This document shows positions 1 to 45,537 of a stretch of DNA of 45,537 nucleotides, piece by piece (the first letter of the stretch is position 1; every line of letters starts with the position of its first letter). The translations under genes were made by a program, and so were the position numbers. Source of the stretch: Puia sp. (GTDB taxonomy: Bacteria; Bacteroidota; Bacteroidia; Chitinophagales; Chitinophagaceae); the NCBI GenBank assembly GCA_035485835.1, contig DATHNR010000301.1:1-45537 (forward strand). Direction: 5' to 3'. Under the pieces are notes generated by a model that was not told the DNA's origin, searched no databases, and was given only the letters and a program-made list of their open reading frames with translations.

Positions 1-822
1 CTTACTTTTTCATCAACAATGGATCAAAACATTGCAGGGTTAAACTTTGAAAAATTGAAAATGCGACTGAAAGACAGTAGTTATAGAAAGATTTTTATTG
101 GTAAGTATGGATATTTTCAACTAAACCCATCTTCAGTCCGCATCGGGCAGATAAATTATGTAAAAGACAGCTTTTCAATTTCACTGGGCATATCCTGCAG
201 ACCTCAGTTCAGTTCTGATCCTGTAAACCATTTTCCAGAACCAGCGACCCTGCCAGCCTTATTGCAAACGGATAACAGAAATGGTATTCGCTTATACATG
301 AATGTGAATTATGATTATGAATTTCTAAATAATATTTTGCGGGATAGTCTCCATAATAAAGTTTTTGAAGTAAGAGGAAGAACGATCGTTATAAAAGATG
401 CAACTGTACGTAGTATCGGAAATCACCAGATAGAACTGCAAATTGATTTTGCAGGAAGTAACCATGGAAGTATCTTCCTACGGGGAACACCTGTACTTGA
501 TACTGCAAAACAAACTTTGAGTTTACCAGATATTCAGTATTCTCTTGAAGGGGAAGATTTGGCATTAAAAATCGCCAGAAGTCTATTTAGAAATAAGATC
601 CGCAAATCGATTCAGGGAAAATCTTACCTGGACATCGAAGCACTTTTAAATGCGAATAAATCGATGATTGATCAGCTATTGAACAGGGAATGGATGCAGG
701 GAATTCATTCAGTCGGCTCATTGAAAGAAGCTAAAATCATTGGCATGTTAGTGACTCCGCAAAACATTCAGCTTCAAGTTTTTATAGAAGGTGAACTAAA
801 ATTATTGGGGGGCAACCTTTAA
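1..822 (+). CDS. DUF4403-like protein, 5'-truncated (C-terminal part)
   Basis: The frame is open from base 1 (LTFSSTM...), so the real start lies upstream. Motifs such as 'GSIFLRGTPVLD' and 'SLPDIQYSL' resemble DUF4403 proteins (recognition by eye). Confidence 0.65.
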   Translation, partial: LTFSSTMDQNIAGLNFEKLKMRLKDSSYRKIFIGKYGYFQLNPSSVRIGQINYVKDSFSISLGISCRPQFSSDPVNHFPEPATLPALLQTDNRNGIRLYMNVNYDYEFLNNILRDSLHNKVFEVRGRTIVIKDATVRSIGNHQIELQIDFAGSNHGSIFLRGTPVLDTAKQTLSLPDIQYSLEGEDLALKIARSLFRNKIRKSIQGKSYLDIEALLNANKSMIDQLLNREWMQGIHSVGSLKEAKIIGMLVTPQNIQLQVFIEGELKLLGGNL

Positions 823-898
823 CATAAGATTTACGTAAATTAATAAAGATGAAGTGGTTGCGCTATTAACTTCACCTTAGGAAAAGGCCTTAAAACCA

Positions 899-1489
899 TT
901 GATAAACGGTAACCATCAAATTAGCGCATTGATAGCTGGCTGCAGGCAAAATGACCGGGCCAGTCAAAAGGAATTGTATGAATTCCTGAAGGGATACGCC
1001 ATGAAAATATGCTATCGTTATCAACATAACCAATATCAGGTAGAAGAAATTGTTAATGAAGGGTTCACAAAATTTTTCAAAAATATTCATCAGTTTGACG
1101 AAAATCGTCACCTCGAAACTTCCATGGCCCTGAAAGGCTGGTTTAAGAGGATCCTTGTAAATACTTGCATCGATTATTACCGTAAAAATTCGGCTTATCT
1201 CCGTGGACAAACGCTTTCAGAAGAATCAGAAAAAATAGCTGATCATGGGGAAACCGGGATCGATAAACTGTCGTATAAAGAAATCATTGAAGCAATCCGT
1301 TTATTATCACCTGCCTACAGGACAGTGTTTAATCTATTTGTAATTGAAGGGATGTCGCACGAGGAAATTGGAAAACATTTAGGAATTTCTGTGGGTGCAT
1401 CCAAATCGAATTTATCAAAAGCAAGAGAAAACCTGAGGAAAATCTTGACAAAAAAAGCTGATGTAAAAACATATGTCGAACCTATCTGA
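899..1489 (+). CDS. ECF (sigma-70 group 4) RNA polymerase sigma factor
   Basis: Region 2 'EEIVNEGFTKFF...WFKRILVNTCIDYYRK'; region 4 'LSPAYRTVFNLFVIEGMSHEEIGKHLGISVGASKSNLSKAR'. TTG start. Confidence 0.95.
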   Translation: MINGNHQISALIAGCRQNDRASQKELYEFLKGYAMKICYRYQHNQYQVEEIVNEGFTKFFKNIHQFDENRHLETSMALKGWFKRILVNTCIDYYRKNSAYLRGQTLSEESEKIADHGETGIDKLSYKEIIEAIRLLSPAYRTVFNLFVIEGMSHEEIGKHLGISVGASKSNLSKARENLRKILTKKADVKTYVEPI

Positions 1490-2903
1490 TAAAGATATTG
1501 ACAGGATAAGCAGAGATGCGGCGGAGTTTTATGAACCCGATCATTCTTCTTTATCCTGGACCAAGCTCGAGCAGAAGCTTGTAGAGCAAATTCCTGAGCG
1601 GCCGCCTGATGGTTTTCGTTTCGGCCGAATCAATCCATATATGTGGGGATCGGCTATACTATTGATTACAGGGATTTCTTTTTTCGCAATTAAAAACATT
1701 TATTATAGCCAACATTCTACACGAACAAGTCACCGAATAGTCCAGGACCCCTCAACTTCATCATCTGATATTAAACGTGCAAATGGAAACACGATTCATT
1801 TGGATAGTGTTTCTTCAATTCATCATACTGATGCAGGAGTTATTCAGGGTTCAGATGTTGAAAAAAGTTCAGGAACTGGAACCAATTCTTTCGCTACCGA
1901 ATCTGCAAAAATTAAAAATCACAATTCAAATATCACAAGACCAAAATTTGTTTCGGACAACAAAAATTCAAAAACAAAACGCAGGAATTTTCAAGCTTTA
2001 GCTTCTTCCGGGGGAATTGTATCCTATAGATCAGATCTGATAAATGCCTCAAACGACAAAGAAGCGAATAATAAGGATACACAGGAAAGTACAAACACTC
2101 CAAGTATTTCTTCTATATCCAATGGATTAGATGAAAAAAGCAATGCCCAAAGGGATAAAAACCAACTCAGTTTGCCCTCTGTTGTTTCTTCGACTACTGT
2201 CCTGGGCAAAGTGACAGGGAACGACTCACTTTTGAATCAGCTCTCCCACACTAAGACACCTATATCGTACAGAGCTCTGCGAATAAACCGCTCTCTAAAT
2301 TTTGGTTTGACATTCGGACCTGACTATACGGATGCCGGAGGAATTTCAAATGACCAGCTTGGAAATAATATCGGACTCACAATTGGTTATTATCTCACAA
2401 ATAAAATCTCCATAAACTCCGGCATGATATATACCAATAAATTTTACTGGGCACCCGGTCAAAGTACGGGCAGGTCAGTAAATACTACAACAATGTTTGC
2501 AGCTCCGCCTCCAATAGAATATATAAACGGATCATCGAATATGTGGGAACTCCCTCTGACTCTTCGCTATGATTTTGCAAAAAACGAAAAAACTAAATTT
2601 TTTGCGAATGCAGGTTTCTCGTCCTATTTCATAATGAAACAAACCTATATTTATTTCTTTCATAATGGGCTGAGACCTTTAGCGTATAAAGTAGAAAATG
2701 ATGAACAGGTAAATTATTGGTTTAAAGTGGCTAACATTTCATTGGGTATGGAATCTGATATTGGAAAAGGATTTTCATTTCAGGCAGAACCTTTCCTCAA
2801 ACTTCCACTCAAAAACATGGGTATTGATAATCTGAAGCTTAACAGTTATGGATTCCTTTTATCATTCCGGTATACACCGATTTTAAACCGATCAAAAAAA
2901 TAA
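1473..2903 (+). CDS. Probable anti-sigma factor: N-terminal domain, TM helix, low-complexity linker and C-terminal outer-membrane beta-barrel
   Basis: Overlaps the sigma stop by 17 nt. TM segment 'YMWGSAILLITGISFFAI', S/T/N/K-rich linker, amphipathic strands ('GLTIGYYL', 'WELPLTLRY', 'FFANAGFS', 'YGFLLSFRY'). Confidence 0.8.
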   Translation: MSNLSDKDIDRISRDAAEFYEPDHSSLSWTKLEQKLVEQIPERPPDGFRFGRINPYMWGSAILLITGISFFAIKNIYYSQHSTRTSHRIVQDPSTSSSDIKRANGNTIHLDSVSSIHHTDAGVIQGSDVEKSSGTGTNSFATESAKIKNHNSNITRPKFVSDNKNSKTKRRNFQALASSGGIVSYRSDLINASNDKEANNKDTQESTNTPSISSISNGLDEKSNAQRDKNQLSLPSVVSSTTVLGKVTGNDSLLNQLSHTKTPISYRALRINRSLNFGLTFGPDYTDAGGISNDQLGNNIGLTIGYYLTNKISINSGMIYTNKFYWAPGQSTGRSVNTTTMFAAPPPIEYINGSSNMWELPLTLRYDFAKNEKTKFFANAGFSSYFIMKQTYIYFFHNGLRPLAYKVENDEQVNYWFKVANISLGMESDIGKGFSFQAEPFLKLPLKNMGIDNLKLNSYGFLLSFRYTPILNRSKK

Positions 2904-2906
2904 TAA

Positions 2907-3302
2907 TTATTTAAGTCCCTTAACCGGATCAAACCACAGTGGTTTGCTGTCGTTCCAGGATCCATTATAATTAATAAAAATTTCCTCAGCTTTCTTAATA
3001 TTACGAACAGTTTTTATCCGGATTACCGATAGTTCAAAATCCATTTCATATTCGGCATTTGAATGAAAATCGTGGTTATAAATAGACAAATAACCCAATC
3101 CCACACAGCATTCATTTTCGGTCTTGCCCCATAAAAATATATAATCGTGAAGGAGGGTTTGATCCAGGAGTTTTCTTTCATCATTATTCATCACTATGAC
3201 GGGTGAAACCTCAATAAGTTTTCCGGTTGTAAGGTCTTTGTTCGTAAAAACGCCCCGCCCACGGCCGGGTGAATCAGCAATAAATAAACATGATAAAATC
3301 AT
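2907..3302 (-). CDS. SET domain protein (putative lysine methyltransferase)
   Basis: 'GRGRGVF' motif I, 'YNHD..SNA' (NHS-like) and 'EEIFINY'. Start moved to ATG 3302 because the longer ORF overlaps mgtE. Confidence 0.88.
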   Translation of the reverse strand: MILSCLFIADSPGRGRGVFTNKDLTTGKLIEVSPVIVMNNDERKLLDQTLLHDYIFLWGKTENECCVGLGYLSIYNHDFHSNAEYEMDFELSVIRIKTVRNIKKAEEIFINYNGSWNDSKPLWFDPVKGLK

Positions 3303-3371
3303 AATGCAATTTAAACCGCCGGAATCCGACAAAGTGGGCCTTTTCAAACGCAATTTATCAAGGCTTCGCTG

Positions 3372-3379
3372 TAAATTTG
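3372..3379 (+). promoter_or_regulatory. Bacteroidota -7 promoter element for mgtE
   Basis: TAAATTTG matches TAnnTTTG, 4 nt before the ATG. Confidence 0.55.
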
Positions 3380-3383
3380 AAGA

Positions 3384-4790
3384 ATGACCGTCGAAACCGA
3401 AAATACCCCGCTTAAATATCAATTTTTGGAGGCCCTCCAATCAAACGATCTGGAATCATTACACACGTTTCTGGATAACCAGAATATTAGTGATGTGGCG
3501 GAACTTATCTATGAATTCCCGGAGCATGAGGGTGAAATTCTTGGCAACCTGAGTATTCATCGGGCAATAAGCACATTTAAAATTTTGGATTTCGCGATAC
3601 AGAAACGCATTATTCAGGAACTCTCTCCATCCAAAACTGCTGAATTACTCAACGGACTCCCCGCGGATGACCGCACTTCTTTTTTAGAGGACCTGCCAAA
3701 CGAAGTGGTGAAAGAGCTAATAAAAATGCTTGACCCTGAAGAACGTAAGATCACCTTGTCTCTTTTGGGTTATCCGGAAAGCAGTGTGGGAAGATTAATG
3801 ACACCTGATTATATAGCTGTTCAAAAGGATTGGACCATACGACAGGTTATCCGGCATATCCGCGACGTTGGCAAAGACAGCGAAACCATCGATGTCATTT
3901 ATGTAGTTGATGAAAAGGGTATATTCATCGATGATATTAAAATCCGTGAAATCATTCTTGCTGACCCGGATAAGAAAGTTGAGGATGTAATCGACAACAG
4001 GTTTATTTATCTCAATGTAAATGATGATCAGGAGACTGCCAACCAGGCTTTCAAAATGAATAATCGAATGGCATTGCCGGTGCTTGATAACAACAAACTT
4101 TTGCTGGGTATTGTAACCATTGATGATGTATTGTGGGTAGCCACGGAAGAATTTACTGAGGATATTCAGAAAATTGGAGGAACAGAAGCTCTCGATCATC
4201 CATATCTTGAAACACCATTCTTTCAGTTAATCAGGAAAAGAGTGGGTTGGCTGATTATACTTTTTTTAAGTGAAATGCTGACCGCTACAGCAATGGCTTA
4301 TTATAACGACGAGCTGGCAAAATGGATTATCCTTACCAATTTTATTCCGTTAATCATGTCAAGTGGTGGTAATAGTGGTTCCCAGGCGTCTACTCTCATC
4401 ATTCAGGCTATGGCACTTGGAGAAGTAACCCTTAAAGACTGGTGGCGGGTTATGCGAAGGGAAATTCTTTCAGGTTTTATGCTGGGTGCAATACTTGGTC
4501 TTATAGGATTTATAAGGATTTTTGTATGGCATTTACTAATGGTCCGTGGCGTTTTTAAAGATATATACGGATTTCACTGGGATGCAATCGGTCTCTCCGT
4601 TAGCTTTTCACTGGTCGGCGTAGTCCTTTGGGGTACACTTGCCGGAAGTATGTTACCCATCATATTAAAAAAACTAGGCGCCGATCCCGCCTCTTCATCG
4701 GCCCCCTTTGTGGCAACATTGGTGGACGTTACAGGTCTCATAATATATTTTACTGTGGCTTCAATATTTATGATGAATATTTTACTATAA
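3384..4790 (+). CDS. mgtE: Magnesium transporter MgtE
   Basis: MgtE N domain, tandem CBS ('VGRLMTPDY', 'LLGIVTIDD'), TM domain with 'GGNSGSQ' and 'DPASSSAPFVATLVDVTG'. Confidence 0.97.
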   Translation: MTVETENTPLKYQFLEALQSNDLESLHTFLDNQNISDVAELIYEFPEHEGEILGNLSIHRAISTFKILDFAIQKRIIQELSPSKTAELLNGLPADDRTSFLEDLPNEVVKELIKMLDPEERKITLSLLGYPESSVGRLMTPDYIAVQKDWTIRQVIRHIRDVGKDSETIDVIYVVDEKGIFIDDIKIREIILADPDKKVEDVIDNRFIYLNVNDDQETANQAFKMNNRMALPVLDNNKLLLGIVTIDDVLWVATEEFTEDIQKIGGTEALDHPYLETPFFQLIRKRVGWLIILFLSEMLTATAMAYYNDELAKWIILTNFIPLIMSSGGNSGSQASTLIIQAMALGEVTLKDWWRVMRREILSGFMLGAILGLIGFIRIFVWHLLMVRGVFKDIYGFHWDAIGLSVSFSLVGVVLWGTLAGSMLPIILKKLGADPASSSAPFVATLVDVTGLIIYFTVASIFMMNILL

Positions 4791-4839
4791 ACCAGCAACC
4801 GATAAGGGCGATTTTATAAAATAACTATAAAAGTTCATT

Positions 4840-6675
4840 ATGTGTGGAATTGTAGCTTATATCGGTCCAAGAGAGGCGTACCCTGTTATCATGAAGGGCC
4901 TGAAAAGACTTGAATACCGGGGTTATGACAGTGCCGGTGTTGCACTGCTGGATAAAGATCTGAGGGTGTATAAAAAACAGGGACGGGTAGCCGCATTGGA
5001 AGATAGTATCATCGGTAAAGACTTACATGCACATGCAGGCATCGGACATACGCGTTGGGCCACTCATGGCGAACCCAGCGATCGAAATGCCCATCCCCAT
5101 CTTTCAGCAAGCGGTAGACTGGCAATGATTCACAACGGTATTATTGAAAATTATAACCAGCTGAAAACAGAACTCACAAAAAAGGGATATAGTTTTAAAA
5201 GCGATACTGATACAGAAGTACTACTTAATTTTATTGAAGACATCCAGGAAAATAATAGCTGTAGTCTTGAGGAATCTTTACGCATTGCACTTAAGAGGGT
5301 GACCGGCGCATATGTAATCGTTCTCTTGGACCGGGATCATCCGGACACAATAATCGCAGCTAGGAAGGGCAGCCCACTGGTAATTGGTATCGGCAAAGGA
5401 GAACATTTTTTAGCCTCCGATGCATCTCCAATTATCGAATACACTAAAGAAGTGGTTTACGTTAATGACTATGAACTTGCAATAATAAAATGTGATGAAC
5501 TGATATTAAAAAATCTGGGTAATGAAAAGATCACGCCTTTTGTACAGAAACTCGATCTCGAACTGACAGCCATTGAAAAAGGTGGCTATGAATATTTCAT
5601 GCTTAAAGAAATATTTGAACAACCCGAAACAATTTTCGATTGCCTGCGGGGAAGGTTGGATGTAACAAAAGGAACCATCACAATGGCTGGTGTTCAAAAT
5701 AATATTGAGAAACTGACTAACGCAAGAAGAATTATAATGGTAGCATGCGGTACCAGTTGGCATGCAGGTCTAATAGCTGAATATGTTATAGAGGAAATTT
5801 GCAGAATACCGGTAGAAGTGGAATATGCTTCGGAATTCAGGTATCGTAATCCCGTGATCAATCAGGGTGATGTAATTTTTGCAATCTCACAAAGTGGTGA
5901 AACTGCAGATACCATTGTGGCCATTGAGAAGGCTAAAGAACAGGGTGCTTTTATTTTTGGTGTTGTAAATGTAGTCGGCTCTTCTATTGCCCGCATTTCA
6001 CATGCAGGCGCTTATACTCATGCAGGGCCCGAAATTGGAGTTGCCAGTACAAAAGCATTTACAGCGCAGATGGTGGTCCTGATTATGATTGCATTGAAAA
6101 TAGCTCATGAAAAACAAACCATAACAGAAGACAGATATATTCAACTTCTTGCTGAATTACACTCCATTCCTGAGAAAGTAAAAGAATTATTAAGAACATC
6201 CGAACATATCCGTAATCTGGCGTTGAAATATAAAAATGTAAAAGATGCATTATACCTTGGCCGTGGTAATAATTTCCCGGTTGCACTGGAAGGAGCCCTC
6301 AAATTAAAAGAGATTTCATATATCCATGCCGAAGGTTATCCAGCTGCTGAAATGAAACATGGACCGATCGCGCTTGTAGATGAGAATTTGCCTGTGATTT
6401 TTGCAGCACCGAAGAGCTTCTATCATGAAAAACTCGTCAGTAATATCCAGGAAATTAAAGCCAGGAAAGGAAAGGTCCTTGCAGTCATTAGCGAAGGGGA
6501 TGAAGTGATTGAGAAAATGGCTGATGATATAATGACTGTACCCTTAGCCGATGAGTTGATTTCTCCACTTCTTTCAGTGATTCCTTTGCAACTGTTTGCA
6601 TGCTACCTTGGAATGGCAAAAGGATATGATGTTGATAAACCTCGTAACCTTGCTAAAAGCGTAACCGTAGAATAA
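4840..6675 (+). CDS. glmS: Glutamine--fructose-6-phosphate transaminase (isomerizing)
   Basis: 'MCGIV', 'LEYRGYDSAG', 'GHTRWATHG', SIS domains, C-terminal 'PRNLAKSVTVE'. Confidence 0.99.
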   Translation: MCGIVAYIGPREAYPVIMKGLKRLEYRGYDSAGVALLDKDLRVYKKQGRVAALEDSIIGKDLHAHAGIGHTRWATHGEPSDRNAHPHLSASGRLAMIHNGIIENYNQLKTELTKKGYSFKSDTDTEVLLNFIEDIQENNSCSLEESLRIALKRVTGAYVIVLLDRDHPDTIIAARKGSPLVIGIGKGEHFLASDASPIIEYTKEVVYVNDYELAIIKCDELILKNLGNEKITPFVQKLDLELTAIEKGGYEYFMLKEIFEQPETIFDCLRGRLDVTKGTITMAGVQNNIEKLTNARRIIMVACGTSWHAGLIAEYVIEEICRIPVEVEYASEFRYRNPVINQGDVIFAISQSGETADTIVAIEKAKEQGAFIFGVVNVVGSSIARISHAGAYTHAGPEIGVASTKAFTAQMVVLIMIALKIAHEKQTITEDRYIQLLAELHSIPEKVKELLRTSEHIRNLALKYKNVKDALYLGRGNNFPVALEGALKLKEISYIHAEGYPAAEMKHGPIALVDENLPVIFAAPKSFYHEKLVSNIQEIKARKGKVLAVISEGDEVIEKMADDIMTVPLADELISPLLSVIPLQLFACYLGMAKGYDVDKPRNLAKSVTVE

Positions 6676-6680
6676 ATTTC

Positions 6681-8933
6681 ATGAATCAGATTACAAAAAC
6701 GCCGCTTCGCAATCTAGGGTATGATTTTATTCCTGCCGAATATCTTCCCGAAGGAAAGGATGAATACTATTTGCGGAACGAACAAAATAAACCTTCTCCA
6801 TTATACAGACATCTTAAGCTGGATGAAGTGGAGGAATTAAAGAAAAACGGAAACAATTCCGACGACTGGAGTCTTGTTATGGTTTCTGGTAATTTTCTTC
6901 CGGAACTTATTCATAATTGTAATTTCTATGGCTTGGTCCGAATCGGTATCCTTGAACCCTATTACCTCGAATTCCATAATCTCCGCAGACCTGTCGGATT
7001 TTATAACAGCACAATAATTAGTTGCGATATTGGAAATAATGTGGTAATTGATAACGTGAGCTATTTATCTCACTATATTATTGGCAACGATGTAATTCTG
7101 ATCAATGTAAATGAAATAGAAACGACTGACCACGCCAAATTCGGAAATGGAATTTTGAAAGATGGAGAGCCTGAATCAATCCGTATAGAATTGGAAGTAT
7201 GTAATGAAAATGGCGGCCGCAGTATTATTCCTTTCGACGGAATGCTACCGGGAGATGCCTGGTTATTCAGCAGATATCGCGACGACCGGATTCTACAGGA
7301 AAAGCTTCGCTACTTCAGTAATAAACAATTTGACAGCCGACGGGGATTTTATGGTACAATCGGTGATCGTACAGTTATAAAAAATTGCAAAATAGTTAAA
7401 GACGTCAGGATAGGAACCGATGCCTATCTGAAAGGTGCAAACAAGCTGAAAAACCTTACTATTAATTCTTCGGCTGAATCTAAAACACAAATTGGAGAAG
7501 GCTGTGAACTTGTAAACGGAATCATAGGTCATGGCTGCAGGATTTTTTATGGAGTGAAAGCAGTTCGATTTATACTGGCTTCCAATTCCCAGTTGAAATA
7601 TGGAGCCCGGCTCATTAATTCTTATCTCGGAAATAATTCCACTATTTCCTGCTGTGAAGTATTGAATTCCCTTATTTTTCCGGCACATGAACAACACCAC
7701 AATAATTCATTTTTATGCGCTTCCCTTTTGAGGGGTCAAACTAATATGGCCGCAGGCGCAACTATTGGATCCAATCATAATTCAAGAGGTGCCGACGGAG
7801 AACTGATCGCAGGGCGCGGATTCTGGCCAGGACTCTGTGTCAGTGTAAAACATAATTCGCGTTTTGCTTCATTTATAATCATGGCCAAAGGAGACTATCC
7901 TGCAGAATTGGATATTCCACTACCTTTTTCCTTAGTAAGTAATGATAATTCAAAAGATGAATTATTGGTAATGCCAGCTTACTGGTTCCTGCATAATATG
8001 TATGCTCTTGCCAGAAATGCCTGGAAATATGCTGACCGCGATAAAAGACTGGAAAAAATTCAGTTGCTTGAATATGACTATCTGGCGCCCGATAGTTTAC
8101 AGGAACTTGCCACAGCTATAGAAAAACTTCAACTGATCGTAGCCAGGTCCTGGTTGAGACATAAAAATCAGGTTTCAGATAAAGAAGGAGAGGAAAATGA
8201 CTCTTTGAATCTATTTTCAGACGATGCAGCATTAAAAATGCATGGTAAACAATTATTAGAAAACAAAGACGCATCACTAAACTCTGTAACATTCTTAGCT
8301 GAAGGATTTGAAAATAGTTTTCGTAAGGTGCGCATACTTAAGCTCGTAAAGGGATATTCGATTTACAAGGAATTAATTATTCATTATGCGCTTGAACAAA
8401 TACTCGATGATATAAAAAGCGGGGAATTTAAAAATCTGGCTGATTTGCAGGAATCACTTCCAGAAAATAAAATTCCTGTGACCTGGATAAACGTTGGCGG
8501 ACAGCTCATTAAAAAAACAGCACTGGATAAAATTCTTGTCGATATTCGCCAGAACCAGATTGATGGCTGGAAAGGTATTCATCAGTTTTATTTAAATGAA
8601 GGTAAAAATTATAAAACCGATAAATTGCATCACGCACTTGATATTCTATGGAAGGTAAATGGCATATCCATTAAAAATATTAAACCGATAGAATTCAAAG
8701 AACTTCTGTATCAAACCATGCAGACTGCCGAATGGATTACCAAAGGTATTTACAGTTCAAGAGAAAAAGACTATCTGAATCCATTCCGTAGAATGGTCTA
8801 TGAAAACCAGGCTGAAATGGACCAGGTAATCGGAAAACTTGACGAAAACACCTTTATTAAAAATCAGGATATGGCTTTTAGAGAATATCAGTCGACGATA
8901 CTAAACCTTATTGAAAAATGGAAACTTAACTGA
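6681..8933 (+). CDS. DUF4954-like protein with left-handed beta-helix-type repeats
   Basis: 750 aa, starts 5 nt after the glmS stop. Hexapeptide-like repeats ('IGDRTVIKNC', 'IGEGCELVNGIIGHGC'), 'HEQHHNNSFL', 'AAGATIGSNHNSR'. Confidence 0.75.
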   Translation: MNQITKTPLRNLGYDFIPAEYLPEGKDEYYLRNEQNKPSPLYRHLKLDEVEELKKNGNNSDDWSLVMVSGNFLPELIHNCNFYGLVRIGILEPYYLEFHNLRRPVGFYNSTIISCDIGNNVVIDNVSYLSHYIIGNDVILINVNEIETTDHAKFGNGILKDGEPESIRIELEVCNENGGRSIIPFDGMLPGDAWLFSRYRDDRILQEKLRYFSNKQFDSRRGFYGTIGDRTVIKNCKIVKDVRIGTDAYLKGANKLKNLTINSSAESKTQIGEGCELVNGIIGHGCRIFYGVKAVRFILASNSQLKYGARLINSYLGNNSTISCCEVLNSLIFPAHEQHHNNSFLCASLLRGQTNMAAGATIGSNHNSRGADGELIAGRGFWPGLCVSVKHNSRFASFIIMAKGDYPAELDIPLPFSLVSNDNSKDELLVMPAYWFLHNMYALARNAWKYADRDKRLEKIQLLEYDYLAPDSLQELATAIEKLQLIVARSWLRHKNQVSDKEGEENDSLNLFSDDAALKMHGKQLLENKDASLNSVTFLAEGFENSFRKVRILKLVKGYSIYKELIIHYALEQILDDIKSGEFKNLADLQESLPENKIPVTWINVGGQLIKKTALDKILVDIRQNQIDGWKGIHQFYLNEGKNYKTDKLHHALDILWKVNGISIKNIKPIEFKELLYQTMQTAEWITKGIYSSREKDYLNPFRRMVYENQAEMDQVIGKLDENTFIKNQDMAFREYQSTILNLIEKWKLN

Positions 8934-8940
8934 CCTGTCA

Positions 8941-11046
8941 TTATTTTCGGAACAATAATGAATAATGATTTCCTGTTATATTTATTGCGTAAAAAATATA
9001 TACACCTCTTGATATTATTTCTTCACCCAATGGTAGATAATTCCTGCCTTCAGCAAGTTTCATGGCCCCTCTTTTAACGATCTTACCCTGAACTGAGCTG
9101 ATCTCATATTTCAATTCATCCCGCTGGTCAGATTGAATTAGTAGCTGGCTGGAACCCGAAGAATTATTCATTCCGAGCCAATTAAACAGGATATTCCTGC
9201 CATCCATTTTAAAAAAAACGATGTTTCCTTCGTATTCATTTCTGTGTATATCCACCATTCTGATTCTAAAATAATGATCTCCGATGGCCAGGGGATTGTT
9301 ATAAGTCCAGCTATAGTTCTTTTGCTGATTTATCGCCATGATATTTGCGATAAGAATAGGATGACCGCTGGTTTCTTCATATAAATCAAAATGGTCAGGT
9401 GTTACCGGGCTTTCTATTGTCCAGTTAAATACCGGCTTTTCCGATATTTCTTTCACATCCATTTTAATCATTGTCATTGGCAACGGGTTTTCCATGTTCA
9501 GGGTGCTGGCCAAAGTATAATCAATAGCTGCAAAATCAATATCTCCGCTAATAACAGAACCCTGAATAAAATTTCCGGTACTTGTTTCATGCCCGGCATC
9601 CTCCCATTTCCCGGATTGGAATTTTGCCACGTTTAAATGTTCGGGGTCTGTGACACCTCCGCTTTGCACTGAGGAAAAGGATAATTCAATTTTTGCTTTA
9701 TCGTTTAATTCCCCGTCTGCAATTACCTTCCAATATTCAAGTTTTGAAATATGATCCAGCCCGTTTTCTAATACAGTTCCAATTGAAGCAGGGTCCTGAT
9801 GAAAATATTCAACAGTGTAATTTCCACTCGGATTCTTTAATTCCAGCCAGCGAAGGTTTTTATCCTTTCCTACTGGAAACAAAAAATGATCCAGTTGATT
9901 CAAACCCAGCTTTCGGAGAGGCCCTGCAATATATGATTCGGTAAGACGGGAACTATCGATAATAATACTGCATACGGTATCCAGTGTTAGCATAGCATCT
10001 ATCGTACTTATAATCTCTCCCCTGTTTAATTCTAGTTTCCAGGGAAGTGTAAGTGGTTGACGAAGTTCAGATCCGGCTGAATTATTAATGCGGAATCCAA
10101 CCTGGTTAAGAATGAGTCCCGACATGTCTATTTCCTGCATTCGGACTCCATTCAATTCCAGCCAGGGATTCCCATTAGAAGTTTCTGTGATGATTGCAGA
10201 AGGCGACTGGTACAAATCTCCTTGTATGCGAAGAACAGAATTATCACCGTTTCCGGATGCCAGGTTCAGGCGACCTCCTTCCTGAATAAAATCTCCCTCT
10301 ACCTGAATATTACCATTTATTCCACTCAAGTCCATGCTCATACTAACGTTTGCTCCTATGCGCAGATTTCCGCGGACCAAAAGGGGATTTGCCCCAGTAC
10401 AAGTATAATTTACCGAATTACCAAAAGCCGTAGAATGCAATTCGAGACAACCATAGATCCTGTTACTGACTGAAATAGTATAAGATGCTCTGGGCACATC
10501 AAAATCAAAAATTCCCTGTTCTGTTCCGGAAGCTGTGGATAAAAATCTTAAGATATTGTTTGCATGTGATCCGCGGGTCTGGTGAATATACCGGCCTCCA
10601 TCGTAAATGATAATTGAATCTGCTATCTGGAGAGACTCACCAGAAGAAATCCCTGATATATTTCGAAAAATGGCGCCGTCATGTAATTCAATGCCATAAC
10701 CGGGACCAGTAACTGTAAATGCATTGGCATTAATATTCGAAGAAGGTAAAATAACCTCAATATTTCGACCAGGCGAAGGATTTATAATAAGAGTTTTTAC
10801 AATGACCACAACATCTGGAAGCAATATTGTGAATGATAGTGGCACATTTCTGTTATCCAGTAATACATCATCGGTAGAAAGAGGTAAACTCCTATCTGTC
10901 CAGTTCAATGGATTTGACCAATTCGAATCCCCGCCAAGACCCGACCAGATCTTGACTTCAGCTTTAAGAAAAGCCGGAAAAAATATTATTAGAATTATTG
11001 AACAGATGATTATTCCTTTATTTGGATGGTTCGTTGAACGCATCAT
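8941..11046 (-). CDS. Large secreted protein, beta-helix-like, with probable degenerate T9SS C-terminal domain
   Basis: Signal peptide; 'WSGLGGDSNWSNPLNW' N-terminal motif; 'FLFPVGK'; 'NPLPMTM' linker before an Ig-like domain with 'YFRIRMVD'; C-terminal 'SRGVYIF...FRK'. Confidence 0.7.
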   Translation of the reverse strand: MMRSTNHPNKGIIICSIILIIFFPAFLKAEVKIWSGLGGDSNWSNPLNWTDRSLPLSTDDVLLDNRNVPLSFTILLPDVVVIVKTLIINPSPGRNIEVILPSSNINANAFTVTGPGYGIELHDGAIFRNISGISSGESLQIADSIIIYDGGRYIHQTRGSHANNILRFLSTASGTEQGIFDFDVPRASYTISVSNRIYGCLELHSTAFGNSVNYTCTGANPLLVRGNLRIGANVSMSMDLSGINGNIQVEGDFIQEGGRLNLASGNGDNSVLRIQGDLYQSPSAIITETSNGNPWLELNGVRMQEIDMSGLILNQVGFRINNSAGSELRQPLTLPWKLELNRGEIISTIDAMLTLDTVCSIIIDSSRLTESYIAGPLRKLGLNQLDHFLFPVGKDKNLRWLELKNPSGNYTVEYFHQDPASIGTVLENGLDHISKLEYWKVIADGELNDKAKIELSFSSVQSGGVTDPEHLNVAKFQSGKWEDAGHETSTGNFIQGSVISGDIDFAAIDYTLASTLNMENPLPMTMIKMDVKEISEKPVFNWTIESPVTPDHFDLYEETSGHPILIANIMAINQQKNYSWTYNNPLAIGDHYFRIRMVDIHRNEYEGNIVFFKMDGRNILFNWLGMNNSSGSSQLLIQSDQRDELKYEISSVQGKIVKRGAMKLAEGRNYLPLGEEIISRGVYIFYAINITGNHYSLLFRK

Positions 11047-11099
11047 GCAAAATAAGGAGGACGACCATGGAAGTCAATACTACTTTGAGGTAGGGGTAC

Positions 11100-11134
11100 A
11101 AAAAAAATGTCCCTCCCAATTTACCAGGAGGGAC
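11100..11134 (-). terminator. Intrinsic terminator after the small lipoprotein gene
   Basis: Stem GTCCCTCC/GGAGGGAC (11109-11134) next to a + strand A-run (U-tract on minus). Confidence 0.7.
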
Positions 11135-11152
11135 TAAGTTCAGATAAATTCA

Positions 11153-11386
11153 TTATTTCTTCACTGCTTTTTTTGCACTATCAGCTACTGCGCCAATTTT
11201 CGCTTTTGCAGTATCTGCAACAGCTTTTATTGTTGAATCAACTTTTACTGCAGCTGAATCAACCACTTTTTTTGTAGTGTCAACCGTAGTTGTTACTGCA
11301 GAATCAGTTTTAGCAGCGGCATCACCGCTTCCACTGCAGGATGTCATTGACGCAGCGATAATAAGAACGGAAAGTAATTTTTTCAT
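11153..11386 (-). CDS. Small Ala/Lys/Thr-rich lipoprotein
   Basis: 'MKKLLSVLIIAASMTSC' lipobox, repeated 'VDS/ADT.K' units; -7 element TACCTTTG at 11408-11415 (minus). Confidence 0.8.
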   Translation of the reverse strand: MKKLLSVLIIAASMTSCSGSGDAAAKTDSAVTTTVDTTKKVVDSAAVKVDSTIKAVADTAKAKIGAVADSAKKAVKK

Positions 11387-11465
11387 TGAGGTTATTTTTA
11401 TTGGCGGCAAAGGTACTATTTTCCGCTAATATTCCAAAGCATTCAGCATTTTAAATGCCAGTCTT

Positions 11466-12779
11466 TTATTTTTTTCGAAAGTAAATTCGTATTGGAACCC
11501 CCTCTAAAGGAAAGCTTTTACGCATTTGGTTCTCGAGATAATTTCGGTAAGGCTGTTTGATATCTTCGGGGTAATTACTGAAAAAAGCAAATGATGGTAC
11601 CGGTGTCGGTAACTGGGAAACATATTTTATTTTTATTGCATTACCGCGAACTACGGGGGCATGATAACTTTCGACTGCTTTAAGCATCACATCATTGAGT
11701 TTAGAAGTCGGTATTTTCCTGCTCCGGTTTTCAAATACTTCCAAAGCCGTTTCAATAACTTTGAAAATTCGGGTCTTCTCTTTGGCAGAAATAAAAATAA
11801 TCGGGAGGTCAGTAAATGGAGCAAATCGTTCCTTGAGCTTGGCCTCATAATCCCTGGAAGTATTGGTCTCTTTATCGACGAGGTCCCATTTATTTACCAC
11901 AATAACAACCCCCTTCCCTTTTTTTACAGCCAAACTGAAGATATTAAGGTCCTGAGCGGTCAGACCTTTTTCTGCATCCAGAAGTAACAGGCACACATCG
12001 GCTTCATCCATTGCTTTAATAGCACGGATTACAGAATAAAACTCAAGATCCTCATGCACTTTTGTCTTCCTTCTAATTCCGGCAGTATCTATCAATACAA
12101 ATTCTTTATGAAAAAGATTATAATGGGTATGAATACTATCACGGGTTGTACCGGCGATTTCACTTACAATAGTTCTTTCACTTCCTACAAGAGCATTAAG
12201 AAGGGAAGATTTTCCCACATTCGGCTGACCTATAATCGCAAATTTTGGAAGGGCCGTTCCTGAATCTTCTTCATCTTCGGTTTTGGGAATGAGTGCTGCA
12301 ATTGCATCCAGCAATTCGCCGGTGCCACTTCCGCTCATTGCAGAGATAAAATAAATATTGTCAAATCCCAGGCTATAAAATTCGGCGGCTTCAAGTAGTC
12401 GGTCACTATTATCAACTTTATTCACAACGAGGAATACGGGTTTTACAGAACGGCGCAGCAGATCGGCCATGGACTCATCGAGAGTTGTGATCCCGGTAAC
12501 TGTGTCGGTCATGAAAATGACAGCATTGGCTTCTTCCACCGCGATCAAAACCTGCTTTTTTATTTCCTGTTCGAATACGTCGTCACTTTCCGGAACAAAC
12601 CCACCTGTATCAATGATATTAAAATTTTTACCGTTCCAGTCGGCCACTCCATATTGTCTGTCCCTTGTTACACCACTCTGGTCATCCACAATGGCTTTGC
12701 GCTGTTCAAGTAAACGATTAAAAAGTGTGCTCTTACCAACATTGGGTCTCCCTGTTATTGCTACCGTAAATCCGGACAT
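11466..12779 (-). CDS. der: Ribosome biogenesis GTPase Der
   Basis: Two tandem GTPase domains (GRPNVGKS/DTGG/NKVD and GQPNVGKS/DTAG/NKWD) plus KH-like C-terminus. Confidence 0.99.
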   Translation of the reverse strand: MSGFTVAITGRPNVGKSTLFNRLLEQRKAIVDDQSGVTRDRQYGVADWNGKNFNIIDTGGFVPESDDVFEQEIKKQVLIAVEEANAVIFMTDTVTGITTLDESMADLLRRSVKPVFLVVNKVDNSDRLLEAAEFYSLGFDNIYFISAMSGSGTGELLDAIAALIPKTEDEEDSGTALPKFAIIGQPNVGKSSLLNALVGSERTIVSEIAGTTRDSIHTHYNLFHKEFVLIDTAGIRRKTKVHEDLEFYSVIRAIKAMDEADVCLLLLDAEKGLTAQDLNIFSLAVKKGKGVVIVVNKWDLVDKETNTSRDYEAKLKERFAPFTDLPIIFISAKEKTRIFKVIETALEVFENRSRKIPTSKLNDVMLKAVESYHAPVVRGNAIKIKYVSQLPTPVPSFAFFSNYPEDIKQPYRNYLENQMRKSFPLEGVPIRIYFRKK

Positions 12780-12805
12780 GTATTTAAAATATTAAAATGC
12801 AAAAA

Positions 12806-13672
12806 TTAATAGCCATATTCTCGCAGCTGCCATTCATTGTCGCGCCATTTAGGCCTGACTTTCACAAAAAGCTCCAGAAAAACTTTTCTACCGATAAATG
12901 CTTCAATCTCTTTACGCGCATCCGTTCCTAACTGCCGTATCATCTTCCCTCCTTCACCCAGTAAAATGCCTTTTTGCGTTTCGCGCTGTACAATGATATC
13001 TGCCTGTATCTTGGTGAGCGTATCTTTTTCCTTGAATTCCTGAACTATAACTGCTGTATGATATGGAATTTCATCACTATACATACTGAAGATTCTCTCC
13101 CTGATCATTTCCCCAACAAAAAACTTTACCGGACGATCTGTCAATTCATCACCATCAAAAAAAGGCTCACCTTCCGGAAGAAATTGTATGACGCGTTCCA
13201 ATAAAAGATCTGTGTTGATTCTTTTAAGTGCGGATATCGCCAATACGCCGTTAGTATATTTTTTATTTTTAAAAAATTCAGTTGCTGAGGCGATTTCCTG
13301 CTCAGCCATACGCTCTGATTTATTTATCAGAACCAACGCTGGTACTTTCAGGTTTAAACCGGAAAAAATCATGTCATTCTCTTCCAGGTTGTCCTTACCA
13401 TCCAGGAGCAACAAGGCCAGGTCTGTATCAAGAACAGCCTGCTTCACCGAATCCATCATTTTTTCATGAAGCTTATATCTGGGATCTATAATACCGGGTG
13501 TATCTGAGAGAATCATCTGGTATCCAGGAGCCGTCAGAATGCCCTTGATACGGTGACGTGTTGTTTGAACCTTATATGAGACAATAGCCAGTTTTTCACC
13601 CATGAGGGTATTTAACAATGTACTCTTTCCCGCATTGGGCTTTCCAAACAAATTGACAAATCCTGATTTCAT
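12806..13672 (-). CDS. era: GTPase Era
   Basis: 'GKPNAGKS', 'QTTR', 'DTPG', KH domain with 'QKGILLGEGG' and 'LELFVKV'. Confidence 0.98.
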   Translation of the reverse strand: MKSGFVNLFGKPNAGKSTLLNTLMGEKLAIVSYKVQTTRHRIKGILTAPGYQMILSDTPGIIDPRYKLHEKMMDSVKQAVLDTDLALLLLDGKDNLEENDMIFSGLNLKVPALVLINKSERMAEQEIASATEFFKNKKYTNGVLAISALKRINTDLLLERVIQFLPEGEPFFDGDELTDRPVKFFVGEMIRERIFSMYSDEIPYHTAVIVQEFKEKDTLTKIQADIIVQRETQKGILLGEGGKMIRQLGTDARKEIEAFIGRKVFLELFVKVRPKWRDNEWQLREYGY

Positions 13673-13682
13673 AAAACGGCTG

Positions 13683-13690
13683 CAAAGTTA
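13683..13690 (-). promoter_or_regulatory. -7 promoter element for era-der
   Basis: TAACTTTG on the minus strand, 10 nt before the ATG. Confidence 0.6.
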
Positions 13691-13780
13691 ACCTTTCACA
13701 AACCAATTGACTACTATAATAACCACTTTATGGCCTTGTTAAGGAAATGAAGAATTATGTGAATTATCATTAAAATTGTG

Positions 13781-13788
13781 TAGCTTTG
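13781..13788 (+). promoter_or_regulatory. -7 promoter element for yceI
   Basis: TAGCTTTG, followed by an A-rich leader to ATG 13814. Confidence 0.55.
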
Positions 13789-13813
13789 ATGTTTGAACAT
13801 TAAATAAATAATC

Positions 13814-14347
13814 ATGGCAACTCCGAAGTGGATTATCGATCCTTCGCATTCAGAAATTCAGTTTAAGATACGTCACCTAATGATTACCAATGTAACCGGT
13901 TCTTTTGGAAAGTTCAATGCCGAAATCGAAGGAGGAGATAAGGATTTTTCTTCTTCCAAAATCAGTTTTACAGCAGATGTTGATTCTATTTCCACAAATA
14001 ACGAACAACGTGATGGTCATTTGAAAAGTGCAGATTTTTTTGATATAACAAAAAACCCTACCGTGACATTTGTCAGCACAAAACTGGAAAAGATTTCAAA
14101 TGAGGAATATACCCTTTTTGGCAACCTGACAATGCACGGTGTGACAAAACCTGTAAAATTGAATGTTGAACACGGAGGTGTTATCACTGATCCCTGGGGT
14201 AAGACAAGATCCGGTTTTACAATTGAAGGAAAGATCAACCGTAAGGAATTCGGTCTTGAATGGAATTCTCCTACCGAAACCGGCGGATTTGTATTAGGAG
14301 ACGAAGTTAAAATGCATGCAAATGTCCAATTTGTAAAGCAGGTATAA
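13814..14347 (+). CDS. yceI: YceI-family polyisoprenoid-binding protein
   Basis: 'WIIDPSHSEIQF', 'RDGHLKSADFFD', 'GNLTMHGVTK', 'INRKEFG'. Confidence 0.93.
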   Translation: MATPKWIIDPSHSEIQFKIRHLMITNVTGSFGKFNAEIEGGDKDFSSSKISFTADVDSISTNNEQRDGHLKSADFFDITKNPTVTFVSTKLEKISNEEYTLFGNLTMHGVTKPVKLNVEHGGVITDPWGKTRSGFTIEGKINRKEFGLEWNSPTETGGFVLGDEVKMHANVQFVKQV

Positions 14348-14383
14348 TTGATTTATTCCGTGGGACCCAATATATTTGATCCC

Positions 14384-15898
14384 ATGAAAATAATTTTAGG
14401 TCTGTTTTTAACCGGATCAGTATTTTTTTGTTTCGGACAAAAAAATACTGATCCGTTGGTTTTTGGAAATAGTATTAAAGCAGAAAATCTTCAAAAGCAT
14501 TTATATGAGATTGCTGGACCTGCATACGAAGGAAGGGAAACAGCCACTGCAGGTCAACGCAAAGCAGCCGCATACATTGAAAATTATTTTAGAAGTCTGG
14601 GGCTGAAACCAGGCAACAAAGACAGTTTTCAGCTGGCCTACCCGGTGTACCAGGACAGTCTCTTGTCTTCGGGAATTGTTATAAACGGAATATCCTACTC
14701 AATAAATAAGAATTTTGATACACGAATTTCCAGCGCATATTCAACTTCATTTGGAACATCAGAAATTGTTTTTGCAGGATTTGGAATATCCGATTCTCTT
14801 CGCGATGATTATAAAGATTTACAGGTCGCTGGTAAAATAGTACTGGTTTTAAATTCTTATCCTCCCGGCTTTATACAGGCTCAGACAAATAGAAGGACTT
14901 TTAATCCATACGCGAAACAGGATGCAGCCCAGGCTCATGGCGCAGTAGCTGTTTTCATTATTCAAGAAGATTTTCCGCATCAGGGTGTTCCGGATAAAGG
15001 AATGATGTATCGGAATTATTACCGTTCGAAGGTACGTCCCAATAGTTTCTATATTTCCGTTGGGATGGCGAGAAGTATTATGGGTCAGGATTATGATTTG
15101 GCAAAAGCCGGCTCACTGGGACACAAAACTTATTCTGCAAATATTTGGGTATCGATCCTGAAAGAAACGAAAATGCTGCAAAGCACTGATGTATTGGGGT
15201 ACCTGGAAGGAACTGACCTTAAAGAACAGCTGCTCGTAATATCTGCGCATTACGATCATCTTGGTAAAAAAGATTCCGTTATTTATTTTGGAGCGGACGA
15301 TGACGGTTCCGGCACAGTTAGTCTGCTTGAACTGGCAGCGGCTTTTTCTAAAGCAAAGGCTTCCGGCAAGGGACCACGAAGGAGTATACTATTCCTTGCA
15401 AACTCAGGGGAAGAAAAAGGATTATGGGGATCTGAATATTATACCGACAATCCCGTTTATCCGCTGGATAAAACCACCGCGGATCTCAACATTGATATGA
15501 TTGGAAGGAAAGATCCGGGGAAAAAGCAAGGTGATTCGAATAATTATGTTTTTATCGTAGGCGATGATAAACTCAGTACTGACCTGCACAAGATCAGTGT
15601 CGATATGAATAAAAAATATACCGGGCTCGAGCTTGATTATAAATTTAATAACCCGAAAGATCCGGAGAGAATTTATTACAGGAGTGACCATTACAATTTT
15701 GCACGTAAAGGGGTACCGATCATATTCTATTTTGATGGTATTCATCCAGATTATCATAAACCTTCTGATACCCCAGATAAAATTAATTATGATCTAATGA
15801 CAAAAAGAGCTAAACTGGTTTTTTATACTGCATGGGAAATGGCTAATCGTGATGATATGCTTAAACGTGATCTCCCTTCGGTTAGTAGCGAACGGTAG
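14384..15898 (+). CDS. M28 family aminopeptidase with PA domain
   Basis: Signal peptide from ATG 14384; 'SAHYDHLG', 'GADDDGSG', 'GEEKGLWGS', 'NIDMIG', 'RSDH', 'DYHKPSD'. Confidence 0.92.
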   Translation: MKIILGLFLTGSVFFCFGQKNTDPLVFGNSIKAENLQKHLYEIAGPAYEGRETATAGQRKAAAYIENYFRSLGLKPGNKDSFQLAYPVYQDSLLSSGIVINGISYSINKNFDTRISSAYSTSFGTSEIVFAGFGISDSLRDDYKDLQVAGKIVLVLNSYPPGFIQAQTNRRTFNPYAKQDAAQAHGAVAVFIIQEDFPHQGVPDKGMMYRNYYRSKVRPNSFYISVGMARSIMGQDYDLAKAGSLGHKTYSANIWVSILKETKMLQSTDVLGYLEGTDLKEQLLVISAHYDHLGKKDSVIYFGADDDGSGTVSLLELAAAFSKAKASGKGPRRSILFLANSGEEKGLWGSEYYTDNPVYPLDKTTADLNIDMIGRKDPGKKQGDSNNYVFIVGDDKLSTDLHKISVDMNKKYTGLELDYKFNNPKDPERIYYRSDHYNFARKGVPIIFYFDGIHPDYHKPSDTPDKINYDLMTKRAKLVFYTAWEMANRDDMLKRDLPSVSSER

Positions 15899-15987
15899 TT
15901 TTGTCTAAAAAGAATAATCCCCGGTAAATGATTTATTCACCAGGGACCATCGCGTAAGCGTAACTTTATTTAAAACCTAACTTTGTT

Positions 15988-16215
15988 TTAATTTTTAGGT
16001 TCTGGTGCCGAAACAGGTTTTTGAGGTTCATTTAGGCCATTTTCAAATTCTTGTTTTACATTATTCTTTGCATCATTGAATTCACGCATTCCTTTTCCGA
16101 GTCCTTTCATGAATTCAGGGATTTTTTTACCACCAAATAAAACAAGCACTGCGATAACGATCAGAATCCATTCGCTGCCCCCGGGCATTGATAATAAAAA
16201 CAAGTGATTTGTCAT
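15988..16215 (-). CDS. tatA: Twin-arginine translocase TatA/E subunit
   Basis: '[35 protein letters not shown]'. Confidence 0.95.
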
Positions 16216-16514
16216 TTTAATCCGGTTTTAATCGATAAAAGTACTCCTTAATCATCACTCGCGCAAATCCATCAATCCCGAATTCGTTCATTTGGAAATT
16301 CGAGCCATAGTTTTGATCTTCAAGACTGTTTCATTACTCACACCTCAAATTGGGCTGCAGAAAAACACCATAATCATTGATTCTCACATCATTGAAACCG
16401 TAATTGCACTTGCTAACTCTAATGAAATACCCTTAGCTAAAGCAAGTTCCTATTTCAAAGACTGATTATCAGATAATTATTTGTAATTTACCTGAAACGA
16501 TTGCTCACATTAAA

Positions 16515-16958
16515 ATGGCCGGAATGAAAAAAGTATCAGATATTTTTCTTCATAAAGAAAGGAAAATAACCGCTGTCCCCCCTTCAACTTCAGTTTTGGA
16601 AGCACTTAGAATTATGTCTATCCAGAATATAGGTTCAGTAATGGTTGTGGAGAATCAGGATTATCTGGGAATCATGACTGAAAGGGATTATTCGAGAAAA
16701 GTAATTTTGAAAGGAAAATCATCGACTGATACTCCTGTGTCGGAAATTATGTCGAACGACTTGCCAGCTGTAAATCTCCACGATAGTATTGAACACTGTA
16801 TGCAATTGATGGCAGATAAAAATATACGATATCTCCCGGTTTTCGAGCAGGATAAAATTTACGGAGTAGTATCTATTCACGATCTGATCCGCGAAACAAT
16901 CCAGCACCAACAGGAAACTATTTCACAATTAAAAGATTACCTGCATGCAAGCATGTAG
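16515..16958 (+). CDS. Stand-alone CBS-pair protein
   Basis: 'LGIMTERDY', 'VSEIMS', 'IRYLPV', 'GVVSIHDL'. Confidence 0.92.
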   Translation: MAGMKKVSDIFLHKERKITAVPPSTSVLEALRIMSIQNIGSVMVVENQDYLGIMTERDYSRKVILKGKSSTDTPVSEIMSNDLPAVNLHDSIEHCMQLMADKNIRYLPVFEQDKIYGVVSIHDLIRETIQHQQETISQLKDYLHASM

Positions 16959-16959
16959 T

Positions 16960-16997
16960 AAAAAATTAAGACTTCGTTTGTTTACGAAGTCTTAATT
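16960..16997 (-). terminator. Strong intrinsic terminator (U-tract on minus; may be bidirectional)
   Basis: 14-bp perfect stem AATTAAGACTTCGT/ACGAAGTCTTAATT with a 6-nt loop; A-run at 16960-16965. Confidence 0.8.
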
Positions 16998-17052
16998 CCA
17001 GATATCCGCTCAGGCGGATCAGGAAACAGATTCCAAACTACTTCAATTCAGG

Positions 17053-17139
17053 CTAAATATAATTTGCATATAAATTACCTGACCGGGTCTCAACCGTTTC
17101 GAGTTTTCTTCCGATATAGTTTATTACAGTAAGAACCAT
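17053..17139 (-). CDS. Candidate 28-aa small protein MVLTVINYIGRKLETVETRSGNLYANYI
   Basis: ATG preceded by A-rich AATTAAAAAAACTGGT, ends at TAG, followed by hairpins and the 16960-16997 terminator. Below the ORF-track cutoff. Confidence 0.4.
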   Translation of the reverse strand: MVLTVINYIGRKLETVETRSGNLYANYI

Positions 17140-17242
17140 ACCAGTTTTTTTAATTCACAGAATTTAAATCCTTACAATAATATAAGGCAATAATGAGGAT
17201 TTTTTGAATCAGATCGAAGATTTTATACCTCAGATTATTACA

Positions 17243-17914
17243 TTATCTGCCAATGATCCGGGTTTTGCCGTTATTAAATCCGAGGACAAGTTTGCTGGCA
17301 ATTCGAATAAATAAACCATTATCCACAACGCCGGTAATGGCGTTCACTGCTTCGTGCAGGTCAGGAGGATCTTCAATTTCATTGAAAGAGCAATCGGCAA
17401 TATAGTTTCCATTATCAGTTATATAAGGTTCGTTTCCCACCATTCTTCTTTTTGTTTCACACCCCAGCCTTTCCAATTTCTCAAAAGTTCGTTGCCATCC
17501 GAAATGAACTACTTCTACAGGTAATGGAAACCTCCCCAAAGTTTTAACCCATTTAGATTCATCAGCCACTACGATCATCTGCTTACTATTGGAAGCCACT
17601 ATTTTTTCTCTCAGAAGGGCGCCCCCTCCTCCTTTAATTAATTGTAATTGCGCATCTACTTCATCTGCTCCATCAATGGTTACATCGATGGAACTGATTG
17701 TTGAAAAATCGAAGATAGGTATGCCCAGACTTTTAGCATGTTCCTCAGAACGTATGGAAGTTGCAATTGCCCTGATTTTCCAATTTTCCTTTTTTACTTT
17801 TTCGCCTATTTTTTCAATTGCCCAATAAGCGGTCGAACCAGTACCCAGTCCAATCGTCATACCGTTTTCCAGGAATGAAACAGCTTTTTCAGCTGCCAGT
17901 TGTTTTGGATTCAT
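17243..17914 (-). CDS. rpiA: Ribose-5-phosphate isomerase A
   Basis: 'IGLGTGST', 'DGADEVD', 'IKGGGGALLREK', 'TDNGN'. Confidence 0.98.
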   Translation of the reverse strand: MNPKQLAAEKAVSFLENGMTIGLGTGSTAYWAIEKIGEKVKKENWKIRAIATSIRSEEHAKSLGIPIFDFSTISSIDVTIDGADEVDAQLQLIKGGGGALLREKIVASNSKQMIVVADESKWVKTLGRFPLPVEVVHFGWQRTFEKLERLGCETKRRMVGNEPYITDNGNYIADCSFNEIEDPPDLHEAVNAITGVVDNGLFIRIASKLVLGFNNGKTRIIGR

Positions 17915-20036
17915 AAGCAATTTTTGGTGATTCAGATGTAGTTTTTTCCTGAATTAGTACGAGATCGGAAATATTAATGGTGATGGGAATCAGTCCCATT
18001 TTTACAATAGCTTTCCTGCCACGTATCTCTATTATAGTTCCTGTCTGGTGACTATTTTTCATTTTTACCTGAGAACCAGGCTGAATATTTCCTTCTACTT
18101 CAATATATTTAGCGTCAAATTTCTTTTTCACTTTTTCAGCTACTGGTTTATCCTTTTGATTAAACAAAAGAACCTGCATTTGTTTGATTACTTCTTCCTT
18201 ATTCTCCGCTTTGCGCCAGTCGAATATGATTTGTTTCAATTTTCTTTCCATTTCCTTTAAATAACCATAGCGATCGGCAGAGATTTTATTTTGTTCCTGC
18301 AGGATTTGCAATTGCTGTTGATGTTTTTCCTTTTCAAGGGTTTTTTGAAGTTCCAATTTCAACTTGACATTTTCTTTGAGCATCTGTTGTAATTCCTTAT
18401 CCTTTTTTTCAATGTTTCTCAGATCCTGTTCCGTTCGATTAAGTAATTTGTCCAGCTTAAAATGTTCTTCATCTACAAGTTTTCGTGCATGGTTGATGAG
18501 GTCAGGATGAAGGCCAATCCGTTCAGCAATGGAAAATGTATATGAACTGCCGGGTTTCCCTGAAATCAACTGGTATAATGGCTGAAGGCTTTGTTCATCA
18601 AAGGCCATGGCTCCATTAATAATTCCTGGCGTTTTATTGGCCATCACCTTCAGATTCAGATAATGAGTCGTTACAATTCCGAATGCGTGTTTTTTCAATA
18701 ATTCCAGTAAAATAACTTCTGCAAAAGCCCCCCCGAGATTTGGATCGCTGCCACTCCCCAGTTCATCAATAAAAAATAAAGTGCGTCCATTGGACTGCTC
18801 CATAAAATATTTCATATTAATCAGATGTGAACTATAGGTGCTCAGTTCAAATTCAAGACTTTGAGTATCCCCTATATGGATCATAATCTGCTTAAAGATG
18901 CCAAGAGTTGAATTTGGATTTACCGGAATCAACAAGCCAGCCTGCACCATAAGTTGCAGTAAACCTACGGTTTTCATTGTAACAGTCTTACCTCCCGCAT
19001 TGGGACCAGAAATAACAAGTATCCGGCTATTATCATCCAATTTAATATTTACCGGGACCGTTGTCTTATGAGATTTTTTATGATAGAGGAATAAAAGAGG
19101 ATGAAAAGCCTGAATCAGGTGAATATGAGATCCATCCTTCAGATTTGGATGAATTCCATTCATGTCAATGGCTAATTTAGCTTTACCAGAAATAAAATCA
19201 TATTCACCAATGATTTCATAATAGGTTTTTAATAATGGTGCATAAATGGAAAGAATGCTGGTAAGTTCTTTAAGAATTCGGTTTACTTCACGGCTTTCTT
19301 CATGTTCAAGAGAAAAGATTTCATTGTTGTGCCCAATGGTTTCCTCGGGCTCAATAAACGTGGTTTTCCGGCTATCACTTTCTCCATGAAGGATGCCTTT
19401 TACCTGCCTTTTATGCTCGGCAAAAATTGCCACCACGCGGCGTCCATTAAGGAAGGCTTCTTCTGTTTCAGCAACATAACCGGCTTTGTTCAGTCTGGCA
19501 ACGATCCGGTCAAATAGTCTTCGAAGTTCATTTCGTTTTCTGAATAATGATAACCTGATCCTTGCCAGTTCGGATGATGCCATATCTTTTACCTGGCCGT
19601 TTTCCTCAAGAACTTCATCTATAGACTGGATGATTGCCTTTTCGTAATAACTGTCTTTAACAACCGTAGTAAGGGCTGGATAAGCCAATCTTCTTTCCCG
19701 GTCGAACCAATGAAAGATCAGTCGTAATGTTTCGGCCATCTTGCGAACCCGCAGAAACTGATCACCACTCAGAATGGCACCAGGAAGCCCCAGTAATTTA
19801 ATTTCCTTCGTGAGATTAAGGTTTTCCTCATTGGGAAAATGCAGGCCCTGGTCCAGCAAATCCTTAAATTCACCGGTTCTTTTCAGTTCAATCTCTATGA
19901 ATTCAAGGCGTGTATGGATCCGCAGGGAGACCGCTTTATCTTTGGCATAAGCAGATTTGCATTTTTCAGCAAGTAGGTCCCTGATTTTATCGAATTCAAG
20001 CTGTCCCAGGGCGGATTCCGGGAAATATCGTATCAT
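17889..20036 (-). CDS. mutS2: MutS2-family ATPase ending in a KOW/SH3-like domain, no Smr domain
   Basis: 'LEFDKI', 'SGPNAGGKT', 'LSTYSSH', 'FFIDELGSGSDP', 'TTHY', 'GKPGSS', coiled coil, KOW-like 'GSQVKM...GTIIEI'. Confidence 0.9.
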   Translation of the reverse strand: MIRYFPESALGQLEFDKIRDLLAEKCKSAYAKDKAVSLRIHTRLEFIEIELKRTGEFKDLLDQGLHFPNEENLNLTKEIKLLGLPGAILSGDQFLRVRKMAETLRLIFHWFDRERRLAYPALTTVVKDSYYEKAIIQSIDEVLEENGQVKDMASSELARIRLSLFRKRNELRRLFDRIVARLNKAGYVAETEEAFLNGRRVVAIFAEHKRQVKGILHGESDSRKTTFIEPEETIGHNNEIFSLEHEESREVNRILKELTSILSIYAPLLKTYYEIIGEYDFISGKAKLAIDMNGIHPNLKDGSHIHLIQAFHPLLFLYHKKSHKTTVPVNIKLDDNSRILVISGPNAGGKTVTMKTVGLLQLMVQAGLLIPVNPNSTLGIFKQIMIHIGDTQSLEFELSTYSSHLINMKYFMEQSNGRTLFFIDELGSGSDPNLGGAFAEVILLELLKKHAFGIVTTHYLNLKVMANKTPGIINGAMAFDEQSLQPLYQLISGKPGSSYTFSIAERIGLHPDLINHARKLVDEEHFKLDKLLNRTEQDLRNIEKKDKELQQMLKENVKLKLELQKTLEKEKHQQQLQILQEQNKISADRYGYLKEMERKLKQIIFDWRKAENKEEVIKQMQVLLFNQKDKPVAEKVKKKFDAKYIEVEGNIQPGSQVKMKNSHQTGTIIEIRGRKAIVKMGLIPITINISDLVLIQEKTTSESPKIAYESKTTGS

Positions 20037-20042
20037 TCAAAG

Positions 20043-20050
20043 CAAAGTTA
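20043..20050 (-). promoter_or_regulatory. -7 promoter element for mutS2-rpiA
   Basis: TAACTTTG on minus, 6 nt before ATG 20036. Confidence 0.6.
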
Positions 20051-20137
20051 AGTTAACGAACATTTAAAAGCCTTCAATTGTCTTATATCTTGCAATCCGG
20101 CTAATCTGCTCTGCCGTATATTGATCAATAAATAAGA

Positions 20138-20797
20138 ATGAAATTCATTATGTTAGCATCCATTTTATTTAGCGCAATTTCGCTGGTTTCCTGCAATTCA
20201 TCATCTACTCAAAATATAGCCATGAGGGAAGTAATCATTCCTGCAGGAATTAAGACTGATACAGCCACATTTGGAACCGGATGTTTTTGGTGTACCGAAG
20301 CCGTCTTCCAGGAATTAAAAGGCGTTTATAAAGTAACTTCGGGTTATTCCGGTGGAACTGTAAAAAACCCCTCCTACGAGGACGTTTGTACCGGAACCAC
20401 AGGCCACGCTGAATGCCTCCAGATAATTTATGATCCCAAAGTGATCAGTTTTGACGAATTACTGGAAGTATTCTGGGAATCGCATGATCCTACCACACTC
20501 AACCGCCAGGGAAATGATGTGGGAACGCAGTACCGTAGTGTGATATTTTATCATGACGAGGAACAAAAGAAAAAAGCAGAAGAATATAAGATCAAACTCG
20601 ATAAGAGTGGAGCGTATAATAATCCCATTGTGACCGAGATCACAGGATTTAGTCACTTTTATGCAGCAGAGGACTATCATCAGGACTATTACCGCCTGCA
20701 TGGATCACAACCCTATTGCACATTTGTTATCCGACCCAAAGTGGAAAAATTCGAAAAAGTGTTTAAAAACAAATTGAAAACAACTTCACAACCATAA
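20138..20797 (+). CDS. msrA: Peptide-methionine (S)-S-oxide reductase with lipoprotein-type signal
   Basis: 'GCFWC', 'TGHAE', 'RQGNDVGTQYRS', 'AEDYHQDY'; N-terminal 'LVSC' lipobox. Confidence 0.96.
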   Translation: MKFIMLASILFSAISLVSCNSSSTQNIAMREVIIPAGIKTDTATFGTGCFWCTEAVFQELKGVYKVTSGYSGGTVKNPSYEDVCTGTTGHAECLQIIYDPKVISFDELLEVFWESHDPTTLNRQGNDVGTQYRSVIFYHDEEQKKKAEEYKIKLDKSGAYNNPIVTEITGFSHFYAAEDYHQDYYRLHGSQPYCTFVIRPKVEKFEKVFKNKLKTTSQP

Positions 20798-20817
20798 ATA
20801 TTATTTCCAGATAATTG

Positions 20818-20846
20818 AAATACCCCGGCAGCGGGGTATTTTTTTT
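20818..20846 (+). terminator. Intrinsic terminator after msrA
   Basis: AAATACCCCG-GCAG-CGGGGTATTT followed by a T-run. Confidence 0.9.
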
Positions 20847-20954
20847 GGAGGAATTCACTTTTAAACCCCTCCATTACTTAGGTTTCGGGTCTATTGCAAA
20901 ACGAGGAGAAAACAAAAAAAAATGAATATTAAGTATAGGATTTTCCAAAATCCC

Positions 20955-20962
20955 TACATTTG
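20955..20962 (+). promoter_or_regulatory. -7 promoter element for the SWIB gene
   Basis: TACATTTG about 42 nt upstream of ATG 21005. Confidence 0.55.
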
Positions 20963-21004
20963 AATATGCTAACCACTTTATTAACCTATTAATTATCATT
21001 TTTT

Positions 21005-21427
21005 ATGGCAAAATCCGCTAAGAAATCAGCAAAAAAATCAGCAAAAAAAGCGCCCAAAAAAGTTGCAAAAAAGGCCGCAAAAAAAGCAGCACCTAAAAAA
21101 GCCGCAAAGAAAGCAACAGCAAAAAAAGCAGCACCTAAAAAAGCTGCTAAGAAAAAAGCTGCTAAGAAAAAATCAGCCCGCAAGCCAAATGCAGCATTTA
21201 TGGTGCCACTGACACTAAGTGATGCACTATCCAAAGTCGTTGGAAGCAAATCACTTCCCAGGACCGAGATCATTAAGAAAATTTGGGTTTACATCAAGAA
21301 AAATGATCTTCAGGATAAAACGAACAAACGCATGATCAACGCCGATGCAGCACTGAAACCCATTTTTGTAAAAGATCAGATTTCCATGTTTGAAATGGCT
21401 GGTGCTTTGAATAAACATGTAAAATAA
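21005..21427 (+). CDS. Histone H1-like Lys/Ala-rich N-terminus fused to a SWIB/MDM2 domain
   Basis: About 58 aa of 'AKKA/APKKA' repeats, then 'NAAFM.PL..S..L..VVG...LPRTEIIKKIWVYIKKNDLQD..NKRMINAD'. Confidence 0.93.
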   Translation: MAKSAKKSAKKSAKKAPKKVAKKAAKKAAPKKAAKKATAKKAAPKKAAKKKAAKKKSARKPNAAFMVPLTLSDALSKVVGSKSLPRTEIIKKIWVYIKKNDLQDKTNKRMINADAALKPIFVKDQISMFEMAGALNKHVK

Positions 21428-21502
21428 ATTTTATTTACCGCCTAAATCCCTGAATTCACCGCCAGTTTGGGGGTGGTTACCTAAGAGGTTTGCTCTATCT
21501 TT

Positions 21503-21550
21503 TAACATATCTCTATTTTTGGTTTTTAAAAATAAAATAGAGATATGTTA
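21503..21550. repeat. 17-bp perfect inverted repeat
   Basis: TAACATATCTCTATTTT (21503-21519), 14-nt spacer, AAAATAGAGATATGTTA (21534-21550). Confidence 0.9.
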
Positions 21551-21775
21551 CTGGATATTACACCTCCCCAATCCATAATAAGCTGGTTTTTTCAGCTGAC
21601 CGTAACCGTGAAAACATGGATCATGAAGAGAAAAATTAGAAAAGATGAGAATTTTTTTTTAATTGACTGAATTCCAGAATCGATCCTAATAAGGCATGGT
21701 ATTGAAATTTATTTTACTCTTCTTTCTTAAAAGAGCAGTCCCATCTGGCAATTGACCACATTCCTTATTGCTTTG

Positions 21776-21799
21776 TTCGTATATCGTTTCGTATATCGT
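21776..21799. repeat. 12-nt direct tandem duplication
   Basis: TTCGTATATCGT x2. Confidence 0.85.
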
Positions 21800-21952
21800 T
21801 CGGTTGACAGCTGATAAATTACAGTCGAAATACGAAGGTTGTATTAATGTAAATATAATATGACTGCTCTGATATCGCTTTAAAGCCATATTTGCTTTCG
21901 GAAGAAAAGAACTTAGATTTTTATCGCTTAAATTCGCTTAAATTTTTCCTCT

Positions 21953-23164
21953 ATGAATCTGCATGAATACCAGGCGAAGGAACTTTTAAAAAAATATAAT
22001 GTACCCGTTCAGGAAGGGATACCGGTAGATACCGCAAATGCGGCAGAAGAGGCTTATAAACAGATTAAAGTGAATACCGGTAATTCATTTGCTGTTGTAA
22101 AGGCCCAGATTCATGCAGGGGGCCGTGGGAAAGGGAAAATAAAGGGAACTGAACAACGCGGTGTGGCTGTGGCTAAAAACGCCGAGGATGTACGCAATTT
22201 CGCTTCAAATATGCTGGGCGGTACGCTGGTAACTATTCAGACAGGAGAAGCAGGCAGGGTTGTCCACAAGATCCTGGTTGCACAGGATGTTTACTATCCG
22301 GGTGCAAATCCGGTAAAAGAATTTTACCTGTCAATATTGTTGGATCGGGCGAAAGGTCAAAATGTATTTATGTATAGTACGGAAGGAGGTATGGATATCG
22401 AAGAAGTTGCGCATAAAACTCCAGATAAAATATTCAAGGAATGGGTATTCCCTGGCTCAGCATTGCAGGCATTTCAGGCAAGGAAAATAGCTTTCAACCT
22501 TGGACTTTCCGGAGAAGCTTTCAAAAATTGCGTAAGGTTTGTTACAAATCTTTATAACGCTTATGTAGGTCTCGATTGCAGTATGCTTGAGATCAATCCA
22601 CTTTTTAAAACAAGCGATGAGAAAATCATTGCAGTCGATTGTAAGATGAACTTAGACGATAATTCCCTAATGCGACACCCGGATCTTGAAGGGATGCGTG
22701 ATATCGGCGAAGAAGATCCAACAGAAGTAGAAGCAGGAAAGTATAATCTCAATTTCGTTAAACTTGACGGAAATGTCGGATGTATGGTAAATGGGGCTGG
22801 TCTTGCCATGGCTACTATGGACATGATCAAACTAAGTGGTGGTGAACCCGCAAATTTTCTGGATGTTGGAGGAAGCGCCAATGCCCAAACAGTGGAAGCA
22901 GGATTTCGTATTATCTTAAAGGATCCTAAAGTTAAAGCCATTCTTATCAATATTTTTGGTGGAATTGTACGCTGCGACCGTGTTGCTCAGGGTGTGATAG
23001 ATGCATATCATTCTATAGGTTCGATCCATGTTCCTATCATTGTACGTCTTCAGGGAACCAACGCAGAAGAAGCAAAAAAATTAATTGAAGAAAGCGGCCT
23101 GAAAGTACAATCCGCTATTTTACTTAGTGAGGCGGCAGCGCTTGTTAATAAGGCAGTGGCATAA
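21953..23164 (+). CDS. sucC: Succinate--CoA ligase subunit beta
   Basis: 'MNLHEYQAK', '[12 protein letters not shown]', '[13 protein letters not shown]', 'NFLDVGG', '[10 protein letters not shown]'. Confidence 0.99.
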
Positions 23165-23188
23165 TCAAATAACCCAATGGATCATAGA

Positions 23189-23644
23189 TTATCCGCGTTG
23201 AATTCCCTCCGGCAGTTTTTTACCTAGCACTTCAACCCTGACGTGAGCAAGGCCATAACCTGTGTATTTTAATTTTTTTGCTGCTGATTTGCTCAGGTCG
23301 ATCAACCTACTATTATTTTTATGCATGCGGTCAGTAATACGCAAAACTACTGTAAGATGGTTCCGCATATTTGTTACGCGTACCCACTGATTTAGTGGAA
23401 GTATATTGCTCGCACCTGTAAATTTCTTCTGACTGAATACTTCTCCATTCGCAGTTTTTCTGCCTTCAAATTTATTAGCATAATAACTTGCCGTTCCATA
23501 ATGAATTTTTTGCTTACTTACTTCTCTTTTTGATTTTTTCGATTTCTGATATTTAGATACAGATAAGGAATTCCCCTCAGTATCCTGCGCTTTTAATCCA
23601 AACACTGATATTATAAAAAACAAGAAGAACAACGATTTTTTCAC
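23189..23644 (-). CDS. rlpA: RlpA-family (DPBB) lytic transglycosylase
   Basis: 'GTASYY', 'GRKTANGE', 'VRVTN', 'ITDR', 'IDLS'; signal peptide. Confidence 0.9.
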   Translation of the reverse strand: MKKSLFFLFFIISVFGLKAQDTEGNSLSVSKYQKSKKSKREVSKQKIHYGTASYYANKFEGRKTANGEVFSQKKFTGASNILPLNQWVRVTNMRNHLTVVLRITDRMHKNNSRLIDLSKSAAKKLKYTGYGLAHVRVEVLGKKLPEGIQRG

Positions 23645-23693
23645 ATTGGACGCTTTAAACGTTAGTCAGTGCGCACCAGATCCTGTTCTAAGA

Positions 23694-25406
23694 TTAAAAA
23701 ACGCTTTTATTTGCAAAATATTTTTGGATCAGAGTCCTGTCTTCATCATAAATATCTTCATAAAAGACGATTTTACCATTTTTCCCTTCACAGGTATAAT
23801 ATCGAATATAAAGTGGAAGCTTATGGAATCCGCTAAACATATGCTTTTCCCCCCTGGCAATATAAGCTTTAATGGTATCCGGCGGAATCCGGAGTGAATC
23901 ATTCCGAACCAGGTAATTTGCGAGTTTATCCCATTCTTTTACGCGTACGCAGCCATGACTGATGGCACGGTATGAATTACCAAATCTCCAGCGCACATTC
24001 GTATCGTGCAGGTAAACACTATATTTATTCCTGAAATTAAATTTAATAACACCAAGTGAATTATCATCCCCTTCACGTTGTTTTATCTGATATGGAAAAT
24101 TCTTTTTGTTTAATCTTTTCCAATTGATGGTATGCGGGTCCAAAACACTATCATTATCATCAACAACCATCAGATTTTCTTTTTTAAGAAAATTAGAGTC
24201 CTTGATTATATTGGGTAACATCTCTTTAAATATAATACTGAAAGGGACTGTCCATTGGGGCATAGTAATAAAATTCGATATTTCTCCGGTTAACACCGGA
24301 GATCGCGTTAAAGGTCCTCCTACAATTATTTTGGAAGCAAAAACTACTGTATCATGATCGATGACACGCAGATTATATCCGGGCAGATTCACCCAGACAT
24401 AAGTTAATGGAAGGGAATCCGGCAATTGCTTATACCGGTCAAGTGTAACTGCTATACGTTTAAATTTTTCAAGATCTGTATTATTAAGTCTGTCAACCAG
24501 TGAATTGGAAGTATACCCGGTGACTTTATATTCATATTTCTTTTGAAATCTAATAATGGCGGACCTGAATTTACCTGAACTCATGGGCGGAACAGTATCA
24601 GAAAGATTCCCCGTTTCCACCAGACGCTTCTGAAGCAAATGAAAAAAACTGACTGAATCAGTGTATGGATAAGGCAGATAAGTATATGGAGCAAACGAAG
24701 CCGAGTCAAGGAAAGCACCAATATAAGCTTTGAGTGAATCATAACCTTTCCACCTTGGCTCCAGGTTGTGAAGTATCTGTGAAACATTTCCGGACTGAAG
24801 AGCCTGATTTAAAACACCGGAATAAAAACTATCCGTCAAAACAGTATCTGTACGCAGTGTAACACTATCATAAGGGATTCTTCCCTGTTTTAGGTGTTTT
24901 GCCATAAGAAAAAAAGCATCAGTAAGCAGGAGATCCTTCCTGGCCCATAAAGCAGCATTTCTGGCAGCATTTGTATCAAGTGTAAACGCACGGTCAATAA
25001 ATGCCAGCATATAATAGTGATAATCATTGGGAAATAGTCCCCATAAACGGCTGTTTTGAATAAGATTTATAAATGAATTACCCTCCGGAATCGTACTGTT
25101 TCCTCTGAGCCATATGGGTAGGTATTGATTTGCACTATATAGACTGTCTATAAGGCTAGTGAAGCTAATATCAACCGTATCATTAAGTTTGCTTTGGTGA
25201 GCTTTCAGGAATTCCAATGTATGATGAATATCTTCAGCAGTGCTTTCAACCAATTTAACAGGATTAACCACGATATGTTTTTCAGGTATCCGGTCGCTGT
25301 TATTCCTGCATTGAATGAATATAAAACCAGTAGTCAGTAAAATCAAAAAATACGATCTACAATGTTTCATTTGATTGAACCGGGTTTGTATAAAATTTTT
25401 GGTCAT
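23694..25406 (-). CDS. L,D-transpeptidase (YcbB/LdtD-like: scaffold, PG-binding and YkuD domains)
   Basis: 'WVNLP', 'SKIIVG', 'PQWTVP', 'NSLGVIKF', 'YLHDT', 'SHGCVRV'. Start may be ATG 25370 with a lipobox-like 'IQC'. Confidence 0.92.
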   Translation of the reverse strand: MTKNFIQTRFNQMKHCRSYFLILLTTGFIFIQCRNNSDRIPEKHIVVNPVKLVESTAEDIHHTLEFLKAHQSKLNDTVDISFTSLIDSLYSANQYLPIWLRGNSTIPEGNSFINLIQNSRLWGLFPNDYHYYMLAFIDRAFTLDTNAARNAALWARKDLLLTDAFFLMAKHLKQGRIPYDSVTLRTDTVLTDSFYSGVLNQALQSGNVSQILHNLEPRWKGYDSLKAYIGAFLDSASFAPYTYLPYPYTDSVSFFHLLQKRLVETGNLSDTVPPMSSGKFRSAIIRFQKKYEYKVTGYTSNSLVDRLNNTDLEKFKRIAVTLDRYKQLPDSLPLTYVWVNLPGYNLRVIDHDTVVFASKIIVGGPLTRSPVLTGEISNFITMPQWTVPFSIIFKEMLPNIIKDSNFLKKENLMVVDDNDSVLDPHTINWKRLNKKNFPYQIKQREGDDNSLGVIKFNFRNKYSVYLHDTNVRWRFGNSYRAISHGCVRVKEWDKLANYLVRNDSLRIPPDTIKAYIARGEKHMFSGFHKLPLYIRYYTCEGKNGKIVFYEDIYDEDRTLIQKYFANKSVF

Positions 25407-25488
25407 GCCCTGGCTCCGAAAATTATATATGTTTGACGGACAAACCAGGCATTGGCGGCCGAAAGCCTTTAAAGAAACAACTAATTAG

Positions 25489-26214
25489 ATGAAAAACAAA
25501 ATAATGAAAGGATGCTTTGAGTGGATGCTGTTTATCAGCTTTTTTTGTGCTTCAATATCCCTGGTTGACGCTCAAAACCTCCCTTTAAGTTCATATGGAC
25601 TACCCTATATTAATAGTATTTCCTTATATAAGGAAAGTCTGATAAATCATCCTGAGAAACAGATGATTTCGCTGCTAAATATTTCCGGAATTATCTTGAA
25701 TTTGGTTTATGCATCGAATAATAATTTCATGCATAAGAAATTGTATGAAGGGAATGTAAAAACTACCTTTCTGAGAAAACCGGCCTACAATGCCCTTGAT
25801 AGCGTAAGCAGTTTTCTGGCCAAACAGGGACTTGTTTTGGTCATTTATGATGCTTATCGGCCTTATTCAGTAACAGAAAAATTATGGGATAATATAAAAG
25901 ATGAAAGGTATGCTGCAAATCCTTCAAAAGGAAGCGGACATAACCGGGGTATTGCTGTAGACCTGACACTGGCAGATTTAAGAACGCATGAGTTGTTACC
26001 CATGCCAACCGGATTCGATAATTTTTCAGATTCGGCTCATCAGGATTTTAAAGAACTTGATATTCATGTTACGGCAAATCGTAATTTATTAAAACGGGTA
26101 ATGGAAAAATATGGATTCATTCAGTTGCCCACAGAATGGTGGCATTTCAGCTGGCCTGACAAAATAGGTTTTGAAGTTCTTGATCTGGATTTCGATGAAT
26201 TGAATACATTTTGA
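25489..26214 (+). CDS. M15D (VanX/DdpX-like) D-Ala-D-Ala zinc peptidase with signal peptide
   Basis: 'YDAYRP', 'SGHNRGIAVD', 'MPTGFD', 'EWWHF'. Confidence 0.9.
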   Translation: MKNKIMKGCFEWMLFISFFCASISLVDAQNLPLSSYGLPYINSISLYKESLINHPEKQMISLLNISGIILNLVYASNNNFMHKKLYEGNVKTTFLRKPAYNALDSVSSFLAKQGLVLVIYDAYRPYSVTEKLWDNIKDERYAANPSKGSGHNRGIAVDLTLADLRTHELLPMPTGFDNFSDSAHQDFKELDIHVTANRNLLKRVMEKYGFIQLPTEWWHFSWPDKIGFEVLDLDFDELNTF

Positions 26215-26269
26215 ATAATAAACTTATTTCGAAATGTGGATCTTATTTCAGTTAAGATTAACTAGATGA

Positions 26270-27277
26270 TTATTGTTCTTTCAATACACGGGGGATTTTT
26301 TGTTCCATTAATAACAGATCAGCTAAAACCAACGCTGTTACGGCTTCTAAAACAACAGGCACGCGAAGCGCAATGCACAGATCATGCCTGCCTTTTACTG
26401 AAAATAATTCCCTGGTTCCCGTTTCACGATTGTAAGTTTCCTGTTCCTTTGGTGTGGATGAAGTAGGCTTTACTGCGATCCTGAATACCAGTTCATTCCC
26501 ATTACTAATTCCGCCAACTACACCGCCAGCATGATTCGTAACTGTTTTTCCGGTTTTATCTGCGATTGCATCATTGTGTTGTGACCCAAACATCCTTGCT
26601 GCCGCAAATCCGGTTCCAAACTCAATGGCACGGATAGCCGGAATAGAAAAAACAGCATGCGAAATCAGTGATTCCACACTGTCGAAAAAAGGCTCTCCCA
26701 GAGAAGGCGGCAGGTTTTGAACACGGCATTCAAGGATTCCACCCACGGAATCTTTTGCCTCAATGGCTTTTTGAAGTCCAGCTTCGAGATCTTCCATACC
26801 TGCGATTTCTTTTATCTCTGCCCGGATTTCTGTTTGTACAATTTGTAATAATTTTTTAGCAACCACACCGGCAGCTACCAGAGCAACCGTTAGCCTGCCA
26901 CTGAAATGACCGCCACCACGGTAGTCTTCAAAACCTCCGAATTTTTCATGTGCCACAAAATCCGCATGACCCGGCCTTGGTATAGCTCTTAGTTTTTCAT
27001 AATCACCAGAACGTGTATTATTATTTTCAAACAGGATAGTGATGGGCGCACCCGTTGTAATATTGTTGAAAATTCCTGTTTTGAAGATAGGCAGATCGGA
27101 CTCCTGTCTTGGTGTCGTGCCCTTTTGGATTCCACCTTTTCTTCTCTCAATATCCGTAACAAAATCTTCCGGAGTTAGTGTCAGTCCGGCGGGGCAACCA
27201 TCAATCACCAGACCAACTGCCACCCCGTGAGATTCACCAAATATGGTCATCCTGAATAATCGTCCAAATGAATTCAT
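26270..27277 (-). CDS. aroC: Chorismate synthase
   Basis: 'FGESHG', 'PRPGHAD', 'GGGHFSGR', 'GGISNG', 'GRHD'. Confidence 0.98.
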   Translation of the reverse strand: MNSFGRLFRMTIFGESHGVAVGLVIDGCPAGLTLTPEDFVTDIERRKGGIQKGTTPRQESDLPIFKTGIFNNITTGAPITILFENNNTRSGDYEKLRAIPRPGHADFVAHEKFGGFEDYRGGGHFSGRLTVALVAAGVVAKKLLQIVQTEIRAEIKEIAGMEDLEAGLQKAIEAKDSVGGILECRVQNLPPSLGEPFFDSVESLISHAVFSIPAIRAIEFGTGFAAARMFGSQHNDAIADKTGKTVTNHAGGVVGGISNGNELVFRIAVKPTSSTPKEQETYNRETGTRELFSVKGRHDLCIALRVPVVLEAVTALVLADLLLMEQKIPRVLKEQ

Positions 27278-27278
27278 A

Positions 27279-28577
27279 CTAAAATATCTTATCTAATAAA
27301 TGAACAGAAACGCCAAGGCTTTTAAGATCTTTAAAAAAATCGGGGTAGGATTTATTTATAGCATCAGCCTTTTCAATTTGTACCGGACCAGCAGCTCTCA
27401 AAGCAGCAACGGCTGTTGCCATAGCTATTCGGTGATCGTGCCTCGAGTGAACCGTGGCAGATTTTAATTCTTCAGTTCCCCTGATCCCCATTACATCTTC
27501 ATTGATCAGGATTTCAACTCCCATTTTACCAAATTCCTCCTGAAGAGTAAGAGCCCGGTCGCTTTCCTTATGTGCAAGCCTGCCAATGCCTTTAATAAAA
27601 CTGGAACCATGACATGCCGAAGCTAGGGCAACTAACGGTGGAAAAAGGTCGGGACAGTCAGTAGCATCAAAATGGAATGGCATCAATTTTTTTTGATGGC
27701 CATCACCTATTTGAATTTCATCGTTTCTGATTGACATGGAAATACCTGTATCCTGTAACGCCATTAATATCGCTTTATCAGCCTGAGTTGAACCAGGGTC
27801 CAAACCGCGAAACTCAGCCTTTCCTGCAATGGCTGCTGCCACTAACAGAAAAGCTGCTCCACTCCAGTCACCTTCTACATTATATTCTATAGGGCCAGAT
27901 GGCTTTACCCAGGTTTCGGAAGAAAAATAAAATGTATTATAATTCTTATTAACTGGAACTTTTAATCCAAAAGCGCACATAACCGATAACGTTAGATCGA
28001 TGTAAGGACGGCTTTTCAGATTGCGAACTTCAATATTAATATTTTTTGCATCAGAAGCTGAATAGGCCATCAACAGACCTGTCAGAAATTGTGAGCTAAG
28101 GGAACCGTCAATTTGAATATTTGATGGGATCAGCGGACCCTTGATTTGAATTGGCAGCTTACCCATATTTGACCGGACTTCCACACCAAGTTTCGGAAGG
28201 ACCTCATCAAAAAAATTCATTGGTCTGTTTAGAAGGCTTCCTTCTCCTTCAATAGTTATCCTCTCAGGACTCATTGCAACCAGTGGTGCAAACATCCGAA
28301 TACCAAGTCCGCTTTCTCCACAATTCACAAATTCATTTACAGGTTTCATGCCCTTACTTTCAATGAGCAGGGAACCATCGGAAAGGTTTTCGATATTAGC
28401 TCCCAATGCCCGAATGACACGGAGTGCTGCCAGGTCGTCATTGGAATGACCCGGGTTGAAAATACGAGCTTTTGTTTGCGATATCAGCGCAGCAGCACAA
28501 GCTCTTTGCATGGAACTTTTGGAAGAAGGTACCTGTAGGCTTCCTTTTATTTCAGATGGGATAATAGTAACGTTCAT
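27279..28577 (-). CDS. aroA: EPSP synthase
   Basis: 'PSSKS', 'GESG', 'SSQFLTG', 'KESDR', 'DHRIAM', 'KSYPDF'. Confidence 0.98.
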   Translation of the reverse strand: MNVTIIPSEIKGSLQVPSSKSSMQRACAAALISQTKARIFNPGHSNDDLAALRVIRALGANIENLSDGSLLIESKGMKPVNEFVNCGESGLGIRMFAPLVAMSPERITIEGEGSLLNRPMNFFDEVLPKLGVEVRSNMGKLPIQIKGPLIPSNIQIDGSLSSQFLTGLLMAYSASDAKNINIEVRNLKSRPYIDLTLSVMCAFGLKVPVNKNYNTFYFSSETWVKPSGPIEYNVEGDWSGAAFLLVAAAIAGKAEFRGLDPGSTQADKAILMALQDTGISMSIRNDEIQIGDGHQKKLMPFHFDATDCPDLFPPLVALASACHGSSFIKGIGRLAHKESDRALTLQEEFGKMGVEILINEDVMGIRGTEELKSATVHSRHDHRIAMATAVAALRAAGPVQIEKADAINKSYPDFFKDLKSLGVSVHLLDKIF

Positions 28578-28583
28578 CGTCTT

Positions 28584-29615
28584 TTATCTGGCGCGGGCAA
28601 TTGAATAGAGCAATTTTTCAAGGTGAGACATGGGAATCGGTTTAATTACTGCTTTACCCAATTTTTCCAGTAATACATAATGCATAACATCCCTTGTCTT
28701 TTTTTTATCCATACGCATAATCTCAATCACTTTCCCGAAATCAACCGGAATATCAATCGGTAACCCATATTGTTGCAACAGTCCCGTTACCCGGGCTGTT
28801 TCTTTAAAATTCAGCATTTCTTCAGAAATCAGGCAGGCAGCTTTAATTCCAATGGATATTGCATGTCCATGTGGTAAATGATAAACATTTTCAACAGCAT
28901 GTCCGAGGGTATGACCAAAATTCAAAAGCCTGCGTTCATTACCTTCAAATTCATCTTTCTTTACGACAGCCGACTTAATCATTACGTTTTTTCGAATAAG
29001 TTCACTGAGCGCTTTTTTATTCTTTCGGTAACTGTGAATGGAATTTTTTTCGAGTTCCTGAAATAATGAAGCATCTTTAATTGCAGCATGTTTGATAACT
29101 TCCGCAAATCCATTTACCCATTCTTCCACTGGGAGGGAATGTAAAAGGGATGTATCATAAAATAGGAATCCCGGCTGGCGGATCACACCGATCATATTTT
29201 TGTAATTGCCAATATCTATTCCATTTTTACCGCCAATGGATGCATCTACCATTCCAAGAATGGAAGTAGGTACAAATCCAAATGGAACACCACGCATGTA
29301 AACGGAAGCGACATAACCCGTAATATCGGTTACTACACCCCCTCCCACCCCTATGATGGTTGTTTGTCGGTCTGCGCCAAAGCTTATGAGCTGGTCAATA
29401 ATCTGGTCAACTATGTATTGAACTTTAAATGATTCCCCTGCGGGAATCTGGATGAATTTTAAACCTTTAAAATATTTCTTGTGATGATCATAAATATGCT
29501 GGTCTGTTATAAAAATTGACCTTTCTTTCTCTACCAGATTACCAATTTGTGCAAAAGATACATCAAAATAGCAGGTGGTTCTGGAAGCAGAAAATGAAAA
29601 AGTCTTTTTCAGCAT
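28584..29615 (-). CDS. aroB: 3-dehydroquinate synthase
   Basis: 'GGGVVTD', 'VDASIGGKNG', 'AEVIKH', 'LNFGHTLGHAVE', 'HGHAI'. Confidence 0.97.
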   Translation of the reverse strand: MLKKTFSFSASRTTCYFDVSFAQIGNLVEKERSIFITDQHIYDHHKKYFKGLKFIQIPAGESFKVQYIVDQIIDQLISFGADRQTTIIGVGGGVVTDITGYVASVYMRGVPFGFVPTSILGMVDASIGGKNGIDIGNYKNMIGVIRQPGFLFYDTSLLHSLPVEEWVNGFAEVIKHAAIKDASLFQELEKNSIHSYRKNKKALSELIRKNVMIKSAVVKKDEFEGNERRLLNFGHTLGHAVENVYHLPHGHAISIGIKAACLISEEMLNFKETARVTGLLQQYGLPIDIPVDFGKVIEIMRMDKKKTRDVMHYVLLEKLGKAVIKPIPMSHLEKLLYSIARAR

Positions 29616-29630
29616 ACAATGATTTATTAC

Positions 29631-30716
29631 TTAAGAATTCATCACTTTATTCTGGTGATTAATACTTTCCATGTGAACTGCGTCAAAATATTTTGTAATG
29701 AATTCCTGGCTTAGACCCAGTTTGTCACCTTTTCTAAAGGCCCTTTCCAGGATCGCGTTCCAGCGGTTTGTTTGCAGGATCGTAATATTATTATCCTTTT
29801 TATATTGTCCGATTTTTTCAGAAATTTTCATTCTTTCACTGATGATCTGCATAAGTTCGTCATCGAGCTGGTTAATCTGCTGTCTTAATTTTTCAAGAGC
29901 TGCATGATATTCTTCTGAAGCCACATCCTCATTACGCCAGCGAATGTTGCCAATCAGTTCGCCAAGTTTGGCTGGTGTGATTTGTTGTTTGGCATCACTC
30001 CACGCTTTATCGGGATCGATGTGACTTTCAATTATCAGTCCATCGAAATCCAGGTCAATTGCTGTTTGGGCAACTTCCTGAAGAATATCCCGGCGCCCAC
30101 ATATGTGGGATGGGTCATTAATGAATAACATTCCAGGATGACGTCTTTTCATCTCGATAGCCAGATGCCACATAGGCGCATTCCGGTATTCTGTGTTTCC
30201 ATAAGAGCTAAAACCCCTGTGTATTAGACCTATTTGTTTTATACCCGCTTTGGAAACACGTTCAACAGCTCCAATCCAAAGTTCGATATCGGGATTGATT
30301 GGATTTTTGATAAGCACCGGAACTTCAACTCCTCTCAGAGCATCAGCAACATCCTGTACACTGAAAGGATTTACAGTAGTTCTGGCACCAATCCAAAGTA
30401 CATCCACGTCAAAATGCAAAGCGTCTTCAACTTGTTTGGCAGTAGCAACTTCTACAGCTACAGGAATACCCGTGATGTCCCGGGCTTTTTGAAGCCAGGC
30501 AAGCCCTTTGGTTCCAATACCTTCGAAACTTCCAGGACGGGTTCTCGGTTTCCATATGCCTGCGCGCATAATGTCTACTTTGCCTGTTTCCTGTAATTGT
30601 ACAGCTGTTTGTATTACCTGCACTTCCGTTTCTGCACTGCAGGGACCCGAAATAATCAGCGGACGTTTTGTCCACGCTGCCTGGGTTATTTCTTTCATTG
30701 ATTTTGTTGCTACCAT
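29631..30716 (-). CDS. DAHP synthase (type I-beta) fused to a C-terminal chorismate mutase
   Basis: 'ISGPCSAE', 'WKPRTRP', 'WIGART', 'DPSH'; AroQ-like 'LRQQINQLD...ERMKISEKIGQYKK'. Confidence 0.93.
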   Translation of the reverse strand: MVATKSMKEITQAAWTKRPLIISGPCSAETEVQVIQTAVQLQETGKVDIMRAGIWKPRTRPGSFEGIGTKGLAWLQKARDITGIPVAVEVATAKQVEDALHFDVDVLWIGARTTVNPFSVQDVADALRGVEVPVLIKNPINPDIELWIGAVERVSKAGIKQIGLIHRGFSSYGNTEYRNAPMWHLAIEMKRRHPGMLFINDPSHICGRRDILQEVAQTAIDLDFDGLIIESHIDPDKAWSDAKQQITPAKLGELIGNIRWRNEDVASEEYHAALEKLRQQINQLDDELMQIISERMKISEKIGQYKKDNNITILQTNRWNAILERAFRKGDKLGLSQEFITKYFDAVHMESINHQNKVMNS

Positions 30717-30760
30717 GAGTATTGGTTTGTATATCTTTTCTTATTGTGGCAAAAGAGACA

Positions 30761-32425
30761 CTATCTTGTATTCGCATCATTCATGCGAATCCTTCTCCCC
30801 TTATAATTCTTCCCATCTATAGCTCTGATCATCTGGGGAGCAGATTTTCTGTCAATCTCGATCCAACTGTTCATTTCTTTCATATCAATTTTCCCCAACA
30901 CGTCTTTTCTCAGGTCGCTCATATCCAATACAAATTGAAGAAAACTGGCTTTATAGAAACCATCTTTAGTTCCAAGATTCACAAATAATTTCACGAAATC
31001 TCCGTTTCCCGGGGAAAAGGATGGACGCGGTGATCTGCTTTCTCCAATGGGTATACGCTCTCTAGGTCCGCGTGAAGGCGCCTCCCTTTCTCTTTGTACA
31101 CGTACATTCAGGTCTTCTGCGTTTTCATAATATTTTAGAAACCTTGTAAATTCCTGAGCCGCTACTCTTTTCAAAACATCTTCCTTGCTCACATCTGCAA
31201 ATTTCTCTTCCATCATAGGAACATATGATTCATAGTCACCGTGACTGATATCTGCATTCAGTAATTTATCCATAAAATGAAAAAACTGTTTGCGACAAAC
31301 ATCTTTTCCGGTTGGTACTTCAACTTTATGAAAAGGTACTTGTACAATACGTTCTATCTGACGAAGTTTTCCGATTTCTCTTGAATGGATAATCGACAAA
31401 CATACTCCAGTATTTCCGGCCCTTCCTGTTCTTCCACTTCTGTGGGTGTATATTTCCACATCATCCGGTAACTCATAATTAATAACATGAGTAATTCCCT
31501 GCACATCAATTCCACGGGCTGCTACATCCGTAGCAATGAGCAATTGCAATGATTTCTCCCTGAATTCTCCCATTACTTTATCTCGTTGTTGTTGGGTCAG
31601 ATCACCATGCAATGCATCAATGTCATAGCCTTCACGCGTTAGTTTTTCAGAAATATTTTGTGCATCAGCTTTAGTGCGGGTAAAAATGATTCCGTAAATA
31701 CCAGGGTTAAAATCAATCATACGCTTTAGCGCTTCATAACGATGATGCGCATTCGTGACAAAAAACTGGTGATCAATATTTTTGTTGGCTGTATTCTTGG
31801 TACCCACCGTAATTTCCATCGGATCCTTCATATACTTTCGGCTTACTCTTTTTATTTCAGCAGGCATTGTTGCACTGAATAACCAGGTAGCATCCCGTTT
31901 AGGCGTATTTTGAAGAATAAATTCGATATCATCCTGAAATCCCATATTCAGCATTTCATCCGCTTCATCAAGCACCACATATTTTATCTCTTCCAGATTA
32001 ATGGCCTTCCTTTCGATCAGGTCAATGAGCCTGCCTGGTGTTGCAACGACAATTTGAACACCCCTCCTTAAATCACGTATCTGCATACCAATCGAAGCAC
32101 CACCATATACAGCCAAAACCTGAACACCAGCCATAAATTTTTTGAAAAGTTCGAGTTCACTTACAATCTGCATGCAGAGTTCTCTTGTCGGACAAACAAT
32201 AAGAGCCTGAGGAAATCTTTGTTCAGCTTTCAACAGTTGCAACAATGGCAGACCAAAAGCCGCAGTTTTACCAGTTCCGGTTTGAGCAAGTCCAACCAGG
32301 TCTTTAGTGCCACTCAATAAGACAGGAATTGCTTTTTCCTGTATGGGGGTGGGTTGGGTATACCCTAATGTGGTTATAGCCTTAAGGAGGTTCTCCTGCA
32401 ACCCAAGCCCTTCAAATGTACTCAT
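30761..32425 (-). CDS. DEAD-box RNA helicase with DbpA-type RNA-binding domain
   Basis: Q motif, 'AQTGTGKT', 'PTREL', 'DEAD', 'SAT', 'ARGID', 'HRSGRTGRAG'; C-terminal 'LFVNLG.KDG...GKID'. Confidence 0.96.
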   Translation of the reverse strand: MSTFEGLGLQENLLKAITTLGYTQPTPIQEKAIPVLLSGTKDLVGLAQTGTGKTAAFGLPLLQLLKAEQRFPQALIVCPTRELCMQIVSELELFKKFMAGVQVLAVYGGASIGMQIRDLRRGVQIVVATPGRLIDLIERKAINLEEIKYVVLDEADEMLNMGFQDDIEFILQNTPKRDATWLFSATMPAEIKRVSRKYMKDPMEITVGTKNTANKNIDHQFFVTNAHHRYEALKRMIDFNPGIYGIIFTRTKADAQNISEKLTREGYDIDALHGDLTQQQRDKVMGEFREKSLQLLIATDVAARGIDVQGITHVINYELPDDVEIYTHRSGRTGRAGNTGVCLSIIHSREIGKLRQIERIVQVPFHKVEVPTGKDVCRKQFFHFMDKLLNADISHGDYESYVPMMEEKFADVSKEDVLKRVAAQEFTRFLKYYENAEDLNVRVQREREAPSRGPRERIPIGESRSPRPSFSPGNGDFVKLFVNLGTKDGFYKASFLQFVLDMSDLRKDVLGKIDMKEMNSWIEIDRKSAPQMIRAIDGKNYKGRRIRMNDANTR

Positions 32426-32444
32426 GCTGTTCTAAAATTTTGCG

Positions 32445-32452
32445 CAAAGGTA
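32445..32452 (-). promoter_or_regulatory. Internal -7 promoter element for the helicase and downstream aro genes
   Basis: TACCTTTG on minus, 19 nt before ATG 32425. Confidence 0.6.
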
Positions 32453-32459
32453 ATCTTTT

Positions 32460-32494
32460 AAGCTTAAAGCCTAAGGCTTAAGACTCAATGCTTA
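32460..32494. repeat. Five degenerate 7-nt tandem repeats
   Basis: AAGCTTA AAGCCTA AGGCTTA AGACTCA ATGCTTA. Confidence 0.7.
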
Positions 32495-32541
32495 ACGAAA
32501 CCTATAAATGCGTTTTTCATATCAAGCCTACTAACTATTAT

Positions 32542-33390
32542 TTATTTCAAAATTCTCCGGATTTTATTTGCATTTTCCATCAGTTGCAGCAAGTAATCAT
32601 AGTTTTCCTTTTCGAGGCAACTTTTGAACTTTCGTAACTGTGTTATATGTTCATTCAAAACATCCAGCACGTTTTCACGGTTTTGCATAAAAATAGGTCC
32701 CCACATAGCCGGACTGCTTTTCGCCAGCCTGACTGTACTTTCAAAACCACCACCTGCAAGTTCAAAAATAGCATCCTCTTCTTTTTCCTTTTCCAATACA
32801 GTATTGGCCAGTGCAAATGAAGTAATATGGGAAATATGGCTCACATATGCTGCATGAATATCATGACTTTCCGCTTCCATATTCACGAGAGACATTCCCA
32901 ACATGGTGTAAATATTTTCAATTAGCTTGAGAGCCTCCGGGTCAGATTTTTCTCTTTCGCATATCACACAGGAGCGGCCTCTGAATGCATCATGAACAGC
33001 TGCTTCAGGGCCACTATACTCGGTTCCCCACATCGGGTGAGTAGCAACAAATCGATTTCTGTTTGGGTGATCAGATAAAAATTTACAAAGCGCAAATTTG
33101 GTTGATCCGGCATCAGCTACAATTTGCTTCGAAGTAACCTGGTCCAGAATTGTCTTCATTACCGGCAGCGTTGCATCCACCGGAATTGCTACATATATTA
33201 AATCGCTCTGTATGATTGATTCTTCCAGGGGTAGTACTTCATCAATGATTCCAAGATCCAGCGCTTTGCGGGCCGTAGTGCCACTTCGGCTTACTCCAAT
33301 AACTTTTTTAACCATGCCATGATCTTTTAACCCTAAGCTAAAAGATCCGCCGATCAAACCCACCCCAACAATGGTGATTGTATTAAACAT
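32542..33390 (-). CDS. tyrA: Prephenate/arogenate dehydrogenase (TyrA family)
   Basis: 'GVGLIGGS', 'DAGSTK', 'HPMWGTE', 'HD...AYVSHISH', 'GGFESTVRLA'. Confidence 0.95.
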   Translation of the reverse strand: MFNTITIVGVGLIGGSFSLGLKDHGMVKKVIGVSRSGTTARKALDLGIIDEVLPLEESIIQSDLIYVAIPVDATLPVMKTILDQVTSKQIVADAGSTKFALCKFLSDHPNRNRFVATHPMWGTEYSGPEAAVHDAFRGRSCVICEREKSDPEALKLIENIYTMLGMSLVNMEAESHDIHAAYVSHISHITSFALANTVLEKEKEEDAIFELAGGGFESTVRLAKSSPAMWGPIFMQNRENVLDVLNEHITQLRKFKSCLEKENYDYLLQLMENANKIRRILK

Positions 33391-34576
33391 GTTGAATTGG
33401 TTTTATAAATCCAGCCTTTTTTATTCTTTCGAAACTTTCCAGTATTTTTTCTTCGGGTGCACATAAACTTACCCTGATATACTTGTTACCGGCAGTCCCA
33501 AAAATACCACCTGGGGTCACAAATACATTGGCGTTATACAGTAAAAGATCACTCAATGCATACCCGTCTGCAATTTCATCGGGAACCTTTGCCCAAACAA
33601 ATAGCCCCCCCTGTTTTTTTGAAAACCGGCATCTCAATCCTTCAAGTAATGTTTCGACGGCTGATTTTCGAATACGATATAATTTGTTTACTTCTTCGTA
33701 CCAGGATGCCGGGAGTGACAACGCTTTTGCTGCCGCAAGTTGCAGGGGAAGAAACATTCCACTGTCCATATTGCTTTTAAACCGAAGTACATTTTCGATG
33801 TGCTTTGATTTGGCAATCATCATACCAACACGCCATCCGGCCATATTGTGTGACTTACTGAGTGAGTTAAGTTCTATAACGTGATCGCAGACCCCTTCGG
33901 GCTGCATTATGCTCATAGGTTCATCATTTAATATAAAACTATACGGATTATCATGAACAAGCAGGACTTGATTCTCTTTTGCAAATAAAAGCAGTTCTTC
34001 AAAAAGTTCTTTGGTTGGCAATTGTCCCGTAGGCATTTGCGGATAATTCACAAACATTAATACCGATTCCTGGCCTGCCTGTTTTTTCATGACCAATTGC
34101 TTTAATTCTTCGAAGTCAGGCATCCAGTAATTCTCTTCTCTTAATTCATAAGAAATCAGATTCGCGCCGGCCAGTTTTGCGGCACTCTGGTAAGTAGGGT
34201 AACCGGGATTGGGAATTAATACAAGATCCCCTTTATCAACGTAAGTCATACATATATGCATAATTCCTTCTTTGGATCCCGCCAGCGGTAGAATTTCCTG
34301 ATCAGGATTCAGATTTACACCATAAAATTCTTTGTACCATCCGGCCATCGCCTTTCGCAAAACAGGAGACCCTTTATAACTTTGATATGCATGGGTATTT
34401 GACTTACTGCTCTCTTCATTCAATATTCTGATCACATCAGGATGTGGGGCCTGGTCGGGGCTGCCAATGCCAAGGCTAATAATATTTTTACCTTCTCGGT
34501 TGAGATCGTCTATCTCCCTCAATTTTTTAGAAAAGTAGTACTCACCAATTCCTTCGAGTCTTTGTGCAGTCTTCAT
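33383..34576 (-). CDS. PLP-dependent class I/II aminotransferase
   Basis: 'LGIGSPD', 'GSKEG', 'NPGYP', 'HDNPY', 'SLSKSHNMAGWRVG'. Confidence 0.93.
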   Translation of the reverse strand: MKTAQRLEGIGEYYFSKKLREIDDLNREGKNIISLGIGSPDQAPHPDVIRILNEESSKSNTHAYQSYKGSPVLRKAMAGWYKEFYGVNLNPDQEILPLAGSKEGIMHICMTYVDKGDLVLIPNPGYPTYQSAAKLAGANLISYELREENYWMPDFEELKQLVMKKQAGQESVLMFVNYPQMPTGQLPTKELFEELLLFAKENQVLLVHDNPYSFILNDEPMSIMQPEGVCDHVIELNSLSKSHNMAGWRVGMMIAKSKHIENVLRFKSNMDSGMFLPLQLAAAKALSLPASWYEEVNKLYRIRKSAVETLLEGLRCRFSKKQGGLFVWAKVPDEIADGYALSDLLLYNANVFVTPGGIFGTAGNKYIRVSLCAPEEKILESFERIKKAGFIKPIQHV

Positions 34577-34673
34577 TTTAGAATGCTTTAATAAATTGGA
34601 CTGATATAAAATTTTATTACAATTATTAATATTATTAAAATATGCTCAACCTGCATGGGTTTTAATTTGGACC

Positions 34674-35513
34674 TTAAGTTTGTATTCCTTTTTTGTAAAT
34701 GCCATAAATTTTTAAATCAGATATTACCGGTTTAATAATCTCGATCACATTTTCAAATTCCCCAGTATTGTCAAATTCCATATCGGCGTGAAAACTATAT
34801 TTCCAGTCACTACCCGGTATGGGATAGGATTGCAATTTGCTCAGGTTAATACCGGCATTCGCAATGAGAGTAAGCACTTTTGCGAGACTTCCACGCGAGT
34901 GATCAGTATGAAAAGTGACAGAAGCTTTATTTGCATCTTTCACGGGTTCTGAATTTTCTTTCCTCTGCAATACTAAAAATCGTGTATAGTTATTTTTCAT
35001 GGTATGAATATCGGGAGCGATCATCTCCAATTGGAATAAACTGGCCGCCAGTTTACTGGCGATGCCGGCAATATGCTTGCTCTTGCGCTGATGAATGTGT
35101 TTTGCACTAAGGGCAGTATCTTCAGTTTCAATCAGTTTCCAATCGAACTGGTTTAGATAATCAAGGCATTGCAGTATGGCCATCGGATGTGAATGCACTT
35201 CCTTGATGTCTTTAAGTGTTATGCCTGGATTCACAACCAGATTCTGTCGGATCTGCAAATAAATTTCACCCGAAATCACAAGGTCACTGTTCCGAAGCAG
35301 TGAATAGTTGGGAAGAATGCTACCCGCAATGGAATTTTCAATAGCCATTACCGCAGCATCACAAAGGCTCGGATCTGTTACTGATTTCACGACATCCTGA
35401 AAGCGTGCACATGCCAGGATATTAGTCTTTTCGCCAAAAAAAATCCTTACAGCTTCCTGATGAAAACTTCCTTCATATCCCTGAATGGCTACACGTTGAA
35501 TGGGTTGCTGCAT
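34674..35513 (-). CDS. pheA: Prephenate dehydratase with ACT domain
   Basis: 'GYEGSFH', 'IENSIAG', 'SHPMAILQC', 'NYTRF', ACT 'GSLAKVL...INLSKLQS'. Confidence 0.95.
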   Translation of the reverse strand: MQQPIQRVAIQGYEGSFHQEAVRIFFGEKTNILACARFQDVVKSVTDPSLCDAAVMAIENSIAGSILPNYSLLRNSDLVISGEIYLQIRQNLVVNPGITLKDIKEVHSHPMAILQCLDYLNQFDWKLIETEDTALSAKHIHQRKSKHIAGIASKLAASLFQLEMIAPDIHTMKNNYTRFLVLQRKENSEPVKDANKASVTFHTDHSRGSLAKVLTLIANAGINLSKLQSYPIPGSDWKYSFHADMEFDNTGEFENVIEIIKPVISDLKIYGIYKKGIQT

Positions 35514-35518
35514 ACGAT

Positions 35519-35548
35519 AAAAAAAAATCCCGGCTTTTGACCGGGATT
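35519..35548 (-). terminator. Attenuator terminator upstream of pheA
   Basis: Minus strand AATCCCGG-TCAAAAG-CCGGGATT running into a U9 tract that ends 5 nt before the pheA ATG. Confidence 0.9.
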
Positions 35549-35568
35549 CTATTGTTAAGTTTTAAAAA

Positions 35569-35661
35569 TTATCTGTTGATTAACAAAAGCATTCCCGGTT
35601 TGCTTCTAAAATAGAAGAAAAAATAAAAACCAAAATAACGGTATGCTTTTGCGTTGACCAT
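35569..35661 (-). CDS. Phe/Tyr-rich attenuator leader peptide MVNAKAYRYFGFYFFFYFRSKPGMLLLINR
   Basis: 30 codons with 6 Phe and 4 Tyr in codons 7-18, just upstream of the terminator and pheA. Not in the ORF track. Confidence 0.88.
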   Translation of the reverse strand: MVNAKAYRYFGFYFFFYFRSKPGMLLLINR

Positions 35662-35670
35662 AAATCTTAT

Positions 35671-35678
35671 CAAAAATA
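35671..35678 (-). promoter_or_regulatory. -7 promoter element for the leader/pheA transcript
   Basis: TATTTTTG on minus, 9 nt before the leader ATG. Confidence 0.5.
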
Positions 35679-35725
35679 AATCATTCCATCGATACAAAAA
35701 ATTTATTTTCTGGGCCAGGATCGAA

Positions 35726-36295
35726 TTATAAGTTGTTTAATCTTTTCTCCTGCAAGGAACTCACAAGTTTAAAAAGATGAAAGGGCTTATAAATTCTCCA
35801 GTCAGGCTGCTCTATCAGACTGATATAACGATCCAGTTTGGCCCTGCGAAAATCGTACTGAGTCGGTTCAGGCATATTGATACATACGATCCAGCCTTGC
35901 CTGTCTTCCACATCTTCCCTCCATTCTTCATAATAATCTTTATCGCCGCTATGGAAATTAAGTACGTTTTCTGCAATCAGAATAAATTTATAGATCCCTT
36001 CTGCCATGAATTTATCGGCCACTTCCCTTTTGAGGCTCATAATATCATTTTCAATTGCGTCATTCCATTCACCAATCAGTTCAATAATTACATATTTTTC
36101 TTCGTAATCGGCTAATAACACTTTTAAGTAAAGTGTTCGTGAACCAAATTCATCCCACTGAGGGTGAATTAAATAATTATAGATCGCCTGAGTAAACTCA
36201 AATTCTGAATAAATACGTCCGAAAAAAGGTGAACGTTCATCTTCTTCACTAATATAAATGTGGCGCCAGTTATAATATGGTTCAATATCATGCAT
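35726..36295 (-). CDS. Hypothetical protein with a STAS-like C-terminal half
   Basis: 189-aa ORF with protein-like composition; the STAS resemblance is by eye (see findings). Confidence 0.8.
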   Translation of the reverse strand: MHDIEPYYNWRHIYISEEDERSPFFGRIYSEFEFTQAIYNYLIHPQWDEFGSRTLYLKVLLADYEEKYVIIELIGEWNDAIENDIMSLKREVADKFMAEGIYKFILIAENVLNFHSGDKDYYEEWREDVEDRQGWIVCINMPEPTQYDFRRAKLDRYISLIEQPDWRIYKPFHLFKLVSSLQEKRLNNL

Positions 36296-36350
36296 ATTCT
36301 GATCCCGGATACATTTGCAATTTCTTATTTATTTTTTATCGCTCTGCATT

Positions 36351-36366
36351 CCCATACTCCCATACT
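36351..36366. repeat. CCCATACT x2
   Basis: Same octamer as the tandem array at 40263-40286. Confidence 0.7.
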
Positions 36367-36377
36367 TTCATTACAGT

Positions 36378-37196
36378 CTACTTCCTTCTGCTTTCAGCTG
36401 CTTTTTTAACACTCCCGAATTGAAGTAAAAGTTTTTTTGCTGTTTGATAATCGTTAATTCCGGTTTGATTCATAAGCATACTTATACCTCTTTCAATAAG
36501 TTTGCTATTAGTTAGCTGCATATTGACCATCCGGGTATCTTCTACCCTTCCTATTCGGATCATAACGGTTGTAGAAATCATATTCAGAACAAGTTTCTGT
36601 GCTGTTCCACTTTTCATCCGTGTGCTGCCTGTAACAAACTCGGGACCTACTATTACTTCTACAGGATAATCAGATGCCGCAGCCAGAGGTGTTCCCGGAT
36701 TGCAGGTTACACATCCGGTAGTTATACCTCTTTGCCGGCATTTTTCCAGTGCACCGATCACATAAGGGGTTGTTCCGCTGGCTGCTATTCCAATGACTAC
36801 GTCTTTTTCATCTACTTCAAATTCGCAGAGATCAAGCCATCCCTGCTCCCGGTCGTCTTCGGCATTTTCTACAGGTGTCCGGATCGCTTTTTCTCCTCCC
36901 GCAATAAGACCGACGATCAAGCCATAGGGCATCCCGTAAGTAGGCGGTATTTCGCTGGCATCGAGAATACCCAAACGGCCACTGGTACCCGCTCCAAGAT
37001 AAAATAAGCGGCCTCCGCTCAGCATTTTATCCGTGACGATTTCTGTTAGTTTTTCAATCTGAGGCATAGATTGGGAAACCGCCAGGGGCACCTGCTGGTC
37101 TTCCTTGTTGATAAAAGTGAGCAGTTCACGCGTGCTCATTTTTTCAAGATGCCGGTAAGGACCCTGCTCTTCGGTTATCTTTTCAAAGTCCATCAT
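36378..37196 (-). CDS. murQ: N-acetylmuramic acid 6-phosphate etherase
   Basis: 'GAGTSGRLG.LDASE.PPT', 'AASGTTPY', 'GPEFVTGSTRMKSGTAQK'. ATGA overlap with the upstream kinase. Confidence 0.96.
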   Translation of the reverse strand: MMDFEKITEEQGPYRHLEKMSTRELLTFINKEDQQVPLAVSQSMPQIEKLTEIVTDKMLSGGRLFYLGAGTSGRLGILDASEIPPTYGMPYGLIVGLIAGGEKAIRTPVENAEDDREQGWLDLCEFEVDEKDVVIGIAASGTTPYVIGALEKCRQRGITTGCVTCNPGTPLAAASDYPVEVIVGPEFVTGSTRMKSGTAQKLVLNMISTTVMIRIGRVEDTRMVNMQLTNSKLIERGISMLMNQTGINDYQTAKKLLLQFGSVKKAAESRRK

Positions 37197-38035
37197 TTAT
37201 TTTTATGATAAGCAATTAATCCATCCATCGGCTTCTTCAAAAATTTACCTGTTTCCCAGCCAAATGATTTACAAAGTTCTTTCAGAATATCCTGAAACCC
37301 AAAAGCAACACTTCCGGTAAAATAAATCGGTATTTTACCGGATTCCGGATAACGCGCCAAATGAATAGAAAAAAAATCAAAAAGTCCGTCCTCGATAATA
37401 TTTTCTATCATGTAATGTCCGCGGTTTTCAGCCAGGAATATTGCAAAAGAAGCAATGTATCGATTGGGGAGTGTTTTTTTATAAACCGAATCAAGTATTT
37501 CTGAAACTGTTACACCATATTTTTTATGAAATTTAGTATGCAATTCAGCATCGAAAATTTTGTATAAAAAATATTGAAGAACTTTTTTCCCAAGGTAAGC
37601 TCCACTCCCTTCGTCTCCCAATACGTAACCTAGTCCGGGACTATTGCGAATAATTTTCTTTCCATTATAATAGCCAGAATTACTGCCTGTTCCCAATATT
37701 GCAACGAGGCCCTTGTTTTTCCCGCAAAGTGCTCTTGCAGCACCTGTGAGATCGTGTTCAATTTCAACCCGGGCATTCGGGAACACTTTTCTAACGGCTC
37801 TCCGTACAATGGCCCTGTTAGAAGCAGCGGCACAACCGGTACCATAAAAATATATTTGCTCGGGTCTGTTTTTTTTTAATGCAGGTAATAGTTCATTCTG
37901 CATCAAAGCAACAAGTTGTAATTCATTTAAAAAATAAGGACTCGCACCCTGCGTATTTATGAATTGTTTACGGCCATTTGATATAAAACACCATTCACAT
38001 TTGGTAGAACCGCTATCTGCAATCAATAGGGACAT
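37193..38035 (-). CDS. BadF/BadG/BcrA/BcrD-family amino-sugar kinase (MurNAc/GlcNAc kinase-like)
   Basis: 'IADSGSTK', 'FYGTGC', 'ILGTGSN', 'LGYVLGDEGSGAYLG', 'FTGSVA'; coupled to murQ. Alternative GTG start at 38041. Confidence 0.88.
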   Translation of the reverse strand: MSLLIADSGSTKCEWCFISNGRKQFINTQGASPYFLNELQLVALMQNELLPALKKNRPEQIYFYGTGCAAASNRAIVRRAVRKVFPNARVEIEHDLTGAARALCGKNKGLVAILGTGSNSGYYNGKKIIRNSPGLGYVLGDEGSGAYLGKKVLQYFLYKIFDAELHTKFHKKYGVTVSEILDSVYKKTLPNRYIASFAIFLAENRGHYMIENIIEDGLFDFFSIHLARYPESGKIPIYFTGSVAFGFQDILKELCKSFGWETGKFLKKPMDGLIAYHKNK

Positions 38036-38153
38036 ATTCACTTTTTAAAGTTTCCGGGGCGAAGGTATATTGTTTATAGTGTAAGGTAAATATACCATCA
38101 GTTACAGATCATTTCTTTGCTTAATTTGCAGCACATTAGGTGAAATCAAGTAC

Positions 38154-39770
38154 ATGAAAAAACTAAACTTCTGGCTGCCCCTTTTATTTGCGGTGGTCAT
38201 GATTCTGGGTATGTTGATCGGATTCAGACTTTATCCAAGTACCAGTACGGGAGGATTTTTTAAAACGGGAAAACTGAGTCCCGTCCAGGAAGTGTTGGAC
38301 ATCATTAATGATAAGTATGTGGATTCTGTACGGGCAGATTCTTTAAGCGAAGAAGCGATCCAGGGCTTGCTTTCCCACCTGGACCCGCACTCCTATTATA
38401 TTCCTGCTGTAGACCAGGTAGAAATGAATGAAGACCTGCAGGGTAATTTCCAGGGAATTGGTGTGGAGTTTCAGATTTTAAATGATACGGTAAATGTGAC
38501 CAATGTGATCAGTGGGGGACCCAGTGATAAGGCTGGACTCCAGGTGGGCGACCAGATTATCAGGGTAAATGATTCTATTGTTGCAGGAAATGGAATTACA
38601 GCGGAAAAGATAAAAAAATTACTGCGTGGCCCCGGAGCAAGCATGGTAAATCTGACTATGTTCCGTAATCATCTTCCCAAACAATTCGTTATCCTGCGTG
38701 GAATGATTCCTCTGCCGGCTTTGGATGCAGCATATATGATAGACAAAGAATCGGGATATATAAGAATCAATAAATTTTCAAGAACCACATACGAAGAATT
38801 TATGGAGGCTTTAGAGCCCTTGGAAAAACAAGGTATGAAAAAACTTGTATTGGATATACGGGGAAATGGTGGTGGCATCGTGGATGAAGCAGTAAATATG
38901 GCTGACGAATTTCTTGGAAATGATGAATTGATAGTTTATACGGAAGGAAGGAAAAGTCCCAGAAAAGAATATCATGCCCAAAGACCTGGAAGTTTTGAAT
39001 CAGGGAAACTTATACTACTGGTAGATGAGGGAACCGCATCAGCTAGTGAAATCCTGGCAGGTGCATTGCAGGACTGGGATAGGGCAAGTATAGTCGGCCG
39101 CCGGACTTTTGGTAAGGGCCTGGTGCAGGAACCATTCGAATTAAATGATGGAAGCGAACTTCGCCTGACAATTGCGCGATATTATACTCCACTGGGGCGA
39201 AGTATTCAAAAACCATATAATAAAGGCCGTGAAGCTTATAACGAAGAGGTGATTGATCGTTTTCACAACGGCGAAGTTATTCATGGAGATACTTCCAATG
39301 TACATGCCGGGCCCGTTTTCAAAACGCCGGGAGGCAGGCTGGTATATGGAGGTGGGGGAATTACACCCGATTTTTTTGTGGCCCTTGATACATCACAGAT
39401 ACCAAGAACTGTAACCGCATTATATATCAGCGGAGATTTGAATAACTTTATTTACGAATATTTTATTCGTCACCAGGCCGAGTTAAAACAATTCCAATCT
39501 CCGGCTGCATTTTATACCGGTTTCAAAAAAGATGCTGAATTGTGGAATACACTCCTTGCATATGCAAAAAAAGATTCAATCAATCTGGAAGGCGTAGATC
39601 CAGTGAACCGAAACCAGGTAGAAATAAGAGTGAAAGCACTTCTGGCGAGGTTTATCTGGCGTACACAGGGCTATTTTTATATAATAAACCAAACAGACCC
39701 TGTTTTAATAAAAGCAACGGAGTTATTGGAAACCAATAACTCCATTCCTTCAGCGGTGAAGACTAATTAA
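38154..39770 (+). CDS. S41 carboxy-terminal processing protease (CtpA-like) with PDZ domain
   Basis: 'LDPHS', 'GIGV', 'LDIRGNGGG', 'TASASEI', 'TFGKGLVQ', 'GITPD'. Confidence 0.95.
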   Translation: MKKLNFWLPLLFAVVMILGMLIGFRLYPSTSTGGFFKTGKLSPVQEVLDIINDKYVDSVRADSLSEEAIQGLLSHLDPHSYYIPAVDQVEMNEDLQGNFQGIGVEFQILNDTVNVTNVISGGPSDKAGLQVGDQIIRVNDSIVAGNGITAEKIKKLLRGPGASMVNLTMFRNHLPKQFVILRGMIPLPALDAAYMIDKESGYIRINKFSRTTYEEFMEALEPLEKQGMKKLVLDIRGNGGGIVDEAVNMADEFLGNDELIVYTEGRKSPRKEYHAQRPGSFESGKLILLVDEGTASASEILAGALQDWDRASIVGRRTFGKGLVQEPFELNDGSELRLTIARYYTPLGRSIQKPYNKGREAYNEEVIDRFHNGEVIHGDTSNVHAGPVFKTPGGRLVYGGGGITPDFFVALDTSQIPRTVTALYISGDLNNFIYEYFIRHQAELKQFQSPAAFYTGFKKDAELWNTLLAYAKKDSINLEGVDPVNRNQVEIRVKALLARFIWRTQGYFYIINQTDPVLIKATELLETNNSIPSAVKTN

Positions 39771-40162
39771 AGTACTTGATTATCCGGCAATTGTTTTCTT
39801 TCAATTTTATAAGACATGATCAGACCGATTCCGCCCCCAATGGCAATCAGGGCAAAGTAAATAGGCACATTGGCGTCATCGTTGCCCATTCCATGTTCAC
39901 TATGTATACGTACATTATACAAAAAGAAATTGTCCATGAGATAAGCAACAAATAACCCGATACCGGAGCCCACCAGGAGTAGACCCCACTTGAGATTACG
40001 GAAAGGAGCAGGACGCCTTTCCTGTTTTAATTTCGGATCAAGGCCCTTTTCAATCATGGCCATATTCTCCTTGTTATTAATATACCTGATACCGAAAATC
40101 AATGCGCAAATTGAAAGACTGCTAAGAATAAGCCAAAAAAATACCAGTTGATCGGGTCCCAT
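39767..40162 (-). CDS. Small membrane protein, DUF6249-like
   Basis: Three TM segments; 'KENMAMIEKG', 'LKWGLLLVGSGIG'; divergent from an ECF sigma gene. Confidence 0.75.
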   Translation of the reverse strand: MGPDQLVFFWLILSSLSICALIFGIRYINNKENMAMIEKGLDPKLKQERRPAPFRNLKWGLLLVGSGIGLFVAYLMDNFFLYNVRIHSEHGMGNDDANVPIYFALIAIGGGIGLIMSYKIERKQLPDNQVL

Positions 40163-40204
40163 ATACTTTTTATTTAATTTTTATCAATTGTTTTCTACCC
40201 TATC

Positions 40205-40232
40205 AGACTACATCATTTGAGCTTAGGTTACA
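40205..40232 (-). promoter_or_regulatory. ECF-type promoter for the DUF6249-like gene
   Basis: Minus strand TGTAACC-N16-AGTCT. Confidence 0.7.
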
Positions 40233-40262
40233 ATAACCTGTAGTTTTTTATACTCCCACACA

Positions 40263-40286
40263 CCCATACTCCCATACTCCCATACT
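40263..40286. repeat. CCCATACT x3 tandem octamer
   Basis: Three perfect copies plus a degenerate CCCACACA at 40255-40262, between the two ECF-type promoters. Confidence 0.85.
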
Positions 40287-40307
40287 TGTATTAAATGTAC
40301 CTTAGCC

Positions 40308-40335
40308 TGTAACCATACTCTTATATATAACGTCT
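40308..40335 (+). promoter_or_regulatory. ECF-type (probably autoregulated) promoter of the sigma gene
   Basis: TGTAACC-N16-CGTCT, 7 nt before the GTG start. Confidence 0.72.
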
Positions 40336-40342
40336 TATCCCT

Positions 40343-40933
40343 GTGGTAATAAGCGGACAACCAGATGACCAGATTATTTACAGGATCCTTCAAGGGGATC
40401 AATCGGCGTTTGCTTTATTGGTTGAAAAGTACAAAAATTATGTCTTCACCCTTGTTCTCCGATTTACCGAGAACAGGGAAGATGCTGAAGAAATTGCACA
40501 GGACATATTTGTAAAAGCATATCGCTCCCTGGCTGATTTTCGCGGGGATTCAAAATTCAGTACCTGGTTATTTACCATCACCCGCACTACCTGTCTTAGT
40601 TTTTTAAGAAAGAAAAAACTGGATACCATTTCGCTCGACAATCAAAGAAACGGCATCCAGGTAGAAAACAGGGAATCTGGTTTCAGTGCAAATGGAATTG
40701 AACAAAAATCAAAACATGCCATGCTAAATCAGGCCATTTCAATGCTGAGCCCTGACGACGCCCAGGTACTTAATCTTTTTTATAAAGGGGACCAGACACT
40801 TGAAGAAATTGGTAAAATAATGCGCCTGGATCCGAATACAGTAAAAGTGAAACTTCACAGGGCTAGGCAACGTCTAAAAGACAAGATGGAAAAACATTTT
40901 TCTCATGAAGTACGGGAAATACATGCGGATTAA
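40343..40933 (+). CDS. ECF RNA polymerase sigma factor (SigW/RpoE-like)
   Basis: 'EDAEEIAQDIFVKAY', 'FRGDSKFSTWLF', region 4 'TLEEIGKIM...TVKVKLHRAR'. Confidence 0.95.
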   Translation: MVISGQPDDQIIYRILQGDQSAFALLVEKYKNYVFTLVLRFTENREDAEEIAQDIFVKAYRSLADFRGDSKFSTWLFTITRTTCLSFLRKKKLDTISLDNQRNGIQVENRESGFSANGIEQKSKHAMLNQAISMLSPDDAQVLNLFYKGDQTLEEIGKIMRLDPNTVKVKLHRARQRLKDKMEKHFSHEVREIHAD

Positions 40934-40982
40934 GGGAGAAACAAAACATTCGTACGGACATTCTATTAATAAAAGAAATGAT

Positions 40983-41519
40983 ATGGACCAGGAAATGGAA
41001 AAACTTATTTGGGAATATATAGACGGATTAGGCGATGAAACCGTGAAAGCTGACACTTTAAAGCACATTTCGGAGGATCCGGTCTGGCATAGTAAATACA
41101 CTGAGCTGATGAACATTCATGAAATGCTTCAGAAAGAAGATCTTGAAGTGCCCTCTCTGCGGTTTACTAAAAATATAATGGAAGAAATTGCTCAATTACA
41201 TGTGGCCCCTGCAACAAAAAATTATATCAATAAAAACGTTATCCGCGGGTTTGCGGCTTTTTTCCTGATCATGATCGGGGGTCTATTTATTTATTTTATA
41301 GGACAGATTCATTGGAGCAGTAATTCAACCGGTAGCCTGGTCCCTTCATACAGCCTCAATGCGAACAAAATAAACTGGAGTTTTCTATTAAATAATACTT
41401 ATGTAAATATTTTTATTGGAATCAACGTTATCCTGGGTCTTATCCTTATAGATAAATATATGCAGAGAAAGAAAAATTCCAGCCATGCCAGTCGCCTGAC
41501 CAAAGGCGACAGTGCTTAA
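40983..41519 (+). CDS. Probable membrane anti-sigma factor
   Basis: Follows the sigma gene; 'LIWEYIDG' N-terminus, 'PSLRFTKNIM', two TM helices. Start uncertain (40923 or 40983). Confidence 0.75.
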   Translation: MDQEMEKLIWEYIDGLGDETVKADTLKHISEDPVWHSKYTELMNIHEMLQKEDLEVPSLRFTKNIMEEIAQLHVAPATKNYINKNVIRGFAAFFLIMIGGLFIYFIGQIHWSSNSTGSLVPSYSLNANKINWSFLLNNTYVNIFIGINVILGLILIDKYMQRKKNSSHASRLTKGDSA

Positions 41520-41538
41520 TCATTTGTACATTTGCTTC

Positions 41539-42906
41539 ATGGATATAAAAAATAATATTCTTGAAACGATCGGCAATACGCCACTTATCCGCTTAAATAA
41601 AATTACACGGGATATTCCTGGTACCGTCGTAGCCAAAGTTGATTATTTCAATCCCGGTAATTCCATTAAAGACCGGATGGCCGTAAAGATGATAGAAGTA
41701 GCCGAACAGGAAGGCAAACTTAAACCTGGTGGAACTATCATTGAATGCACCAGTGGTAATACGGGAATGGGTTTAGCGTTGGCAGCCATCATAAAAGGAT
41801 ATAAATGTATTTTTACCACTACCGATAAACAATCGAAAGAAAAATCAGATATCCTCAAAGCAGTAGGTGCAGAGGTAATTGTTTGCCCTACAAACGTAGA
41901 ACCAGATGATCCACGAAGCTATTATTCCATTGCCCGGAGACTAGCTAAAGAAATTCCAAATTCGTTTCATTGTAATCAATATGACAATCTTGCAAACCGG
42001 CTTGCTCATTATGAAACTACTGGCCCTGAAATCTGGAAACAAACAGATGGAAAAATCACACACCTTGTTTGTACAGCCGGAACCGGTGGCACAATTACAG
42101 GAACTGCGATGTATTTAAAAGAAAAAAATCCTGCAATACAGATATGGGCGATCGATGTTTTCGGATCACTGCTGACAAAATATTTTAACACAGGGGAGAT
42201 TGATATGAATGAAGTACATCCATATGTATCAGAAGGTTTTGGAGAAGATTTTGTTCCAGAAAACTACGATATGTCTGTAATCGACCATTTCGAGCAGGTT
42301 ACTGATAAAGCAGGCGCAATAATGGCCCGTCGTCTTGCTAAAGACGAAGGATTATTTTGCGGATATAGTGCGGGAAGTTGTCTACAGGGATTAATGCAAT
42401 TAAAAAATAAATTAAAAAAAGACGATTTGGTCGTTTGTATTTTTCATGATCATGGCAGCCGCTATGTTGCAAAAATCTATAATGATCAGTGGATGATGGA
42501 ACGGGGGTTTCTTGATGTTAAAACCTTCCGCGATATAGTCAATTCGCGTGGTAATAGTATACTGGTAACACTCAATCCCGAACAAACCGTTGGCGAAGCT
42601 TTTGACAGGATGAAAGAATTGCATATTGAAAATATTCCTGTTGTAAAGGAAGGCATACCAGTAGGCGCTGTAAGTGAAAGTGGTTTATTCAATATTATCC
42701 TAAGCAATGGATCCGATATCAGACATAAAAAAATTCATGAAGTAATCGAAGCTCCTTATCCTGTTGTTTCTTATGATACTCCGGTCGAAAGAATCAACTC
42801 ACTCATAAGTAAAGAGAATGGCGCCGTACTCGCAAAAGATGATAGCGGCAACTTTCATATAGTGACAAAGTATGATGTGCTTCAGTCTTTTACTCACAAG
42901 TCATAA
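41539..42906 (+). CDS. Cystathionine beta-synthase / cysteine synthase family PLP enzyme with C-terminal CBS pair
   Basis: 'IGNTPL', 'NPGNSIKDR', 'TSGNTG', 'HYETTGPEI', 'GTGGT'; CBS domains at the C-terminus; -7 element TACATTTG at 41527-41534. Confidence 0.9.
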   Translation: MDIKNNILETIGNTPLIRLNKITRDIPGTVVAKVDYFNPGNSIKDRMAVKMIEVAEQEGKLKPGGTIIECTSGNTGMGLALAAIIKGYKCIFTTTDKQSKEKSDILKAVGAEVIVCPTNVEPDDPRSYYSIARRLAKEIPNSFHCNQYDNLANRLAHYETTGPEIWKQTDGKITHLVCTAGTGGTITGTAMYLKEKNPAIQIWAIDVFGSLLTKYFNTGEIDMNEVHPYVSEGFGEDFVPENYDMSVIDHFEQVTDKAGAIMARRLAKDEGLFCGYSAGSCLQGLMQLKNKLKKDDLVVCIFHDHGSRYVAKIYNDQWMMERGFLDVKTFRDIVNSRGNSILVTLNPEQTVGEAFDRMKELHIENIPVVKEGIPVGAVSESGLFNIILSNGSDIRHKKIHEVIEAPYPVVSYDTPVERINSLISKENGAVLAKDDSGNFHIVTKYDVLQSFTHKS

Positions 42907-43025
42907 ATTATAATACTGCACGTAAATCTACTATTCTCAGAACTCGTTAAACTACCAGTTTCTGGGTAAATCATGAACTGTTAAAATCAGGCAAAAAGGC
43001 TATTGTTGTTAATATGTGTATAAGT

Positions 43026-43033
43026 TAATTTTG
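43026..43033 (+). promoter_or_regulatory. -7 promoter element ahead of the repeat-rich non-coding stretch
   Basis: TAATTTTG matches TAnnTTTG, about 500 nt upstream of the next CDS. Confidence 0.55.
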
Positions 43034-43039
43034 ATAGTG

Positions 43040-43480
43040 AAGTTGATTGATACATACTCAATCCCGACGATATCCAAAAACCGGCCAAAGTTCTTTATCC
43101 AATATCCAATAGAATTTCCGAGTAAAATCCGATATCAGTCAACTTCTTTTTTCTTACCCTGCGAAACCGAATCCGATCCTATTTGAAAAAGCGCGGTCCT
43201 ATTTTGAAAAACCTATCCTGTAAGAAAACCTGAACCTTTCCTAAATAATCAAACCTATCCTGTAGAAACCAATTCCAATTCCGAAGAGGAAATTCAAATC
43301 CTGTCCAAAAACTGATCCCGGCACTGAAACCGACCTTATTCCTTAAATCTGATCCTTGAAACAACCACCCTGAAGTCCAATTCCATGGGGAAACCGGTAA
43401 CAGTTCCAGTACCCGATTTTAGAACAAACTGTTTATCCCGCGTCCTCCTGCTAAGTTTTCAAATAATTTAGCAGGGGGCA
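43040..43480 (+). ncRNA. Candidate ~440-nt motif-repeat non-coding RNA or long 5' leader (strand not certain)
   Basis: 25 TCC vs 2 GGA in 43062-43448; repeated AAACC..TCC units; closing hairpin CCTCCTGCTAAG/TTTAGCAGGGGG at 43444-43478. Confidence 0.5.
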
Positions 43481-43544
43481 CCCATAGGAGGCTAAAGCCG
43501 GTAGCTATTAGCCTAAATAAATGATCTTTGTCCAAAGATTAATA

Positions 43545-44651
43545 ATGAAGTTTTCATTCGACGTTAACACGCCGGATAATAATCAAACAAATAAGCCTTC
43601 CAGGAAGAAACCTATTTTCCCTGTAAATGATTTACTACGGAATTATCTCCAGCTCCACGGTCGTGAAGTGAAATTACCTGTTTCATATAATGACCTGCTT
43701 CATGTTGCCTATGCAGTTCCTTTAAAAGACAAAAATGGCAAAGACAGTCTATGGGAAACCGTTTCTTATGACATGCAACACTGGCAATATATCCGGTCAG
43801 GACTGGTAAAAATGTATGCTATATTAAAAACTGAGGGCGATCTGACTTTCAGTAAACATCTTGACGTAGCCCGAGTGGATTTCTGCAGCTTTGCTAACTC
43901 AAGTCCTTTCAGGATACGAATCGTTAATAAATTCAATGACAACTACGATCATTTTTATATCAAACAGGCAGATGCATCTCGCGTATATGGTCTCGAACTG
44001 GAACATCTGTTATCTCCAAACCGAATCAGCTTTTTCACTCATCAGCAAACACTGATAGAAGACCATATACCTGGCATACCTGGCGATATTTTCATTATGC
44101 ATTATTTAAATGAGCCAATTACCAACCGTATACGTTTTGCAAAAGAGTTTGTGAAATTTAACGAACGTTGTTTTGTACGTTTACTCGGTGATATGAGATC
44201 CTATAACTTCGTTGTGGATATTACTCCGGATATTGAAGATTTCCAATATCGTATCCGGGCCATAGATTTTGACCAGCAGTCTTATGAAGGAAGAAAAAAT
44301 ATTTATTTGCCACAATTTTTTAAAGAGAATAAATCTCTGGTTGACATCTGTATTAAATATTTAAACGAGGATTCTATTACTCAGTATCAAACAGAAGAAA
44401 GGACAATGATGGCATTTCGCGTTGCTTCTTCAAGATTCAGACTGATGCATCTCCTGAATATTATGTCGACCGATAATATATCAACGCCCGAAAAACTTAT
44501 CCAACTGCGTGAAGAGCTCTCCTCGGAATTCCAGGCCCCTGTATTTCTGAAATGCCGGTCAATGGGCCAGCTGGTGAAAAGGCAGTTAAAACAAACCTTG
44601 CAAAAAAATCTGGCATTGATCCAAAAAAACCTTGGGAAATTCCAGGACTGA
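43545..44651 (+). CDS. Hypothetical protein with atypical-kinase-like (PI3K/HipA-like) motifs
   Basis: Long ORF (start 43521 or 43545); 'FYIKQ', 'LLGDMRSYNF', 'IRAIDFD'. Confidence 0.8.
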   Translation: MKFSFDVNTPDNNQTNKPSRKKPIFPVNDLLRNYLQLHGREVKLPVSYNDLLHVAYAVPLKDKNGKDSLWETVSYDMQHWQYIRSGLVKMYAILKTEGDLTFSKHLDVARVDFCSFANSSPFRIRIVNKFNDNYDHFYIKQADASRVYGLELEHLLSPNRISFFTHQQTLIEDHIPGIPGDIFIMHYLNEPITNRIRFAKEFVKFNERCFVRLLGDMRSYNFVVDITPDIEDFQYRIRAIDFDQQSYEGRKNIYLPQFFKENKSLVDICIKYLNEDSITQYQTEERTMMAFRVASSRFRLMHLLNIMSTDNISTPEKLIQLREELSSEFQAPVFLKCRSMGQLVKRQLKQTLQKNLALIQKNLGKFQD

Positions 44652-44736
44652 AAGATTTCTAACATTCAGATTAATGATGGATTAAATTTTAGATGATTTT
44701 CAACGAATCCGCCCTGCTGGTGCGGGCTGGAACCCG

Positions 44737-44744
44737 TATCTTTG
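44737..44744 (+). promoter_or_regulatory. -7 promoter element for fbaA
   Basis: TATCTTTG, 27 nt before ATG 44772. Confidence 0.6.
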
Positions 44745-44771
44745 CATCCTTAAAACTTGAAATATAATCCC

Positions 44772-45537
44772 ATGGCAAAATTCAAAGCCGGTGTTTTATT
44801 TGGCGAAGAGCTGGAAGCCCTTTATCAGGATGCAAAAGAAAATGAATTTGCCATACCTGCTGTAAATGTTACCGGAACCGACACAATCAATGCTGCACTT
44901 GAGGGGGCAGCTAAAGTGAACTCACCCATCATCATTCAATTCTCCAACGGAGGCGCCCAGTTTGTTGCAGGAAAAGGAATGCCTAACGATAAATTACAAG
45001 CAAATATTTATGGAGGAGTTTCTGGAGCTCTGCATATACACACCGTAGCAAAATATTACGGCGTTCCAGTTATCGTTCATACCGATCATGCCGCTAAAAA
45101 ATGGCTGCCCTGGATAAGCGGATTACTTGACGCCGGTGAAGCGTATTATAAAGAAAATAAACAACCTCTTTTCAGCTCACACATGCTGGATCTTTCGGAA
45201 GAACCCCTGGAAGAAAATATACATACATCAGTAGAATTCTTTAAACGAATGAAGCCCCTTGGCATGGCAATAGAAATAGAACTTGGCGTGACGGGAGGAG
45301 AAGAAGATGGAGTAGATAACAGCGGTGTAGAGAATGATAAGTTATATACACAACCGGAACATGTTGCATATGCTTATACAGAATTAAGTAAAGTTGGAAA
45401 CTTATTTGGCGTTGCTGCAGCATTTGGGAATGTGCATGGAGTGTATAGCCCGGGGAATGTGGAACTTCGTCCGGTAATCCTCAAAAACAGCCAGGATTAT
45501 ATTGAGAAGAAATTAAAAACAAAACCAAAACCTGTTT
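44772..45537 (+). CDS. fbaA: Class II fructose-bisphosphate aldolase, 3'-truncated by the window edge
   Basis: Translated by hand: MAKFKAGV..., 'PAVNV', 'IIQFSNGG', 'HTDHAAK', 'FSSHMLDLSEE', 'IELGVTGGEEDG', 'FGNVHGVY'. Missing from the ORF track because there is no stop in the window. Confidence 0.97.
   Translation, partial: MAKFKAGVLFGEELEALYQDAKENEFAIPAVNVTGTDTINAALEGAAKVNSPIIIQFSNGGAQFVAGKGMPNDKLQANIYGGVSGALHIHTVAKYYGVPVIVHTDHAAKKWLPWISGLLDAGEAYYKENKQPLFSSHMLDLSEEPLEENIHTSVEFFKRMKPLGMAIEIELGVTGGEEDGVDNSGVENDKLYTQPEHVAYAYTELSKVGNLFGVAAAFGNVHGVYSPGNVELRPVILKNSQDYIEKKLKTKPKPV

What the first reader, a model, noticed from the sequence alone, without database searches (positions are those of the whole stretch)
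43026..43480. Promoter-bearing ~400-nt non-coding array of repeated UCC/GGA motifs: candidate protein-sponge RNA or Rho-loading leader
Seen: between the CBS-like gene and the kinase-like gene is a stretch with no credible ORF. I count 25 TCC but only 2 GGA on the + strand in 43062-43448; base composition predicts roughly 4-5 of each. Many motifs recur as (G)AAACC-N-(A/T)TCC-like units (AAACCGAATCC, AAACCTATCC, AAACCAATTCC, AAACTGATCC, AAATCTGATCC). There is an exact 14-mer duplication AAACCTATCCTGTA (43209-43222, 43251-43264) and a near-exact TCCTATTT(T)GAAAAA pair (43177, 43197). The stretch starts just after a TAATTTTG -7 element and ends in a 12-bp hairpin (43444-43478). Established: CsrB/RsmZ (GGA repeats) and CrcZ are RNAs of similar design that titrate an RNA-binding protein, and C-rich, G-poor unstructured RNA is what Rho loads on. 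Inference: (a) a + strand sRNA with many UCC sites titrating an unknown Bacteroidota RNA-binding protein (RRM, cold-shock or Rho); (b) a Rho-controlled leader of the downstream gene; or (c) a minus-strand CsrB-like RNA, which would be surprising because CsrA is not a typical Bacteroidota protein and I see no minus-strand promoter.
Basis: partly seen in the sequence, partly recalled or inferred. Interest (0 to 1): 0.85.

Follow-up and report, generated by a model that had tools for sequence, protein, structure and literature searches.

The report
UCC-repeat decoy RNAs in soil Bacteroidota
This stretch is one copy of a multi-copy family of UCC-repeat non-coding elements in Chitinophagaceae bacteria, most with a shared promoter signature; they are likely small RNAs switched on by a dedicated signalling protein and likely soak up a still unidentified RNA-binding protein, which would make them an independently evolved counterpart of the Gac/Rsm switch in a group where its usual protein was not found.

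Summary
Observation confirmed: 25 TCC and 2 GGA, the richest 387-nt window of the assembly. It is one member of a family with no Rfam match: 1-5 copies in 91 of 301 Chitinophagaceae genomes, five further look-alikes in this genome, and tandem arrays elsewhere. Most copies have a Bacteroidota promoter, a conserved upstream box, an optional 5' stem and an unstructured body of UCC doublets and GAAAA-CC tracts whose number scales with length. Promoter side, G·U wobbles and U-tailed terminators of paralogs all put the RNA on the UCC strand. Many copies lie head-to-head with one clade of NarL/GacA-type regulators, found in 40 of 40 RNA-positive and 0 of 40 negative genomes (kin, not independent). 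CsrA, Hfq and ProQ were not found in five complete carriers. Best reading: redundant protein-decoy sRNAs forming the output of a two-component system, like GacA to RsmY/Z but with a different motif and partner (0.65). The partner was not identified, no mRNA target enrichment was found, and transcript ends and strand are not shown by reads. A minus-strand CsrB and a leader of the downstream gene are poorly supported.

The parts
42949..42977 (+). Upstream box, a variant of the family consensus TTTACGA-N8-GTAAATACCGA; predicted binding site of a NarL/GacA-type activator
   Evidence: Conserved at fixed spacing in 118 promoters and in alignment A1; binding not tested
42983..43006 (+). Conserved AAAAT-RGGCAA block and -33 element
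43026..43033 (+). Bacteroidota -7 promoter element TAnnTTTG; predicted start about 43038
   Evidence: consensus in PMC7366714 passages; whole-promoter matrix score 51.7, best in the genome (close homologues were in the training set)
43039..43155 (+). 5' module: 14-bp stem (43039-43052 with 43133-43146) closing an 80-nt loop with 6 UCC, then a U-tract
   Evidence: 98.2% of cells paired in 65 members, U-G/U-A and U-A/C-G exchange
43156..43380 (+). Variable, weakly structured body of repeated units (UCC doublets plus GAAAA-CC tracts), including the 14-mer duplication
   Evidence: length 198-603 nt and 10-30 TCC in 50 units with this type of 3' hairpin, r = 0.87
43381..43488 (+). 3' domain ending in a sequence-conserved hairpin (43444-43478) without a U-tail; the true 3' end is not determined
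   Evidence: 13 pairs in 37 sequences; one-sided changes are G-U wobbles on the + strand
41539..42906 (+). Upstream neighbour: PALP + CBS-domain protein (cystathionine beta-synthase-like), the fixed anchor of this paralog
   Evidence: Pfam PF00291 and PF00571; synteny
43545..44651 (+).
   Evidence: No Pfam or NCBIfam hit; neighbour swap; box

Best explanation
The element is one paralog of a multi-copy UCC-repeat family that is likely transcribed on the UCC strand as a 100-600-nt small RNA, is likely switched on by a dedicated clade of NarL/GacA-type response regulators, and likely works by titrating a sequence-specific RNA-binding protein through its many (A/G/U)UCC doublets. Shown: the family, the conserved promoter and its side, the pairing pattern, U-tailed terminators in many paralogs, adjacency to and co-occurrence with the regulators. 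Inferred: transcription as a discrete RNA, activator binding to the box, protein binding. Predicted working: a membrane histidine kinase phosphorylates the regulators, these switch on several redundant RNAs, and the RNAs release the protein's normal RNA targets. The partner is unidentified; it is not CsrA, Hfq or ProQ, and a clade-specific protein outside the Pfam families tested is my first guess, one of the RRM paralogs my second.
For: Stem pattern in 91 of 301 family genomes, 1-5 copies, reversed-pattern control 0. Independent metagenome set oriented only by the wobble in the pattern: 77 of 78 loops have TCC>GGA, 75 of 77 have the promoter upstream on the UCC strand, 0 of 75 on the other side. 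Promoter-only model hits in stem-negative genomes: 23 of 23 scored units are followed by TCC>GGA (mean 9.2 vs 2.0; background 4.1 vs 4.2). The stem is dispensable, while promoter and UCC array persist. Tandem arrays of 2-4 units, each with promoter and U-tailed terminator. Site number scales with length, and no seed longer than a few bases recurs in the body. Copies sit head-to-head with two sister NarL-family regulators. The regulator scores E<=1.3e-63 in 40 of 40 positive genomes and no better than 3.3e-57 in 40 negative ones. Promoter-independent check: 0 of 30 CBS loci from negative genomes carry the array. In this genome the promoter matrix scores above 21 only at two RNA loci, as GacA is reported to act only through its sRNAs (title in a reference list). 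All 8 soil metatranscriptome runs laid hold contigs on the element.
Against: No partner protein found. UCC doublets are not enriched near start codons of this genome (7 of 2930 leaders vs 5.3 +/- 2.2 shuffled; crude start calls). The one candidate leader tested across genera did not keep its UCC. This assembly lacks the regulators (best hits 30-39% identity); the cluster lies 1.7 kb beyond a contig end in a 94%-identical relative, but a second close relative, 91% complete, lacks it too. Positive genomes are kin, so co-occurrence may only mark a clade: an unrelated 84-aa gene shows 26 of 40 vs 0 of 40. RNA contigs give no strand or ends, may include DNA, were chosen with this stretch, and two start 60-70 nt upstream of the predicted start while three cross the 3' hairpin. 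The motif counts use units preselected for TCC content.
Confidence: 0.65

Rival explanations
1. The RNAs are decoys for the termination factor Rho: C-rich, G-poor, unstructured transcripts that load Rho and lower termination elsewhere when the regulators fire.
For: Composition fits a Rho loading site (C 26%, G 13%; Rho's preference for pyrimidine-C pairs is recalled). Rho is in 5 of 5 complete carriers. It would explain the lack of UCC near start codons.
Against: Other pyrimidine-C contexts are depleted (UCA -0.9, UCU -0.7, UCG -1.05, CCC -0.5 log2, vs UCC +1.7, preselected units). The rho upstream regions of 5 carriers hold only 3-8 TCC in 450 nt.
Confidence: 0.1
2. They are base-pairing sRNAs that use UCC as anti-GGA seeds, like the cuckoo RNAs, or mask GGAU sites that RRM proteins bind.
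For: Multicopy sRNAs with a UCC-containing anti-Shine-Dalgarno loop exist (PMC4615179 passages). Bacteroides RbpB binds GUAGGAUA, the complement of this kind of site. The 3' hairpin arm is CCUCCU.
Against: Sites are 3-5 nt in A/U context, too short for a seed. The CCUCCU arm is paired. Start regions are G-poor here (10-13% G at -14 to -7) and Bacteroidetes lack classical Shine-Dalgarno sequences. Hfq and ProQ are in 0 of 5 carriers.
Confidence: 0.08
3. The element is a regulatory leader or attenuator of the downstream gene: the 5' stem plus U-tract or Rho stops transcription unless a ligand binds.
For: Stem plus U-tract resembles a long-loop terminator (70 of 78 have at least 6 T in the next 10 nt). 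This paralog's 3' hairpin has no U-tail, and three RNA contigs cross it. In 3 of 30 negative loci the metal-receptor gene follows CBS within 12 nt, so the unit looks inserted into an operon.
Against: The downstream gene varies. Of 67 metagenome units with enough sequence, 34 end in a U-tailed hairpin, 10 in the CBS-type hairpin, 23 in neither by my crude test. Tandem units have no gene between them. 43 of 60 downstream genes have a -7-like box of their own (no control run).
Confidence: 0.07
4. The functional molecule is a minus-strand CsrB/RsmZ-type RNA with GGA repeats.
For: 25 GGA on the minus strand; a Bacteroides RRM protein binds a GGA-containing motif.
Against: Promoter on that side in 0 of 75 loci; wobble pairs become mismatches on that strand; terminator U-tails are on the UCC strand; CsrA in 0 of 6 genomes.
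Confidence: 0.02

Closest known systems
Gac/Rsm and Csr sRNAs (RsmX/Y/Z, CsrB/C) with GacA/UvrY
   Same: Several divergent sibling RNAs with many short repeated sites, own promoter and terminator, a conserved upstream box, and a NarL-family regulator (the regulator here hits the UvrY/GacA model at 119.6 bits, below its 280 cut-off). The two smallest paralogs here are about 115-120 nt, like RsmY/Z at 118-133 nt.
   Different: Motif is UCC in unstructured A-rich sequence, not GGA in hairpin loops; CsrA not found; no Rfam match; the box differs from TGTAAG-N6-CTTACA; the regulator genes are adjacent to the RNAs.
CrcZ/CrcY (Hfq-Crc decoys; recalled, no call)
   Same: Long, mostly unstructured, A-rich decoy RNA under a two-component system.
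   Different: Hfq not found in 5 of 5 carriers; the repeated unit is UCC-centred.
Cuckoo / CcsR / alpha-r14 RNAs
   Same: Multicopy, modular, C/U-rich repeated motif containing UCC.
   Different: Cuckoo motifs are 9-nt CCUCCUCCC loops on 2-4 hairpins in Alphaproteobacteria; here 3-5-nt sites without carrier hairpins, in a phylum without Shine-Dalgarno sequences.
FopS family of Bacteroides thetaiotaomicron
   Same: Multicopy Bacteroidota sRNA family bound by an RNA-binding protein.
   Different: FopS shares a long seed and base-pairs with mRNA; the Rfam hit here is 20.3 bits against a 56 cut-off, on the other strand.

Membership tests
Csr/Rsm sRNAs | Repeated GGA motifs on the transcribed strand | tested here: not met
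   The promoter-bearing strand has 25 UCC and 2 GGA
Csr/Rsm sRNAs | CsrA/RsmA protein in the genome | tested here: not met
   PF02599 in 0 of 1 own and 0 of 5 complete or near-complete carriers; controls ring
Csr/Rsm sRNAs | Match to an Rfam Csr/Rsm model | tested here: not met
   No such hit at E<=10 around the element; 0 hits at gathering score in 6 paralog loci
Csr/Rsm sRNAs | Activation by a GacA/UvrY-type regulator through an upstream box | tested here: inconclusive
   Conserved box and adjacent NarL-family regulators, but below the GacA model cut-off and binding untested
Csr/Rsm sRNAs | Several redundant siblings with own promoter and terminator | tested here: met
Csr/Rsm sRNAs | Sequestration of a protein shown by binding | not testable with these tools
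   needs pull-down or gel shift
CrcZ | Hfq in the genome | tested here: not met
   PF17209 in 0 of 5
Cuckoo RNAs | CCUCCUCCC loops on adjacent hairpins | tested here: not met
   Body weakly structured (z -0.98); enriched words are AUCC, UCCA, GAAAA
Y RNA / Ro60 | Ro60 (TROVE) protein in carriers | tested here: not met
   PF05731 in 1 of 5 carriers
Rho-controlled leader | Fixed downstream gene transcribed from the same promoter | tested here: not met
   Downstream gene varies; many paralogs end in terminators
Rho-controlled leader | Read-through on Rho inhibition | not testable with these tools
   needs bicyclomycin RNA-seq
Miniature inverted-repeat mobile element | Inverted ends at variable sites, independent of a host promoter | tested here: not met
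   The inverted arms start 4-7 nt after the same promoter in 118 of 118 cases kept (that position was part of the filter), 75 of 77 in the independent set; sites are syntenic across genera

The most novel reading that the evidence does not exclude
One branch of Chitinophagaceae has independently built a whole Gac/Rsm-style switch from unrelated parts: a secreted-peptide-like signal and membrane kinase feed three sister response regulators, whose main output is a set of UCC-repeat RNAs that sponge an undescribed global RNA-binding regulator of Bacteroidota with a new binding code.
Probability: 0.4. Interest if true: 0.92.

Novelty: new variant of a known kind. Interest (0 to 1): 0.8.

Why it matters
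Bacteroidota largely lack CsrA, Hfq and ProQ (passages), and which proteins run their post-transcriptional control is open. A 115-nt paralog with three clean repeats is ready bait for fishing out such a regulator. If the reading holds, it shows that the design two-component system to redundant decoy RNAs to RNA-binding protein has evolved again with a different motif, in common soil bacteria. It also explains why Rfam misses the family: the conserved signal lies in the promoter and in motif density, not in an alignable structure.

Tried and rejected
Rfam: only sub-threshold noise. Sigma-70 promoter and terminator scan: at chance level, wrong promoter type. Coding: the 56-aa ORF is not conserved. 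Mobile element: no plasmid match; the 4 viral-contig pattern hits lack promoter and UCC loop and are chance. Range beyond the family: promoter-model hits outside Chitinophagaceae are all E>=4.7e-5, and none of the 21 such loci read carries a non-coding UCC array; regulator hits above 60% identity occur in 11 of 21 family genomes and nowhere else among 401 phylum genomes, with only 7 candidates scored per genome. UCC RNAs with other promoters outside the family were not searchable: body patterns reached only 3-36% sensitivity. Partner hunt: RRM leaders are U-rich, not UCC arrays (33 read); the RRM gene near the regulator cluster is ribosomal-operon synteny; the two KH_1 hits in this genome lie in long frames of 422 and 525 aa; the 125-aa cluster protein has no Pfam hit and no fold match above Z 3.4. 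Targets: no leader enrichment; two candidates tested across 80 genomes, one genus-restricted, one without a conserved UCC leader. Single-sequence fold of the downstream protein failed (pLDDT 35.7). Four look-ups of earlier findings returned nothing.

Full report
Observation. The counts and repeats are as described and well above chance: 25 TCC against 7.6 and 14.4 in mono- and dinucleotide shuffles, 0 of 2000 reaching it, and the best 387-nt window of the assembly. GGA (2) is what the G-poor composition predicts. Rfam gives nothing above noise. The neighbours place the genome in Chitinophagaceae, near Puia by record titles.

Conservation. The stretch is found by BLAST in 29 of 36 same-genus genomes and 0 of 24 from other families. 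Downstream of the CBS gene, relatives keep one layout: promoter, 5' stem with a UCC loop and U-tract, a middle of variable length, and a conserved 3' hairpin (the output was cut). Among 50 units with this hairpin, length runs from 198 to 603 nt and TCC number from 10 to 30, r = 0.87. The gene behind it is either the unknown protein seen here or a metal-receptor gene. In genomes without the system 0 of 30 CBS loci (28 with 900 nt to read) carry an array, and in three the receptor gene follows CBS within 12 nt, so the unit looks inserted.

A family. The stem pattern occurs in 91 of 301 family genomes, 1-5 copies, with no hit for the reversed control. Other copies lie head-to-head with response-regulator genes, stand alone, or form tandem arrays of 2-4 units, each with promoter and U-tailed terminator; some lack the 5' stem. 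This genome has five more look-alikes, all ending in U-tailed hairpins: C239, C362, C113, C208, C261. C113 and C208 are about 115-120 nt with three AUCC-A-R-UCC plus GAAAGAAA repeats; a complete same-genus genome has two of that type. Six paralog loci gave no Rfam match.

Strand. The promoter consensus is TTTACGA-N8-GTAAATACCGA, an AAAAT-RGGCAA block, a -33 element and TAnnTTTG, the last two matching the Bacteroidota primary-sigma consensus (PMC7366714, passages). In the stem one pair alternates U-G (39) and U-A (26), another U-A (48) and C-G (11); seven pairs never vary and were partly fixed by the search pattern. The 3' hairpin varies by G-U wobbles too. These wobbles pair only on the UCC strand. 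As an independent test, 80 of 122 metagenome hits were fetched and gave 78 distinct elements oriented by the wobble alone: 77 have TCC>GGA loops, 75 of 77 have the promoter on that side, 0 of 75 on the other. Conversely a promoter-only model found 12 more carriers among 80 stem-negative genomes, and 23 of 23 scored units (24 loci, one unscored) lead into TCC>GGA sequence.

Expression. Eighteen soil or permafrost metatranscriptome runs from 18 studies share words with the stretch, two at 0.2 or more. All 8 laid have contigs on it, the best 247 nt with one difference. These are contigs chosen with this stretch: they show presence in RNA libraries, not strand, level or ends. Two begin upstream of the predicted start and three cross the 3' hairpin.

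Regulator. The adjacent regulators are REC + LuxR-type proteins forming two sister groups beside a third that follows a HisKA_3 kinase (tree output partly cut). One was found at E<=1.3e-63 in 40 of 40 RNA-positive genomes (39 at 60% identity or more) and no better than 3.3e-57 in 40 negative ones; strong hits are confined to the family among 401 phylum genomes. These genomes are kin, and the positives were partly defined by the promoter, so this is association only. This assembly lacks the cluster; 4 of 5 close relatives have it, and in the closest it starts just beyond a contig end here. In this genome the matrix scores above 21 only at two RNA loci.

Mechanism. Many short sites, copy number that scales freely, loose structure, redundancy and a dedicated regulator are the design of Csr/Rsm decoys (PMC4211561 and PMC4353343, passages). 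C occurs mostly as exact doublets (2120 vs 968 shuffled), spaced 5-8 nt in pairs, which suggests a protein reading two or three sites at once (units preselected for TCC). CsrA, Hfq and ProQ were found in 0 of 5 complete or near-complete carriers, TROVE in 1, cold-shock domains in 4, Rho in 5; RRM genes occur in 40 of 40 positives and 37 of 40 negatives. Bacteroides RbpB binds GUAGGAUA rather than a UCC motif (10.1101/2021.04.27.441718 and PMC12119571, passages). I found no partner and no target enrichment, which is the main gap. The 5' stem with U-tract may give a short and a long form or protect the 5' end (inference).

Literature. Searches for a description listed none; I saw listings and abstract openings for these, and passages of PMC11697453, PMC12119571, 10.1101/2021.04.27.441718, PMC4211561, PMC5737381, PMC7366714, PMC4353343, PMC4615179 and PMC13443453. 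No supplements were read; motif catalogues in supplements (such as that of PMC5737381) and subscription journals could hold the family. Statements on Rho's preference and on CrcZ are recalled.

Verdict. A real, apparently undescribed sRNA family (about 0.9 that it is a UCC-strand RNA), not a Csr/Rsm member but most likely working like one (0.65). New variant of a known kind; interest 0.8.

Noticed in passing
G000:C113:15110-15240 (-), C208:1095-1215 (+), C362:835-1225 (+), C261:4420-4680 (+), C239:1140-1410 (-): Five further UCC-repeat units with U-tailed terminators in this genome. C113 and C208 have a perfect TCGTAA-AC-TTACGA palindrome upstream; C362 and C261 lack the family box, so other regulators may drive some copies.
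   Followed up: partly
L142:4559-4936 and 18 homologues: A 112-133-aa protein, usually ending in a Trp-containing tail, encoded with a membrane protein, a HisKA_3 kinase and a regulator next to the RNA; no Pfam, NCBIfam or fold match. Possibly a peptide-signal precursor (inference).
   Followed up: partly
G000:C425:5287-5541 (-), L477: Stand-alone 84-aa protein resembling a type IX secretion C-terminal sorting domain, set antisense between two small conserved genes (zapB- and zapA-like, names recalled); full-length in 26 of 40 RNA-positive and 0 of 40 negative genomes.
   Followed up: partly
L174:3000-5200, L111, L112, L113, L137: Tandem arrays of 2-4 complete RNA units between CBS and the metal-receptor gene, each with its own promoter and terminator.
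   Followed up: yes
L261-L264, between regulator and RNA: Several TACG-type half-sites recur upstream of the regulator-divergent copies, suggesting multi-site binding and autoregulation (also peaks at -115 to -104).
   Followed up: no
L182, L269, L276, L279, L282, L291, L295: Leaders of one RRM paralog group share a U-rich element with repeated CTGCTA words; possibly an autoregulatory RNA motif.
   Followed up: no
L187, L246, L252, L259: A distinct paralog class near lysS/lptC-like genes (names recalled) shares a GTAC-containing 3' element instead of the CBS-type hairpin.
   Followed up: no
window 21005-21427 (+): 140-aa protein of Lys/Ala repeats, histone-H1-like by recall.
   Followed up: no
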